Origin: Candidatus Magasanikbacteria bacterium CG1_02_32_51
GTDB lineage: Bacteria > Patescibacteriota > Patescibacteriia > Magasanikbacterales > UBA922
Direction of reading: 5' to 3'
DNA length: 64,000 bases
Assembly (NCBI GenBank): GCA_001871435.1
Contig: MNVC01000019.1
Coordinates: 218 to 64,217 of the forward strand
Both the position numbers and the translations under genes were made by a program. This document shows, piece after piece, positions 1 through 64,000 of the stretch; position 1 is the stretch's first letter, and each line of letters begins with the position of its first letter. The notes below the pieces were generated by a model that did not search any database, was not told the DNA's origin, and saw nothing but the letters and a program-made list of their open reading frames with translations.

Positions 1-63
1 ATTAATTCTTAACACTGTTGCGTTAGAAGTTGGGGACTACCTTATATATTATTTTTCAATTTT

Positions 64-177
64 AATGAACTACCTCGCAGCATCGTGCCCAAGGCTGATC
101 AGTCCTCTGGCTGAAGCTGACGAGGTATTAAACCTTGTCCGCCTTGCCGTGCACGCCTTGGGCTGTGGGCGGATTAA
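64..177. repeat. GC-rich structured repeat element, copy A (in the + sense upstream of ligT-like gene); 114 bp, inverted relative to copy B at 7580-7693
   Basis: Read directly. gaactacctcgcagcatcgtgcccaaggctgatcagtcctctggctgaagctgacgaggtattaaaccttgtccgccttgccgtgcacgccttgggctgtgggcggattaa is the reverse complement of 7580-7693 with 2-3 mismatches. About 60% GC in a 28% GC background. Internal helices are cctcgcagc/gctgacgagg, gcccaagg/ccttgggc and tccgcc/ggcgga. Confidence 0.85.
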
Positions 178-203
178 ACTTTGTATCTGTGTAATAAACT
201 TTT

Positions 204-767
204 ATGAAACAACGTATATTTATAGCTTTTAGAATAAAAAATGAAGAAATAATAGAAGAATTAAAAGAAATACAAACAAAATTGAAGAATCTAAACAAAA
301 AGGCTCATATCATTTGGACAAAATCAAAAGCTTTTCATATTACTTTGGAATTTTTAGGTGAGATAAATGAAGTACAATTGTCCAAAGTAAAAGAGATTGT
401 CTTGATTATTGCCAACAAATATCATGATTTTAAATTTTGGTTAAATAATTTGAGTGGATTTCCAAGTCAAACTCAGTCCAAAATAATTACCATGCATGTA
501 GAAGGGGAGAAAAGACTGGCTACTTCTCTACAAGAGGATTTAGTATTTGCTCTCAAAGAAAGTGGTTTGATAAAAGAGATCCAGCCATGGATAGCACATA
601 TTACTTTGGGACGAAATAGTGGAGAACACCAAATGCTTGGTTATGATACTATAAGTTTTGAAAAAAAAGTTTTTGAAATTAAAACAATTGAAATTATTAG
701 AAGTGATTCAAAATTTGGTGGGTCTAAGTATAGTATTTTAGAAAGTTATGACTTAAATGGTAAATAA
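204..767 (+). CDS. 2H phosphoesterase family protein (RNA 2',3'-cyclic phosphodiesterase ThpR/LigT-like)
   Basis: Two H-x-T-x motifs (HITLEFLG and HITLGR) at the spacing typical of the 2H/LigT family; 187 aa. Confidence 0.65.
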   Translation: MKQRIFIAFRIKNEEIIEELKEIQTKLKNLNKKAHIIWTKSKAFHITLEFLGEINEVQLSKVKEIVLIIANKYHDFKFWLNNLSGFPSQTQSKIITMHVEGEKRLATSLQEDLVFALKESGLIKEIQPWIAHITLGRNSGEHQMLGYDTISFEKKVFEIKTIEIIRSDSKFGGSKYSILESYDLNGK

Positions 768-1536
768 TTATATGTTTGACAGTGTCAAAATTTTGGGTAT
801 AAAAATAAGTAAACTAAACAAAAAAGAAAGTCTAGAATTGGTGTCTAACTTTTTAGTTTTGCAAGGTCAATATAAAATCTTTACCCCTAATCCAGAAATG
901 TTGGTAGATGCTAGAAAAGATAGTTATTTTCGTAAAGTATTGAACAATTCTGATCTCAATATTTGTGATGGACATGGTATTAAATTTCTTTCCAAAGAAA
1001 AAATTACTGTAATTTCTGGAGTTGATTTTATGCTAGATATTTGTAAAATAGCTGAACAAGAAAAGTATTCAATTTTTTTACTAGGTTCTGGCTCAGATAT
1101 TGTTTTAGAAAAATTACAAAAAAAATTACAAAATAGTTTTCCAAAATTAAAAATTGTTGGTTCTAATCCCGGTTTGAAAATTGATCTAAAATTAGAAGAA
1201 GACAAAGTTTCTTTAGATTTTGATAAGTCCAAAAATGAAGAAATTATAAAAAACATAAATGAGAGTAATGCCAGTATTTTATTTGTAGCTTTTGGACACA
1301 ACAAACAGGAAAAGTGGATTTATGAAAATTTGCAAAATTTACCAAAAGTAAAATTAGCTATGGGTGTTGGTGGTTCATTTGATTTTATTTCTGGTAAAAT
1401 AAAACGTGCTCCCAAATTTTTGCAAAGATTTGGATTAGAATGGTTTTATAGACTTATTATTCAGCCAAAAAGATTTATGAGAATTTTGAAAGCCACAATA
1501 ATTTTTACTTATTTTAAAATAACCAACAATAAATAA
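757..1536 (+). CDS. WecB/TagA/CpsF family glycosyltransferase (N-acetylmannosaminyltransferase-like)
   Basis: KIFTPNPEMLV, CDGHG and a C-terminal FGLEWFYRLIIQPKR motif typical of the WecG/TagA family. It carries an internal insertion of about 40 aa. Confidence 0.7.
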   Translation: MVNNYMFDSVKILGIKISKLNKKESLELVSNFLVLQGQYKIFTPNPEMLVDARKDSYFRKVLNNSDLNICDGHGIKFLSKEKITVISGVDFMLDICKIAEQEKYSIFLLGSGSDIVLEKLQKKLQNSFPKLKIVGSNPGLKIDLKLEEDKVSLDFDKSKNEEIIKNINESNASILFVAFGHNKQEKWIYENLQNLPKVKLAMGVGGSFDFISGKIKRAPKFLQRFGLEWFYRLIIQPKRFMRILKATIIFTYFKITNNK

Positions 1537-1543
1537 TAAAAAT

Positions 1544-2305
1544 ATGCTAGAAAAATCAGTCTTAAAACACTTAACCAAGCTAAAATTAAAAAAAAATCGT
1601 AAAGAAGAATTAGAATTCGTAGTAGAAGGATTAAAAGGAGTAAATGATGCTCTTACATCTGCAATGGAAGTAATACTTGTAGTAATAGACGGCAAACTAC
1701 GTGATGAAAAAGATTTTGTAGATATAATCAAAAAAGCAGAAAATAAAGGTGTTGCTGTTACTTATTGTGGTAGACAAGATATTGATAAAATAAAAGACAC
1801 TGAAACTTTTTCAGGTATTTTGGCTGTAATAGCTCAAAGAAATAGCACTTTAGATAACTTTGATGATGGTCCAATAATTTGCTTGGAGGATATCAATGAC
1901 CCTGGAAACTTGGGAACTATTATTCGTACAGCTGATTGGTTTGGCTTTAAGAATATTTTGTTGTCGTCTGATACAGTGGATGTCTATAATCCCAAAACTG
2001 TTCGTAGTACTATGGGTTCTGTTTTTCATTTAAACTTTTTTAAGACTGCTAATTTGTTTCAAACACTAGAAAAAATAAAAAAAGAGTATGAATACAAATT
2101 GTATGCATTAGATCTAAATGGTGAAGATTATAAGAAAATTAAATCAGAGAATAAGGTTGTTTATATTTTTGGTAGTGAATCACATGGTATTAGTCCAGAT
2201 ATTGAAAAAATTGTGGATAAGAGTTATACTATCCCAGGTCAAGGAAAAGCTGAATCTCTAAATGTAGCTGTTTCGGCGGCTATAATAATGTCACATCTAA
2301 GTTAA
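1544..2305 (+). CDS. TrmH/SpoU family RNA 2'-O-methyltransferase
   Basis: SPOUT C-terminal motifs (IFGSESHGIS and ESLNVAVSAAIIM) plus an N-terminal substrate-binding domain. Confidence 0.75.
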   Translation: MLEKSVLKHLTKLKLKKNRKEELEFVVEGLKGVNDALTSAMEVILVVIDGKLRDEKDFVDIIKKAENKGVAVTYCGRQDIDKIKDTETFSGILAVIAQRNSTLDNFDDGPIICLEDINDPGNLGTIIRTADWFGFKNILLSSDTVDVYNPKTVRSTMGSVFHLNFFKTANLFQTLEKIKKEYEYKLYALDLNGEDYKKIKSENKVVYIFGSESHGISPDIEKIVDKSYTIPGQGKAESLNVAVSAAIIMSHLS

Positions 2306-2309
2306 TTTT

Positions 2310-3767
2310 ATGATTAAATCTCGTTTTGCTCCAAGTCCAACTGGCTATCTTCATATTGGTAGTTTGCGTACAGCTCTTTTTGCTTATCTTTTTGCTAAGA
2401 AAAAAAATGGTCAGTTTTTGCTTCGTATTGAAGATACTGATAGAGAGCGCTTTGTGGAAGGATCTCTAAAAAATATTTTAGATTCTTTTGCTTGGGTAAA
2501 TATTGTTATTGATGAGGGTGTAATTTTAGAAAATGATAATATTATTCAAAAAGGTGAAAATGGACCGTATATTCAATCAGAAAGATTAGATATTTATCAA
2601 AAGTATATTAAAGAATTATTAGAAAAAAATAATGCTTATTATTGTTTTTGCAGTAAAGAAAGATTGGATGAAATGCGGGCTATACAAGAAGCAAATAAAC
2701 ATGCCACAGGTTATGATGGATATTGTCGTAATTTGAGTAAAGACGAAGTAGCACAAAAATTAGCAAAAAATGAAAAATTTGTTATTAGAATGAAAATGCC
2801 AGATAATGGTTTGACTGTGCTGGAAGATATGATAAGAGGAAAAGTTGAGTTTAAAAATGAACTTTTTGATGATCAAGTACTTATCAAGTCTGATGGGTTT
2901 CCAACATATCACTTTGCTGTAGTAGTAGATGATCATTTGATGGGAATTACCCATGTTATTCGAGCAGAGGAGTGGTTACCTAGTACTCCAAAGCATGTAG
3001 TGCTTTATCACATGTTTGGTTGGAAAGTACCTCAATTTGCGCACTTATCTTTGTTGATAAATGAAAAAAAACAAAAATTATCCAAAAGAAATGGTGATGT
3101 TTCTGTAGTTGATTATGTCAAAAAAGGTTATTTGCCAGAAGCTTTTGTAAATTTTATTGCCTTTTTAGGTTGGAATCCAGGAGATGATAGAGAATTTTTT
3201 AGTATGTCTGAACTAGAAAAAGAATTTGATTTTGCCAAAGTTGGTAAGGCTCCGGCAGTATTCAATTTAGAAAAATTAAATTGGTACAACAAACAATACA
3301 TCATGAAAATGTCTGCTGTTGAACTATCAGAAAGATGTAGAAGTTTTTATGCAGAAAAAAATGTTGATATTAAAGACTTTGATTTGACTAGAGTTGTAGC
3401 ATTAGAGCAGGGGAGGGCTAATACACTTTTAGAGATTGTTGAAAATACTAGTTTTATTTTTTCTGAAAATATTTACGAAGCAGATTTGTTGGTTTGGAAA
3501 AAATCAGATAAAATAAAAACCAAAGAAAATTTACAATTAACTTTGAATTTTCTGCAAGATTTTTCAGGTGTTTGGAGCAGGGAAGAGTTGGAAGTAGGTG
3601 TATTGGCTTGGATAAAGGATAAGGGTTTGGGTAATGGTGATGTTTTATGGCCGATGCGGGTTGCTTTGTCTGGTTTGAATAATTCTCCAGGACCTTTAGA
3701 AATTGCTGGTGTGCTTGGTAAAGAAAAAACTTTAGCAAGAATAAAAATAGCTGTAGATAAAATTTAG
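2310..3767 (+). CDS. gltX: glutamyl-tRNA synthetase
   Basis: Class I motifs: PSPTGYLHIGSLRTALF (HIGH region) and KLSKR (KMSKS); 485 aa. Confidence 0.9.
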   Translation: MIKSRFAPSPTGYLHIGSLRTALFAYLFAKKKNGQFLLRIEDTDRERFVEGSLKNILDSFAWVNIVIDEGVILENDNIIQKGENGPYIQSERLDIYQKYIKELLEKNNAYYCFCSKERLDEMRAIQEANKHATGYDGYCRNLSKDEVAQKLAKNEKFVIRMKMPDNGLTVLEDMIRGKVEFKNELFDDQVLIKSDGFPTYHFAVVVDDHLMGITHVIRAEEWLPSTPKHVVLYHMFGWKVPQFAHLSLLINEKKQKLSKRNGDVSVVDYVKKGYLPEAFVNFIAFLGWNPGDDREFFSMSELEKEFDFAKVGKAPAVFNLEKLNWYNKQYIMKMSAVELSERCRSFYAEKNVDIKDFDLTRVVALEQGRANTLLEIVENTSFIFSENIYEADLLVWKKSDKIKTKENLQLTLNFLQDFSGVWSREELEVGVLAWIKDKGLGNGDVLWPMRVALSGLNNSPGPLEIAGVLGKEKTLARIKIAVDKI

Positions 3768-3793
3768 AACTTTTTTGAAAAACATGCTATAAT
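3765..3793 (+). promoter_or_regulatory. extended -10 promoter (TGcTATAAT) only 9 nt before the ATG of the M23 peptidase gene; possible leaderless or near-leaderless mRNA
   Basis: TG at 3785-3786, TATAAT at 3788-3793, ATG at 3803. Confidence 0.35.
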
Positions 3794-3802
3794 AGTTTTA
3801 CT

Positions 3803-5062
3803 ATGAAAAAGCGTGTTTTTTTATTTATTTTCATTTTAATAACGGTTTCTTTGACTAACCCTTTTTTTGTTTTTACAACCACTGATACAGAACTGGCTAG
3901 TAACAAAAATGAAATAGACGATTTGAATAATCAAATAGCCCAAAAGAAAAACAAAATAGCCGAATTGGAAAAAACTATTGCTGATTATAAAGCTAAAATA
4001 GAAACAACTAGATTGGAATCGAAATCTTTATCAAATCAACTTTCTATTTTGGATAACTATATTATACAGGTTGATTTGGATATTCAGGCTACACAAGAAA
4101 AAATAGATGCTACAGGTTTAGAAATTAAAGGATTGGATTTATCTATAGCAGACAAAGAAACTACAATTGCTAAACAACAAAGATTATTATCAGGTCTTAT
4201 CAGGACTATTTATTATGAAAATAATAAAAAATATATTGAGGTAATGGCTGCTTATGCTAATTTTTCTGATTTTTATAATCGTGTTCATTATGTTCAAAGT
4301 TTAGAAGAAAATCTTGGTAAGAGTGCCAAAACTATCAGAATAGCTAAAGAAGAATTACAAACCAAAAAACAACAAAGGGAAGAACAACAGACAAGTTATC
4401 AAAATTTGAAAGTTACACTAGATAATAAGAAAAAAGATTTACAAGAACAAATCAAATTTAAAGAAGATCTTTTGTTACAAACTAAGTCTTCTGAGTCTAA
4501 ATACAATACTTTAGTACAGAATTTAAGAAATCAATATAGTCAAATCGAAAATGAAATTACTAGTTTTGAAAGTCAAGTAAGAAAGAAACTAGAAGAACAG
4601 AACAAAATTACTGAAGGTGGTAATCCACAACAAAATGGTCTCTTACCATTGTCTTGGCCGACTCAAAGTCGTTATATTACTGCTTATTTTCATGATGAAA
4701 ATTATCCATATAGAAATATCTTTGAGCATCCTGCTATTGATATTAGAGCTGCTCATGGAACCGCTATACGAGCTACGGCTTCTGGTTATATTGCTCGTGC
4801 TAGAATTTGTACTACTGCTAGTTGTTATGCTTATGTGATGATTATTCATTCTGATGGATTTTCTACTGTATATGGACATTTGAGTAATATTGTGGTGTCT
4901 GCTGATCAATTTGTAACCCGTGGAGATATAATTGGTTATTCTGGAGCCACACCAGGCACTGTTGGTGCTGGTCCATTTACTACAGGGCCTCATTTGCATT
5001 TTGAAGTTCGTAAAGATGGTATTCCTGTAAATGCATTAAACTATTTAGAAAAAGATTATTAA
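3803..5062 (+). CDS. secreted coiled-coil M23 family metallopeptidase (EnvC/NlpD-like)
   Basis: N-terminal signal/TM, a long coiled-coil region, and a C-terminal M23 domain (HxxxD-like region and HLHFEV). Confidence 0.75.
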   Translation: MKKRVFLFIFILITVSLTNPFFVFTTTDTELASNKNEIDDLNNQIAQKKNKIAELEKTIADYKAKIETTRLESKSLSNQLSILDNYIIQVDLDIQATQEKIDATGLEIKGLDLSIADKETTIAKQQRLLSGLIRTIYYENNKKYIEVMAAYANFSDFYNRVHYVQSLEENLGKSAKTIRIAKEELQTKKQQREEQQTSYQNLKVTLDNKKKDLQEQIKFKEDLLLQTKSSESKYNTLVQNLRNQYSQIENEITSFESQVRKKLEEQNKITEGGNPQQNGLLPLSWPTQSRYITAYFHDENYPYRNIFEHPAIDIRAAHGTAIRATASGYIARARICTTASCYAYVMIIHSDGFSTVYGHLSNIVVSADQFVTRGDIIGYSGATPGTVGAGPFTTGPHLHFEVRKDGIPVNALNYLEKDY

Positions 5063-5065
5063 TCT

Positions 5066-5623
5066 ATGAAATTTGATAAAAATAATTTGTTTTTTAGTGA
5101 TAATATTATTTTTTTTGATACAGAATTTACTAATATTGATAGTGAAATTGGTGAAATAATGTCTATTGGTCTTGTCAAACCAAATGGTGAAGAATTATAT
5201 CTAGAATTAGTTTATGATAATAAAACTGTTCATCCTTGGGTTACAGAAAATGTAATCCCTTTTTTGTTAGGTAACAAAATCAGTAAAGAAAAAGCTATAA
5301 AAAAAATTTGGGATTTCATTGGTAGGGGAGAAGATAAGCCTTTTCTTATGGCTTATGTCAATCAATTTGATAGTATTTATTGGTATAGACTTTTTGCTGA
5401 TCCAAAAGATCATCCAGTATTTTGGATACCAATTGATTTTGCTTCTATTTTGTTTGCTTTTGGTTTCAATCCAGAGATAATGAGGGTAGGGGACTTCTTT
5501 GATTGGTTAGATATAGATTTGCAAAAATATAAAAAACACAATGCTTTGGAAGATGCTAAAATGTTAAAAGAAGTTTATGATAAATTTAAAGAAAAAGTAT
5601 TAGTGTCGCACAATGTAGAGTAG
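5066..5623 (+). CDS. DEDDh-family 3'-5' exonuclease (oligoribonuclease/RNase T-like)
   Basis: Exo I FFDTEFT, Exo II AYVNQFD, Exo III HNALEDAKML (H-x4-D). Confidence 0.6.
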   Translation: MKFDKNNLFFSDNIIFFDTEFTNIDSEIGEIMSIGLVKPNGEELYLELVYDNKTVHPWVTENVIPFLLGNKISKEKAIKKIWDFIGRGEDKPFLMAYVNQFDSIYWYRLFADPKDHPVFWIPIDFASILFAFGFNPEIMRVGDFFDWLDIDLQKYKKHNALEDAKMLKEVYDKFKEKVLVSHNVE

Positions 5624-5643
5624 TATTTTTACCAAATTGAAAA

Positions 5644-5680
5644 AAAGAGTAAATATCTTTTCAATATTTACTCTTTTTAA
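5644..5680 (+). terminator. intrinsic terminator after the exonuclease gene
   Basis: Perfect inverted repeat aagagtaaatat / atatttactctt with an 8-nt loop, followed by a T run. Confidence 0.55.
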
Positions 5681-5693
5681 ATTAACATTTATA

Positions 5694-5770
5694 ATTTAGG
5701 AATTTAGAAATTTTCAATTTTAATTTGTCCGCCTAGGGTGGAAACAATTTTCAATTTAAAAATTTCAAAA
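5694..5770. repeat. degenerate member of the modular repeat family (AT-rich leader ttaggaatttagaaattttcaattttaat plus GC piece gtccgcctagggtggaaac)
   Basis: Shares ttaggaatttagRaatttt with 55483-55505 and ttttcaattttaat with 48-63; gtccgcc also occurs inside the 114-bp element. Confidence 0.5.
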
Positions 5771-6438
5771 TTAATTTAAATTCATAAAAATACTTACCAA
5801 TTGTTGATGTCAAAAGTGGGTATAGAACAAAGTAGGATACTCACTGCGAAAAGTTGTAGAAAAAGTCGATACTCTATACCTTTAGTTTTGAACCCACTTT
5901 TTGTGGTGTCGCAAAATATAGAGAATAGTGGCTAAACCTAGCCAAAAAGTAGGTAAGTGAAGTGGGTGTTACCTAAGCTATAAATAACCATTAAAGCTAG
6001 CTAAGATTATTATAAATAATTAGAACAATTATATATTAATATTTTTTTGAACAATTTATTAGTGGGTATATACTGTATTGTAAAAAGAATAAAGTGATGT
6101 AAATTAGATACTGAAACTAATCTTCATTTTAGTCAGAATAAGCCTTAGTGTCGCATAAGATACATTGTGCGACATTGTATCAAATAAGGTTTTTGATACT
6201 CTTTTCTATTACTCCCCTATTTTTTTCTTTTATTTTTATAAAAAAATAAACATCCAAAAAATGTTTATTTAAAAAAACAATAAATAAAAAAGTAGCAATG
6301 GTGGTTAGACAGAATTTGACGTTTAGGTTTTTTAATCCTGTCTAAACACCTCGGCGTCCCCCCCCTCTTTTGAAGGATCAAACGTACCATTCATTATCTA
6401 TTTAACTACTTTAAAAAGATCATGCCAATTATGTGTGG

Positions 6439-7485
6439 CTATTTCCAATATATTCTATCTGGGTATCTCAAATCTATGTAATTCAAAAAAATATTATTAT
6501 CTATTTTTTCTTTATATAAAGAGTTTAATTTATTTATTTGGGCAGTCACTTCCCTATCAAAACGTGTCTTGATATAAAATCCTTTGTAAGTTTTTATTGT
6601 TAGATCTTGTTTGTTATCTTCAAAGATAAAATATTTTAAAGGAATTTTTTCATTATTATCAAGTTGTTTGAACCAATTTATTAATATAATTACTTCTGCT
6701 TTATCCAAAACATTCTCATTTATATTTACCTCTTGTATATTATTTTTATCATAAATAATGGGATAATTGCCTAAATCTTTTTTTATAGTAGCAATATCTG
6801 GTTCATGCAATTTACCTACTACAATTGTGGTAGTAATACTTTCTCCAGTAATAGTGGTTGTAACTACTTTTTGAGTAATATCTTTCCACTCATAATCACT
6901 TATCTTTCGCATTATTTCTACTATCTTTCCATCTAGATCTACATAGCTATATTCTAAACCATTGTCATAGATAATAGTAGAAATTTTTTCTTGAATAATT
7001 ATAGACAATTTGTTGGGAAAACTTTTTTTGACAATAATTTTTTCAATTGGGTATCTTTCTTTTAAGACGTCTTTTATTTCATTTACATTGGAAAAAACAT
7101 AACTATTTTCTCTTATTAAACCTAATTTTTTATAATTGAGAATACCATTTATTGTTTCCAATAAATCTATTTTTTTTATTCTTTGTAATCCTTCTATTTG
7201 TATATCATTTATATTAAAGAAAGGATGAAAAACAAAGACTGAAAAAATAGTTAGAATGCTTATAATTATAATAAAAAGATTTAAATATATTAGTTTTTTA
7301 CTAGCCTTTTCATGAATAAAAGGGTTCTCTATTTCTCTACCTTGCCAAGCAAAATCGCGTCTAGTTTTTTTGGAGTTAAAAAAATAATTAAAAATTTTTT
7401 TTGTACTTTTTACTTTATTATTGAACTTTCTTTGTAATTTGTGATGGTTTATTATTTTTTTGATTGGCACAGGCTTTTTACACAA
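6439..7485 (-). CDS. ftsQ: cell division protein FtsQ/DivIB-like (POTRA domain); non-ATG (TTG) start as called
   Basis: Basic cytoplasmic N-terminus, a single TM, then a POTRA-like INDIQIEGLQRIKKIDLLETIN segment. There is no Met in the first 100 aa, so an alternative start codon is likely. Confidence 0.5.
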   Translation of the reverse strand: MCKKPVPIKKIINHHKLQRKFNNKVKSTKKIFNYFFNSKKTRRDFAWQGREIENPFIHEKASKKLIYLNLFIIIISILTIFSVFVFHPFFNINDIQIEGLQRIKKIDLLETINGILNYKKLGLIRENSYVFSNVNEIKDVLKERYPIEKIIVKKSFPNKLSIIIQEKISTIIYDNGLEYSYVDLDGKIVEIMRKISDYEWKDITQKVVTTTITGESITTTIVVGKLHEPDIATIKKDLGNYPIIYDKNNIQEVNINENVLDKAEVIILINWFKQLDNNEKIPLKYFIFEDNKQDLTIKTYKGFYIKTRFDREVTAQINKLNSLYKEKIDNNIFLNYIDLRYPDRIYWK

Positions 7486-7494
7486 TCCTGAAGC

Positions 7495-7530
7495 CGGCGA
7501 AGCACGGCGTAGGATCTTTCTTAAAGTATA
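7495..7530 (-). promoter_or_regulatory. start-codon-abutting GC hairpin motif (member 1 of 5), upstream of ftsQ
   Basis: In mRNA sense: gaucc-uacgccgugcuucgccggcuuc-aggau, immediately 5' of the start. Near-identical to 14703-14738. Confidence 0.5.
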
Positions 7531-7579
7531 TTTTTTAGTAAATTTTTGCTATGTTATAAATAATTATTTTGTTTGGCAG

Positions 7580-7693
7580 ATTAATCCGCCCACAGCCCAA
7601 GGCGTGCACGGCAAGGCGGACAAGGTTTAATTCCTCGTCAGCTTCAGCCAGAGGACTGATCAGCCTTGGGCACGATGCTGCTAGGTAGTTCAT
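7580..7693. repeat. GC-rich structured repeat element, copy B (inverted; in the sense orientation of, and upstream of, ftsQ)
   Basis: Reverse complement of 64-177 at about 98% identity. Confidence 0.85.
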
Positions 7694-7786
7694 TTATAAA
7701 TGTTTTTAAGCAGGAAACCTGTCTGCCGACAGGCAAGGATCCCTCATTCAATTTCTTCGTACCTCAGAAATTTCTTTCAGGATAAA

Positions 7787-8812
7787 TTAAAAACCACGTT
7801 TTTTGTTTCTGATAGTTTCAATAACCCAAGTAATCCAATACTTTGGTGAAATTACAAAATCTTGACAAGGTAATAAATTTTTTTGAAAACCACCAAAACC
7901 TTTTTTAAAGTGCGTAATACCTTTGAAAGGATGACTAATAGGAGCATCATTTGGTGCTATTCCCCAAAAATTGTAATACTTCATTCCCCTATTTTTGGCT
8001 TCTTGAATAGCTTTCCATTGTAAGAGATAAGAAGTTGGTATTTTTTTATCTTGATTTAATGAAGCACCATGACGATAAGCTGCAGAATTGCCATAAAAAT
8101 AAACAACTGCTGATGAGTCTAATTTGGGATTATTAGATAAATAAGCCTTTAAAACAGATACTTCGTCATCTTTTTGAAAAGCAACAAATTCTTTTTCAAC
8201 ATAAAAATTGGAAAAACGTGTAAAATTATGTTTCTTGGCTGTATAATCATGCAAAACATTGAATTCTTCCAAAGCTTTTTTATCATTAGAAAAAACAATT
8301 TTTACTTTTTCTCTAAGACATCTATTGATTAGATTACGATGATTTTTGTTCATGTTGACTAATATTTCTTCCTCACTTTTTTCTAGATCCAAAAGCCAAG
8401 TTATCTCAGCCAAAACATGAGTAGGAGATTTTCTAAAACCAATGTTTTTGTAAGTATTTCTAGTTTCTTCTGTATCATCTATAAAAGGAGAAACTCTAAT
8501 AAAATTATAATATTCTTTTTTGGCTTTCTCCTCTAAAAAATTTATAAATAATTTTAAAATGTTTTCATAATCTTTACTAATTACAGGTCCATAAGGCGCA
8601 AAAAGAAAATTACCACGTTTGGCGTGTACACTCAAAATCAAACTGCCAGCAATCAATTTATCAGATTCATATATACCTATGAGCCATTGCTTTTCATTTA
8701 TAGATTCATAAAATTCACCATACTTGTAAGACTGTGTCATAAGCACGAATTTTTGTTGTGAAAGAAATTGTTCCCATTCTTCTTTATTTTGTATTTCTTT
8801 TACTTTGTACAT
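7787..8812 (-). CDS. FemAB family peptidoglycan bridge aminoacyltransferase, paralog 2
   Basis: GNAT-like FemAB architecture; FKKGFGG motif near the C-terminus; 341 aa. Confidence 0.65.
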   Translation of the reverse strand: MYKVKEIQNKEEWEQFLSQQKFVLMTQSYKYGEFYESINEKQWLIGIYESDKLIAGSLILSVHAKRGNFLFAPYGPVISKDYENILKLFINFLEEKAKKEYYNFIRVSPFIDDTEETRNTYKNIGFRKSPTHVLAEITWLLDLEKSEEEILVNMNKNHRNLINRCLREKVKIVFSNDKKALEEFNVLHDYTAKKHNFTRFSNFYVEKEFVAFQKDDEVSVLKAYLSNNPKLDSSAVVYFYGNSAAYRHGASLNQDKKIPTSYLLQWKAIQEAKNRGMKYYNFWGIAPNDAPISHPFKGITHFKKGFGGFQKNLLPCQDFVISPKYWITWVIETIRNKKRGF

Positions 8813-8814
8813 AA

Positions 8815-9807
8815 TTATTCTTTAGTACTGTGACCAACTATGGTCCTTTTTCTTAATTTTTGAATTAGCAAAAATATTTTATATTTGAAAGGATTCAAGA
8901 TTATTTCCAAGGGTTTTGGATAACATTCCAATTTGCCATTAAATCCTGCTTTGAACTTGGCTACACCGTCTAGAGGGTGAGATTTTTTCCAAGAATAATT
9001 ATGATGGGAATTTGTATCATTACTTCCCTTCTCTGCTGGTGGAGCCATACCCCAAAAGTCATAAACTTTACAGTCTAACTTTTTGGCTAATTTTATAATT
9101 TCAAATTGATTTAGATAAGGTCCCATGAGATTACGCTGGCTATTGGAAGATGCTCCAAACAAATAATACATAGTTTCATTGTATTTGAACACAATAGCTG
9201 AAGATAAGACATCATCTTCAAAGTAAGTAGTTAACTGATAAACACTATCTAATTTTAATAATTTTTCTATATAATTTTTATCATGACTTTTGATACTGTT
9301 TCTTTCTGTAGTCATTTCATTCAATTTCCAATATTTATTTATATCTTTTTCAATTTTACAAACAACACCCTTTTTTATGGCTAAGTTTATGTTGTATCTA
9401 GTTTTGGAATGCATCTCAGCCAAAATTTCATCTTCAGTTTTTTTTAGATCCAAAAGCCATGTGCATTCTGGTTGTCTATTTTTTACTTCTTTATACATAA
9501 AATATTTTGGCATTGTATAATTCAATCTTTCTACACGCCAAAATACAAAATTATTTATTTTCAAAAATTTACTTATTTCATCTAATAATTCTTCAGAAAA
9601 AGAAACTCTAGGAATATAAATAAATTTAAACCCTAAAATATTAGAGGTTATTACACCTTGAAATTGATTTTTTACATTATCTTTAGAAATAAATTCATAC
9701 CTTATTAATTTTCTTCCTGTATCTTTCAAAAATTCACCATATTCCCACGATTGCAAAAATTCTTCTTTAGTAGTCCATTCTTCTTTTTTAAAAACTTCTT
9801 TTATCAT
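8815..9807 (-). CDS. FemAB family peptidoglycan bridge aminoacyltransferase, paralog 1
   Basis: KFKAGFNGKL motif; similar length and organisation to the downstream paralog. Confidence 0.6.
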   Translation of the reverse strand: MIKEVFKKEEWTTKEEFLQSWEYGEFLKDTGRKLIRYEFISKDNVKNQFQGVITSNILGFKFIYIPRVSFSEELLDEISKFLKINNFVFWRVERLNYTMPKYFMYKEVKNRQPECTWLLDLKKTEDEILAEMHSKTRYNINLAIKKGVVCKIEKDINKYWKLNEMTTERNSIKSHDKNYIEKLLKLDSVYQLTTYFEDDVLSSAIVFKYNETMYYLFGASSNSQRNLMGPYLNQFEIIKLAKKLDCKVYDFWGMAPPAEKGSNDTNSHHNYSWKKSHPLDGVAKFKAGFNGKLECYPKPLEIILNPFKYKIFLLIQKLRKRTIVGHSTKE

Positions 9808-11039
9808 AAATTAACATTTATTAGTTCTGCTATTTTTTTAGCTTGGTTATAAGTAATATTTTTATTTGTTGGCAAATTTACAGTCAGTTTGGCTAATTTT
9901 TCAGCATTTGGACAACTACCATTTATATAACCTGTTTTTGACATATTTATATCCTTGTCTTTTGGTGCAATTACCGAATCATACCAGTTGCCCAAAATGA
10001 TTTTATGTTTTTTGGCCATTTTTATTAGTTCTTCTGGATTTTCAACTAAAATGGTATAGCGTAAAAAAATGTTGTCATCCGATACTGATGGTTTTTGCAT
10101 TTTATTACTATCCAAAAGTTTATCATAAATATGAGCAATCTCTTGACGGTGTTTATTCATTTCGTCCAATTTGTCGAGTTGGTTCAGCAAAATTTTGGCC
10201 AAAGAGTTGGGATATTTGGCTGGATAAAATTTTAGTTTGACACAAGATTTCTCTTTTTTGTATATTATTTTACTTGTTAAACCTATTTTTTGGGCAATAG
10301 CTAAGAAAATTTTACCAAGTACGATATCATACATCATTTTTCCAATATAAAAAACTGGGAAATTAAACAGATTTTGGAGAGTTGTCCTAATGGTTGATAA
10401 AGCTAATTTTTTGTTTAGCAATAATATTTTTTCAGCCAATTTCTCATTGTTAGTAATCAGTGCCCCACCACGAGAAGAAGAGATTATTTTGTCACTGCCA
10501 AAACTAAACATTCCTATATCTCCAAAAGTACCTGTTAATTTATCATTATATTTTGTTCCCAAAGAATGGGCACAATCTTCTATGACTATCAGATTATTTT
10601 CTTTAGCAATTTGCAGTAATTTGTTCAGATTTGCTGCTTTGCCAAAAGTATGTTGGATAATTAAGATTTTTGATTTTGTTGTGATTTTCTTTTTTAAATC
10701 TTCAACTTCCATATTGAAATTGTCATCCACATCTACATAAATTGGTTTTCCTCCTGCCCAATTTATTGCATTACTGACTACTAGACAAGTATAGGCTTGG
10801 ACTAAGACTTCGTCTTCACTTTTTATACCAACAGCTTCTATAGCTTTTTGCAAAGCAGTACGTCCACTATCAAAAGTAATAACAAATTTTGCATTAAAAT
10901 AATTTTGTAACCAGCTTTCTACTTCTAGAATATTTTTACCTTTTCGCAAATAAGGCCACTTCCAAGGTAAAAATAAAAAAGATAAGGAAGTCAAGGCATC
11001 TTTTTTATAAATATTAGGATGAAAACCAGTAAAAATCAT
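9804..11039 (-). CDS. DegT/DnrJ/EryC1/StrS family PLP-dependent aminotransferase
   Basis: FSFGSDKIISSSRGGAL matches the family's lysine-containing FSFHxxK motif. Confidence 0.7.
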   Translation of the reverse strand: MIFTGFHPNIYKKDALTSLSFLFLPWKWPYLRKGKNILEVESWLQNYFNAKFVITFDSGRTALQKAIEAVGIKSEDEVLVQAYTCLVVSNAINWAGGKPIYVDVDDNFNMEVEDLKKKITTKSKILIIQHTFGKAANLNKLLQIAKENNLIVIEDCAHSLGTKYNDKLTGTFGDIGMFSFGSDKIISSSRGGALITNNEKLAEKILLLNKKLALSTIRTTLQNLFNFPVFYIGKMMYDIVLGKIFLAIAQKIGLTSKIIYKKEKSCVKLKFYPAKYPNSLAKILLNQLDKLDEMNKHRQEIAHIYDKLLDSNKMQKPSVSDDNIFLRYTILVENPEELIKMAKKHKIILGNWYDSVIAPKDKDINMSKTGYINGSCPNAEKLAKLTVNLPTNKNITYNQAKKIAELINVNL

Positions 11040-11042
11040 AAA

Positions 11043-12635
11043 TTATTTTTTTAATTCGTATCTTATTATTTCTGGTATTCTATTTTCCAATAATATAACC
11101 GATTTTGTTTTTTTGTGTTCTTTTAGATAAGTTAACAATTCCAAACTATTTGTTTTGATCATTACTTTTGTCTGATATTTAGTACCTGCACCCTTTTTCA
11201 AAGGTTCTACAAAATCTGGGGTTATAATCACTAATTCATCAGCCATAAAGGCAATCTCTCCACCAATTTGTTCGTGAATTTCATTACTAAGTTCTCCAAG
11301 TTCAATAATTCCTCTAGTTATTACAATTTTTTGATATTCATGTGAATAATTAGCCAACATATTTATAGCAACTCTAAATCCATCAGGGTTAGAATTATAA
11401 GTATCGTCTATTATGATAGACTTACCATAATTATAGATTTGTAAAGCATGCTTTGGATTTTCTACTTTTTTGACAGCTTCTCTTATTTCTTCTAAAGAGA
11501 ATCCTAAATAATTAGCTACCAAAAGAGACGGCGCTAGATTCAAAATATTGTATTCACCAAAAAGTTTTGTTTGCAATTCTATATGAATTTCTTCACCGTT
11601 TAAATTTTTTTTGAATTTAAATAAAATACCTTCTTTATTACTTTCTATGCCTTCAATTAAACAAGTTGGATTGAATTCTTCTTCAAAACCAAAAGTCATA
11701 GTTTTAGCTTTTATTTCATTCAGGAATTCTCGACAATATTTATTATCAGAATTAGTTATAGCTAGACCATTTTTTGGTAAGTATTTTAATAATTCATATT
11801 TGGCTTTTTGGATATTTTCTATTGAACCAAAGAGACTCAAATGTTGTGGACTAATTGCTGTTAGAATACCTATTTTAGGATTTACAATATTACAATGTTC
11901 AAGTAAATCTCCCACTCTATAAGCTCCCATTTCTACCACAAAAAAATCAATATCTTTGAAATTAGTTTGTAAAATAAATTTACTAATACCAAAATCAGTA
12001 TTAACATTTTTTGGAGTTTTGACAACTTTAAATTTGTAAGAGAGCAAATCTGTTAGTATTTCTTTGGTGCTAGTCTTACCATAACTCCCTGTTATGCCGA
12101 TAACAGTTAAATTTATGTATTTAGCTAATTTTTTCTTTGCTAATTTAGCAGTATAATTTTTTATAAATTGTGTAATAACATTGAAAAAATTGATTATAAT
12201 AGTAATTAAAATAAATCTTAAGAAACTAAAAACAACTACAGTCCTAGGATCTTGAGTTTTTAAGAAAAAAATAGATTCTACAAAAATTACTACAAATAAA
12301 ATTAAAATAATTTTTAAGCTAAAGACGGGTCTTTTGATTGGTTTTTTCAAAATAATTTTCAGAATTAAGTAAACAAAATCCAATATAAAAATTAATAAAA
12401 TTACCCATTTTAATACTGCTAATTTTTGATCCCAAAAAAAGATTACCAAAATAAGAGGTATTTTGTATAAAAAATCATAACGAAAGAGTATTCTCTTTCC
12501 TTCTGTGGTATGTAACAAATCTAGAAATCTATCCCAACGGTATTCCTTGAGTTGCCAAAAATAAGCAAATTGAAGATATTCATTGCTCATACTAACAAAC
12601 CAGAAGAAAACTATTGCAAAGTCTATAATTTGCAT
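11043..12635 (-). CDS. murF: UDP-MurNAc-tripeptide D-Ala-D-Ala ligase MurF with an N-terminal polytopic membrane extension of about 170 aa
   Basis: GITGSYGKTSTKE P-loop and the MurF signature IIDDTYNSNPDGF (DDSYNANP). The first 170 aa or so are hydrophobic TM helices, which is unusual for MurF. Confidence 0.7.
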   Translation of the reverse strand: MQIIDFAIVFFWFVSMSNEYLQFAYFWQLKEYRWDRFLDLLHTTEGKRILFRYDFLYKIPLILVIFFWDQKLAVLKWVILLIFILDFVYLILKIILKKPIKRPVFSLKIILILFVVIFVESIFFLKTQDPRTVVVFSFLRFILITIIINFFNVITQFIKNYTAKLAKKKLAKYINLTVIGITGSYGKTSTKEILTDLLSYKFKVVKTPKNVNTDFGISKFILQTNFKDIDFFVVEMGAYRVGDLLEHCNIVNPKIGILTAISPQHLSLFGSIENIQKAKYELLKYLPKNGLAITNSDNKYCREFLNEIKAKTMTFGFEEEFNPTCLIEGIESNKEGILFKFKKNLNGEEIHIELQTKLFGEYNILNLAPSLLVANYLGFSLEEIREAVKKVENPKHALQIYNYGKSIIIDDTYNSNPDGFRVAINMLANYSHEYQKIVITRGIIELGELSNEIHEQIGGEIAFMADELVIITPDFVEPLKKGAGTKYQTKVMIKTNSLELLTYLKEHKKTKSVILLENRIPEIIRYELKK

Positions 12636-12646
12636 ATTAAATAAAT

Positions 12647-13399
12647 TTATTTTTTAGAAAAAGAAATTATTAAATTTATCAATTCTTGTTTTTTCCAAAG
12701 GTACAGACCATGTGTACCTCCTTTTATTATTTCCAATTTTGCTCCAACAATATTTTTGGTTATTTTTTCACCATCTTTTATAGATACGTAGTCATCTTTG
12801 TCTCCCCAAACCACCAAAGTTGGGATTTTTATTTTTGGTAAAAATTCACTTACATCTTGCTTGGTAATTTTTAGAAAAATATCCTTCTTAATGCCTGTAG
12901 CTCTATTGTAGTCACCTGTCCCAGCTAACTTATAAATAACTTTACGCATAAAGTCTGCCAACTTGTCTAATACTGGTAAACTAAATACTATTTTACCACT
13001 TTTGGCAATGAATTTGAAGATTTTGTTTTTCAAACTCTCTGGTCGACGATACACAGCAGCTCCACTCAAAATAAGTTTGTCTACTATATTTTGATTATGA
13101 CCTAGTAAATAAGTAGCAATTTGACCACCAAAGCTATGTCCGAGTAAAATAGTTTGTTGATTAAATTTTTTCAAAGCAATTAGTCTATTAGTTACAAACT
13201 GTGAGTACTCCTCCACACCCCAGATTGAGCTAGGACAAGGCTCTTTGCCAAAACAAGGTAATTCTATTACTTCTACTTCAAAATCGTTTAGAGCTAAGGA
13301 AACAAAATCAGACCAAGTTTCTTTTGAGCCACTCCAACCGGGAATGATAATTAGTTTTGTTTTTTGAGGAGTTATCTCCATAATTTTGAAATTTTTCAA
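12647..13399 (-). CDS. alpha/beta hydrolase fold protein
   Basis: GHSFGG nucleophile elbow; 250 aa. Confidence 0.55.
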   Translation of the reverse strand: MKNFKIMEITPQKTKLIIIPGWSGSKETWSDFVSLALNDFEVEVIELPCFGKEPCPSSIWGVEEYSQFVTNRLIALKKFNQQTILLGHSFGGQIATYLLGHNQNIVDKLILSGAAVYRRPESLKNKIFKFIAKSGKIVFSLPVLDKLADFMRKVIYKLAGTGDYNRATGIKKDIFLKITKQDVSEFLPKIKIPTLVVWGDKDDYVSIKDGEKITKNIVGAKLEIIKGGTHGLYLWKKQELINLIISFSKK

Positions 13400-13425
13400 T
13401 ATATTACTTAATCTGTCTATTCTGC

Positions 13426-14691
13426 TTACTTTGCTTTACTAATAAATTCCTTGCCTACAAACTTCTGTAAAACTTTTGGAATTTTGATACTGCCATCAGC
13501 TTGTTGATTATTTTCTATTATGGCAATCGGGAAACGACTAAGCACTACAGCCGTGCCATTTAGGGTATGCACAAATTCGTTTTTACCTTCATCATTTCTA
13601 TATTTGATATTTAGTCTTCTTGCTTGATAGTCTGTACAATTACTGGTACTCGTAATCTCACCATAACCACCTTTAGCTTTAGCTTCAGCTTTCATAGTCA
13701 TCCAAGCTTCTAAGTCGTATTTACGAAAAGCTGGACCACCTAATTCCCCTGTTGGAGTATCAATTACGCGATAAGGAATTTCTAGGCCGTCACAAATTTC
13801 TTTTTCAATACTTAATAATTCTTGATGTAATTTTTCACTGTCTTCTGGTTTACAAAAAATAAACATTTCTAATTTGGTAAATTGATGAACACGATAAAGA
13901 CCTTTACTAGTGCGACCATAGGCCCCAGCTTCAGTACGGAAACAATGTGACATTGCTGTATATTTCTTTGGTCCATTATTCAAATCCAAAATTTCATCAG
14001 CATGAAACCCTAGCATAGTAATTTCAGCAGTCCCAACAAGACTCAAATCTTCATCAGCAAGATTATAAACTTGTTTTTCTGTCCCACGAGGATTGAAGCC
14101 AGCTCCAAGCAAGATTTCATGTTTAGCAAGATCAGGAGTTTCAATAAGATTATAACCATGTTTTTCCAAAATCTCCATACCATAATTTAGTAAGGCTTGA
14201 TTTAATTTTACCATATCATTTTTGACAAAATAAAATTTACTTCCAGAAACTTTGGCTCCACGTTCAAAGTCTACCAAATCAAGGTTTATCATCAATTCTT
14301 CATGATCTTTGGCTTCAAAATCAAAATTTGGGATAGCTCCCCTTTCTTCAATCACAACAAAATCATCTTCACCACCAATAGGACTTTTTTTGTGAGTCAT
14401 ATTTGGTACCTGAAGCATTAAGTTTAAATAACTTTCTTCAATAGTTTTCAATTCTTCTTCTAGAAATTTTATTTTCTCTCCCACTTCACGCATTTGTTTG
14501 ATTTCATCTTCACTTGGTTTACCTTTGGAGCTACTATTTCTTTTGGAACGGAGTTCTTCTGTTTCTTGCATTTTCTCTCTTTTTTGTTTATCAAAATCAA
14601 GTAGCTTATCAATATCTACTTTTACTTTTCTATTTTGACAGTTTTTTTTGACTAATTCGCTATTGTCGCGAATAAATTTTATGTCTAGCAT
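13426..14691 (-). CDS. serS: seryl-tRNA synthetase
   Basis: N-terminal coiled-coil arm and class II motif 2 (FRTEAGAYGRTSKGLYRVHQF). Confidence 0.9.
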   Translation of the reverse strand: MLDIKFIRDNSELVKKNCQNRKVKVDIDKLLDFDKQKREKMQETEELRSKRNSSSKGKPSEDEIKQMREVGEKIKFLEEELKTIEESYLNLMLQVPNMTHKKSPIGGEDDFVVIEERGAIPNFDFEAKDHEELMINLDLVDFERGAKVSGSKFYFVKNDMVKLNQALLNYGMEILEKHGYNLIETPDLAKHEILLGAGFNPRGTEKQVYNLADEDLSLVGTAEITMLGFHADEILDLNNGPKKYTAMSHCFRTEAGAYGRTSKGLYRVHQFTKLEMFIFCKPEDSEKLHQELLSIEKEICDGLEIPYRVIDTPTGELGGPAFRKYDLEAWMTMKAEAKAKGGYGEITSTSNCTDYQARRLNIKYRNDEGKNEFVHTLNGTAVVLSRFPIAIIENNQQADGSIKIPKVLQKFVGKEFISKAK

Positions 14692-14702
14692 ATAGGTTTT
14701 AT

Positions 14703-14738
14703 CATCCTGAGCCGGCGAAGCACGGCGTAGGATCTTTC
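14703..14738 (-). promoter_or_regulatory. start-codon-abutting GC hairpin motif (member 2), upstream of serS
   Basis: In mRNA sense: gauccu-acgccgugcuucgccggcuc-aggaug, 12 nt before the ATG. The 10-mer tcatcctgag recurs inverted at 14846-14855, overlapping the stop codon of the next gene. Confidence 0.5.
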
Positions 14739-14846
14739 TTAAATATATAAATGTTTTTAATTAATAAATCTGGAATTGATTCTAAAAAATGTTTTTGAAT
14801 AAATAAAAGTAATCAGGGTCTACAGATCCTTCATCGTATTCTCGAC

Positions 14847-15926
14847 TCAGGATGACATTTCATTGATAACTTCTCTTATTTCTGGTAATAAATTTATTAA
14901 AAATTCTTTGTTTTTTTCTATAAAATCATAATTTGTAAGATCATCCAAATTAACAAATTTAGTTTCCATTACCTCTGTATCATTTATTTCACCTACACTT
15001 TCTATATATTTACAAACAAAAGGTATAAGATAAACTTGATAGTTAAAATTTTTACCAGTACTCGCCACTACCTGTATTTCGTTTAGTTGTTTTATAATTT
15101 CTACTTTACAAGCTGTTTCTTCTAGAATTTCACGTTTTACATTTTCTTCTAATTTTTCACCATATTCCATACTGCCACCTGGCAATTCCCATTTACCATG
15201 AAATCTAGGATTATGAGGATCATTGCGTTTGGAGATAAGCATCTTACCTTCTTTGATAATTATTCCTACTGGTACGACAATATGTTTGTTAGAAAAATGG
15301 TCAGCCAAAAAATATTTTATTTTATTTAGAGCTATACCTCTGTGAGAAGTTGCATTTTTTTCTACAGTAGTTAATTCAGAATAAGTTTTATTCAAATCTG
15401 GTAAATAAAATATTGGATCATAACCAAAACCATTAGCGATCCTTTCTTCTTTTAAAACTTTTCCTTTTCTTTCTCCATAAGCTAAAAACAGTTCTTCTTT
15501 ATCTGGATTGTACAAAGCTGATACAGCTTTGAAACTGGCAGTTAATTTTTCTTCAGGAATGTCTTTTACTTTTTCTAGCAAAACTTTTCTTCTGTCTTCG
15601 GCATCTTTACCAATACGAGCACTAATCACTCCAGGCCAACCATCAAGAGTATCAACAAAAATCCCTCCGTCGTCTGCCAGAGACATTAGACCTGTTTTGT
15701 CAGCATAATATTTGGCTTTTAGAATGGCATTACCTTCAATAGTTTTTTCACTTTCTTCTGGTTCTTCTGGAATATTTTTCAAATCTTTTAGAGACAAAAA
15801 ATCAAAATTCAAATCATGTAAAAATTTTTTTATTTCTGTAAATTTTCCTTCATTGGTAGTAGCAATTAGAATTTGCCTTTTTTCTTCTAACATAATGGAA
15901 TTTATATATTTGGCGTAGTTTGACAA
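14847..15926 (-). CDS. fusion of non-canonical purine NTP pyrophosphatase (Ham1/RdgB) and a NUDIX hydrolase
   Basis: N-terminal ILIATTNEGKFTEIKKF and a Ham1-like body. The C-terminus carries a Nudix box (GKWELPGGSMEYGEKLEENVKREILEETA). Confidence 0.7.
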   Translation of the reverse strand: MSNYAKYINSIMLEEKRQILIATTNEGKFTEIKKFLHDLNFDFLSLKDLKNIPEEPEESEKTIEGNAILKAKYYADKTGLMSLADDGGIFVDTLDGWPGVISARIGKDAEDRRKVLLEKVKDIPEEKLTASFKAVSALYNPDKEELFLAYGERKGKVLKEERIANGFGYDPIFYLPDLNKTYSELTTVEKNATSHRGIALNKIKYFLADHFSNKHIVVPVGIIIKEGKMLISKRNDPHNPRFHGKWELPGGSMEYGEKLEENVKREILEETACKVEIIKQLNEIQVVASTGKNFNYQVYLIPFVCKYIESVGEINDTEVMETKFVNLDDLTNYDFIEKNKEFLINLLPEIREVINEMSS

Positions 15927-15960
15927 ATTTCGCTTCTCTCAATTTGTCATTCCTTATATT

Positions 15961-16380
15961 TTATAACATTTTACTTAATTTTTTTCTTATATTTCCAGAC
16001 TTGTATTGTTCTGGTTTGTAAGATTTGAGTCGAATAACTTTTGTAGTCAACTTAAATTCTTTAATTTTATTTTCTAATTTATCAATAAAATGTTGCTGAT
16101 CATAACCAAGAGCTATTATATCTGGTTTTTCTATTTTAATAACTTTATAATAATTTATTTTGTTACCAAAAATAGCTTTATCAATTAATTTCAAATTTTG
16201 TAAAAATTCTAATCTATTTTTTTCATTATGAATTAATTTTTTTTTCTTTATACTTTCAGATGTTTTATCACGTGCTACTACTACCACTAAATAGTTACCT
16301 AATTTTTTAGCTTGTCTAAAAAGATTTATATGTCCAAGATGGACAATATCAAAAGTTCCAAAAATCATTATCTTCTTCAT
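15961..16380 (-). CDS. cytidylyltransferase-like nucleotidyltransferase (TagD/RibL-like HIGH family)
   Basis: MIFGTFDIVHLGHINLF HxGH motif; 139 aa; overall similarity to glycerol-3-P cytidylyltransferase / FAD synthase RibL. Confidence 0.55.
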   Translation of the reverse strand: MKKIMIFGTFDIVHLGHINLFRQAKKLGNYLVVVVARDKTSESIKKKKLIHNEKNRLEFLQNLKLIDKAIFGNKINYYKVIKIEKPDIIALGYDQQHFIDKLENKIKEFKLTTKVIRLKSYKPEQYKSGNIRKKLSKML

Positions 16381-16394
16381 ACTTCATGCAAAAT

Positions 16395-17900
16395 TTATTT
16401 TTTCTTTTCTTTCTTATTTTTTATCTCTTCCACAACCAAAGGTTTCATCAATGGAAAAGCTGTCACTTCACGTAAAGTATGTGAACCTGTAATCAAAGCT
16501 ACAAATCTGTCTATGCCAATACCTGTACCAGTTGCTGGGGGCATACCATACTCCAAAGCCTCAACAAAATCCCAATCATTGGCCATAGCTTCATCATCAC
16601 CGCTTGCTTTGTTCTTGGTTTGATCTTCAAATCTTTTTATTTGGTCAAGAGGATCATTTAATTCAGTATAAGAATTACTCAATTCAAAGCCATTGACAAT
16701 AAGTTGAAACATTTCGGTATAGCGGGGGTCAACTGATTTTTTGGCTAAAGGTTTTAGTTCAATTGGATAATTTAAGACAAAAGTTGGCTGAATAATTTTT
16801 GGACGAGCTGATTGTTTATATAAATTGTCTAATAATTTTCCTCTCTCAGTTAAATTTTCATGGTCATAACTTTTTTCCTTCATAATCATTTTTAACTCTT
16901 CAATATCTGTATATTTGTTAATATCTATACCTGAGTATTTTAATACCGCTTCATGAAAAGTTATTCTAGGATATGGAGTTTCAAAATTTATTTTTTGTCC
17001 ATCAATTTCTACTTCTAATTTACCAATGGATTTTTCAATCACAAAAGGAATCATTTTTTCATGAAGTTTCATATTATCTTCGTAATCTGCAAAAGCCCAA
17101 TAGTATTCAAGCATCGTAAATTCTGGATTATGTTGATGATCAACACCTTCATTTCTAAAAGCCCTACCAATTTCAAATGTTTTTTCAAAACCTCCAACCA
17201 ATAATCTTTTTTGCCATAATTCACCAATGCAAATACGCAAATGTACGTCCAAATCATAAGCGTTTAAATGTGTATCAAAAGTCTTGGCCATTGCTCCAGA
17301 AGCAATAGTTTCTAAAACTGGAGTTTCTACTTCAATAAAATTTTCTGATTGTAAAAATTCACGAAGATAACGCAAAATTTTTCCTCTAACAATAATTTTT
17401 TCTTTTTCTTCTGGATTAACCAAAAAATCAAGATATCTTTTACGATAACGCATTTCTTCATCATTCAAACCATGAAATTTGTCAGGTAAAGGTAAAAGTG
17501 CTTTTGATAATATTGTCCATTTACTTACTAAAATAGAAGGTTCGCCTTTATGAGTAATAAATTTTTTACCTTCTATTTCTATGATATCCCCAGAATCTAT
17601 TTTTTTGATAAAAAGTTTATAATTTTCAATTCCTAAATCATCTTGTTTGAAAGCAATCTGCATACGTCCAGATTCATCTTGCAAATGACAAAATGTTAGT
17701 TTACCCATTTCACGTTTGGTCATAATGCGTCCAGCAACGCTAAGAAAAGTTTCTACTTCAGAATCTAAAGCTTGTTTAATAGTTTGTTTACGATTATTTT
17801 TTGCTGGAAAAGGATCAATTTCTATTTCCTCTAGTTCTTTCAATTTTTTGAGACGAATTTTGCGTTCGTCATTGATATTAAATTCAGTAGTTTGAAACAT
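16395..17900 (-). CDS. lysS: lysyl-tRNA synthetase (class II)
   Basis: N-terminal OB anticodon-binding domain; class II motifs including FRNEG and GxGIDR. Confidence 0.9.
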   Translation of the reverse strand: MFQTTEFNINDERKIRLKKLKELEEIEIDPFPAKNNRKQTIKQALDSEVETFLSVAGRIMTKREMGKLTFCHLQDESGRMQIAFKQDDLGIENYKLFIKKIDSGDIIEIEGKKFITHKGEPSILVSKWTILSKALLPLPDKFHGLNDEEMRYRKRYLDFLVNPEEKEKIIVRGKILRYLREFLQSENFIEVETPVLETIASGAMAKTFDTHLNAYDLDVHLRICIGELWQKRLLVGGFEKTFEIGRAFRNEGVDHQHNPEFTMLEYYWAFADYEDNMKLHEKMIPFVIEKSIGKLEVEIDGQKINFETPYPRITFHEAVLKYSGIDINKYTDIEELKMIMKEKSYDHENLTERGKLLDNLYKQSARPKIIQPTFVLNYPIELKPLAKKSVDPRYTEMFQLIVNGFELSNSYTELNDPLDQIKRFEDQTKNKASGDDEAMANDWDFVEALEYGMPPATGTGIGIDRFVALITGSHTLREVTAFPLMKPLVVEEIKNKKEKKK

Positions 17901-17963
17901 AGCGTTTTTACTTAAAAAGTTGCTAAATTATTGTTTAATTGTAACAGATTGTTGTTAAAATTA

Positions 17964-17988
17964 CAAATACTCCTAGAAAAGGAGTATT
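17964..17988. terminator. perfect 10-bp-stem hairpin between greA and lysS (aaatactcct-agaa-aggagtattt)
   Basis: Palindrome read directly; the flanking U/A tracts are weak. Confidence 0.35.
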
Positions 17989-18054
17989 TATGCTTAAATT
18001 AGCTTTTTTAAAATAAAATATCTTATTACTTTATAAACTTTTAACTTTTTTTAT

Positions 18055-18516
18055 CTATTTAATATCAATTATCTTATAAATCTGTATTCCTGCTGGCAAA
18101 GTAGCCTGTACTTCGTCATTTTTATTTCTACCCAAAAATGCTGAACCAAGTGGTGATTCATTAGAAATTTTTCCAGACAAAGGATCTGCCTCTTGTGCTC
18201 CAACAATAGTGTATTCTTTTTCTTTTCCATTTACTTTTACTTTGACAGTAGAGCCAATTTGGACTTTGTTACCTTTTTCTTCAGAAATAATTTCGGCATT
18301 ATTTATTAGATTATCAAGTTCTAATACTCTACTTTTGGTCCAAGACATTTCATCGCGAGCAGCATGATATTCTGCATTTTCTGACAAATCACCCATTTGT
18401 TTGGCTTCATCAATTCTTTTGGCGATTGCTATTATTTTTATTTCTTTTAATTCCTTCAATTCTTGTTTTAGAGTATTTAACTTTGATTGACTCATATATT
18501 GGATATCATCTGTCAT
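18055..18516 (-). CDS. greA: transcription elongation factor GreA
   Basis: N-terminal coiled coil and C-terminal FKBP-like domain (SNESPLGSAFLGRNKNDEV). Confidence 0.85.
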   Translation of the reverse strand: MTDDIQYMSQSKLNTLKQELKELKEIKIIAIAKRIDEAKQMGDLSENAEYHAARDEMSWTKSRVLELDNLINNAEIISEEKGNKVQIGSTVKVKVNGKEKEYTIVGAQEADPLSGKISNESPLGSAFLGRNKNDEVQATLPAGIQIYKIIDIK

Positions 18517-18549
18517 ATATTTTTATTTTTAATGATTAAAACTTTAGTG

Positions 18550-18576
18550 AAAAAAATAGAACCGCAATATGCGGAT
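18550..18576 (-). terminator. intrinsic terminator downstream of mrdA (ccgcauauugcgg followed by a U7 run in minus sense)
   Basis: Hairpin 18563-18575 followed on the minus strand by the A7 (U7) run at 18551-18557. Confidence 0.5.
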
Positions 18577-18644
18577 TTAGGTATTTATATAGTATAACAG
18601 TTTTTGTTTTAAGGTCAAGTTTTAGTCTAAAAAAATTCAAAGAA

Positions 18645-20681
18645 TTATTTTTTGTATAATGCCCACCAACGATAAAAGGCATCAGCTATTGGTTCAGCAT
18701 TTATTCCGCCTTCTCCGCCTTCTTCTATTAAAATTGTTACTACAATCTCAGGATTTTCAAAAGGAGCAAAAGAAGTAAACCAAGCATGAGTATCTTTTGT
18801 TTTACTCCATTGTGCTGTACCTGTTTTACCAGCTGATGTAAAAGGTAGTGTAGATAATCTATGACAAGAACCATAAGATACACAATCCTTCATACCAAGA
18901 CGAACAGTATTTATGTTTGCTGGATCAATAAAATTTTGATTCAACACTTCAGATTTTATGTCTGTAACTCTCCCAGTTTCTAAATTAACAATTTGCTTTA
19001 ATGTATGTGGTACATACAATGTTCCACCATTGGCAATAGTGGCTGTCATAGATGCAATTTGTAAAGGCGTTGTCAAAAAATCACCTTGGCCAATAGAATA
19101 GTTATATGTATCCCCAATATACCAAGGTTCTTTTTTGACGCGTTGCTTCCATTGTGGTGTTGGTAAAAAGCCACTTGATTCAGCTGGCAAATCAATACCT
19201 AACATTTTACCAAAGCCAAAATATTTTAGATATTCATTTATTTTATCAACTCCCAAACCAACAAAATTTCCATAGCCACCACCAATATAATAGTAAAAAG
19301 TATTTACAGACAAAGCTAAAGATTTTTGTACATTAGTCATACCATGTCCACCAACTTGCCAATCAGGAAAAAACCACTCTGCAACTCGCAATCCACCAGT
19401 ACTCAAAAAACTAGTGTTAGGATTGATTATTTTTTCTTGTAAAGCAGCTAAAGCCATAACAGGTTTTATAACTGAACCTGATGGAAAATTACCACTAATA
19501 GCTCTATTGAATAAAGGTTCGTCTGAATCATTTAAATATTTGTTATAATTATCTTTAGTTATTCCACCAGAAAAATCATTATTATCAAATCCAGGATAGC
19601 TAACTAAAGCCAAAATTTCGCCACTGCGTGGATCTAAAACTATAGCAGAAGCTCGATCTTTATTTATTTCTTGTAATTTTTGATTAACTAATTCTTCTAA
19701 TTTATTTTGTATATTTGCATCTATTGTCAAAATTAAATTGGATCCAGCAATAGGTTCCTTTTCTGCTAAGTTTTGTTGTTCTTTACCTTGAGCATTTACT
19801 TCTATTTTTTTCTCTCCATAGGTACCACGCAAATAAATTTCATAATTTTTTTCTATTCCAGTTTTCCCAATAGAATCTGAAGGAAAATATCCTTTTTTAT
19901 AATAAGTATCCAATTCTTGAGGTGACAATTTTCCTACATAACCTAAAATATGTGATAAACTATTATTGATATATTTTTGATTATCTTCAGGGTGTAAAAA
20001 ATCAGCGTTGTTAGAGGTATCATTAGTGCTAGTAGTATTTATACCTTTTTCTGTAGGATCTAAAATATACAATCTTTTACTACCAAGCTGAATACTAATA
20101 CCTGGCAAATCTGTATTAGCTATTTGTGTTTTTAAAGCTGATTCATAAGGAATATCTTCAGTAATAATAATTGAATCTTGTTGATAATCTTTATATTTTT
20201 CTATTATATCACTTATTTCTTTTTTATCTTGATCAGTAATACTTATCAATTTTTCTATAATTTTATTCAAATCTTCTTGATTTTTTGGTAAATTTTTTGG
20301 AATTACAGACAAAGAAAAATTTGGTACATTTTGAGTAAGTTGGACATTGTTTCTATCAAAGATAAAACCTCTTTCAGATGGTACTGGAATAATTTTTTGT
20401 CTATTATTCTCGGCTCGTACACGATAATTATCTCCTAATAAAATTTGTAAAAAAAATCCTCTTCCTAAAATAATAGAAAAACAAAAAACTACAAAAAGCA
20501 AAAATAAAAAAGTCTTTTTACTACCAGAAAAACTTGATCCCAAATAAGAACTGCCTGAATTATTGACTTCATTTTCAGAATTTTTTTCAGTAAATAAATT
20601 ATCTTCTGTCCAAGACAATTTGTATTTACCCTTTAGATTAATTTTTTGTTTTGGATTTATAAGATATGGATCAATTTCCAT
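18645..20681 (-). CDS. mrdA: penicillin-binding protein 2 (transpeptidase)
   Basis: SxxK (SVIKP) and KTGTA motifs; N-terminal TM; placed after mreBCD. Confidence 0.85.
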   Translation of the reverse strand: MEIDPYLINPKQKINLKGKYKLSWTEDNLFTEKNSENEVNNSGSSYLGSSFSGSKKTFLFLLFVVFCFSIILGRGFFLQILLGDNYRVRAENNRQKIIPVPSERGFIFDRNNVQLTQNVPNFSLSVIPKNLPKNQEDLNKIIEKLISITDQDKKEISDIIEKYKDYQQDSIIITEDIPYESALKTQIANTDLPGISIQLGSKRLYILDPTEKGINTTSTNDTSNNADFLHPEDNQKYINNSLSHILGYVGKLSPQELDTYYKKGYFPSDSIGKTGIEKNYEIYLRGTYGEKKIEVNAQGKEQQNLAEKEPIAGSNLILTIDANIQNKLEELVNQKLQEINKDRASAIVLDPRSGEILALVSYPGFDNNDFSGGITKDNYNKYLNDSDEPLFNRAISGNFPSGSVIKPVMALAALQEKIINPNTSFLSTGGLRVAEWFFPDWQVGGHGMTNVQKSLALSVNTFYYYIGGGYGNFVGLGVDKINEYLKYFGFGKMLGIDLPAESSGFLPTPQWKQRVKKEPWYIGDTYNYSIGQGDFLTTPLQIASMTATIANGGTLYVPHTLKQIVNLETGRVTDIKSEVLNQNFIDPANINTVRLGMKDCVSYGSCHRLSTLPFTSAGKTGTAQWSKTKDTHAWFTSFAPFENPEIVVTILIEEGGEGGINAEPIADAFYRWWALYKK

Positions 20682-20685
20682 ATTA

Positions 20686-21189
20686 TTATTTTAATATTTT
20701 AAACTTTGTAAAAAATTTATTTAATAAAAAATATAATAAAAAGGCCGTAATAGTAGTAAATAATAATTCCCAACCAAAATAAAAAAGAAAAGTTAATTTT
20801 ATTTTTGTGCCATTAAAAACTATAAAAAAAATATAAAAAATTCTAAAAAAAATAACTTCCAATGCTACCATAGTTGCCAAAGCCCAGACAGACTTATTGG
20901 TAAAGAATTCATAATATAACCAATATACCAATAAAAAACTAATTGTTAAAGAAAAAATAAAAATACCAAAATATAATTCACTATATAAATCCATTAAAAC
21001 ACCAAAAAGAAAAGCACCCCAGACAATATTCCCTGAACCATAAAGACCTAACAGTATAATCAAAAATATGATAACCAAATTTATATTTTCAAAAGGATAT
21101 GGCAATAAAAAAGAAGAATAAAGACTTAATATAAAAATAAAAATTATTAAGAAAAAATAAAAGATTATTCGTAAAATAGATTTTAACAT
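20686..21189 (-). CDS. mreD: rod shape-determining protein MreD (polytopic membrane protein)
   Basis: 167 aa, all TM helices, positioned between mreC and mrdA. Confidence 0.5.
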   Translation of the reverse strand: MLKSILRIIFYFFLIIFIFILSLYSSFLLPYPFENINLVIIFLIILLGLYGSGNIVWGAFLFGVLMDLYSELYFGIFIFSLTISFLLVYWLYYEFFTNKSVWALATMVALEVIFFRIFYIFFIVFNGTKIKLTFLFYFGWELLFTTITAFLLYFLLNKFFTKFKILK

Positions 21190-21221
21190 AGCAAAAATAA
21201 AAAATTATCAACTAACTTATT

Positions 21222-22013
21222 TTATTTTTTGTGAACAATTATTGACACCAAGTTTATATAGCTAAGATCAGCAGTTGGAGTAATTACTGCTTGTTGAAAG
21301 GGTTCATTGGGTTTTTTGTCTACAACTTCTATATTTCCAATTACTAGTCCACGAGGTATAGTATCAGAAAGGCCAGATGAAATTATAATATCTCCGGGAG
21401 TAATTACTTCATTTTGGGGAATATAATTCATACGAACTCCCAAGCCATAACCTCCTTCTACTAAGCCAATACTCCTTTCTCTATTCATAATAGTGGCACC
21501 GATAGCGCTATTATTATCATTAATAAGTCTTACCACTGACCTATTATCTTCTACTTTGATTATTTTACCTATCAAAATACCATTATTAACTACAACAGGA
21601 TCTCCTTCTTGTATTCCATCTTTATTACCTTTGTCAATCATAATGGTAGTTGCTAAAGGATTAACTGTTCTACTTAGAACTACTGCACCAACATGTTCAA
21701 AATTATTTTGAACAAAAAAGTTTAATTGTTTTTTTAATTCTAAATTTTCTTCTGTCAAAATTTGTACATTTATTTCACTTAATTGATTTTTTTCTTTTAT
21801 TTGTTCCAAAGTATTTATATCATCAGTTGTCAATGGTTGTTCTGTTTTTTTAAAATATAATTTTATTTTATTAATTGGTTTCAAACTCCAATCTACTATA
21901 AAGATAAGTGGTTTTTCAACAAAATCTAGCCAATGAAAATAATTAAATCCAACCACAAAAATAATCACAAAAAAAATAGTAAAAAATGTAGCTGTTTTAC
22001 TTTTGGTAACCAT
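21222..22013 (-). CDS. mreC: rod shape-determining protein MreC
   Basis: N-terminal TM and coiled coil, with C-terminal beta domains (GLVIG, GDIIISSG). Confidence 0.75.
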   Translation of the reverse strand: MVTKSKTATFFTIFFVIIFVVGFNYFHWLDFVEKPLIFIVDWSLKPINKIKLYFKKTEQPLTTDDINTLEQIKEKNQLSEINVQILTEENLELKKQLNFFVQNNFEHVGAVVLSRTVNPLATTIMIDKGNKDGIQEGDPVVVNNGILIGKIIKVEDNRSVVRLINDNNSAIGATIMNRERSIGLVEGGYGLGVRMNYIPQNEVITPGDIIISSGLSDTIPRGLVIGNIEVVDKKPNEPFQQAVITPTADLSYINLVSIIVHKK

Positions 22014-22023
22014 AAATCAAAAA

Positions 22024-23070
22024 TTATCTTTTTTGTTTAGCAGAAGGTAAAGCAATACTTCTTAGAAGTTCTTCTTCTTCCAACAAAATACCAGCACCAC
22101 GGACGGTAGTGGTAAGTGGATCATCAGCAATTCTAACAGAAATTTCTGTAGCTTGAGAAATTATTTTATCAATTCCACGCAACAATGAACCACCACCAAC
22201 CAACAATAATCCTCTTTCATGAATATCAGAAATTAGTTCTGGTGGAGTAGTTTCTAAGGTCATTTTAATATGGTCAACTATAGTTTTTACACTTCTAGCC
22301 AAAGCTTCGCGTATTTGTTCATCATTTATCAAAATTTCTTTTGGCAGTCCTGTCATAACATCTCTTCCTTTCATATGAAATTCTATTACTTCTGTACTAG
22401 GTAAAGCTGAACCTACTTTCAATTTTATTTGTTCAGCATGACTTTCACCGACCAACAAATTAAAAACTTCTCTAGCATATTGAATAATATTTCTATTCAT
22501 TTCGTCACCAGCTATCTGGGTAGATTTCCAAGTAACTACGCCACTTAAGGACAAAACAGCTATTTCAGTACTACCAGCACCAATATCCACTACCATATTG
22601 CCTACAGCCTCTTGAATAGGCATACGAGCACCAATAGCAGCTGCCATAGGTCCTTGAACAATAATAACTTCTTTTGCACCAGCTGACATAGTAGCATCCT
22701 CTACGGCCTTTATTTCTACTTCTGTCACATCCAATGGAACAATAATAACCACCCGGGGACGATTAGAAATAGAAAAACCATCTTTTTGAACTTTATCAAT
22801 AAAATATTTAAGCATTTTCTCTGTAACTTCGTAATCAGAAATCACCCCAGCTGTCAGAGGTTTGGTTACTTGGATATGAGCTGGAGTTTTACCAAGCATT
22901 TGTTTAGCTTCTTGCCCTACAGCCAAAATTTGTTCTGTTTTAGTGTTGATAGCTACCACTGATGGTTCATCTATCACAATACCTTTTTCAGGAGTATAAA
23001 CTAAAGTATTAGCTGTTCCCAAATCAATAGCAACATCTTTACCAATTTTTCGAAAAAAATTTTTAAACAT
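22024..23070 (-). CDS. mreB: rod shape-determining protein MreB
   Basis: Actin-fold motifs DLGTANTLVY and VDIGAGSTEIAV. Confidence 0.9.
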   Translation of the reverse strand: MFKNFFRKIGKDVAIDLGTANTLVYTPEKGIVIDEPSVVAINTKTEQILAVGQEAKQMLGKTPAHIQVTKPLTAGVISDYEVTEKMLKYFIDKVQKDGFSISNRPRVVIIVPLDVTEVEIKAVEDATMSAGAKEVIIVQGPMAAAIGARMPIQEAVGNMVVDIGAGSTEIAVLSLSGVVTWKSTQIAGDEMNRNIIQYAREVFNLLVGESHAEQIKLKVGSALPSTEVIEFHMKGRDVMTGLPKEILINDEQIREALARSVKTIVDHIKMTLETTPPELISDIHERGLLLVGGGSLLRGIDKIISQATEISVRIADDPLTTTVRGAGILLEEEELLRSIALPSAKQKR

Positions 23071-23177
23071 ATTTTCATTAAAACACTAGAACATAAAAAC
23101 TTTAAAACAATTTTGAACAAAATATCAAATTATTATCTCAACGTATCTCTTTATCTTCATTTATTAAGTATTTTTTA

Positions 23178-24413
23178 CTATTTTAACAATTCATCAATTG
23201 AGATAATTTTTGCTTCAGATTCTGTACGTTTTTTTATTTCCACACTTTCATTTGCTAAAGTCTTTGGACTTATAATGTAACGAGTAGGCATACCAATTAA
23301 ATCACTATCAGCAAATTTTTCACCAGGTCTGACGCCAATTCTATCATCGTACAAAACTTCTTTACCTTGTAATTTCAATCTTTCATAGAGATTATCAACT
23401 TTTTTGATATCAGCTTCATCAGTACAAAGAGAAACAAGATGAATTTGAAAAGGAGAAATACTTTCTGGCCAAATTATACCTTTGTCATCAGCAAGAGCTT
23501 CTACCACAGTACCTATCAAACGACTAAGACCTATCCCATAGCAACCCATCAAAATAGTATGTTTTTGACCTTTTTCATCTGTGAAAGAAAGATCAAAAGG
23601 TTCTGAATACTTTGTTTTTAAATCAAAAATATTACCAACTTCAATAGAATGACTTTCAATTAATTTTTCTTTTTTAAGACCTAAACTCTCTAATACTTCG
23701 TCATTAAAAACTTCTTTGTTGATTGCAATATTTTTTTCTTTGTCAATATAAATTGTATCTTCGCCAGCTGGTGTAACAGTTTGAAATTCATGTGAGTATT
23801 TTGAAAAAGTTCCACCAGAAGCAAAAGTCATGTAAGTCATATCACCAATACCAACTCTTTGAAAAATACTTTTATAAACATCTTTCATTTTTTCATAAAA
23901 ATTTTCAAAATCCTTTTGTGATGTGTGAAATGAATACATATCTTTCATAATAAATTCCCTTCCTCGCAAAATACCAGATTTGGCACGGAGTTCCATTCTA
24001 AATTTATTTTGAATTTGATAGACAGCTACTGGAAAATCTTTGTAAGAAGAAGCATAATTTCTCAAAATAGGTACAACTATTTCTTCGTGAGTTGGACCAA
24101 GTGCAACTTCTCTTTTGGATGAGTCACTAACTTTGTACAAATCGTCCATTGAATTCCATCTGCCAGTTTTTTCCCAATTTTCTTTTGGTTGAAATGAAGA
24201 CATTAAAATTTCTTGACCACCAACATTATCCATTTCTTTCCTAATTATATTTTCAACTTTTTTTAAAACACGCAAACCCAAAGGCAAATAACTATAAACA
24301 CCCGCCATCTCTTTATTTATAAAGCCTGCCCGAATAAGTAATTTGGCATTTTTGGAGACTTCGTCAGCAGGAGCTTCTTTTTTTGTTTTAGTAAATAATT
24401 GTGATTGACGCAT
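23178..24413 (-). CDS. proS: prolyl-tRNA synthetase, short form without the INS editing domain
   Basis: N-terminal QLFTKTKKEAPADEVSKNAKLLIRAGFI is the typical bacterial ProS start. At 411 aa it is too short to include the insertion domain. Confidence 0.75.
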   Translation of the reverse strand: MRQSQLFTKTKKEAPADEVSKNAKLLIRAGFINKEMAGVYSYLPLGLRVLKKVENIIRKEMDNVGGQEILMSSFQPKENWEKTGRWNSMDDLYKVSDSSKREVALGPTHEEIVVPILRNYASSYKDFPVAVYQIQNKFRMELRAKSGILRGREFIMKDMYSFHTSQKDFENFYEKMKDVYKSIFQRVGIGDMTYMTFASGGTFSKYSHEFQTVTPAGEDTIYIDKEKNIAINKEVFNDEVLESLGLKKEKLIESHSIEVGNIFDLKTKYSEPFDLSFTDEKGQKHTILMGCYGIGLSRLIGTVVEALADDKGIIWPESISPFQIHLVSLCTDEADIKKVDNLYERLKLQGKEVLYDDRIGVRPGEKFADSDLIGMPTRYIISPKTLANESVEIKKRTESEAKIISIDELLK

Positions 24414-24424
24414 ATATTTATATT

Positions 24425-24446
24425 GAGCGAAGCGAAATATCTTTCC
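24425..24446 (-). promoter_or_regulatory. start-codon-abutting GC hairpin motif (member 3), upstream of proS
   Basis: In mRNA sense: ggaaagauauuucgcuucgcucaauau, 12 nt before the ATG. Confidence 0.45.
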
Positions 24447-24597
24447 TATTGATTACATTATCAATGTTTCAAACTCGCTTCTATTAAATAATAATTTAAA
24501 TTAATTTCTAGCTACTAACAATATTGTGTGAGTTAATATTTTTTAAAGAATTTTATCTTAAGAAAGATTCCTCACTGTACTTCGTCGGTTCAGAATA

Positions 24598-24984
24598 TTA
24601 TGTCGACTTATATTTAACAGATATATTGAAGGAAACAATAAGAACAAAAATAATAAGTAACAAACTAGCAGTTATCACATTTAGATAATTTTGACCTTGC
24701 AAAAATAAAGCTAAAATTATAAATAATGACAAAAACATTGATTGTCGAAAACTTACTTCTACATAACGAAACATGGGCAAATTCTTGTCCCCAAATAATT
24801 TGTAAAAAAAGAAGAACATAATAGATAGTGTGCCCATAACAGATAAAAATAGACTTCCATAAAAAAAGGCAAAACCTGAAATAGGAGTTGCAAAAGGATC
24901 AACATTGCTAATCACAAAAAACCACGATAACCAACAAAGTATTGTGGCAAAGAACATTGTAGCGATATATTGACGAAGATTCAT
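24598..24984 (-). CDS. small membrane protein (hypothetical)
   Basis: 128 aa with three predicted TM helices. Confidence 0.35.
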   Translation of the reverse strand: MNLRQYIATMFFATILCWLSWFFVISNVDPFATPISGFAFFYGSLFLSVMGTLSIMFFFFYKLFGDKNLPMFRYVEVSFRQSMFLSLFIILALFLQGQNYLNVITASLLLIIFVLIVSFNISVKYKST

Positions 24985-25080
24985 AAAAATAGGTCTATAT
25001 AAGCATAAACACAGCTTTTGAAAGCTATGTTTATTCTACACTATTTTAGAAGCATTGGCAAGCTATTTTTTTTGGCTAAA

Positions 25081-25380
25081 TTACACCAAATATCTAATCC
25101 TATCTACTTCATTTCTACCTAATTTTTTGTTTAATTTTTCAACAATTTGTGTTTGATTTAGTCTAATCTCCTGAGCCATAGCTGAACTAGCACAACTAAT
25201 AGTCAAAGTACGATTTTTGATAAAAAGTGGGTTGACATTCAAAGCAAGTTCTTCACCAAACATATTTGACAAGACAACTTTGGCTTCTTCAACTACTTGA
25301 GAATCCTCCAATTGTTTTTTGAGTGGTCCACTTTGAATGAACTTATTACTTAGTGTGTCTCCAAGGGAGGAAAAGGACAT
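25081..25380 (-). CDS. DUF721/DciA-like small protein (possible replicative helicase-loader-related)
   Basis: About 100 aa; pattern A-x-P-x(n)-TLTISCASSAMAQEI...VEKLNKKLG...RIRY resembles DUF721 family members. Confidence 0.35.
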   Translation of the reverse strand: MSFSSLGDTLSNKFIQSGPLKKQLEDSQVVEEAKVVLSNMFGEELALNVNPLFIKNRTLTISCASSAMAQEIRLNQTQIVEKLNKKLGRNEVDRIRYLV

Positions 25381-25521
25381 AATTTCTTGATATAAAATAA
25401 ATGAAGATAAAGAGATACAATAGAGCTAAACATAAAAAACCAAATCTCTATTTATCTCAATCTTATTTCTTTTTCTTTATCTTACCACGTTTGCATTTAA
25501 ATTCAAAATAATCTTAAAAAA

Positions 25522-26040
25522 TCAAACAACGTAAACATAGACACCATCACCTTGTTTGTGTATTGGCCAATCCCCTAGTTTGAAAGCATTAGAAACTATT
25601 AAACTACCTGGTTTCATTTCTTTTTTTATTTTTTTGGCTAATTTGTTCATTCTGTGGGGAATAAAGTACATTGTCAAAATATCTATATCTTTCAAATCAT
25701 AATCCCAAAAATTAGCATTAATTATTTTAGCATTTTTTAATTTATTTTTCTTTATTAGTATCTTGCTCCAAAGACAGAGAAGTGGATTTATTTCTATACC
25801 AATAGTCTGAAAACCTTGACGAGCAAGACTCAAGACTATTCTACCATCACCAGAACCAAGTTCTAATACTGTACTTGTTTTTGGTTTGTCTATCATACTC
25901 AACATTTTAATAATTTGTTTTTTAGTTGTGGGTACAAAAGGGGCAGCACTAATTGTAGCAAATGCCATGTATAACAAAAAAAATAATAAAATTAGCAAAA
26001 TTACCAACCAAAAAATTAAAATAAAAATTTTTATAATCAT
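25522..26040 (-). CDS. membrane-anchored class I SAM-dependent methyltransferase
   Basis: N-terminal TM followed by motif I VLELGSGDGRIV. Confidence 0.55.
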   Translation of the reverse strand: MIIKIFILIFWLVILLILLFFLLYMAFATISAAPFVPTTKKQIIKMLSMIDKPKTSTVLELGSGDGRIVLSLARQGFQTIGIEINPLLCLWSKILIKKNKLKNAKIINANFWDYDLKDIDILTMYFIPHRMNKLAKKIKKEMKPGSLIVSNAFKLGDWPIHKQGDGVYVYVV

Positions 26041-28988
26041 AATTGTCTAAATTCACAAATTTCTTTAAAATCACAATACTGACAAATGTGTTTATTTGGA
26101 GTAGCTTTAAAATCTCCTTTTTGAATATGCTCCATTGCGTCAAAAAGTTTTGCTTCCAATTTTTCTTTATCTTTGTCAGTGCCCACAAAAGACATCAATT
26201 TATTTTCGTTTAAGTAAAAGAAAGTAAGTTTCTCAATTTTTCCCAGATTTTGATATTGAGGTAGAGTCTCCACAGCAATTTGATAAATAAGTAATTGTTG
26301 TTTGTCGTCAATTGTTAATTTATCTTTTGGTTGACCAGTCTTATAATCAATAATTTCCAATTTGTTATCTTTCATTTGATCAATTCTATCTATTCTACCT
26401 TTAACAAAGTACTCACCTATTTTAATTTTAAATCCTCCTTCAAGAGAAACTGGAATTGTCCAATTGTCTTTTTGCGATTTGTAAAATTCTTTTAGTAGTT
26501 CTTCACCTTTGGCAAAATATTCTTCTCTCTGATTTTTATTTCTATACCAATCTCCTATCCATTTAGTTTTATAAAGTGCAAGTAATTCTTCTTGACTTGG
26601 TACTTTTATTTTATCATCTTTTTTCTTTTCAACAGTTTTAGTTTCAAAAAGAGAAATTTGTGTGGCACTATTTAAGTCTTGAACTTTTTCGTAAAAAGCC
26701 TGTAAAGTTCCATGGATAGTATTTCCAAAACTAAAATGTGGGCTACCTTTACTAGGTAAATTCAAAACATAAGCCAGTTTATATTGATAAGGACATTTTT
26801 GATAAGTACTAATACGAGAATAAGAAAATACTTTTGGTGGAATATATTCTATTTCTTCTGAATTTAGATCTACTTGAATATTTAGTTTTCTTATTTCTTG
26901 CATCAAGGTTTGTTCTTTTTCTCCCAGACTTTTTTCTTTATTATCAAAATTAAGTTCAGCTAAAAAGCGACTAATTTTTTTGGCTCTAGTACCTCCGTAG
27001 CTATTGGCACTAGTAAGGAATAATCTCTGTTTAGCACGAGTGACAGCAACATAAAAAAGGCGACGTTCCTCTTGATAATGTAAGTCATTGCTTTCCAAAA
27101 ATTTTTCTCTTATTAGTTCATCTGGTAGTGGTATTCCTTCACTTTTTCTTCTGGTTGGAAATCTTTCTTCTACCATATTTACTATAAAAACATTTTTATA
27201 TTCCAAACCTTTTGACCCATGAACAGTAATAATATTGACAGAATCTGGTGTATCTTTGATTTGATTTATTTTACCACCATCTCCAGATTCAATAATAAAT
27301 TCATAATTTTCAACAAACCCAGCTACATGAGATCCTGGGACATTTTCTTCGTAAGTTCTTATTAAATCAAAAAATTGTTTCAAGTGATAAATTTGTCTAA
27401 TAACATTTTTATTTCCCTTATTTTCTTCAGTAGTAAGATAGGATAAGTAACCAATACTTTCCATAAATTGATAAAGTATAGTTGTTGGTTTTTCAAATTT
27501 ACTTTGTTTTATTCCTTCATGACAAGCACTTAATAATTTATCAGCAACAATAACAGCTTTATCAGACAAAAAAAACTCACGAGATCTTTTGAGTATTTCG
27601 TAATAAGGTGTACTTTTTCTCTTGGCAGTACTTGTCACTTTTTGTAAATCATTTTGGCTAAATTCTAAAAATGGCATTTTGAGTAAACGAAAAAAAGCTT
27701 TGTCATCATAAATGTCTGTCAGAAGTGTGAGAAAATTGAAAGAATCAATCACAATGTCTTGACGATAGAGCCCTGCCGAAGCCAAATATTCAAAAGGAAT
27801 GCCAAAACTTTCCAAGGCATTACTAAATGGTTCAACATGTGAATTTGCTCTAACCAAAATTGCAAAATCATTCCAATTACAATCTTTGTCAATCTCTTTT
27901 ATTTCCACAATTTTATTTATTACTCCGACTACTTCTTCATCAATAGTTTCATAGTGCAAATGATCTATTTCAGCATGTAAATCTTTTAGATTACTTTTTA
28001 ATCTTTTACTAATCTTTATTTTTTCTTCCAAGCGATGGGGATTATTGTTTTTAATAGATTTGTAAGCTAAATCTAATATTTCTTGTCCTGAGCGGTAGTT
28101 GTCTGTAAGTACAATATTTTTGGCTTCTGGATAATCTGTTTTGAAATTCATGATAATAGCAACATTAGAACCACGAAAAGAATAAATAGCTTGGTCATCA
28201 TCCCCTACTACAGTCAGTTTATTTTCTTGCCCAGCCAATAATTTTATTAGCTGATATTGTGCCCAGTTTACATCTTGAAATTCATCAACCATAATATAAT
28301 GAAATCTTTTTTGTAATTTTTTGAGGATATTTGGTCGATCTTGCAAAAGTTTCACGGCATAAAAAATAATATCACCAAAGTCTAAGGCTTCATTATCTAA
28401 CAATAGTTTTTGATATTTGTGATAAGCATCAGCAAGCTCTATCAGTCTATTTTTTTCTTGTCTTTCAGCATCGTCTTTGTCTAGTATTAAGCCTTCAACA
28501 TAATCTAAATAATTTTGTGGAGTAATAAGTTCATCTTTGGCTTTGGAAAAATGCGTGAGTAACTCATGAATATAACGATTGGGACTACCCATTGGTCGAT
28601 AATAATCAAAAGCAAATTCATAAATATGTTCACGCAAAAGTAACCAAGCATCAGTCTCAGTGAGAAGACGAAAATTAGTAGGCAGACCAATCTCTAGTCC
28701 ATATTCTTCCAACACTTTTTGACAAAAGCTATGAAAAGTAGAAATTTGCATCTCAGTATAAGGTGTTTCTATAAGACTATCCACTCTGTCTTGCATTTCT
28801 TCAGCAGCTTTGTCGGTAAATGTCAGTGCCAAGATTTCTTCTGGCAAGGCTAATTTTTTTTCTACAATATAAGCAATTTTCTCAGTAATCACAGTCGTCT
28901 TACCAGTTCCTGCTCCAGCAATAATCAACAAATTACCATCATTATATTCAACAGCTTCTTTTTGGATTTTGTTCAATTGTTTTGACAT
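26037..28988 (-). CDS. UvrD/PcrA-like superfamily 1 helicase fused to a C-terminal PD-(D/E)xK nuclease with a Cys cluster (AddA/AddB- or Cas4-like)
   Basis: Walker A IIAGAGTGKTTV and helicase motifs in the N-terminal 650 aa. The C-terminus has RIDRIDQ...EIIDYKTG (PD-(D/E)xK) and a CxxC...CQYCDFKEIC cysteine cluster. Confidence 0.75.
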   Translation of the reverse strand: MSKQLNKIQKEAVEYNDGNLLIIAGAGTGKTTVITEKIAYIVEKKLALPEEILALTFTDKAAEEMQDRVDSLIETPYTEMQISTFHSFCQKVLEEYGLEIGLPTNFRLLTETDAWLLLREHIYEFAFDYYRPMGSPNRYIHELLTHFSKAKDELITPQNYLDYVEGLILDKDDAERQEKNRLIELADAYHKYQKLLLDNEALDFGDIIFYAVKLLQDRPNILKKLQKRFHYIMVDEFQDVNWAQYQLIKLLAGQENKLTVVGDDDQAIYSFRGSNVAIIMNFKTDYPEAKNIVLTDNYRSGQEILDLAYKSIKNNNPHRLEEKIKISKRLKSNLKDLHAEIDHLHYETIDEEVVGVINKIVEIKEIDKDCNWNDFAILVRANSHVEPFSNALESFGIPFEYLASAGLYRQDIVIDSFNFLTLLTDIYDDKAFFRLLKMPFLEFSQNDLQKVTSTAKRKSTPYYEILKRSREFFLSDKAVIVADKLLSACHEGIKQSKFEKPTTILYQFMESIGYLSYLTTEENKGNKNVIRQIYHLKQFFDLIRTYEENVPGSHVAGFVENYEFIIESGDGGKINQIKDTPDSVNIITVHGSKGLEYKNVFIVNMVEERFPTRRKSEGIPLPDELIREKFLESNDLHYQEERRLFYVAVTRAKQRLFLTSANSYGGTRAKKISRFLAELNFDNKEKSLGEKEQTLMQEIRKLNIQVDLNSEEIEYIPPKVFSYSRISTYQKCPYQYKLAYVLNLPSKGSPHFSFGNTIHGTLQAFYEKVQDLNSATQISLFETKTVEKKKDDKIKVPSQEELLALYKTKWIGDWYRNKNQREEYFAKGEELLKEFYKSQKDNWTIPVSLEGGFKIKIGEYFVKGRIDRIDQMKDNKLEIIDYKTGQPKDKLTIDDKQQLLIYQIAVETLPQYQNLGKIEKLTFFYLNENKLMSFVGTDKDKEKLEAKLFDAMEHIQKGDFKATPNKHICQYCDFKEICEFRQL

Positions 28989-29095
28989 AGATTTATTTAA
29001 TCTTTAAAAGATATTACTATCTTACTACATAATTACATAAAAAACAAAATCTCCCTAAATAAGAGAGATTTGTTCAGTATTCAATAAATAAAATG

Positions 29096-30844
29096 TCAAA
29101 CCATAAATCCACCAACTTGGATATTCCACAAATTACTATAAACTCCTTTTTTATTTTTTAATAGTTCTCTGTGTTTGCCTTGTTCAATAATTCTACCACT
29201 ATTTATTACTAAGATTCTATCTGAATGCATAATAGTAGAAAGTCTATGGGCAATGATAATTACAGTTTTACCTTTCATTAGATTTTCCAAAGCTTCCTTT
29301 ATCAATTTTTCTGATCTTGAATCAAGACTAGAAGTTGCTTCATCTAATATAAGAATTGAAGAATTCTTGAGTATTGCCCTAGCAATTGCAACTCTTTGTC
29401 TTTCACCACCAGAAAGCTTAATTCCTCTTTCACCAACAAAAGTTTCATAACCTTCTGGAGCATCAATTATAAAATCATGAGCATTGGCCAATTTGGCTGC
29501 TTCCACAACTTCTACATCTGTTGCGTCCGGTTTGGCATAGCGAATATTTTCCATAATACTTCTGTGAAAAAGAATTGGATCTTGTGGTACAAGACTAATA
29601 TTATCCCAGAGACTTTCTTGAGTTATTTTAGCAATATTTTGTCCATCAACCAAAATTTTACCACCAGAGACGTCATGCTGACGTAATAATAATTTTATAA
29701 TTGTTGACTTCCCTGCTCCTGAAGGTCCTACCAAAGCTATCTTTTCATTTGGTTTTATAGCCAAATTCATTTTGTTGACTACTTCTCTAGTTTTGTTGTA
29801 AGCAAAACTAACATTAATAAATTCTATTTTACCTTGAGTTACTTGTAATTTTTTAGCATTTTTTACATCTTTTATTTCAAAAGGGGTGTCAAAAATTTCG
29901 GTCATTTCTTCAGCATCAGCCAGTGATTCATAAAAATCACGAATAATACGACCAAAACTCCAAAGTTTTTGAATAATCATTATTAAGTAAGATTGAATAA
30001 GAATAAAATCTCCAATAGTCAATTGACCCTGTGACCAAAGTTTTACAGTATAAAGCATAATAACCAGCTCTAAAATTACCATCAAAAACCACTGAAAACT
30101 TTCAAAAACAGAGCCCAAATTCCAAGAAAATTTTCTCATCTTGGTAAGTTCTTCTGTCTTGTTAGCAAAACCAATACATTCTCTATTATAACCAACCAAT
30201 AGCTTTACATTTGCGTTGTTGGTTACAGAATCTGCCAAAAAAGCTGTTGTTTCTGAATCAAGTTGACTTCTTTTATAATCATATTTCAATTTGTATCTAC
30301 TAAAAATATAATTGGAAATCATAAAGAAAAATACCCAAACAAAAACTATAATTGCTAAAAACTTGTTTCGAAAAGCAAGAACAACACAAATTAGAGTAAT
30401 ATTCAAAATGATTGGTATAAAATCCCAGACTATTCTATCAGAAATTCTATCAAAAGCTTGATAAAATCTATTTACTTTTTTGACAAGAGAGCCAACAAAA
30501 TTATTGTTGAAAAAAGAAAATGAATGTTTTTGTAAATTTACAAAACAAGTATTAGCCAAATCTCTCAACATATTGGCTGAAAATCGTATATAAACAAATT
30601 GCATGATACGTATAAAAAACCAATGCACCAGATTGATTCCTAAAATGATAAATAAAGTAGTGTATAGTATTTCTACTGCAGGATTGGTAGTAATCAAATC
30701 AAAAAACTTTTTATACCAGTAAGGCGCAATTACTGCAAAAATGTCTCCTATCAAAAGAGACACAAACACAACAATAAGACTCCATTTATACTTTATGGCG
30801 TGTTTTAGAAAAATTTTCAAAGTTAATTTTGTGTTGTACTTCAT
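29096..30844 (-). CDS. ABC exporter, fused transmembrane and ATPase domains (MsbA-like)
   Basis: Six N-terminal TM helices; Walker A GPSGAGKST; signature LSGGERQRVAIARA; Walker B ILILDEATS. Confidence 0.85.
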   Translation of the reverse strand: MKYNTKLTLKIFLKHAIKYKWSLIVVFVSLLIGDIFAVIAPYWYKKFFDLITTNPAVEILYTTLFIILGINLVHWFFIRIMQFVYIRFSANMLRDLANTCFVNLQKHSFSFFNNNFVGSLVKKVNRFYQAFDRISDRIVWDFIPIILNITLICVVLAFRNKFLAIIVFVWVFFFMISNYIFSRYKLKYDYKRSQLDSETTAFLADSVTNNANVKLLVGYNRECIGFANKTEELTKMRKFSWNLGSVFESFQWFLMVILELVIMLYTVKLWSQGQLTIGDFILIQSYLIMIIQKLWSFGRIIRDFYESLADAEEMTEIFDTPFEIKDVKNAKKLQVTQGKIEFINVSFAYNKTREVVNKMNLAIKPNEKIALVGPSGAGKSTIIKLLLRQHDVSGGKILVDGQNIAKITQESLWDNISLVPQDPILFHRSIMENIRYAKPDATDVEVVEAAKLANAHDFIIDAPEGYETFVGERGIKLSGGERQRVAIARAILKNSSILILDEATSSLDSRSEKLIKEALENLMKGKTVIIIAHRLSTIMHSDRILVINSGRIIEQGKHRELLKNKKGVYSNLWNIQVGGFMV

Positions 30845-31169
30845 AGTATAAATTATGTTGATTTGAACCTATCTTGTAAGCAAAATACCCGCCTTATTGA
30901 CGGGACACTATACAATATAAGACGTAAAATTAGCCAAAATGTTACAGTAGAGTCTTATTTAACTATTTTTTAGGATAAAAAATATGATAAAATTGTCTAA
31001 TTTTTCAAACATAATATCTCTTTGTCATCACCTAAATATTCTATTTAGAAATATAAGATAAAAACAAAAATAATCTCAAACAAAATTTTTATTGAAAAAA
31101 TAAAAACTTTGGTTGAGTGGGAAGGCATTTTCTCCTTTGTAAATGCTTATTCCCAACCCCCCTTGTTGT

Positions 31170-31571
31170 TCAGTTCTTAGACACAGGCTTGTACGAGGAG
31201 TGATGATGGACGATTTTCCACTCATCCTCAGCCATTCTCTTGGCAAGGAAAGTGAAGCGAGCTTCTACAACCAGTTGTCCATCGTGGGTGGAAAAATCGT
31301 AGAACCCAGCGAGGAGAACAATCTCTTCACCAAACTCCTGAACGACCAATTCTCTAATAATTCCTCGCGGACTACTAGGCATGAAGTCCTCCTGGAAGTA
31401 CTCCAAGGCACCACTCACACCCCTCTTGAGATCACCCGACATAGTTGGTAGAAAAGTGGCATCATCCGCGTACAACGCGGCGATGACATTTGGTTCATCA
31501 CTATGTAAGGCCTCAAGCCATTTATCTAGGTACTTGTGCATTTTGCCACCTTTCTCAGAAGTAAATACCAA
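31170..31571 (-). CDS. NTF2-like/SnoaL-like small protein (DUF4440 or SgcJ/EcaC-type) on a GC-rich foreign-looking cassette
   Basis: 133 aa; about 50% GC coding sequence against a 28% GC genome; fold assigned from its pattern of hydrophobic and acidic residues. Confidence 0.5.
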   Translation of the reverse strand: MVFTSEKGGKMHKYLDKWLEALHSDEPNVIAALYADDATFLPTMSGDLKRGVSGALEYFQEDFMPSSPRGIIRELVVQEFGEEIVLLAGFYDFSTHDGQLVVEARFTFLAKRMAEDEWKIVHHHSSYKPVSKN

Positions 31572-31604
31572 GGATGGATTCCTTGAAAATTTCTGAGCAT
31601 GCGC

Positions 31605-31636
31605 ATTAGAATAATACTATAGCAATCCACTGTCAA
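31605..31636 (-). promoter_or_regulatory. near-consensus sigma70-type promoter (TTGACA-N17-TATTCT / N14-TATTAT) carried on the GC-rich cassette
   Basis: Minus-sense ttgacagtggattgctatagtattattct, about 35 nt upstream of the cassette gene's ATG. Confidence 0.4.
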
Positions 31637-31760
31637 CCACCAAACCCTTGACAAAGTAAAATTTAATGTTCTATTTTAAATTCATCTAGTACTAATGATG
31701 AAGTGTAATAAAAAACACTAATTTTTAAAAAATAGTGTTTTATATATAAACAATTTGAAT

Positions 31761-33329
31761 TTATAAATCATTTCCAGTATATGACAAATTAAAACTTTTA
31801 TTAATCAAAGGAAAATCAGGCACCACATTATGAACCCCTGCATGTCCAAGTAAAGACCAATTTATAAAGGAAGGATCACGTGGTGCGACTCTCTCAATAA
31901 TACCATCAGCATCTGTAGTAACAAAATAAAGTATCTCTCCACGCCAACCCTCGACTACACTTATAGCAACAGCATTTTTTTTGAACGGAGAAATATTTTT
32001 TGCACAAATAAGTCCATCGGGTAATATTTTTAGAGCGTCTTTAATAATTTTTATTGATGCATAGACTTCTTTGATGCGAACATAAAATCTAGCATATGCA
32101 TCCCCACTTTGTTCGATTGCAATTTTATCAAGTTCCAATTCATCATAAGCCGCATAAGGGAAATCAACTCGCGCGTCATCAGTGATACCAACTGCTTTTG
32201 CGACAATCCCTGTTGCACTATGTTCTATGATAGTCTCTAGTGACAATTCACCAGTACCTTTGAGACGATTTAGGAGTGATGAACTATTTTCAGCAATATG
32301 AATAATTTCATTAAAATCTTTTAGTATAGAAGTAAGCTCTTCGGATAATTTTTCCTTTTCTCTATTTTCTATGTCCTTGGAGATTCCACCACAAACATTG
32401 ATTCCACGCAAGAACCTGTTTCCTGTCAACCGCTCATTGATTTGCATAATCATTTCTCGTAACCGTGCGCTGTGTGCACCACCAAAATTAAATCCAGTAT
32501 CAAGCATCATGGCACCAATGTCGCCAAAATGATTGGCTAATCGTTCAAGTTCCGCATATATAACACGCAAATAAGTAGCTCGTTTCGGTGGTATGGTGTC
32601 TGATAGTTGTTCTAGAGCCTGACAAAATGCCAATGAATGACTAAATGAACTGTCTCCAGAGATTTTTTCAGAAAGACGGATTTTTTCATTAAGTGCCAAA
32701 GTTTCAAATAATTTTTCACTGCCTTTATGGGTAAATCCAAGACGAGATTCAAGTAAAACTATTTCTTCACCCGCAACGCTAAATCGAAAATGACCAGGTT
32801 CAATAATGCCGGCATGGATTGGACCAACTGGAATTTCATATATTCCTTCACCATCAACTTTTTGAAATTGATATGTTCCGCTTGCTTCTTGTGGTCTGTT
32901 ATTCCAATCAAAATCCTTTCGGAGTGGATAAATATCTGTTGGCCAATTCTCATGAAGAATAATCCCTCGTGAATCCTGATGACCAACTGGATCTAGTCCA
33001 AAAAATGTTTTGATTTTTCTTTCATAATTCCAGGCATTATGAATAAGAGGCGAAAGTGATGGAAATTGTTCAGTATTTTTTAATTCAATAAATGGGATAA
33101 TAAATCCATGTTCGTGAGGTATCCCAAAGACATACCAGATCTTAAAACATCCATTTTCTTTTCTCTCATCAGTTGCCGTAATGAATTTAAGTTGAAGATT
33201 TTTATTATTTCGTAAGTCAGAAGCGAATGCAAGTATATTGGAAACAGAAACTTCAAAAATAACAACATTTTCATAAATAGTTAATTTTTCCTTTCCAGAA
33301 AAATATTGTTTTATTTTTTCTATGTTCAT
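31761..33329 (-). CDS. fused NuoC-NuoD-like / group 4 [NiFe]-hydrogenase large-subunit homolog lacking all Ni-Fe-ligating cysteines
   Basis: PVGPIHAGIIEPGHFRF and LGFTHKGSEKLFE match large-subunit motifs. The N-terminal L1 position reads KISGDSSFSHSLAF (canonical RxCGxCxxxH) and the C-terminal reads RDPSFINWS (canonical DPCxxCxxH). Confidence 0.7.
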   Translation of the reverse strand: MNIEKIKQYFSGKEKLTIYENVVIFEVSVSNILAFASDLRNNKNLQLKFITATDERKENGCFKIWYVFGIPHEHGFIIPFIELKNTEQFPSLSPLIHNAWNYERKIKTFFGLDPVGHQDSRGIILHENWPTDIYPLRKDFDWNNRPQEASGTYQFQKVDGEGIYEIPVGPIHAGIIEPGHFRFSVAGEEIVLLESRLGFTHKGSEKLFETLALNEKIRLSEKISGDSSFSHSLAFCQALEQLSDTIPPKRATYLRVIYAELERLANHFGDIGAMMLDTGFNFGGAHSARLREMIMQINERLTGNRFLRGINVCGGISKDIENREKEKLSEELTSILKDFNEIIHIAENSSSLLNRLKGTGELSLETIIEHSATGIVAKAVGITDDARVDFPYAAYDELELDKIAIEQSGDAYARFYVRIKEVYASIKIIKDALKILPDGLICAKNISPFKKNAVAISVVEGWRGEILYFVTTDADGIIERVAPRDPSFINWSLLGHAGVHNVVPDFPLINKSFNLSYTGNDL

Positions 33330-33330
33330 A

Positions 33331-34776
33331 TTACTTATAGTATAAAGTGGCGTTATGGATTAATACCTGCAAAAATGGTGGCTGATAAAAACTCAAAACT
33401 AACACCAGAATAAGAAGTATTAGAGGAGGAAGAATGAGCCAAATACTTTCTTTTTCTTGTTTCATTTCAGACGGTTTTTCTCCAAAAACCATAGCAGAAG
33501 CGTGTTTAAAAAATCCAATAAAAACAATAGCAGTAAGCAAAATTGCCGTAATGCCAATGACTGGATGTGTAGTAATTCCGGCAGAAAAAGTAAACAATTT
33601 AGTAAGAAATATCCCAAAAGGCGGTGCGCCGGTAATAGCAAAAAATCCAATCAAAAATAATATACTGGTTATTGGTAATGCCTTGAGTGCACCTTTGACA
33701 TTAGCAATTTTTGCTGAATGATATTTGAGTAAAAAATTTCCTGACAAGAAAAAGAGAGCAGATTTAGTTAAAGAATGATAAATAGTATGAAGGATAGCTG
33801 CCATGACACCTAGCCCGCCAAACCCAAATCCAAGCGCAATAATTCCCATGTTTTCAATACTTGAATAGGCAAGCAAACGCTTGTAACTTTTTTGACTAAG
33901 AATAATGAGAGCGGAGATTAGAATTGAAAATGTACCAAAAACAATAAGCAAAGTCTGAGAAAAAGATTGACCAATCACAGAGTCAGTAATAATTTTAAAT
34001 TTTAAGACAATAACAAGTGCGACATTAAGTAATACTCCAGACAAAAGTGCGCTGATTGGTGCTGGGGCTTTGCTATGGGCATCAGGTAACCAGGTATGCA
34101 TCGGAGCAAGTCCAACTTTCGTTCCATAACCAATCAACACAAAAACAAAAGCTATTTTGGCAAGTAAGGGATCCATATGAATGGCATTTGTGGTGAGCAT
34201 ATGCCAACTAATAAACCCATTTCCAAGTGAGGGATCAATAGAAGTAAAATACAAAAGTGTACCAAAAAATCCCAACAGTAAACCGATAGAATTGATAATC
34301 AAGTATTTCCAAGCTGCCTCCATGGCTGAAGATTTGTTATAAAAACTAATAAGAAAAGCAGTGGAAAGTGTGGTTGCTTCAATAGCAATCCATGCAAAAA
34401 TTGGACTACTTGATGAAATAGCTAGAAACATTGCCCCTAAGAACAGATTAAGTAAAGTAAAATACTGTTTGACGCGGGTAAATCCGATAATATTATTAGC
34501 GGTTTCTTTTCTCAAATAAGGAATGGAATAAGCGACTGTGGCAAACCCGACACAGGAAATAATCAGCATCAATAAAGCACCAAGTGCATCAACGGAAAAA
34601 AATGCAAATGGAGAATAGTCTCCCGAGAGAGCAACCTTGAAAGCAACCACAAATGACTCTATAAGTGCAACTGCTGAGGCACTAATTGAAACACATTCAA
34701 CAGTAATACGATGTTTTGCTAGAATTGCGATCAAAGATGCGATCACTAATGATGAAATGATAATAATAAATTCCAT
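33331..34776 (-). CDS. NuoM/NuoN/MrpD-like proton-pumping antiporter subunit
   Basis: About 14 TM helices in a complex I antiporter-like pattern. Confidence 0.65.
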   Translation of the reverse strand: MEFIIIISSLVIASLIAILAKHRITVECVSISASAVALIESFVVAFKVALSGDYSPFAFFSVDALGALLMLIISCVGFATVAYSIPYLRKETANNIIGFTRVKQYFTLLNLFLGAMFLAISSSSPIFAWIAIEATTLSTAFLISFYNKSSAMEAAWKYLIINSIGLLLGFFGTLLYFTSIDPSLGNGFISWHMLTTNAIHMDPLLAKIAFVFVLIGYGTKVGLAPMHTWLPDAHSKAPAPISALLSGVLLNVALVIVLKFKIITDSVIGQSFSQTLLIVFGTFSILISALIILSQKSYKRLLAYSSIENMGIIALGFGFGGLGVMAAILHTIYHSLTKSALFFLSGNFLLKYHSAKIANVKGALKALPITSILFLIGFFAITGAPPFGIFLTKLFTFSAGITTHPVIGITAILLTAIVFIGFFKHASAMVFGEKPSEMKQEKESIWLILPPLILLILVLVLSFYQPPFLQVLIHNATLYYK

Positions 34777-34780
34777 AGTA

Positions 34781-35428
34781 TTAGTCTTTTAAATGTTTCA
34801 TGGTGCTGGTATCAAGCGATCCAAAATGTCGATAAATCATGGAAATAAAGACAGTAGAAATCACCAACCAAATAAAAATATCAAATATAATGCCAAATTG
34901 AAGCATAGGTGATTGTTCGAGGCCGGCAAAAATTGCAAAGGCAACGATACTATTTTCTAGAGAAAGAATTCCAACAGCTTGTGAAAGAGCGTCTTTACGG
35001 TTGATGACCAAGAAAAGAGAAATAAAAATTGCTGAAAGCGCAAGTGATAATAAGGCTTGATGAGCCGGAATAATATTCGTGAGAGATAAGAATTTTTGAG
35101 AGTGCGCAATGGCGGTAAATCCAGCAAGAACGATGAGTGTGAGTGGCAAATTCAAATAAGTACTTACTGAAAATGTTAATTTATGTTTTTGAATCAACCT
35201 GAAAAAAAATACTGACGCCAAAATAACTTTGATAACCAGTGTCACTAAAACTACAAAAAGAAGAAAAAAGCTATTTGTTTCTAAAAAAGAAGTAAACAAT
35301 ATCAATGTGATAATCAAAGATTGAATACTATACGCAATAACAGCTCCAAAATTTTTCTTTGCGAGATGCAAATAAAAAATAGATAAAAATAATATCCCAA
35401 GTAGAAACTGTAAGAAAAATATGTTCAT
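34781..35428 (-). CDS. HyfE-like small membrane subunit (NuoK-like repeats)
   Basis: 215 aa, multi-TM; GILSLENSIVAFAIFAGLE resembles NuoK/HyfE. Confidence 0.4.
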   Translation of the reverse strand: MNIFFLQFLLGILFLSIFYLHLAKKNFGAVIAYSIQSLIITLILFTSFLETNSFFLLFVVLVTLVIKVILASVFFFRLIQKHKLTFSVSTYLNLPLTLIVLAGFTAIAHSQKFLSLTNIIPAHQALLSLALSAIFISLFLVINRKDALSQAVGILSLENSIVAFAIFAGLEQSPMLQFGIIFDIFIWLVISTVFISMIYRHFGSLDTSTMKHLKD

Positions 35429-36390
35429 AGTATTTGCATTTGAATAAGACCGATTGCTAGTGCGCTCAAAATAAGAGAAGTAATTAATAAGTCAGGCAAT
35501 CTAAAAAATCTAAACTTGGCCATAGTAGATTCAATAATTCCGACTATAGCGCACAAAATAAATATTTTTATAAGAAGAATAATAATACCTATAACAATCG
35601 CTTGTGTATCAACACTATGGGCGATACCATAAGGGAAAAACAAATTTGCTCCTAAGGCTGCAAAAATAAAAAATTTATTGGCCGCCGCCCATTCCATTAA
35701 CGCCAATCTTTTACCTGAATATTCCAAAATCATCGCTTCATGAATCATAGTTAATTCTAAATGAGTCGCTGGATTATCAAAAGGGAATCTTCCTGTTTCA
35801 GCAAGTAACACAATAAAAAATCCAATAAAGGCTAATATCGTAGACAAAAAGAATTGAGTACTTAGTAACATTCCAGCGTTTGAAATTACAAAAAGATTAG
35901 TGGTGCCAATACTGAGCGCAGTCGTAAAAAGAGCTAGAATAAGACCTCCTTCAGCCAGCGCTGAAATAGTCATTTCTCGACTAGAGCCAAATCCACCAAA
36001 CGCGCTTCCTGTGTCCATGCCCGCAAGTGCTAGAAAAAATGTACCCAATGCAAGCGTATAGACAACGACTAAGAGATCACCAGTTAGTGTATTTTTTAAA
36101 AAAGAAGCAAAAAGTGGAATACTTGCTCCAATAACAATAGTGGTAGCAAAAATAATAAATGGCGCAAAACGAAAGACCCATGACGCGTCAGTACTTATTA
36201 CTTCATCTTTATGCAAAAGTTTCCATATGTCTTTGTATGGTTGAAAAATACTTGCTCCAACACGATTTTGAAGTTTCGCTTTTATTTTTTTTATGATGCC
36301 CATACACAATGGCGATAGTGCTGGCACACAGATGAGTTGTAATATCCAAATAAAAATCATCATATAGTTATTACGATAAAAATAGAGCAA
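35425..36390 (-). CDS. NuoH/HycD-like membrane subunit
   Basis: KAKLQNRVGASIFQPYKDIWKLLHKDE matches the NuoH N-terminal signature. Confidence 0.7.
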   Translation of the reverse strand: MLYFYRNNYMMIFIWILQLICVPALSPLCMGIIKKIKAKLQNRVGASIFQPYKDIWKLLHKDEVISTDASWVFRFAPFIIFATTIVIGASIPLFASFLKNTLTGDLLVVVYTLALGTFFLALAGMDTGSAFGGFGSSREMTISALAEGGLILALFTTALSIGTTNLFVISNAGMLLSTQFFLSTILAFIGFFIVLLAETGRFPFDNPATHLELTMIHEAMILEYSGKRLALMEWAAANKFFIFAALGANLFFPYGIAHSVDTQAIVIGIIILLIKIFILCAIVGIIESTMAKFRFFRLPDLLITSLILSALAIGLIQMQIL

Positions 36391-38416
36391 TTGCTACCGC
36401 GATTAAGATATAGAAAACATACATATTGATACTCCCACTTTGGATCGCTTTGGCACGCACTGATAGTGTGGTAATAAATTTATTGAGTGGTAGATAAAAA
36501 TATAATCGATAAATATCTCGTGTACGCAGTGTCACAGTTCTAGATTTTGGAAAATATCTTATTTTGGAATCACGATATTCAATTTCATTTTGAATACTTG
36601 GCCGAAGGATACCCGCAAAAATAAGAATAATTGAACGAGCAAACCCAGTAGCAGTAATTTCCATACGCGGTGTAAGATTAGTGCCACAGTCCCATGTCGC
36701 ACCGATTTTAGTTTTTTGATTTCTATTGATAACAAATTTGACGAGTAGTACGACAATGAACAGTGCAAGAATAAGGAAAACAATCAGTGCTAGAGCAGAG
36801 ACCGATCCAAAATTATTTGGTGCAATAAAATTAATTTTGGAAGATAAAATAGGTGGCAATGAAATATTGCGAAATACAGTGAGATGGGTACCAATATTTA
36901 TAAATAAAGATCCTAAATATCCTGAAAATATACCAAACAAAAGACAGCATAATGCTAGAGCTCCCATTCCTATAAGTTGTGAAAGTGAGGATTCTTTTGC
37001 ATGAGCTACTTCTGTGCTTCTTGGACGAGCCAAAAATGTCGCACCAAAAGCTTTTACAAAACAAGCTAAAGCAAGTCCACCCGTTATGGCCAGAGCGCCG
37101 GTTGCTAATACAAAAGTAGATTTTACAAGTATATTGACAGATGTCATTCCTTGTAAAAGTGTTTGAAAAGTCAACCACTCACTAAAAAAACCATTGAATG
37201 GTGGCAAGGCTGATATTGCCATAGAACCAACAAGAAAAAAGAATGCTGTTTGAGGCATATATTTAATCAATCCACCATATGCTTCCATGTTGCGTGTATG
37301 TGTTTGGTTGATAACTGATCCGGCACTCAAAAACAACAAGGACTTAAAGGTTGCATGATTGAGGGTGTGAAAAAGAGCAGCCCCAAGACCAAAAAGCGCA
37401 AGTAGTGTGTTACCAAGTGATATAAAAACAAGTGCACTACCAAACCCCAATAAAATAATTCCGATATTTTCAATACTATGATAGGCCAAAAGTTTTTTTA
37501 TATCGTGTTCAGTAAGCGCGTAGAGAACTCCAAGTAAAGCTGATAATGAACCAATAATCAGAATAGTAATTCCCCACCATAAAGGGATTGGTTGGAGTAT
37601 ATCCAAAAAAAGTCTAATCATCATATAAATTCCAGTTTTTATCATTACTCCAGACATAAGCGCTGAGACATGCGAAGGAGCTGCTGGATGAGCTACTGGA
37701 AGCCAAATATGAAATGGAATAATACCAGCTTTAGTTCCAAATCCAATAAGGGCTAAGATAAAGATAGTATTTTTGATAAATACAGGAATAGCAACGGCTT
37801 GGGCTTGGATTGATTCAAAATCAAAAGAGTTTGTAAATTTATACATGAGCAAAAATGCTAAGATTATAAAGGCGGTACCCACATGTGTCATAACGAGGTA
37901 GAGAAATCCTGCCTTGGTATTATTCACATCATTATGATCATACACAACGAGAAAATATGATGCGATAGACATTATTTCCCATGCAATCAAAAAGAAAAGT
38001 CCGTTTGAAGCTGTTACTACCATGAGCATACCTATGATGAATAAATGATAAAAAAATCCAAGTGCACTAATGCTATATTTTTTATAATAATGTTTGATAT
38101 ATCCAATTCCGTATAATGAACAAAAAAGAGTAATAAGAGAAATCACAAAAATAAAAAAGGCAGACAGCTGATCAATATGGAACGAAAAAGAAAGAAGCGG
38201 AAAAACTGATGAATAAGCCACAAAAGATAAATTACCAGTAAAAAAAGCACTTATCGAAAAAAATATTCCCCACAAAGAACCGATGATTGCAAAGAAACTC
38301 TGCCATCCATTTGCCAATTCGTCTTTTTTTCTAAAAAACAAAGATCCAATTGCTCCCAAAGAATACAGCAAAAGTAATAAAAAAAATCCTGACTCAGTTG
38401 TTAAAAGGTTTACCAT
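36371..38416 (-). CDS. NuoL/HyfB-like antiporter subunit (long)
   Basis: 681 aa with about 16-18 TM helices; MrpA/NuoL-type. Confidence 0.65.
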   Translation of the reverse strand: MVNLLTTESGFFLLLLLYSLGAIGSLFFRKKDELANGWQSFFAIIGSLWGIFFSISAFFTGNLSFVAYSSVFPLLSFSFHIDQLSAFFIFVISLITLFCSLYGIGYIKHYYKKYSISALGFFYHLFIIGMLMVVTASNGLFFLIAWEIMSIASYFLVVYDHNDVNNTKAGFLYLVMTHVGTAFIILAFLLMYKFTNSFDFESIQAQAVAIPVFIKNTIFILALIGFGTKAGIIPFHIWLPVAHPAAPSHVSALMSGVMIKTGIYMMIRLFLDILQPIPLWWGITILIIGSLSALLGVLYALTEHDIKKLLAYHSIENIGIILLGFGSALVFISLGNTLLALFGLGAALFHTLNHATFKSLLFLSAGSVINQTHTRNMEAYGGLIKYMPQTAFFFLVGSMAISALPPFNGFFSEWLTFQTLLQGMTSVNILVKSTFVLATGALAITGGLALACFVKAFGATFLARPRSTEVAHAKESSLSQLIGMGALALCCLLFGIFSGYLGSLFINIGTHLTVFRNISLPPILSSKINFIAPNNFGSVSALALIVFLILALFIVVLLVKFVINRNQKTKIGATWDCGTNLTPRMEITATGFARSIILIFAGILRPSIQNEIEYRDSKIRYFPKSRTVTLRTRDIYRLYFYLPLNKFITTLSVRAKAIQSGSINMYVFYILIAVAIALFLS

Positions 38417-38417
38417 A

Positions 38418-38960
38418 TTATTTTAATTTTGTTTGTTTGCTATCCACCGTCTCAAGAATATTAAGAAGACCATAGAGAATCATTTTTGGTGATGGTGGAT
38501 CTCCAGGGATGCAATAGTTCACGGGCACTACAGTCTCAACTCCATCTAATACTGCATATGAACCCTTATATATACCACCATTTATTGCATCATCACCGAC
38601 TGCGACGACAATTTTTGGATCAGGTGTTGCCTCATAGGCACTTTGTACAGCTTTCGCCATATTTCGTGTCATTGGTCCAGTTATCAAAAGCATATCAGCA
38701 TGTCTTGGTGAGGCAACAAAATGAATACCAAAACGTTCAATATCATAAAAACTATTGGACAATGCAACCATTTCTTGTTCGCACGCGTTATCAGATCCAG
38801 CATCAATCTGTCTAATAGCTAAAGATCCTTTAAATAACTTCTTTACTTTATCTTGTATTTTTTCACCAATTTCAATAAAATCCATTGATATAAAATCCTT
38901 TTTAGATAAGGAAATTACATTATTGGGTGTTTTAAATATTTTTAAAAAAAATTTAAACAT
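38418..38960 (-). CDS. NuoB/HycG-like small-subunit homolog retaining at most 2 of the 4 [4Fe-4S]-ligating cysteines
   Basis: ASPRHADMLLITGPMT is the NuoB signature. Canonical CCxxE reads NACEQE, GxCxxxGG reads GDDAINGG (no Cys), and CPP reads CIPGDPP. Confidence 0.7.
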   Translation of the reverse strand: MFKFFLKIFKTPNNVISLSKKDFISMDFIEIGEKIQDKVKKLFKGSLAIRQIDAGSDNACEQEMVALSNSFYDIERFGIHFVASPRHADMLLITGPMTRNMAKAVQSAYEATPDPKIVVAVGDDAINGGIYKGSYAVLDGVETVVPVNYCIPGDPPSPKMILYGLLNILETVDSKQTKLK

Positions 38961-39161
38961 ATAAATAAATTTATCTTTTTAATTCCGGTAAAACTAGAGA
39001 ATAATAAACCATGTCTTTTTATAAAAAATTAACTTATTTAAAGATATTTAAATTATATAATATGACATATTTTCTCACTAAACTCAATAAATGTCAATAT
39101 TAAGATATACATGCTAAAAACCTATTATTATAATCAAAAAAAATAGTTTTTATATTTATAT

Positions 39162-39584
39162 TTATTTTAATTTTCTGTATTTGTTACCAACTCTTATTCT
39201 ATTCATCTCTTTATCAATAAGAGCTTGAAGTCTAGCAAAGTCAACATCTTCACCAGCCTTAGCTTTGATCATTTCCTCTTCAGCTCTCTTGCGAGCTTCC
39301 TGTGCACGTTCAACATCAATAGTGTCAGCTCTTTCTACTTTATCAGCCAAGACAACTATTTTATTTTCATCTTGTATTTCCAAGAATCCACCCGCTACAG
39401 CATAAGGATGTTCACCATCTTTATCAATAATTTTCAATTCTCCAACAGCCAAAACAGAAACCATAGGGATATGACTGGGTAATACTGTAATCTCTCCGCT
39501 AGTTGTTGGAATACTAACTTGGTATATTTCATTTTCATATACCAATCTTTCTGGAGTAACTATTTTGAAATTGATCATAATCAA
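39162..39584 (-). CDS. atpC: F1 ATP synthase epsilon subunit
   Basis: Beta-sandwich N-terminus (KIVTPERLVYE...VSIPTTSGEITVLPSHIP) plus a helical C-terminus; position after atpD. Confidence 0.8.
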   Translation of the reverse strand: MIMINFKIVTPERLVYENEIYQVSIPTTSGEITVLPSHIPMVSVLAVGELKIIDKDGEHPYAVAGGFLEIQDENKIVVLADKVERADTIDVERAQEARKRAEEEMIKAKAGEDVDFARLQALIDKEMNRIRVGNKYRKLK

Positions 39585-39598
39585 AACTTAGGATACTT

Positions 39599-41026
<1,428 letters not shown>

Positions 41027-41056
41027 TTAAGTTTATTTATTAATTTAGATAATAAA

Positions 41057-42022
41057 TTAACCCAAAGTTGCAGCTCCACCAGCAATTTCAGCAATTTCTT
41101 GGGTAATACCTGCTTGTCTAGTTTTATTATAAGTAAGATTTAATTCTTTTATCATATCACTAGCTGAATCCCCGGCATTTTTCATAGCCATCATACGAGC
41201 ACTATGTTCACTAGCTGAACTTTCCAAAAGTGATTGATAAATTTGCATTTCAACTAATCTTGGTAAAATTGTTTTCAATACTTCTTTTTTACTTGGTTCA
41301 AATAGATATTCACTTATTTTTTCTTGTGGTTCCTTACTCAAAGTTCTATTAAGCAAATTTTCATTTTTACCAAGGCCACTAATTGTCTTCTCCAAGTCAA
41401 ATTCAGAAATTGGTAATACTTGTCTTATTTTAGCTTCTTGAGAAACTACTGAACGATAATCTGTATAAGCCACTACGACTTTATCATATTTTTTTGTTTT
41501 GTAATCTTCTATTACTATTTGAGTAGCTACCAAGACATCTTCTAATTGAGGTTTATCAGAAATACTATTGAAAGAAGCAATTAAATTATAACCATTCTTT
41601 TTACAAAAATCTGCACCTTTACGACCAATACCAATCACATCGATTTCTACATGTTCACTTGGTTGAGTATGTTTGTTATGAGCACGTTGAAAACTAATAT
41701 TTCTAGGATTTTTTAATTGGATTGCAGTTTTTTTGATAATATTAGAGTTAAAACTTCCGCACAAACCACGATTGGAAGTAATAAGAATTACCAACATTCT
41801 TTTTACTTGTCTTATTTCCAGCAAAGGTATTCCTTCTTTTTCAGTTTTTGATAAATTTATGAGCAAATCCCAAGCAATAGTAGCATAAATTCTAGTATCC
41901 AAAGCAGCTGAAACTGCTTTACGCATTTTTGCAGCTGAAACCATTTCCATAGCCTTGGTTATTTTTTTGGTGTTGGAAACTGATTTTATTCTAGTTTTGA
42001 TTACTTTTCCAGAAACTGCCAT
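41057..42022 (-). CDS. atpG: F1 ATP synthase gamma subunit
   Basis: Conserved N- and C-terminal helices (MAVSGKVIKTRIKSV...AGGAATLG); operon position. Confidence 0.85.
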   Translation of the reverse strand: MAVSGKVIKTRIKSVSNTKKITKAMEMVSAAKMRKAVSAALDTRIYATIAWDLLINLSKTEKEGIPLLEIRQVKRMLVILITSNRGLCGSFNSNIIKKTAIQLKNPRNISFQRAHNKHTQPSEHVEIDVIGIGRKGADFCKKNGYNLIASFNSISDKPQLEDVLVATQIVIEDYKTKKYDKVVVAYTDYRSVVSQEAKIRQVLPISEFDLEKTISGLGKNENLLNRTLSKEPQEKISEYLFEPSKKEVLKTILPRLVEMQIYQSLLESSASEHSARMMAMKNAGDSASDMIKELNLTYNKTRQAGITQEIAEIAGGAATLG

Positions 42023-42054
42023 AATATTATTTTACAAAAAAGTTAAATTAGTAT

Positions 42055-42132
42055 GGATACGAAATACGAAAGGTACAAAATTACGAAAGTATTCCGCAAT
42101 TCGTATGTTCGTAAATTTCGTATTTCGTATCC
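42055..42132. repeat. nested palindromic array of a 7-mer (atacgaa / ttcgtat) in the atpA-atpG spacer
   Basis: ggatacgaaatacgaaa ... tttcgtatttcgtatcc form a perfect 17-bp inverted repeat, with inner ttacgaa / ttcgtat copies. Confidence 0.6.
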
Positions 42133-42142
42133 CTTGTATCAT

Positions 42143-43636
42143 TTATTTTATTTTAACAAAATCCTCACAAGCTTCTTTCAAATCTGCAATAATATTATCA
42201 TCCCACTCCCCTTTTCTAATTTTTCCTAACAATGATTGTCTACTAACTTTTACAAAATCCAAAAACTTTTTTTCCATTTCAGTCATATCTACAATAGCAA
42301 CATCATCAAAATAGCCATTGTCTACAGCAAAGATAGCAACTACTTGATCTTCTATTTCCATTGGACTATATTGTGGTTGTTTCATAAGTTCTACTACACG
42401 AGCACCTCTATCCAATTGTTTTTTTGTTTCTACATCAAGATCACTGGCAAATTGAGCAAAAGCTTCAAGTTCACGATATTGTGCCAAAGCCAACTTGATT
42501 TTTCCAGAAACTTTTTTCATTGGTTTGGTTTGAGCTGCCCCACCAACACGAGAGACTGAAATACCAATATTTAAAGCTGGGCGAATACCTTTGTAAAACA
42601 AATCAGTCTCTAGGAAAATTTGACCATCAGTAATTGAAATTACATTGGTAGGAATATAAGCAGTTACATCCCCTGCTTGTGTTTCAATAATAGGCAAAGC
42701 AGTGATAGATCCACCACCGTGTTCTTTGTTAAGATTACAAGCACGTTCCAAAAGACGGGAGTGAAGATAAAAAACATCTCCAGGATAAGCTTCACGACCT
42801 GGTGGACGTCTAAGAAGAAGTGAAATTTCACGATAAGCCCAAGCTTGTTTAGTAAGATCATCATAGACAATAAGTACATCTTGACCTTTGTCAGCAAAAT
42901 ATTCAGCCATAGATACTCCAGCATAAGGAGCAATAAAAGACATAGCAGCAGGATCAGAAGCGCCAGCCACTATGATGGTAGTATATTCCATAGCCCCATT
43001 TTCTTCCAACTTTGCTACAAGACGAGCTACTTTTGATTCTTTTTGTCCAATAGCAACGTAGATACATTTCATGTTTTTGCCTTTTTGATTGATAATAGCA
43101 TCAATAGCAATTGCAGTTTTACCAGTTTGACGATCACCAATAATAAGTTCACGTTGTCCACGACCAATTGGAATCATGGCATCAATAGCTTTGATACCAG
43201 TTTGGACTGGCTCAGACACCGGTTGACGACTCATCACGCCAGGAGCAACTTTTTCTACAGGATAAAAATCTTTGGTATTCACTTCACCTTTGCCATCAAT
43301 AGGCTGACCTAAAGCATTTAATACTCTACCTATTACTTGTTCACCTACTGGTACTGACAAAATTCTTCCTGTTCTTTTTACAGTGTCACCCTCTTTTATT
43401 TTTTCATAATCACCCAAAATCATAACACCTACAGTTTCTTCTTCCAAATTCAAAGCTACACCCATAATACCACCTGGAAATTCCAGCATTTCTTGAGATT
43501 GACACTTAGTCAAACCATTTATGCGTGCAATACCATCCCCTACTTCAATAACATTACCAACTTCTTCTACTTCCACAGTTTTTTGAAAAGCAGAAATATG
43601 TTTCTTTAGTTCTTCGATTACTTGATTTGTAGACAT
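42143..43636 (-). CDS. atpA: F1 ATP synthase alpha subunit
   Basis: [10 protein letters not shown]-loop; 497 aa. Confidence 0.95.
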
Positions 43637-43649
43637 ATATTTTTCGATA

Positions 43650-43680
43650 ATCTTGAGCGGAGTGAAAGATCTGTAGACCC
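43650..43680 (-). promoter_or_regulatory. start-codon-abutting GC hairpin motif (member 4), upstream of atpA
   Basis: In mRNA sense: gggucuacagaucuuucacuccgcucaagau, 13 nt before the ATG. gggtctacagatc also occurs at 14816-14829 and, as a variant, at the window end. Confidence 0.45.
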
Positions 43681-43751
43681 TTCGAACGCTTCTTTTTATT
43701 TAAATGTTTTAATTTATTTAATAAATAGAAATAATACATTATTAACTCCAT

Positions 43752-44138
43752 TTATGTAGTTAAACTTTTCTTCAAATTAATCAACTGCATTCTCACACTT
43801 GCATCCAAAATTCTATCTTCCAATTTGACTCTTACCCCACCAATCAGACTTTCATCTATTTTTTCCACAGCTTCAACTTGCTTGGCAAAAGATTCTTTTA
43901 TTTTTTCTACAATATCTTTGTCAAGTTTTCTAGCGGATGTAATTTCTATTTCAATTATTCCTTGTTTTTTCTTAGCAATTTTTTCAAATTCTACAATAAT
44001 ATTGTTACCTTGTTTTAATCTTCTATTTTTTGATAAAAATTTTACAAAAGCCTCTAGTGTTGTATCAAGATCTTTTTCAACCAAACCAATCGTCAATTCA
44101 TATAAGGCTTCTGCAAATTGTCTATTAGAAATTTTCAT
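43752..44138 (-). CDS. atpH: F1 ATP synthase delta (OSCP) subunit, short form
   Basis: 128 aa; its position between atpF and atpA, plus helical N-terminal domain (AEALYELTIG). Confidence 0.55.
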   Translation of the reverse strand: MKISNRQFAEALYELTIGLVEKDLDTTLEAFVKFLSKNRRLKQGNNIIVEFEKIAKKKQGIIEIEITSARKLDKDIVEKIKESFAKQVEAVEKIDESLIGGVRVKLEDRILDASVRMQLINLKKSLTT

Positions 44139-44148
44139 ATATTTATGT

Positions 44149-44177
44149 CATCCCGAGAGAAGCGAGGGATCTTTCCC
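44149..44177 (-). promoter_or_regulatory. start-codon-abutting GC hairpin motif (member 5), upstream of atpH
   Basis: In mRNA sense: gggaaagaucccucgcuucucucgggaugac, 10 nt before the ATG. Confidence 0.45.
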
Positions 44178-44234
44178 AGCAATGTCTCAGTCTAAATAAT
44201 TAAACTTTCAATTGATTCTAAAAGTCGTTTAAAA

Positions 44235-44783
44235 TTATTTCTTTAACTCTTTCAGACTATCTTCTATTATTTTTTTATCAATTTTGCCATCCATTTTTTC
44301 ATTTAAGATTTTTTCTAACACAGAAACAATAAGAGTAGCTGATTCTTGTCTAATTTCTTCCATCATTTGTACTTTTTCTGTCTGAATACTTTTTTTGGCT
44401 TGAGTTACAATAGCCTCTACATCAGTTTTGGCTTTATTTTTCATATCTTCACCAAGTTGTTTACCTTCACTATGAGCTTTTTCAATGACTTTATTAGCTT
44501 CACCTTTGGCTTCTTTCAATTTGTCTTGATATTCTTTTTCACCCAAAGCAAGATTTGTTTCAATTTCTTTGGCATTATCTATACTTTCATCAATCATTTT
44601 TTTACGTTCTTCCAATTTCTTGGTCAATGGTTTCAAAATCAAAAACCAAAGAATAATAGCCACAATTATAAAATTGACAAGTTGAAATACAAACAATTGA
44701 GTATTAAGACCCAAAGATGCTGGCAAACTTTCTTCGTTAATAATAGCTTGATTTTGAGTATTTAGTACATTTATTTCAGCCAT
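44235..44783 (-). CDS. atpF: Fo ATP synthase subunit b
   Basis: Single N-terminal TM followed by a long charged helix (EERKKMIDESIDNAKE...). Confidence 0.7.
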   Translation of the reverse strand: MAEINVLNTQNQAIINEESLPASLGLNTQLFVFQLVNFIIVAIILWFLILKPLTKKLEERKKMIDESIDNAKEIETNLALGEKEYQDKLKEAKGEANKVIEKAHSEGKQLGEDMKNKAKTDVEAIVTQAKKSIQTEKVQMMEEIRQESATLIVSVLEKILNEKMDGKIDKKIIEDSLKELKK

Positions 44784-44856
44784 ATTTTATTTTAATATTT
44801 TTTAAAAAATAAACTTCTAAAACCAAACCTGCTAAACAGATTTGGTAAATAGCAAT

Positions 44857-45108
<252 letters not shown>

Positions 45109-45225
45109 CTATTTTGACGACTGGAGTTGATTTTTTAAGTCGTAAAGTAAGCATCTTTTAATTATTAAGTGATCTTTCGATCTTTTGAACTTCAAATTAT
45201 TGAAATCCATCAAGATTAAAACATC

Positions 45226-46023
45226 TTAATTTTGATGACTCTCTTCCTCACCATGTGGTACAGAGGTAGCTACAGTCAAATATACTAAAGTAAGCATAGA
45301 AAATACTGCTGCTTGTATTACACCAACCAGTAATTCCAACAACATAAATGGCGCAGGAACAATAGCAACTACTAGAGCAGAAATCACTGAAATCAAAACT
45401 TCACCAGCAAAAATATTACCAAAAAGACGAAGAGAAAGTGAAATAACTTTGGCAATTTCAGAAATTATTTCTAATAAACCAACACCAAATTCAATAATGG
45501 CTGTGAGTACGGCCATTGGACCTTTTTTGAAACTTTTGAAAACATTTTTGATTTGAACAAATTTTCCTAAATGGGTAAATATACCAATAGTAGCAAAAGC
45601 ATAAAGATGAGAGCCAATTACTGATATAAGAGCCATAACCAAAGTAAGATTGAGATCAGTGTTGGCAGGACGAAGTAACATATTTTCGCCAATATGAATG
45701 CTTCCAGTACCTGGCAAAAGACCCAACCAATTTGATAACAAAATAAAAAAGAAAATAGCACCAACAATAGGCAAAAATCTAATAGTCTTTTTATGATCTC
45801 CAGTAACTTGATCAAAATATCCCAAAATCAATTCCAAAAAAAATTCACAAGCATTTTGTAATTTTCCTGGTTTCAATTTTACACTTCTTTTTATAGAGAT
45901 TCCCAAAATCAAAAAAATAATAATAGCAATCCACACATTTATTACAGTATTTGTAACAGCAAGATTACCAATGTGAAATATTGTCTCTGGGGCAAGTGTA
46001 GGAATGTGAATTTCTCCGGACAT
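45226..46023 (-). CDS. atpB: Fo ATP synthase subunit a
   Basis: Five or six TM helices; C-terminal LSLRLFGNIFAGE contains the conserved Arg. Confidence 0.8.
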   Translation of the reverse strand: MSGEIHIPTLAPETIFHIGNLAVTNTVINVWIAIIIFLILGISIKRSVKLKPGKLQNACEFFLELILGYFDQVTGDHKKTIRFLPIVGAIFFFILLSNWLGLLPGTGSIHIGENMLLRPANTDLNLTLVMALISVIGSHLYAFATIGIFTHLGKFVQIKNVFKSFKKGPMAVLTAIIEFGVGLLEIISEIAKVISLSLRLFGNIFAGEVLISVISALVVAIVPAPFMLLELLVGVIQAAVFSMLTLVYLTVATSVPHGEEESHQN

Positions 46024-46103
46024 AAAGATTATTTGTTTTGAAAATTCTTTGTAATTTTTTGTATTATTTTTCCAAAACGAGCCAACTGTCTAAGGACTAC
46101 AGA

Positions 46104-46436
46104 CTACTTTTTTTCTCTGTTGTCTGTTGACTGTTGTCTGTCGTCAAGTTTTTTATACTCTTCTCCAAATTGTTTTGCTTTTTTGTAAATCATCTTACCA
46201 GACAAAAGAGTTGCCAAGAAAAAAGCTGAAATCGTAAACCAAGGAGCATAACCATATTTATCTTCAAGCCACTGACCAATTAACACAAATACTACAATTG
46301 GTACAGCAATTATTGCCCCAAAGTCACCAATGATTCTCAATCCTAACATGATATATTGTCTATCTTTAGGATCCTCTGGTAAAAGTGACATAAAGTTATA
46401 AAGAATAATAGTTTGAAAAACGGTGCTATTATACAA
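46104..46436 (-). CDS. AtpZ/AtpI-like small membrane protein (ATP synthase gene 1)
   Basis: 110 aa with two TM helices, at the head of the atp operon. Confidence 0.4.
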   Translation of the reverse strand: MYNSTVFQTIILYNFMSLLPEDPKDRQYIMLGLRIIGDFGAIIAVPIVVFVLIGQWLEDKYGYAPWFTISAFFLATLLSGKMIYKKAKQFGEEYKKLDDRQQSTDNREKK

Positions 46437-46639
46437 GTTTTTCCTTATTTAGTCAATTATCCAACAAAATTTCTGTGTATAATAATGTATAAACAAAATA
46501 CACCAAAAATTAACACGCGAAAAGTTTATCATAAGTAAACCCTCTGTCAATCATAGTACTCTTGACAAACGGTTTAATGTCTGATGAAAAAATACCTTTA
46601 TAGTGTACAATTTTAGGATATTTGGCTAAGTAAACAGTA

Positions 46640-46700
46640 AATAGTAATTAGTAAAAAGATTTCAATAACAAGTTCTATTTACTATTGTCTATTTACTAAT
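46640..46700. promoter_or_regulatory. 13-bp inverted repeat (agtaattagtaaa / tttactaattact) upstream of the atp operon; candidate operator
   Basis: Read directly in the 260-bp region 5' of atpZ (minus sense). Confidence 0.3.
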
Positions 46701-47548
46701 TACTTCACTTTAATCTTATCAAAAAGTCTCAAACTATTTCCCCAGGCTAGTTTTTGTGTTTCTGTGATTGATATTTTTTTGATATTAGCAATTTTATCTA
46801 TCACTTCCTCTACCATCCAGGGTTCACACCTCTTACCACGATATTTTTGTGGTGCTAAATAAGGGGCGTCAGTTTCAACCAAAAATCTATCCAGTGGAAC
46901 CTTACTAACAACTTCCCAAAGATCTTCTTGAATTTTTGGTTCAGTTTTCTTGATTGGAAAAGTAATAATACCAGTAAAACCAAGATTAAGCCCAAATTCT
47001 AAATATTTACTAGCAGAAGACCAGTCACCACTAAAACAATGTACAACACCTCTAATTGGCTTTGATAGAGTCTCTAATACTTCTATAAGCTCTTTATGAG
47101 CATTACGCACATGAATTACCAATGGTAAATTGTATTTTTGAGCAAAATTATACTGTGCCAAAAATACTTTTTTTTGTTTTGATAAAATTTCTTCTACAGC
47201 TCTATCTTTTGGTATATGGAACAAATCCATACCACATTCCCCCACGGCGATTACTCTATTAGATTTTGCTAACTCAGCAAAGTATTCTTCATCAAAATTT
47301 TCTTCACGAGAGACAAATGATGACTCTTCTTCATCTACATGAGTTGGAAATAGATGTATTGGGTGAATACCAATGGATGCAAAAACATTATCATGACTTT
47401 CGGCCAATTCAACTGCCTTTTTACTTGTATCTTTTTGGGTACCTATAGCGTGTAGAAAGATATTCTTTTTCTTACAAAGTTTTAAAACTTTCGCACGCTC
47501 TTCATCAAAACCTTTGAATTGTATATGGCAATGGGAATCTAAAATCAT
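46700..47548 (-). CDS. tatD: TatD family metal-dependent hydrolase/DNase
   Basis: ILDSHCHIQF, GECGMD and VVHCFSG motifs. Confidence 0.8.
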   Translation of the reverse strand: MILDSHCHIQFKGFDEERAKVLKLCKKKNIFLHAIGTQKDTSKKAVELAESHDNVFASIGIHPIHLFPTHVDEEESSFVSREENFDEEYFAELAKSNRVIAVGECGMDLFHIPKDRAVEEILSKQKKVFLAQYNFAQKYNLPLVIHVRNAHKELIEVLETLSKPIRGVVHCFSGDWSSASKYLEFGLNLGFTGIITFPIKKTEPKIQEDLWEVVSKVPLDRFLVETDAPYLAPQKYRGKRCEPWMVEEVIDKIANIKKISITETQKLAWGNSLRLFDKIKVK

Positions 47549-47551
47549 ATT

Positions 47552-48088
47552 TTATTTGATTACATTTTCTACATAATCTACTGTGGAATGCAAAAGTTGT
47601 AAAGCTTGAGGCAAAAGAGGTAAAAAAATAGAAGCAATACTACTCAAGATTGGAGCTAATGTTGAATGTGCCAAACCCGTCATTACTTTTTCAGAAAGTG
47701 GAATTCTCTCCACAAAATAAACAAAAAGGCCAACACTCAAGATTCCTTCTATTAGACCAAATCCTAAACCAAACAGATGATTGAAAGTTTTTACAAAAGG
47801 AATAATAGATACTATCTTAAAAATTTTATCAACAAACCAAAATAAAACACCAATAGCACTAGTAATGATAAAAAAGGCTATTATAAACATTAAAACTTTA
47901 CTTGTATTGGCATGCCAACCAGTAAAAGATGAAAGCCAATTTGCCAAATCCTGATAATATCTACCAGCAAGATAAACACCCAAAAAAGTACCAACAAGAG
48001 AACCAAAGGCTCTAACAAATCCAGTCCAAAAACCATAAATGCCAAAACCACCAATAATTATAAGTAAAATAATGTCAGTAATATGCAT
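47552..48088 (-). CDS. cvpA: CvpA family membrane protein
   Basis: Four TM helices and an N-terminal DIILLIIIGGFGIYGFWTGF typical of CvpA. Confidence 0.55.
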   Translation of the reverse strand: MHITDIILLIIIGGFGIYGFWTGFVRAFGSLVGTFLGVYLAGRYYQDLANWLSSFTGWHANTSKVLMFIIAFFIITSAIGVLFWFVDKIFKIVSIIPFVKTFNHLFGLGFGLIEGILSVGLFVYFVERIPLSEKVMTGLAHSTLAPILSSIASIFLPLLPQALQLLHSTVDYVENVIK

Positions 48089-48142
48089 ACAAAAGCAATA
48101 ATATAATAATTATATTTTACTATAAAAATAGTAAAAAGTAAA

Positions 48143-48336
48143 CAAAAAAAGCCCCTATGGGGCAATTATATTGAAGATGTGAGTGGACAGGCACGATCTT
48201 CAAAAAAATTACTCAACGTGGAAAGCCTATAAGGAGGTAACGGCACATCGCGTCAAGGTGTCTTCGAGAAGCCTCAGATCCAAGTTTTCCACACACACAT
48301 GGATACTGAGTTTTTCGCACCTGCCACACTCACAAA
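48143..48336 (-). ncRNA. candidate rod-like sRNA (6S-like) with its own promoter and intrinsic terminator
   Basis: The minus-strand transcript starts near gugagugUGGCAGG (48333) and closes with CCUGUCCAcucac. Internal helices UGGAAAA/UUUCCA and GAAAAACUCA/UGAGuaaUUUUUU give a long irregular hairpin, ending in gccccauaggggc plus a U8 run (48143-48163). TTGACA at 48363-48368 in minus sense. GC enriched. The only overlapping ORF (48183-48437, +) looks spurious. Confidence 0.35.
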
Positions 48337-48433
48337 TAGAGTATTGCACTTTTTCAAGCCTTTGTCAAGTATCTAAACAAATAAAATTACCCTTAGTTAA
48401 GGCAATTTTATTTATTAATTTAAAAAAAATATC

Positions 48434-49963
48434 CTAAATAATATGTTTTTCCAACCTTACAAACAATATTTCAGCTTTTTTGATTTCATTTCCTTCTTTT
48501 AACAACCCCCAATTCTTTTTTTCTGCCAAATTATTTTCTATTTCCAAATTTAATTGAGCCAATATTTTCTTTGCTGTTTCTGGAATTATAGGTACAAGAG
48601 ATAGAGCCAAATGTCTAAGACCTTCCACAAGTTGATAAAGTAAAACAGAAATATTTTCACCAGTCTTTACTTTTGCCCAAGGTTTTTCTTCTGAAATTTT
48701 TACATCAATTTTTGAAACCAAAGAATTGATATTTTTTATTACTTCTTCAAAATCAAATTTTGCAAAGGCAATATCATAATCAACCCAAAACTTTGCTGTT
48801 TCAAAAATATCTTCAGCAACTTTTGGAATTTTATTTTCATTATATTTTTCTATCATGGTTAGTATTCTGGAAGTCAAATTACCAATACCATTTACCAAAT
48901 GGGCAGTATAAAAATCTTCAAAACGAGAGATACTAAAATCTCCATCTTTAGTAGACGAGACAGCCCCAAGTAGATAGTAACGTACAGCATCAGTACCATA
49001 CTTCTCCACTACATCTTTTGGATCTACCACATTACCAATTGATTTACTCATTTTTTCACCCTCAACAGTAAGATAACCATGAATAAATTCTAGAGTTGGC
49101 AGACTTAATCCAGCTGAAATTAACATTGCTGGCCAATATAACACATGAAATTTACCAATACCCTTACCAATTACATGCACAACTTCCCTGTCTTTTTGAT
49201 CTTTTTGCTCCCAATATTTACTAAACAAACTTTCGTCAGCACTACCGAAATTAAGACCTGTAATATAATTTGACAAAGCATCTACCCAAACATACATAAT
49301 CTGATTTTCATCACCTGGAACTTTTACACCCCAATTATGTGCACGCTCTGCACTACGAGAAATACTGAAATCTTCTAATCCCCTATCAATGAAAGCTAAC
49401 CATTCGTTCTTACGAAATTCTGGAGTAATTTTTATAATATTCTTTTCTACCAATTCTTTCAATTTTTCTTGATAGTTGGAAAGTTTGAAAAACCAATTTT
49501 CCTCTTCCACTATTTCTGGTTCAGTTTTGTGTTCTGAGCACTTACCATTTTCTAGCTCATCTTCCTTGTAAAAAGCTTCACAACCAACACAATAAAGACC
49601 TTTATATTTTTTCTTTTCCAAATCTTCTGCCTTAAAATTTGTCCATAATTTTTGAGCACCAATGAAATGTCTCTTTTCTGTGGTACGAATGAAATCATCA
49701 AAGGAAATATTCAAAATATCTTTAAAATCATAAAAAGTTTTGTAGTATTCATCTACAAATTGTTGTACATTTTGACCAAGTTTTTCTGCGGCCTGAACAT
49801 TTTTCAAAGAATTTTCATCAGTCCCCGTCAGAAAAAAAACATCTTTTCCAAGCAACCTCTGATAACGTGCCATCGCATCGGTTTGGACATATTCCAAGGC
49901 ATGACCAACATGTGGTTTACCATTAACATAAGGAATAGCTGTTGAAATGTAATATTTATTCAT
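48434..49963 (-). CDS. metG: methionyl-tRNA synthetase, short form without the C-terminal EMAPII-like domain
   Basis: ISTAIPYVNGKPHVGHALE (HIGH region) and KMSKS (EGEKMSKSIGN); zinc knuckle CVGCEAFY...CSEHK. Confidence 0.9.
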   Translation of the reverse strand: MNKYYISTAIPYVNGKPHVGHALEYVQTDAMARYQRLLGKDVFFLTGTDENSLKNVQAAEKLGQNVQQFVDEYYKTFYDFKDILNISFDDFIRTTEKRHFIGAQKLWTNFKAEDLEKKKYKGLYCVGCEAFYKEDELENGKCSEHKTEPEIVEEENWFFKLSNYQEKLKELVEKNIIKITPEFRKNEWLAFIDRGLEDFSISRSAERAHNWGVKVPGDENQIMYVWVDALSNYITGLNFGSADESLFSKYWEQKDQKDREVVHVIGKGIGKFHVLYWPAMLISAGLSLPTLEFIHGYLTVEGEKMSKSIGNVVDPKDVVEKYGTDAVRYYLLGAVSSTKDGDFSISRFEDFYTAHLVNGIGNLTSRILTMIEKYNENKIPKVAEDIFETAKFWVDYDIAFAKFDFEEVIKNINSLVSKIDVKISEEKPWAKVKTGENISVLLYQLVEGLRHLALSLVPIIPETAKKILAQLNLEIENNLAEKKNWGLLKEGNEIKKAEILFVRLEKHII

Positions 49964-49981
49964 AATATTTAATTAAATGCT

Positions 49982-50659
49982 TTATTTACTAATAACAATC
50001 ACAAATTCTCCTTTATCTTTGACCTGCATATCACCGAGTCCGCCGACAGTTCCGCGATAAATAGTTTCAAATTTTTTGGTAAGTTCACGACATAGACAAA
50101 TTTTGGTTTCAGGATTCAAAAACTCTTGCATACTAATAATAGCTTTAAGAATTCTATGATTTGACTCATAAAAGGCTGTAGTATATTCTAAATCTTTCAA
50201 ATTACTAAAAAAAGCTTGACGGCCCTTTTTTTGGGGAGGAAAGCCAAGAAAAACAAACTTATCAGTAGGAAACCCAGAAATTGAAAGGGCTGTAACCACA
50301 GCACTGACGCCAGGAATTGGTACAACACTTATTTGTTCATTACTACTCAAAATTTCAAATATCAACCTATTTCCTGGATCAGAGATTCCTGGAGTACCAG
50401 CATCAGAAACAAGAGCTAAATTTTTTCCTTCTTCCAATAATTTTTTAATTTCCAAAACTTTTTTATCATCACTATGCTGATGATAACTAATTGTTTTAGT
50501 TTCAATAGAATAGTGATTGAGAAGTTTCTGAGTTACTCTAGTATCCTCACATAACACAAAATCAACACTTTTCAAAGTTTCTAAAGCGCGAAAAGTAAAA
50601 TCACCCAAATTCCCAATAGGTGTAGCTACAATATATAATTTTCCAAAATTATCATTCAT
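49982..50659 (-). CDS. rsmI: 16S rRNA (cytidine1402-2'-O)-methyltransferase RsmI
   Basis: LYIVATPIGNLGDFTFRALETLKSVDFVLCEDTR N-terminus of the tetrapyrrole-methylase fold. Confidence 0.8.
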   Translation of the reverse strand: MNDNFGKLYIVATPIGNLGDFTFRALETLKSVDFVLCEDTRVTQKLLNHYSIETKTISYHQHSDDKKVLEIKKLLEEGKNLALVSDAGTPGISDPGNRLIFEILSSNEQISVVPIPGVSAVVTALSISGFPTDKFVFLGFPPQKKGRQAFFSNLKDLEYTTAFYESNHRILKAIISMQEFLNPETKICLCRELTKKFETIYRGTVGGLGDMQVKDKGEFVIVISK

Positions 50660-50786
50660 AAACTTACAAATAGTGGCTTTATTATAACAAAAAGGGCTAA
50701 AAAAGCAACAATCACAAAAAATAGAAGATTTTTTCTGTTTTTTATGATATAATTTAAAAACTTAAACAAGACTAACTATTTTCTTT

Positions 50787-52193
50787 ATGAAAAATACTTT
50801 AACTTATTTAGCTATAATTGTACTACTTCTACCACAAGTTTCTTTAGCTACAAGTTTCAACCCAAACAATATTATTAATGATGAGATTTTACAAAACAAA
50901 GATGCTATGGATCTTTTTGATATACAAGCTTTTTTGCAAGAAAAGAATAGTTCCTTGGCAAATTTTGTGACAGAATTTCAAGATGGGACAAATAGAAAAG
51001 CCTCTTACATAATATACAACTCAGCCCAACAATATAATATAAATCCAAAATATTTATTAGTTAAACTACAAAAAGAACAAAGTCTAGTTACAGAAACAAA
51101 TCCTAGTCAAAAACAGTTAGATTGGGCAACAGGCTTTGGTGTTTGCGATGCCTGTAGCAAAGATGACTTAGACATACAAGATTACAAAGGTTTTAACAAC
51201 CAAGTAGAAAGTGCCGCAGCAGTAATGAGAAGCTACTACAACAAAGTAAACACCCAAACTTGGATAAAAAAAGCAGGCCAAACTTACAATATAGATGGTG
51301 AAAATATAACACCAATGAACAATGCCACCGCCTTTTTATATACTTACACCCCACATTTACATGGCAATGAAAATTTTTGGACTATCTGGCAAGCTTGGTT
51401 TGTACAAAGTTACCCGGATGGCACCTTAGCAAAAACTAAAGATGATGCAACTATTTATTTGATCCAAGATGGTAAAAAAAGAAAAATTTCTAATATGACT
51501 TCTTTAATTACCCGCTTTAATCCTAAATTAATCATAACAATTCCTCAAACAGAAATTAATAAATTAGAATATGGTAATGAAATAAAATTACCAAATTATG
51601 CTATTGTAAAAGATGGTTTAGATTATTATTTATTAGATAATGAATACAAAAGAAAATTTACTAATTATGATGTAGTAAAACAAATTGGTTATAACCCAGA
51701 TGAAATTATTGACGTAACTAATTCTGATTTATCAGATTACACATTGGGAAAACCAATTACTCTAGAAGAAAAAAATATCACAGGTAGAGTGGTTAAATTA
51801 AAAACAGGAGATAGTCTATACTATATAAAAGGAAATACTTACTCCCCTATTCTAGACGAAAATACTGCCAAAATAAACTTTCCAAATCTAAAAATTGAAG
51901 ATGTAGAGGCAAATGAATTCTCTAATTTAACTAGTATAGACCCAATCATACCAAAAGATGGACATTTGATTGGTATACAAGGTAATCCAAATATTTATGT
52001 TATGGAAAATGGCAAAAAAAGACATATCATAGATGAAAAAACTTTTGATACTTATGGTTACAACTGGAGTAATATAGTCTGGATAGACTTCTTTGCTGGA
52101 TTAATAATTCCTAATGGAGAACCCTTGTATTTAATAGAACAAATTGATAATTTAGATACAGTTACTACCACAAGTAGCACAACAAATCTATAA
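50787..52193 (+). CDS. secreted hypothetical protein (signal peptide; possible cell-wall-associated)
   Basis: N-terminal signal peptide; no confident domain match. YNINPKYLLVKLQKEQSL weakly resembles lytic-transglycosylase-like segments. Confidence 0.35.
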   Translation: MKNTLTYLAIIVLLLPQVSLATSFNPNNIINDEILQNKDAMDLFDIQAFLQEKNSSLANFVTEFQDGTNRKASYIIYNSAQQYNINPKYLLVKLQKEQSLVTETNPSQKQLDWATGFGVCDACSKDDLDIQDYKGFNNQVESAAAVMRSYYNKVNTQTWIKKAGQTYNIDGENITPMNNATAFLYTYTPHLHGNENFWTIWQAWFVQSYPDGTLAKTKDDATIYLIQDGKKRKISNMTSLITRFNPKLIITIPQTEINKLEYGNEIKLPNYAIVKDGLDYYLLDNEYKRKFTNYDVVKQIGYNPDEIIDVTNSDLSDYTLGKPITLEEKNITGRVVKLKTGDSLYYIKGNTYSPILDENTAKINFPNLKIEDVEANEFSNLTSIDPIIPKDGHLIGIQGNPNIYVMENGKKRHIIDEKTFDTYGYNWSNIVWIDFFAGLIIPNGEPLYLIEQIDNLDTVTTTSSTTNL

Positions 52194-52202
52194 TTTAATT
52201 AT

Positions 52203-52994
52203 ATGCCAGTAGTATTTGCAACCATTACACCACATCCACCAATTTTAATAGAAGGCATTGGTAAAGGTAAAAAAAGTATTATCAATAAAACAGTAAATTC
52301 ACTTATTAAAATTGAAGAAGATTTATATATTAGTAAACCTGATGTTATTGTGGTGATTTCTCCACATAGTGATATTTTTGATAATGTTTTTTCTGTCAAT
52401 TTATGCGAAAATTTTGTTTCTAATTATGAAAAATTTGGAGATTTTTCTACTCAAAATTCCTGGACAGGAGAAATCATCTTGCCCTATATCCTAAAAGAAA
52501 AAGCTTATGAAAGAAATATACCAGTTCAACTTTTGACTGAACACAAATTAGATCATGGTACTTCAATACCTTTGGTGACCCTTGCCTCACATTTACAAAA
52601 TATAAAAATCTTACCAATTGGCAATGCCAACTTAGAGCCAAAATCACAATTGGAATTTGGACAATTATTATATGACATTTTTTCTAATTCTGAAAAACGT
52701 ATAGCCATAGTGGCTTCGGCTGATTTATCTCATTCTCTTAATAACAACTCACCAGCTGGCTTTCATAAAGCTGGCCAAGAATTTGATGAAAAAATAATAG
52801 AATTATTAGAAGCACACAATACTGTTGGTATTACCCAAATAGATAGTAAAATTATAAAAGATTCCAACCAATGTGGTTATAATTCTATATTAATTTTACT
52901 TGGCTGTCTCAAAAATATAAATTATACTTTCAAAAATTTATCCTATGAAACTGTGTTAGGCGTTGGTTACCTAACTGGTGAATTTATATTTTGA
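52203..52994 (+). CDS. class III extradiol dioxygenase subunit B-like / Memo-like protein (LigB/DODA superfamily)
   Basis: ITPHPPIL, VISPHSD and ASADLSHSL motifs match metal-binding regions of the superfamily. Confidence 0.45.
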   Translation: MPVVFATITPHPPILIEGIGKGKKSIINKTVNSLIKIEEDLYISKPDVIVVISPHSDIFDNVFSVNLCENFVSNYEKFGDFSTQNSWTGEIILPYILKEKAYERNIPVQLLTEHKLDHGTSIPLVTLASHLQNIKILPIGNANLEPKSQLEFGQLLYDIFSNSEKRIAIVASADLSHSLNNNSPAGFHKAGQEFDEKIIELLEAHNTVGITQIDSKIIKDSNQCGYNSILILLGCLKNINYTFKNLSYETVLGVGYLTGEFIF

Positions 52995-54879
52995 TGTGAT
53001 TTTAAAAATAATACCTCTTACTAGACTACCTAGAGCTTTTTCTACTTTTGATTATCAAATAAACGAAGAATTGAAAACTTCAGTAGAAATTGGTCAATTG
53101 GTAAAAATTTCTTTCCGCAATAAAGAAATCTTTGGGGTTATTTTTGATATTGAAAAAAATTCAGAAAATGAAAAACTAAAATGTCTTATAGAAATAGTAA
53201 ATGAAATACCAATACTAAACAAAAAACAATTACATCTTTATATACAGCTAGCTGAAATATATTTAGTCTCTCCTTCAACTTTTTTGAAGATGGCTTTGTG
53301 CCCTTTACAAAAAAGAAAATTAAAAAAAATGATATTAAAAAAAGAAAAACCAAATATCAAAAAAGAAAAACCAAACCAAGAATACTATCTTTATAATTCA
53401 GAACACGAGCATAAAAAATTATACAAAAATCTAAAAAAAACAACTTTAATTATTGTACCAGAAATCTGGAAAATAGAAGAAATAAAAAAATATTTACCAC
53501 AAAAATTACAAACAAAAGTTGTCACTTGGTATGCCGAATTGAGTAATAAAGAAAAATTTGAAAATTGGTTACAAATAAAAAAAGAAGAAGAAACTATTGT
53601 TATAGGCACTAGAAATGCTCTTTTTTTACCCTTCAACAATTTGGACAAAGTGATTATAGATTATGAACATGATGAAAATCTAAAAAGCTGGGACAGTAGC
53701 CCAAAATTTCAAAGCAAAGATATTGCAAAATTTTTACAAAAATTATATTCTTGTGATTTAATATTTAGTAGTTTTTCTCCTAGTTTTGAAAAATATTATG
53801 AGATAAGTAAGGGAACAATTAAAATAAATAAAAAAATGACAAAAGACAGATTGCTTTTTAAAAGAAAAAAAATAAATGAAAAAAACTTACCAATTATTAT
53901 AAATTTCACAAATAAAGATTTTTTTAAAAACAAAAATATCTTTTCTTTAGAATTAGAAGATAAGATAAAAAACTCAAAAGAAGATGTTTTTATATACCTA
54001 AATAGAAAAGGTTATGCTACTAGTGTTACTTGTATGAATTGCAACTTTGTAGAGTCTGACCCCCTTACAGGGTTGCCATTAATTTACAAAAAAGAACAAA
54101 ACATACTCTATTCACCTTATAACAATTTTATCAAACCATTATCTGCTACTTGTCCAAAATGCAATAGTGAATTAACTAAAATGTATGGCTATGGTACAGA
54201 GTTGGTAGAATCTGAACTTAAAAAATTACTAAATACAAACACTAATCACAATATTATTAACATTGACAAAAATACTGACTTATCAAAGTTTTCTGAAGAT
54301 AAACAAAATATTATAATTGGAACAATCGCCGCTTTCAAATCTATAAATTGGATGAAAACTGAACTTATTGTTTTCTTAGATATAGACCGACAACTAGCTA
54401 TACCAGAATATTTATCAACAGAAAACATTTGGCACAACATACAAGAAGTAGAATATTATAGAAGAACAGATAGTAAATTCTATATTCAATCCAACAAAGC
54501 TGAACATACTATTTTCAAATCTCTAGGTGAAAAAGATAGGATATATAGGACAGACCTGAACAATAGACAGAAACTTGGTTTATTTCCTTACAAATATATA
54601 GTAAAATACTACTATGGTGGTGACAACGAAGGACAAAGCAAATTCCAAATAGAACAGACTATCAAGAATCTAAATTTAGCATTGACAAAAATCTCAAATA
54701 ATGTTACTATTCTTGGTCCTTATGAGATGCAACCAAAATATTTTAGAAGAAAATATTGGTACAGTTTTGCCATTAAAATTGCTGAAAAAAATCCCTTTCT
54801 AGTTATAAGACAAATAAATCAATTTATACCAGGTAACCATAAAATAGATCCTAACCCAATTAGTTTGCTTTCACCTTAA
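52978..54879 (+). CDS. priA: PriA (primosomal protein N') homolog with degenerate helicase ATPase motifs (Walker A absent; DEEH reads DYEH)
   Basis: N-terminal 3'-binding domain IPLTRLPRAFSTFDY (E. coli PLPRTFDY); LIIVPEIWKIEE; TIVIGTRNALFLPFNNLDKVIIDYEHDENLKSW (E. coli [32 protein letters not shown]); zinc-binding CMNCN...CPKCN. The position where GSGKT is expected reads YNSEHEHKK. Followed by def and fmt, as in the conserved priA-def-fmt order. Confidence 0.6.
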   Translation: MNLYFDVILKIIPLTRLPRAFSTFDYQINEELKTSVEIGQLVKISFRNKEIFGVIFDIEKNSENEKLKCLIEIVNEIPILNKKQLHLYIQLAEIYLVSPSTFLKMALCPLQKRKLKKMILKKEKPNIKKEKPNQEYYLYNSEHEHKKLYKNLKKTTLIIVPEIWKIEEIKKYLPQKLQTKVVTWYAELSNKEKFENWLQIKKEEETIVIGTRNALFLPFNNLDKVIIDYEHDENLKSWDSSPKFQSKDIAKFLQKLYSCDLIFSSFSPSFEKYYEISKGTIKINKKMTKDRLLFKRKKINEKNLPIIINFTNKDFFKNKNIFSLELEDKIKNSKEDVFIYLNRKGYATSVTCMNCNFVESDPLTGLPLIYKKEQNILYSPYNNFIKPLSATCPKCNSELTKMYGYGTELVESELKKLLNTNTNHNIINIDKNTDLSKFSEDKQNIIIGTIAAFKSINWMKTELIVFLDIDRQLAIPEYLSTENIWHNIQEVEYYRRTDSKFYIQSNKAEHTIFKSLGEKDRIYRTDLNNRQKLGLFPYKYIVKYYYGGDNEGQSKFQIEQTIKNLNLALTKISNNVTILGPYEMQPKYFRRKYWYSFAIKIAEKNPFLVIRQINQFIPGNHKIDPNPISLLSP

Positions 54880-54985
54880 AATAAAATAACAAAAAAAACG
54901 GGATGACAAAATGAGCGAAGGCGAATTTTGTTACTACGTTGTAACAAATTTCACTTCGTTCAATTTGTCAATCCAAAATAATAAT

Positions 54986-55483
54986 ATGTTAGAAGTAATA
55001 ACAATTCCCAATGAAAATCTAAGAAAAAAATCTATAGAAGTAGACCTTAATTTTGTTCGCTCTAGTGAAGCCCAAAAACTTTTTGATGATATGATAATTA
55101 CCATGTACAAAGATGATGGTATAGGTTTGGCTGCTCCTCAAGTTAGCAAAAATATTCGTGTTTGTATTATTGGTAAAGAAGCACTAAAACAAGATAAATA
55201 TAATACTTTGGACAATAACCAAGATTTGGTTTTGATAAATCCAAACTGGCAAAAAATAAATAAAAAAACTTATACAGATTTGGAAGGTTGTCTGTCAGTA
55301 CCAAAAACTTATGGAAAAGTAAAACGCTACAGACAAATAAATGTAGAAGCTTTGAACAGAAACGGCGAAAAAATAAAATTTGAAGCCAACAATTTTTTTG
55401 CTCGAGTTATTCAACATGAAGTTGATCATCTTGATGGAATTTTATTTATTGACAAAGCGACGGGGGTCTATGAAATTGAATAA
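54986..55483 (+). CDS. def: peptide deformylase
   Basis: GIGLAAPQV, EGCLS and QHEVDHLDG motifs. Start placed at the internal Met (MLEVITIPN); the longer ORF from 54911 is probably a 5' over-extension. Confidence 0.85.
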   Translation: MLEVITIPNENLRKKSIEVDLNFVRSSEAQKLFDDMIITMYKDDGIGLAAPQVSKNIRVCIIGKEALKQDKYNTLDNNQDLVLINPNWQKINKKTYTDLEGCLSVPKTYGKVKRYRQINVEALNRNGEKIKFEANNFFARVIQHEVDHLDGILFIDKATGVYEIE

Positions 55484-55566
55484 AAAATTAGGAATTTAGG
55501 AATTTTAAAAAGCTATCTTTAAATACTTTAAAAATGAACTACCTCGCAGCAAGCTGACGAGGTATC
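55483..55566. repeat. AT-rich leader repeat plus the 30-nt mini version of the 114-bp element (gaactacctcgcagca|agctgacgaggtat) in the def-fmt spacer
   Basis: ttaggaatttaggaatttt matches 5694-5712. The mini element equals positions 1-16 plus about 48-63 of the 114-bp element, forming the hairpin uaccucg/cgaggua. Confidence 0.7.
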
Positions 55567-55718
55567 CAGCGGAAGATATTTATTATATTGAGAAACTCAA
55601 CGTTTCTCAAACTCTTCCTTATATGGAAACCTCGAGGCAAGCCTCTAGGAATACAATGATTAAATCATTCAAAAATTGTTTTAAAATTCCTAAATTTAAA
55701 ATTCAAAATTATATATCT

Positions 55719-56639
55719 ATGCAGAAAACAAAAATTATCTTCTTCGGTACTCACCAATTCGCAACTAAAATATTATCTGGACTAATAGACAGTCCTCTTT
55801 TTGAAATAAAAAAAGTCATTACCCAACCAGACAAACCAGTTGGGCGTAAACAAATTTTACAAAAATCTCCAGTCAAACTTCTAGCTGAAGAAAATAATTT
55901 AGAAATAGATCAACCAGATAGTTTAAAAAACTATGAACTATTGGCTAATGGCTCTGAACTATTCATCGTTGCCCAATATGGACTTCTCATTCCAGAAAAT
56001 ATCTTGAATATTCCCAAATTTGGCACAATAAACGTTCACACTTCTCTACTACCAAAATATCGAGGTGCTTCGCCAATACAATCAGCTATCTTAAATGGTG
56101 ACACAAAAACAGGAATAACTATTATGCTCATGGACAAAGGCATGGATTCTGGACCAATTTTAAGCCAAAAAGAAATAGATATTGAAAATGCTGAGACTTA
56201 CTTAGAACTTGACGCTAGAATGGCAAATATTAGCTCACAGCTACTGCTCAGTACCATACCAAAATATTTAGATAAAACAATTGTTCCCCAAAATCAAGAT
56301 GAGACACAGGTAACTCTTTGCAAAAAACTTAGTCGTGATGATGGTAAGATAGACTGGAAAAATTCATCCAAACAAATCTATAATCAATATCGAGCTTTCA
56401 CACCTTGGCCAGGTGTTTGGACAATGTGGAATGATAAAAGAATAAAATTACTAAAAATAAAAATAAGTGAAGAAAAACTAGCAACAGGGCTAGTCCAAAT
56501 AGAACAAGACAAGATTTATGTGGGAACAAATGATTTTGCACTTGAAATAACTAAACTTCAAATTGAAGGAAAACCAGTTATAGAAAGTAAGGTATTTTTG
56601 AATGGTTACAAAAATATAGACAAAGTAAAATTATTATAA
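55719..56639 (+). CDS. fmt: methionyl-tRNA formyltransferase
   Basis: KIIFFGTHQFA and the HTSLLPKYRGASPIQ formyltransferase core. Start placed at the internal Met (MQKTKIIFFGT); the ORF from 55623 is likely a 5' over-extension. Confidence 0.85.
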   Translation: MQKTKIIFFGTHQFATKILSGLIDSPLFEIKKVITQPDKPVGRKQILQKSPVKLLAEENNLEIDQPDSLKNYELLANGSELFIVAQYGLLIPENILNIPKFGTINVHTSLLPKYRGASPIQSAILNGDTKTGITIMLMDKGMDSGPILSQKEIDIENAETYLELDARMANISSQLLLSTIPKYLDKTIVPQNQDETQVTLCKKLSRDDGKIDWKNSSKQIYNQYRAFTPWPGVWTMWNDKRIKLLKIKISEEKLATGLVQIEQDKIYVGTNDFALEITKLQIEGKPVIESKVFLNGYKNIDKVKLL

Positions 56640-56651
56640 ATTTACAATTTT

Positions 56652-58145
56652 ATGTTAAATTTAAAACTTAATAAAGAAGCTATTTTTATAAACTGGCAGT
56701 CTATTTTTCTTTTAGGTACTTTTATAATTTTGAGAGTACTTTCTTTTTTTATTAGGACTAACGACATACTTCAAACTACAATAATTTTTTCTTTGTTTAT
56801 AACCATGGGGGTATTCTTTTTCAAAAATCCGACCTATGCCTTTATGTTATTACTCACAGAATTATTTCTTGGTGGCTCCGGAAACTTATTTAGCTTTTTT
56901 GGGTTATCCATTAGAACAACACTAATTTTAGTTTTCATGTTTTTATGGATATGCTACGCTCTTTATCATAAAAATTTACGCTTATTATACATTCCACACA
57001 AATTTTTTTATGTTTTACCACTCATAATGATACTAACGTTTTTTTCTTTTACAAATGCTTTATTACACCAACACAATTTTGCAGATATCATAAAAGATCT
57101 TATACCTTATACTTATTTTATACTTTTTTTACCAGCCTACCATCTATTTAATAAACAAAAACTTCAGGAATATTTCATACGTCTTATTGGAGTCTATGTT
57201 ATAGGCTCTGCACTTTTTTCTCTTTTTACCTTTGTTTTGTTTGTATCTAGGATATCATTAATTCAAGGTGCTTATTACAAATGGTATCGAGATATTGTTA
57301 ATGGAAAAATCACTTTTATAACAGATTTTTTTTATAGAATTGTTACACCAGAACACTTACTCATACCATTGATAATGATCATCATTGTAGCTTTACTAAT
57401 GCGCCAAGAAAAACACAATCACTGGTGGCGTTTGATGTTTGTTTTGTTAGCCATTACTCTTATACTAAATTTTTCTCGTGCTTACTTTTTGGGTTTTTTT
57501 GTGGGCATGGCATTTCTTATATACAAACATAACATAAAAAAATGGCTTTTTGTTTCTATTTGGTCAATAGCGATTTTGAGTATTACTTTTACAAGTATTA
57601 ATTTTATAGCTAGTCAAGGTCGTAGTTTTGGCTTAGAAATTGCTGGAGTGCGTATTGGTAGTCTTATCAAACCAATGTCTGAAACAAGTAGCTATACTAG
57701 AACAATGTTACTAGAGCCAATTTTCAAACAAATAAAAGAAGCTCCTCTACTTGGGCATGGTATAGGAAGTTCTATCACATACTACAATTCTCTAAGTCAT
57801 GATTATACAACAACCACTCAGTACGATTGGGGATATTTTGAAATGTTAGCTGAACTAGGTGTTATTGGGACGTTAGTTTATTTATTCATCATTGCAATTC
57901 TCATCATTGAAATTATCAAAAAAATACGTCTTGTAAATAACTATCATGATATATATGTAGGACTTTTAGGCTCAATTATTGCTCTACTAGTAATTAACAT
58001 AACTACCCCTGTTCTTTTTCATGTAATCGGCATCTTATTTATCACTTTAGTAATGACTTTTATGGCACAACCTTTGACTACTTTTGATAATATAGTTTTA
58101 ACTCTATATAAAATTTTTAACAAAATGAAAAAAACTATTACTTAG
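56652..58145 (+). CDS. O-antigen ligase (Wzy_C)-like polytopic membrane protein
   Basis: About 12 TM helices and a central LNFSRAYFLGFFVG motif. Confidence 0.45.
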   Translation: MLNLKLNKEAIFINWQSIFLLGTFIILRVLSFFIRTNDILQTTIIFSLFITMGVFFFKNPTYAFMLLLTELFLGGSGNLFSFFGLSIRTTLILVFMFLWICYALYHKNLRLLYIPHKFFYVLPLIMILTFFSFTNALLHQHNFADIIKDLIPYTYFILFLPAYHLFNKQKLQEYFIRLIGVYVIGSALFSLFTFVLFVSRISLIQGAYYKWYRDIVNGKITFITDFFYRIVTPEHLLIPLIMIIIVALLMRQEKHNHWWRLMFVLLAITLILNFSRAYFLGFFVGMAFLIYKHNIKKWLFVSIWSIAILSITFTSINFIASQGRSFGLEIAGVRIGSLIKPMSETSSYTRTMLLEPIFKQIKEAPLLGHGIGSSITYYNSLSHDYTTTTQYDWGYFEMLAELGVIGTLVYLFIIAILIIEIIKKIRLVNNYHDIYVGLLGSIIALLVINITTPVLFHVIGILFITLVMTFMAQPLTTFDNIVLTLYKIFNKMKKTIT

Positions 58146-58167
58146 CTAGAATTAAAAAAGAAGCAAC

Positions 58168-58884
58168 CTATGCTTCTTTTTTTAAATTATGTTTCTCTGT
58201 AATTATTTCTTTAGCTTTTTTATACTTCCCCACCTTTCCTTTCCACCATGGCAGATAACTCCATGGTTTTTTGTAAGCAAATTTTGGTAACCAATCGCTT
58301 ATTCCCCCATTAGAAATAATAGTAAACAAACATTCATCCAACCAATAACCTTTTTTACCCTGTTCAACCATTGTCAACCACAAATCCCAATCTTGAAAAC
58401 GTTTCAACTTTTCATCAAACATAGGGAAATCTTTTTTTCTAATTAAAGAGCTAGTATGAATAAAATTATTTTTCTGTAATTGAATCGGTGAAAATTCTTG
58501 AGCCAACATTTTTTTCTTTCCCAAATTGAAACTACTATAAACAAAACAAACGTCTTTTTGACTTTCCAAAATTTCTGACATTTTGGTCAACATATTTTTG
58601 TCAGCTTCAATATCAGCATCCCAAAATATCACATATTCACCTTTTGATTCTGTAAAACCTCTATTGCGAGCAGCCGGAGCACCTTTATTTTCTTCTCTAT
58701 ACCATCTTATTTTAGGATTATTGAAAATTGAAAATTGAAAATTGAAAATTGGTGGCGTACTACCATCATCAACTACAATAATTTCTGTATTTTCATAATT
58801 TTGTTTGGTAGCTGACAAAAGAGACTTCTCAAAAATCTCGGCACGATTATAAACTGGTATGATTATACTAATAAGTTTATTCAT
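58168..58884 (-). CDS. family 2 glycosyltransferase containing an in-frame heptanucleotide tandem repeat
   Basis: IIIPVYNRAEIFE...VDDGSTP (GT-A DxD region) and WDADIE. (attgaaa)x4.6 at 58720-58751 encodes IFNFQFSIFN. Confidence 0.75.
   Translation of the reverse strand: MNKLISIIIPVYNRAEIFEKSLLSATKQNYENTEIIVVDDGSTPPIFNFQFSIFNNPKIRWYREENKGAPAARNRGFTESKGEYVIFWDADIEADKNMLTKMSEILESQKDVCFVYSSFNLGKKKMLAQEFSPIQLQKNNFIHTSSLIRKKDFPMFDEKLKRFQDWDLWLTMVEQGKKGYWLDECLFTIISNGGISDWLPKFAYKKPWSYLPWWKGKVGKYKKAKEIITEKHNLKKEA
58720..58751. repeat. perfect 7-bp tandem repeat (attgaaa)x4 plus a partial copy inside the GT2 coding sequence; candidate slipped-strand phase-variation tract
   Basis: Read directly. The unit length is not a multiple of 3, so one-unit changes shift the frame. 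Confidence 0.8.
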
Positions 58885-58897
58885 AACTTTACAAACC

Positions 58898-60268
58898 TTA
58901 TGAACTTTTAACTTTCAAACTGTCCCTGACAATTTGTCTATCATCCCAAAAAATCATTTTTCCTCCAGTTATACACATAGCTTGTTCACTTCCCTTTCCT
59001 GTTAGCAAAATCAAATCCCCTACTTTGGCTATTTCTACAGCTTTACCAATAGCTTCTTTTCTATCTAATATTTCAAACAAATTTTCATTCAATTTTTTAC
59101 CAGCCTTTTGAGCAAATTCAGAAACTTCTTTGATAATAGACAATGGATTTTCATCATAAGGATCTTCGTCAGTTACAATGAAAATATCAGCCTTTTGGGC
59201 AATCATCTCTCCTATTACTTTACGACGAGATTTATCACGGCCACCACCAGTAGAACCACAGACATGAATTATTCTTCCTGTTGGTTTTAACAAATCAACA
59301 ACTTTGTATAATTTAGTAAGAGCCACTGGTTCAAAGGCATAATCAACTATTACATCAAAGCCTTTGCCTTTTGCTTCTAAAATAAATTCATTTCTTCCTG
59401 GAACATTTTTGAAAACACTAACAGTTTTTTCAATTACTTCCCAGAAAATATTTAATTCACGAGCTACTGTAATAGCACCAACAATATTATAAATATTATG
59501 TTCACCATACATTGGTGCCATAAATTTGTGATTTTCAATTTCAAAATGTAATCCATCTTTATCCACTCGAACATCACTAAACAAAAATTTGTCTGTTATA
59601 TTTTCTAAATAATCTTTTTCTTGTTTACTACCAAACACTATTTTTTTTGCAAAATTGAATTGCAAAAATTCTGGAGAATATTGGCTATTACAATTGACGA
59701 TTGCTGTTTTTCCAGCGAAGACTGGTTCGCCTAGGACGGAGTTCATTGATAATTTATTACCTAACTTTTTAACACTACACTCGGAAACGTATTCAAAAAT
59801 ATCCAATTTAGCTTTTTTATAATTTTCGAAACTACCGTGAGATTCAATATGCTCAGGATACAAATTAGTCAAAACTATCATATCATAATTGATGAAGCTA
59901 TGACGGTACTGTAAACGACCCTCAGAAGTAGTCTCAACAATTGCTACATCACATTTCTTATCTACCATTTCACGTAAATATTTTTGAATTTGCATACGAC
60001 CAAGCATGGTCATCTTCTGATCATTTAATTTTTCTTCTCCTGCAACATAAAAATCAATAGTGGATAATGAACCTACACGCAAACCAGCACTTTCCAAAAG
60101 CTGTCTCAACAGATATACAGTTGTAGATTTTCCACTAGTACCAGTAATTCCAATAACCAATAATTCTTGGGAAGGATTCTTGTATACAAAGGCTCCAAAC
60201 CAAGCAAAAAATAAATGTCTAAGATTTAAAAACTTTTTTGGAAATATTTTTTTTATTATTTTTTTCAT
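58898..60268 (-). CDS. Mur ligase family protein, MurE-like
   Basis: IGITGTSGKSTTV P-loop and VIVDYAFEP (DYAHTP-like); the C-terminal TDEDPYDENP sits where MurE has DNPR. N-terminal hydrophobic segment. Confidence 0.6.
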   Translation of the reverse strand: MKKIIKKIFPKKFLNLRHLFFAWFGAFVYKNPSQELLVIGITGTSGKSTTVYLLRQLLESAGLRVGSLSTIDFYVAGEEKLNDQKMTMLGRMQIQKYLREMVDKKCDVAIVETTSEGRLQYRHSFINYDMIVLTNLYPEHIESHGSFENYKKAKLDIFEYVSECSVKKLGNKLSMNSVLGEPVFAGKTAIVNCNSQYSPEFLQFNFAKKIVFGSKQEKDYLENITDKFLFSDVRVDKDGLHFEIENHKFMAPMYGEHNIYNIVGAITVARELNIFWEVIEKTVSVFKNVPGRNEFILEAKGKGFDVIVDYAFEPVALTKLYKVVDLLKPTGRIIHVCGSTGGGRDKSRRKVIGEMIAQKADIFIVTDEDPYDENPLSIIKEVSEFAQKAGKKLNENLFEILDRKEAIGKAVEIAKVGDLILLTGKGSEQAMCITGGKMIFWDDRQIVRDSLKVKSS

Positions 60269-60320
60269 ACTATCTCTCTATCAACAAAAAACTGTTTTAT
60301 TTATCTTAATACACAGTTTT

Positions 60321-60348
60321 TTGATATTAATAAAAAACGTGATACAAT
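60321..60348 (+). promoter_or_regulatory. sigma70-like promoter TTGATA-N16-TACAAT driving the GC-rich ncRNA candidate
   Basis: ttgata at 60321-60326 and tacaat at 60343-60348. Confidence 0.45.
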
Positions 60349-60349
60349 A

Positions 60350-60585
60350 GATGTGCTGGAGTAGTTCTGGAGGGGTTCTACAATCTTCAACCAGTCTGTT
60401 GGAGGCCGGTACAAAGTGCAGAGATATATGCGACTTGCCTGTTATTCCTAACTGACAAAGGAGGTGGAGGGCAAGTTTGGCTCCCAGTTAATGACGCTTA
60501 TCTACGTCGGAGCCGGATAGGTCAAAGTTTGGGAAGACTTAGACCTTGATGTCATATTCTCTGCACTCTTCTTCCCACCATTTTA
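60350..60585 (+). ncRNA. candidate structured ncRNA of about 230 nt, class undetermined
   Basis: About 48% GC island in a 325-bp ORF-free gap. Long-range helix gugcagaga (60413-60421) / ucucugcac (60559-60567). ggaggccgg and ggagccggauagg motifs. The 3' end reads cccacca. Confidence 0.3.
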
Positions 60586-60592
60586 TTTGAAA

Positions 60593-61171
60593 TTATTTAG
60601 ACTCATTCAAACTAAGTTCATAAACTACTTTTTCAATCTTTTGAGCAGCCATTTTGGCTTGATCAAACTTGTTACGCAAATAACTGGTGAGATTAAATTC
60701 TATAAGTTCTCCTGTGATTTCTTGTGCCATGTTAGTACATTGTTTTACTTTTTTCATATCTTTCTGCGTAGCTGACTTGATAGCATAACGATACAATTCT
60801 CCAGGTACATCACAAAGTCCACCAATATAGCTACGTTCTGGAATTGTTATATCTGCAATTTTTCCTATTTTTCCAGTAGTCAAAAATTGATAAAACAAAT
60901 TAGCTTCAACATACTCTTCAAGACCAGCTTTGAAAGAACCTTCTTCTTCAACTTCTCTATATTTATAATATTTCTTCAAAAGATTTTCCAATAATTTTTT
61001 ACTATTAAGCAATTTCTCTTCAGCTTCCTTCATATTGTCCCTGTGCATGGCAAAAATAGCCCTTTTGGCATTGTACAAGGCGTCATCTGATGATTTTATT
61101 ACTTCTCTTCTTACCTCAGCATACTGAAGCAAATTTTTTTTTATACTATTCAAATATTTTTTGTCCATCAT
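60593..61171 (-). CDS. translin-family-like protein (hypothetical)
   Basis: All-helical 192 aa; YIGGLCDVPGELYRYAI resembles the translin GEL-containing signature. Confidence 0.35.
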   Translation of the reverse strand: MMDKKYLNSIKKNLLQYAEVRREVIKSSDDALYNAKRAIFAMHRDNMKEAEEKLLNSKKLLENLLKKYYKYREVEEEGSFKAGLEEYVEANLFYQFLTTGKIGKIADITIPERSYIGGLCDVPGELYRYAIKSATQKDMKKVKQCTNMAQEITGELIEFNLTSYLRNKFDQAKMAAQKIEKVVYELSLNESK

Positions 61172-61362
61172 AATTTCTAATTAAAATAAGTTAAATTAGC
61201 CTGAATAAATAATAATGGATAAATCTAAATTAAAGACTATTATTCACTAAGACATTATGTTATAATATCCCCGTAATATTTTCCGAGAAAAGTCACAGAA
61301 TAAGTCTTGACTTTTTTACTAAGGTATTATATCATATAAAACGTAATTTTCAACCTAAACAT

Positions 61363-61426
61363 GGTCCGGTAGCTCAAACAGGTAGATCCGTCGGCTGACG
61401 GACTATTAAGCTAAATGGTCGTTTGT
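61363..61426 (+). pseudogene. degenerate partial duplicate of the downstream tRNA-Lys, with an inserted GC tetraloop hairpin and no T-arm
   Basis: ggtccggtagctca and ttaagctaa.tggtcg are shared with the tRNA. The intervening stretch carries the hairpin ccgtc-ggct-gacgg. No GTTCGAA box. Confidence 0.4.
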
Positions 61427-61448
61427 AAAAAAATAAAATTAAAAACAT

Positions 61449-61521
61449 GGTCCGGTAGCTCAGCTGGTAGAGCAGTAGCCTTTTAAGCTAACGGTCGTGG
61501 GTTCGAACCCCACCCGGATCA
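61449..61521 (+). tRNA. tRNA-Lys (anticodon UUU)
   Basis: Folded by hand: acceptor GGUCCGG/CCGGAUC, D-arm GCUC-AGCUGGUA-GAGC, anticodon loop CUUUUAA, T-arm GUGGG-UUCGAAC-CCCAC, discriminator A. CCA is not encoded. Confidence 0.8.
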
Positions 61522-61645
61522 CAAAAAGAAACGTCCTTTAAAAAAGGATGTTTTATTTTGATAATTATTTACAATAACAACAGTTTGTCTTAATTTAGCT
61601 ATTTTGATATAATTAGATAGTCAAAAGTCCTTAAAGACAAAAAAT

Positions 61646-62275
61646 ATGATTGATATCAAAAAAGGTATTTATAAACACTACAAAGGCAAAGAATACAAGG
61701 TTTTGGGAATTGCCAAACTTGAAGAGACACTAGAAGATCTAGTACTTTATAAACCTTTGTATGAACAAAGTTTGTGTGATTATTGGGTTAGACCAATTAC
61801 CAATTTTTTGGAAGAAGTAGAAATAGATGGTAAAAAAATACCTAGATTTGAATTTGTTTCTGAAAAAATAGAAAGACCAAAAGTAGGTGTTGGCGTAATC
61901 ATAATAAAAGACGGAAAAGTTTTGCTTGGAAAAAGAATAGGTGCACATGGAGAAAATACATTTGCTTTTCCAGGTGGACATTTGGAATTTAATGAAAGCT
62001 GGGAAGATTGCGCCAAAAGAGAAACAACAGAAGAGGCTGGTATTGAAATTAATAACATAAGATTTTTTACAACAACAAATGATATTTTTGAAAAAGAAAA
62101 TAAACACTACAATACTATTTTTGTTTTAGCTGACTATATCTCTGGAAAACCTGAAGTAAAAGAACCTCACAAATGTCTTGGCTGGGATTGGTACAATTGG
62201 GACAATTTACCAACACCACTTTTCAAAACAATTGAAAATTTATTAAAAACAGGACTCAATCCTTTAAAAAAATAA
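61646..62275 (+). CDS. DUF1653-NUDIX hydrolase fusion protein
   Basis: N-terminal GIYKHYKGKEYKVLG...YWVRP (DUF1653-like). C-terminal Nudix box GGHLEFNESWEDCAKRETTEEAGI. Confidence 0.6.
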   Translation: MIDIKKGIYKHYKGKEYKVLGIAKLEETLEDLVLYKPLYEQSLCDYWVRPITNFLEEVEIDGKKIPRFEFVSEKIERPKVGVGVIIIKDGKVLLGKRIGAHGENTFAFPGGHLEFNESWEDCAKRETTEEAGIEINNIRFFTTTNDIFEKENKHYNTIFVLADYISGKPEVKEPHKCLGWDWYNWDNLPTPLFKTIENLLKTGLNPLKK

Positions 62276-62363
62276 AACAATTCAAAAATAAAAAAAACGG
62301 CTTCTCAGAAACCGTTTTTATTTTCAACTTAATCTGCTTATTCTGCTTACTTTGCTTAATCTG

Positions 62364-63155
62364 CTAGTTAAGATATTGTTGAATCATTTGTTCTACTTGA
62401 GCAAAAGGATATGCACCGTTGATAGCAGTCTTTTCACCATTTGGCCCAATCAAGACTGAATAAGGAGTGCCTTGTCCACCAGCAGCTTGACCATCTGCTT
62501 CGTCAGCTTGAATTTTTGAAGCAAAATCTTTGTTATTAAAACAAGTATTGAATTTAGTTAAATTTAGACCTACTTGCGTAGCAAATTTTGGTAACAAGGT
62601 TAAATCAAGACTATTGTTAGAATTGGTTGTCTTATAAAGTAAATCTGTATATTCCCAAAATTTACCTTGAGCACCAGCACATTCAAGAGCATTGGCTTCA
62701 GTACGGGCTTGACTATGTAAACCATCAAGAGGCATATTACGATATATCCAACGAACATTATCGCTATATTTTTCTATAACTTGCAACATTGTTTCATGAA
62801 ATCTTTTACAGAAAGGACATTCAGGATCAGAAAATTCTATAATAGTGATTTTTGCATCCTTATTTCCTCTAATATGATCAGTCTTTGTATCAACTGCTTT
62901 GACATTAATATTAGTTGGAGCACCATTATTAACATCAACCTTATTATTGTCATCAGTATTATTGGCAACAACAGTATTATCTTTGTTACCATTATTAGAC
63001 AAAGATCCTATATTTCCGCCTTTCAAAAAAAGACCCAATAAAATAAAAAATCCTATTGTACAAAGAAGCATAACACCACCAACCAAACCAAATAAAAAGG
63101 TTTGTTGCGGATTCATTACTTCAAAAATACTTTTTTGTGTTTTTTGTTCTTCCAT
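62364..63155 (-). CDS. membrane-anchored DsbA-like thiol:disulfide oxidoreductase
   Basis: N-terminal TM; thioredoxin-fold CPFC active site (FSDPECPFCKRF). Confidence 0.7.
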   Translation of the reverse strand: MEEQKTQKSIFEVMNPQQTFLFGLVGGVMLLCTIGFFILLGLFLKGGNIGSLSNNGNKDNTVVANNTDDNNKVDVNNGAPTNINVKAVDTKTDHIRGNKDAKITIIEFSDPECPFCKRFHETMLQVIEKYSDNVRWIYRNMPLDGLHSQARTEANALECAGAQGKFWEYTDLLYKTTNSNNSLDLTLLPKFATQVGLNLTKFNTCFNNKDFASKIQADEADGQAAGGQGTPYSVLIGPNGEKTAINGAYPFAQVEQMIQQYLN

Positions 63156-63326
63156 ATTTTGTTATAAGTTAAATAATAAATAAAATATAATTTTAAACTT
63201 TACTTAGTATAGCATACCACAAATAAATATACAACTGTGGAAACAATATTATTTTTACATGTTGACTAGAAGAAAATAATATAGTACCATAAAAGTATTA
63301 ATTTAGTAATAATAACTTGTCAACAT

Positions 63327-63911
63327 ATGGAAGAAATAACTTATCGTCCAAATCTGATTGGACAAACTGTACCTGACATGGAACTGGAAGCCTATAGCAA
63401 CAATGACATTGTCAAAATTAACCCAAGTAAAATGGGTGGAAAATGGTCTGTACTATTCTTTTATCCAGCTGATTTCACTTTTGTCTGTCCAACAGAGCTA
63501 GAAGACATGGCTGAAAATTATGAAACATTTAAATCTCTCAATACTGAAGTTTTGAGTATTAGTACTGACACTGTTTTTGTTCACAAAGCCTGGCATGATC
63601 ATTCTGAAGCTATCAAAAAAGTAAACTACCCGATGCTAGCCGATCCTACGACCAAATTATCCAAACTTCTTGGCGTTTACTTAGCAGAAGAAGGCCTTGA
63701 TTTACGTGCTACTTTTATTGTTGATCCAAAAGGTGTAATAAAATCTTATGAAATCAATGACAATAGTATTGGTAGAAACTCTGAAGAACTAATCAGAAAA
63801 CTACAAGCAGCCCAATTCGTAGCCGAGCATGGTGATAAGGTTTGTCCAGCAAAGTGGAAACCAGGAGCAGATACTTTGACACCAGGACTTGATTTAGTTG
63901 GAAAGATTTAA
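63327..63911 (+). CDS. ahpC: 2-Cys peroxiredoxin (AhpC/Prx1 type)
   Basis: FTFVCPTEL peroxidatic Cys motif and C-terminal resolving Cys (VCPAKWKPG). Confidence 0.9.
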   Translation: MEEITYRPNLIGQTVPDMELEAYSNNDIVKINPSKMGGKWSVLFFYPADFTFVCPTELEDMAENYETFKSLNTEVLSISTDTVFVHKAWHDHSEAIKKVNYPMLADPTTKLSKLLGVYLAEEGLDLRATFIVDPKGVIKSYEINDNSIGRNSEELIRKLQAAQFVAEHGDKVCPAKWKPGADTLTPGLDLVGKI

Positions 63912-63929
63912 AAAGACTAACCTATTGTT

Positions 63930-64000
63930 CTCCCCATATTAGGGGGAGTTAGAGGGGGTCCATCTTTGAGTAAAACGTTTTATTTTACTACAGACCCCTC
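63930..64000 (+). terminator. hairpin ctcccc-(g)atatta-ggggag after ahpC, then a second GC helix gagggggtc...gacccctc (a short-repeat family member)
   Basis: Inverted repeats read directly. The U-tract is weak, so terminator function is uncertain. ctacagaccc resembles the gggtctacagatc motif at 14816 and 43667. Confidence 0.35.

Follow-up and report, generated by a model that had tools for sequence, protein, structure and literature searches.

In DNA of an uncultivated Candidatus Magasanikbacteria bacterium from groundwater, the non-coding, GC-rich stretch from 60353 to about 60588 on the forward strand is a gene in its own right. Its product is a stable and highly structured RNA of about 230 nt. 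All positions refer to the window, that is, the whole 64-kb stretch of DNA that was analysed. The RNA family had not been catalogued before and is found in a narrow clade of Candidatus Magasanikbacteria (Patescibacteria/CPR), and we consider it very probable that both the structured RNA gene and its status as a new family are real. A very large and uncultivated share of bacterial diversity belongs to the Candidate Phyla Radiation, in which genomes are tiny and ribosomes unusual; to our knowledge almost nothing is known about its non-coding RNAs. A look through the literature for small RNAs or RNase P of CPR or Magasanikbacteria found nothing. This locus contributes a new family of structured RNA, one that is well supported and has a defined fold.

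Extent, promoter and strand of the RNA gene

The gene lies antisense between a Translin-family gene and murE, and it is delimited by the following features.

58898..60268, − strand: MurE-family Mur ligase gene (Pfam Mur_ligase_M and Mur_ligase_C; TIGR01085 murE, 290 bits against a cutoff of 257)
60306..60316, − strand: conserved box (reverse complement TGTGTATTAA), (T/A)ATACACA, 8-10 nt upstream of the -35 of the RNA in W-type loci, L002 and L099
60321..60326, + strand: -35 hexamer TTGATA (promoter scan; TTGTGA, TTGTAA or TTGTTA at the equivalent place in homologues)
60340..60348, + strand: extended -10 TGaTACAAT (promoter scan; TGnTACATT kept in L087, L106 and L088)
60581..60588, + strand: U-rich tract UUUUAUUU, read from the sequence, at the presumed 3' end of the transcript
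60593..61171, − strand: Translin-family gene, convergent with the RNA (Pfam PF01997, E = 2.7e-21)

The first-pass annotation had described a structured RNA, some 230 nt long and preceded by a promoter, and this description is supported by a covarying forward-strand fold and a conserved promoter; nearly all of the items it listed were found where it had placed them. Its GC figures of 48% for the RNA and 28% for the genome were slightly off, but the contrast itself is real, with 46% for 60350-60590 (as given by cmsearch) against 30.8% for the whole window and a peak of 0.51 in 120-nt windows. The promoter reads as it had proposed, TTGATA, a 16-nt spacer and TACAAT (60343-60348), with an additional TG at 60340-60341. 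In the promoter scan it ranks second among the sigma-70-like sites in 60000-61700, with 10 of 12 matches, and the -35, the spacing, the TG and the -10 are kept in all three diverged homologues. From this promoter we infer a transcription start at about 60353-60356.

At the other end, the U-rich tract is the probable 3' end of the transcript. One homologue (L087) has a U-run directly 3' of the sequence UCUUCCC, and another (L088) has a separate hairpin terminator farther downstream in place of the U-tract. The CCCACCA that had been noted as the end of the RNA is present in the window and in L106; it is missing from L087 and L088 and is therefore not a feature of the RNA. A tRNA-like CCA end was rejected for the same lack of conservation among homologues.

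The region had been said to hold no plausible open reading frame, and this agrees with the comparison, since none is conserved across the four homologues. The only ORFs that overlap it are of 34 aa (+) and 37 aa (−); in the four homologues the ORFs vary in position, frame and length, and the indels are not multiples of three. A small-protein gene or type I toxin mRNA was rejected on the basis of this lack of a conserved ORF and of any start codon at a usable distance 3' of the Shine-Dalgarno-like motif described below. The strand is indicated by the curated pair table, in which 287 of 296 cells are canonical on the + strand and 265 on the − strand. The forward strand is taken as the functional one because G-U pairs would turn into A-C mismatches on the other. 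A minus-strand reading, as an intercistronic element of a Translin-murE mRNA, was rejected on these grounds (22 G-U cells become A-C mismatches) and because the promoter and terminators lie on the forward strand.

The RNA had been placed upstream of the MurE-like gene. It does lie in that gap, but it is divergent from murE and convergent with the Translin-family gene; since its direction is opposite to that of the MurE-like gene, it forms a divergent unit and is not a murE leader. Other cis-regulatory leaders (riboswitch, T-box, ribosomal-protein leader) were rejected as well, given that what comes next on the forward strand is the end of the convergent Translin gene, whose stop codon lies at 60593, and that the RNA has its own U-tract or terminator.

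A conserved fold and its comparison with known RNAs

Three diverged relatives of the RNA (L087, L106 and L088), with 76-82% identity, occupy the same place in related metagenomic contigs. They were recovered only by a metagenome scan with the Translin protein and by exact-protein look-ups; a single-sequence nhmmer search of 80 genome loci reached through the Mur ligase gave no match. The covariation set consists of four distinct sequences plus a strain variant with one SNP (T to C at 60552, located in a bulge), the near-identical strains L081-L086 differing by one SNP only and being uninformative for covariation. A covariance model finds only its own four distinct sequences and the SNP variant among 43 sources (309 kb of loci and the window). 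BLAST against phage genomes, and a scan of viral contigs for a pattern of the most conserved stretch, gave no match.

The minimum-free-energy fold has a z-score of -3.2 against chance. Already with three distinct sequences the consensus fold contains 7 compensated pairs. Double changes occur at 13 pairs, compared with 3.7 +/- 1.6 in shuffles, and none of 500 shuffles reaches the observed number. Similarly, 91% of the cells are paired, against 36-47% with slid partners. The comparative check that had been proposed thus gave conservation of the region in related genomes together with covariation of its fold. From these alignments, the homologues support a structure of two domains, a 5' Y-shaped domain followed by a four-way junction closed by the GUGCAGAGA/UCUCUGCAC helix, with the elements below.

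60353..60412, + strand: 5' Y-shaped domain, a three-way junction (curated pair table)
60353-60359 with 60406-60412, + strand: closing helix P0 of the Y-shaped domain
60361-60367 with 60375-60381, + strand: hairpin H1, with changes at 4 of 7 pairs and pairing kept
60385-60391 with 60398-60404, + strand: hairpin H2 of the Y-shaped domain
60416-60424 (within 60416..60431), + strand: P1 5' strand GUGCAGAGA (minimum-free-energy and consensus folds)
60426-60431, + strand: P1b 5' strand, an extension of P1 (covariation analysis)
60432-60440 with 60469-60477 (spanning 60432..60477), + strand: helix Pa, 100% of cells paired, one double change
60457..60468, + strand: single-stranded AAAGGAGGUGGA, invariant in the alignment and unpaired in the covariation-supported fold
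60479..60514, + strand: helix Pb GGCUCC/GGAGCC, one double change (C-G to U-A)
60493-60496 with 60505-60508, + strand: inner hairpin Pb2, two to three double changes (GACG/CGUC to GGUG/CACC)
60519..60546, + strand: hairpin Pc with the 10-nt loop UUUGGGAAGA (60528-60537), 100% of cells paired, one double change
60551..60566, + strand: 3' strands of P1b and P1, with UCUCUGCAC at 60558-60566 (folds and covariation)
60570..60576, + strand: pyrimidine tail UCUUCCC, candidate pseudoknot partner of GGGAAGA (60531-60537) in the Pc loop

The long-range helix seen in the first-pass annotation is recovered in both the minimum-free-energy and the consensus folds. Together, P1 and P1b form 15 pairs, of which 4 have double changes, with 98.6% of cells paired; the four compensating double changes lie in the inner extension of P1. 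Pa encloses the invariant unpaired purine motif and a small variable hairpin (60441-60456), which differs in sequence and length in each homologue and always pairs. The loop UAUCUA of Pb2 is conserved. In the Y-shaped domain, the loops of H1 and H2 are mutually complementary in every homologue (UGAG/CUCA in L087, CCUU/AAGG in L088, AGG/CCU in L106 and GGA/UCU in the window), which suggests a kissing contact between them. A pseudoknot between the Pc loop and the pyrimidine tail is plausible, not established. It shows one compensating change (GGGAAGG/CCUUCCC in L088) and 97% of cells pair, but slid controls also reach 60-89%; we keep it only as a possibility because such controls pair well in runs of purines and pyrimidines.

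Comparison with Rfam 15 gave no family for the RNA. At gathering thresholds the whole window has no match apart from a tRNA-Lys, and at E<=10 nothing relevant appears on 60200-60700; Rfam searches of related loci gave nothing relevant either, so the RNA is not assigned to a routine family even under permissive settings. ARAGORN reports only the tRNA-Lys (61449-61522) and no tmRNA in the window. The first-pass annotation had left a choice between an unclassified RNA and a divergent RNase P, SRP, tmRNA or 6S RNA; the former stands and the latter falls, as the defining features of these RNAs are absent.

The resemblance to long SRP RNAs (Bacillus scRNA, RF01854) is one argument that a divergent housekeeping RNA might have been missed by Rfam, be it an SRP RNA with an Alu-like domain, a 6S RNA, a reduced RNase P or a tmRNA. 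The size is similar (about 230-270 nt), both have a 5' three-way junction (Y-domain) with loops able to pair, and in both a long helix of 5' and 3' segments closes a distal multi-helix domain. GC-richness and a strong promoter are also what stable RNAs show in AT-rich genomes. However, the likeness is one of shape only. The possible Alu-like features consist of P0, H1, H2 and the complementary loops (3-4 nt, a putative contact), and the linker is of 3 nt (AAU, UAU or UAA) as opposed to the SRP U-turn UGUAAU. Unlike the SRP RNA, this RNA has no helix-8 motif, its closing helix is much shorter, and its gene is dispensable and restricted to a clade. SRP RNA (RF00169, RF01854) was rejected since no model scores at E<=10 on 60200-60700 and the GNAR tetraloop hairpin of helix 8/domain IV, with its symmetric and asymmetric internal loops for Ffh, is absent; the only GNRA-capable hairpin is Pc, a regular stem with a single A-A mismatch and a 10-nt loop in the consensus fold.

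RNase P RNA (RF00010, RF00011) was likewise rejected, with no Rfam match, no CR-I GAGGAAAGUCC-like or CR-V ACAGAAnnCGGCUUA-like sequence on direct reading, and a helix order that bars P4. In the case of tmRNA, ARAGORN is negative, the 5' and 3' ends do not pair with each other, CCACCA is absent in L087 and L088, and there is neither a T-loop nor a conserved ORF. The 6S RNA forms a hairpin of about 180 nt shaped like a rod, in which the termini are paired and the centre is opened by a large bubble. The present fold has a three-way and a four-way junction, its termini are not paired together, and RF00013 gives no match. Additionally, the gene is missing from its site in close relatives and replaced by unrelated RNAs, unlike an essential universal RNA. 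Taken with the negative searches, this makes a housekeeping identity very improbable.

Another comparison is with the orphan structured RNAs of bacteria that have a promoter and a terminator of their own, such as the raiA motif RNA, OLE and ROOL. Like the present RNA with its candidate pseudoknot, they are stand-alone genes with an elaborate covarying fold, found as GC-rich or conserved intergenic islands. They differ in that the present RNA has no match in Rfam 15, a very narrow known range (four distinct sequences) and a hypervariable slot.

The slot between Translin and murE

The gap that holds the RNA varies widely among lineages. In L005, L008, L094 and L100 it is only 5-11 nt long, with the Translin gene and murE on the same strand in an operon-like arrangement. 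Elsewhere it is occupied by structured RNAs of four kinds that cannot be aligned with one another (W, T2, T4 and T6), by small hydrophobic ORFs (L003, L009, L097, L105), by a PDDEXK_3 gene (L015, L104, L107) or by an acetyltransferase (L110). A single family for the four RNAs was rejected; there are no cross-matches by profile nhmmer --max, sensitive blastn or covariance model, and the helix order differs. We treat them as separate families with a common position, orientation and promoter context. This swapping of unrelated structured RNAs in the same intergenic slot by related genomes is a lead worth following.

Given this turnover, the RNA could be the payload of a hypervariable accessory cassette (antitoxin-like, defence-related or a mobile-element remnant) that is swapped by recombination at a hot spot, rather than a core regulator. 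Its GC-richness relative to the host genome would fit, as would the promoter regions of L088 (W) and L002 (T2), which are about 75% identical by eye while the transcribed bodies share nothing, a pattern that fits replacement better than divergence. We nevertheless find such a role rather unlikely. No terminal repeats, target duplications, transposase, toxin or reverse transcriptase were found nearby, and purifying selection on an elaborate fold at 76-82% identity points to a function that benefits the host. There is also no second copy in the window or in any locus, and cassettes at different loci show no similarity; a mobile element or repeat (MITE or REP-like) was rejected for these reasons. 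The closing helix P1 is internal, beginning 60 nt after the transcript start, unlike terminal inverted repeats.

The effect of the element on its neighbors has to be considered too. The box at 60306..60316 on the − strand is probably, judging from its sequence and position, the -10 of a divergent murE promoter, and the RNA insert appears to bring a back-to-back promoter pair with which murE gets its own promoter. Thus the element might matter mainly in cis, by supplying this promoter and by insulating murE from Translin read-through through convergent transcription and the terminator, the RNA being incidental. Every RNA-bearing gap has the (T/A)ATACACA box, reading as a -10 on the murE strand, and in the empty relatives the two genes are nearly contiguous as described above. 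But more than 60 base pairs maintained through at least 13 compensating changes, along with invariant loops, are not to be expected of an incidental transcript, and we regard a purely cis role as quite unlikely. Cis and trans roles of the RNA are not mutually exclusive.

The Shine-Dalgarno-like motif and possible functions

The single-stranded motif AAAGGAGGUGGA in Pa is perfectly complementary over 10 nt to the 3' tail of canonical 16S rRNA, and a second GGAGG comes after it. The 16S gene of the host lies outside the window, and its 3' tail is taken as canonical for all pairing figures. The duplex of AAAGGAGGUGGA with GAUCACCUCCUUUCU has an energy of -16.8 kcal/mol, whereas the 56 annotated gene starts of the window reach at best -7.5 (median -1.5) kcal/mol against the same tail. 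GGAG, GAGG or AGGA occurs at -20 to -4 in only 1-2 of the 56 ORFs, at or below the 5.5% background, and the genome is essentially without Shine-Dalgarno sequences. Four of the 24 copies of GGAGG in the window (both strands) fall within the 240-nt RNA. An unrelated RNA in the same slot, that of L095, carries GAAAGGAGGUGAUC, which is centred on a hairpin loop and perfectly complementary over 14 nt to the canonical 16S 3' end. This is the longest match in the 1.7 Mb searched, with about 0.02 expected by chance. That the genome should be nearly free of Shine-Dalgarno sequences, yet two unrelated slot RNAs carry long complements of the 16S 3' end, is the second lead from this locus.

Some observations weaken the case. 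Matches of at least 10 nt to the canonical tail number about 14 (independent) in 1.7 Mb, compared with about 11 expected, and a 10-nt match by itself is weakly significant. Single-sequence thermodynamic folding pairs part of AAAGGAGGUGGA in 3 of 4 homologues (mean P(unpaired) 0.43-0.47), although the partners involved lack conservation. In L087 an extra U within the motif weakens the duplex to -13.3 kcal/mol, and the motif is less clear in the slot RNA T4 and absent in T6. Because close relatives lack the gene altogether, whatever function the RNA has is dispensable.

We tentatively propose, from sequence complementarity, that the RNA is a putative trans-acting Shine-Dalgarno mimic that binds partners of the CCUCC type. 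It would act in trans via AAAGGAGGUGGA, its sole long invariant single-stranded element, which the structured body would keep exposed while also giving the RNA a long life. The motif would then pair with a CCUCC-type partner, the likeliest of which may be the anti-Shine-Dalgarno tail of 16S rRNA on 30S subunits, for docking or masking; alternatively the partner might be a C-rich RNA, with the RNA acting as a sponge. Of the features of a decoy or sponge, an independent promoter, a terminator and an invariant unpaired motif are observed, together with the 10-nt complementarity discussed above. Against this, a protein site or an internal tertiary contact could account for the purine-rich stretches just as well.

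A protein site is the basis of a further explanation, in which the RNA is a scaffold or sponge that titrates or organises a protein, its four GGAGG and conserved junction nucleotides being recognised by, for example, a CsrA-like regulator, a ribosomal protein or the Translin-family protein. The strong over-representation of GGAGG and the invariant single-stranded segments at the junctions would suit this, and a Translin-family gene (RNA/ssDNA-binding) adjoins the RNA in every homologue. However, the adjacency looks incidental, as many relatives have the Translin gene but not the RNA, and unrelated genes can also occupy the slot. Of the GGAGG copies, two lie in helices or in a variable loop, and no candidate protein partner was identified, which leaves the scaffold improbable in our assessment.

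Pairing of the kind that the Shine-Dalgarno mimic would require has parallels. G-rich sponge RNAs pair with C-rich regions of sRNAs, as with RosA and RoxS of B. subtilis, and non-translated Shine-Dalgarno-like STAB-SD sequences stabilise Bacillus mRNAs. Like these, the present motif is a GGAGG-type sequence with no start codon after it that could pair with a CCUCC-type sRNA or the 16S tail. Unlike them, it sits in the middle of a large structured RNA and not at an mRNA 5' end, and its host is without Shine-Dalgarno-led genes, so competition with mRNA Shine-Dalgarno sites does not apply. A precedent comes from the Bacteroidia, whose ribosomes ignore Shine-Dalgarno sequences and in which, according to two papers (PMC13000453, PMC7797042), the sole strong one, that of rpsU, functions in sensing free anti-Shine-Dalgarno tails. 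In both cases a strong Shine-Dalgarno sequence is a rarity, the other genes of the organism doing without; there it precedes the gene of a protein (bS21), whose translation it affects in cis, whereas here no ORF follows (PMC13000453, PMC7797042).

If the 16S pairing is true, it would be a new way for an RNA to address ribosomes; if not, the RNA is still useful for catalogues of RNA families and for the annotation of CPR genomes. A bolder version, which we offer as a long shot, is that Magasanikbacteria, translating without Shine-Dalgarno sequences, maintain one or more fast-evolving slots for interchangeable structured RNAs. These would have nothing in common but the exposure of a 16S tail complement (10 nt in the present RNA, 14 nt in that of L095) and would dock on the otherwise unused anti-Shine-Dalgarno tail of the 30S, by which they could silence, store or mark ribosomes in ultra-small symbiotic bacteria. 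A second variable slot, between MetRS and CvpA (about 48.15-48.35 kb), holds, in the present genome, an RNA whose motif is the opposite one, ACCUCCUUA, and this 48.2-kb orphan RNA could, by its motif, be a natural antagonist of the Shine-Dalgarno-like RNA. A duplex of the two whole molecules was rejected, as 38 of 200 shuffles were as good. Locally, their motifs show 8+2 bp of complementarity by eye.

The RNA locus between Translin and murE

We consider W RNA, the structured RNA of about 230 nt, to be very probably the product of a genuine and independently transcribed gene and a member of a new family confined to one clade, which would take the finding beyond routine annotation. The locus and the helices, the latter curated by hand from four distinct sequences, are as follows.

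58898-60268, minus strand: MurE-family ligase gene (Pfam Mur_ligase_M and Mur_ligase_C; TIGR01085 murE at 290 bits, cutoff 257)
60269-60592: Translin-murE gap, between two minus-strand genes
60353-59 with 60406-12, plus strand: P0, 5' Y-shaped domain
60361-67 with 60375-81, plus strand: H1, 5' Y-shaped domain
60385-91 with 60398-404, plus strand: H2, 5' Y-shaped domain
Between the 5' Y-shaped domain and P1/P1b, plus strand: linker ACAAA
60416-31 with 60551-66, plus strand: closing helix P1/P1b
60432-40 with 60469-77, plus strand: Pa, four-way junction arm with an inner variable hairpin
60479-60514, plus strand: Pb/Pb2, four-way junction arm
60519-46, plus strand: Pc, four-way junction arm
60593-61171, minus strand: Translin-family gene (PF01997)

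The GC content at 60350-60590 is 46% against 30.8% for the whole window, so the contrast described in the first-pass annotation (48% against 28%) holds with a small numerical difference. The promoter it had proposed is also present, with TTGATA, a 16-nt spacer and TACAAT on the plus strand 5' of the GC-rich stretch and an additional TG ahead of the -10. The region was said to lack a plausible ORF, and those overlapping it encode just 34 and 37 aa. Across the four W sequences the ORFs of at least 20 aa differ in start, frame and length, and the homologues are separated by indels of 1, 2 and 5 nt; W RNA is non-coding.

Searches with the 4227 models of Rfam 15 gave tRNA-Lys as the sole match at gathering thresholds on the whole window, and nothing but noise matches in the AT-rich flanks at E<=10 on 60200-60700, in line with the earlier option of an unclassified RNA. 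ARAGORN found no tmRNA, and neither BLAST against phage genomes nor a pattern scan of viral contigs matched the locus. Compared feature by feature with SRP RNA, RNase P RNA, tmRNA and 6S RNA, W RNA fits none of the four. Its overall shape is similar to that of long SRP RNAs, a likeness of shape only, and we regard a very divergent housekeeping RNA as highly improbable.

With a single genome taken for each species, the ligase is closest to those of Candidatus Magasanikbacteria MAGs (72% identity). An identical Translin protein occurs on five contigs (GCA_002322575.1 and GCA_002784905.1 among them), where the gap differs from that of the window by a single SNP (60552, T to C). A Translin metagenome scan and look-ups of Translin homologues yielded three diverged copies of W RNA, at loci L087, L106 and L088 (L090 is identical in sequence to L088), with 76-82% identity to the window RNA and always in the Translin-murE gap in the same orientation. 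The CCCACCA end that had been listed as a feature of the RNA is missing from L087 and L088.

The minimum-free-energy fold of the window RNA (-84.7 kcal/mol, z = -3.2) contains the long-range helix GUGCAGAGA/UCUCUGCAC picked out by eye, and RNAalifold on the first three distinct sequences gives 62 pairs, 7 of them compensated. Compensating double changes are spread over H1 (4), P1b (4), Pb2 (3), and Pa, Pb, Pc and P0 (1 each). In A6, a model-guided alignment, both-sided changes fall at 13 pairs against 3.7 +/- 1.6 after shuffling (0 of 500 shuffles); the comparison with related genomes that had been proposed shows both conservation at the same site and covariation. Pairing occupies 91.3% of the cells, against 36-47% with partners slid by 1-3 columns. 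The plus strand is the functional one because 287 of the 296 cells in the curated table are canonical on it against 265 on the minus strand; the promoter and the terminator hairpins seen at related loci point to the same strand.

The sequences further suggest two tertiary contacts. The H1 and H2 loops are complementary in all four, with a purine-rich H1 loop (UGAGGG or UGGAGGG) and CUCA, CCU or UCU in H2 in the window, L087 and L106, and a pyrimidine-rich H1 loop (UCCUU) with AAGG in H2 in L088; a kissing-loop contact may thus form. A pseudoknot could form between the Pc loop GGGAAGA and the tail UCUUCCC; L088 has one compensating change there (GGGAAGG/CCUUCCC), and slid controls, too, pair at 60-89% in these runs of purines and pyrimidines.

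A variable slot

We surveyed lineages in which Translin and the ligase adjoin on one strand. The gap is 5-11 nt in L005, L008, L094 and L100, a spacing that resembles a junction within an operon, and 116 nt and AT-rich in L001; in all other lineages it holds an insert.

Inserts in the Translin-murE gap
W RNA: window, L087, L106, L088
T2 GC-rich RNA, minus strand: L002 3565-3768, L095 3091-3290, L109 ~900-1060
T4 GC-rich RNA, minus strand: L004 3626-3892, L099 ~3100-3350
T6 GC-rich RNA, minus strand: L006 3713-3917
Small hydrophobic ORFs: L003, L009, L097/L113, L105
PDDEXK_3 gene: L015, L104, L107
Acetyltransferase: L110

T2, T4 and T6 are three further uncatalogued structured RNAs of sister lineages, without a match in Rfam, that come with individual promoters and terminators, long closing helices and pyrimidine-rich tails. 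For T2 and T4 the promoter and terminator lie on the same strand as in W, and the pairwise consensus folds contain 8 of 56 and 16 of 67 compensated pairs, respectively. Profile nhmmer (--max), sensitive blastn and R1, the covariance model of W RNA, found no cross-matches among the four types, which differ in helix order and cannot be aligned. Such interchange of structured RNAs within one slot is a genomic setting that deserves attention.

The types do have the promoter region in common: by eye, L088 (W) and L002 (T2) appear to share about 75% identity between a (T/A)ATACACA box and the -10. Read on the murE strand, this box resembles a -10, and the insert therefore has the look of an antisense RNA gene combined with two promoters placed back to back. 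A mainly cis role, in which the insert gives murE a promoter and insulates it, is an alternative that we think improbable. The slot pattern is more in keeping with replacement of the transcribed body than with gradual divergence. W RNA could be the cargo of a hypervariable accessory cassette, which we rate as rather unlikely; no sign of transposition was found, either as additional copies or as similarity among cassettes from different loci.

The enlarged gap of L003 contains a match to the Rfam DUF3800-II RNA (3250-3326, minus strand; 49.3 bits, gathering score 43.2). In L097 (3076-3306; also L098, L113 and L114) a small hydrophobic ORF of about 40 aa is preceded by a GC-rich leader and then a strong Shine-Dalgarno sequence, ACAAAAGGAGUGAU, that can pair with CUUUUGUGC further downstream, a layout reminiscent of type I toxin mRNAs.

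The Shine-Dalgarno-like motif

The sole long invariant single-stranded element of W RNA is AAAGGAGGUGGA (60457-60468), on the 3' side of Pa past the variable hairpin. Single-sequence folding pairs part of it in three of the four sequences, with unconserved partners. Over 10 nt it is fully complementary to the canonical bacterial 16S 3' tail, which may not be that of the host, and the duplex with this canonical tail has -16.8 kcal/mol (-13.3 in L087, with an extra U). No start codon lies at a usable distance 3' of it. For the 56 annotated starts in the window the best upstream duplex has -7.5 kcal/mol (median -1.5), and still -10.2 if any in-frame start within 40 codons is allowed. GGAG, GAGG or AGGA occurs between -20 and -4 for 1-2 of 56 window ORFs of at least 100 aa, compared to 5.5% of random 17-mers. 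Related loci among L001-L105 are comparably poor, with a Shine-Dalgarno core there for 6% of the ORFs in Magasanik-like loci and 10% of those in other Patescibacteria loci. The genes of the window genome essentially do not use Shine-Dalgarno sequences, and 4 of the 24 GGAGG copies in the window fall inside W RNA.

In the T2 RNA of L095, unrelated to W, GAAAGGAGGUGAUC has a hairpin loop at its centre and complements the canonical 16S end perfectly over 14 nt. Among such matches it is the longest in the 1.7 Mb of loci, where chance would give about 0.02 of this length; in L109 one base is inserted into the same motif. Matches of 10 nt are near chance level (about 14 seen, about 11 expected). In Bacteroidia, the rare strong Shine-Dalgarno sequence of rpsU senses free anti-Shine-Dalgarno tails (PMC13000453, PMC7797042), a precedent which shows that such motifs can function where Shine-Dalgarno sequences are otherwise ignored.

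We tentatively propose that W RNA acts in trans. The compact fold would provide stability and present the Shine-Dalgarno mimic, and the exposed mimic could pair with the anti-Shine-Dalgarno tail of 16S or with a C-rich RNA. Alternatively W RNA may bind a protein, a reading to which we give a somewhat lower chance than action through the mimic. The putative ribosome link of the family is intriguing.

A second slot and other window features

Another gap with variable RNA content separates MetRS (48434-49963) from a CvpA-family gene (47552-48088). In the window this second slot holds an orphan GC-rich structured small-RNA candidate (48145-48372, minus strand) with a promoter (TTGACA-17-TGCAATACT), a closing helix of GUGAGUGUGGCAGGUGCG with CGUGCCUGUCCACUCAC whose G-U pairs exist on the minus strand only, a terminator GCCCCAUAGGGGCUUUUUUU at its end and a fold z of -5.1; Rfam gave no match even at E<=10. 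One of its hairpin loops carries ACCUCCUUA, a 16S 3' end look-alike that complements AAGGAGGU of the W RNA at 60.4 kb, and this loop is unconserved in the closest homologue, the second of two structured RNAs in L118 (470-940). L120 (740-930, the same as L121) and L122 (700-900) have another RNA type, with loops CCUCCUU or UCUCCC. In L119 (900-1003) the gap is just 98 nt; L119 and L001 are one genome, where the Translin-murE RNA is missing too.

A 117-nt GC-rich element is present at 64-180 and 7578-7694 as two inverted copies, 97% complementary, that bracket a 7.4-kb gene block; it has no Rfam match and is a candidate repeat, mobile-element end or RNA. The intact tRNA-Lys (61449-61521) is closely preceded by a degenerate partial copy of its 5' half (61362-61425; GGTCCGGTAGCTCAAACAGGTAGA...TTAAGCTAAATGGTCG), which may have been left behind by an integration or a duplication. 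Finally, a GC-rich island (0.54) at 31121-31571, in an otherwise AT-rich gap of 900 nt, covers a minus-strand ORF of 133 aa that may be a foreign gene.
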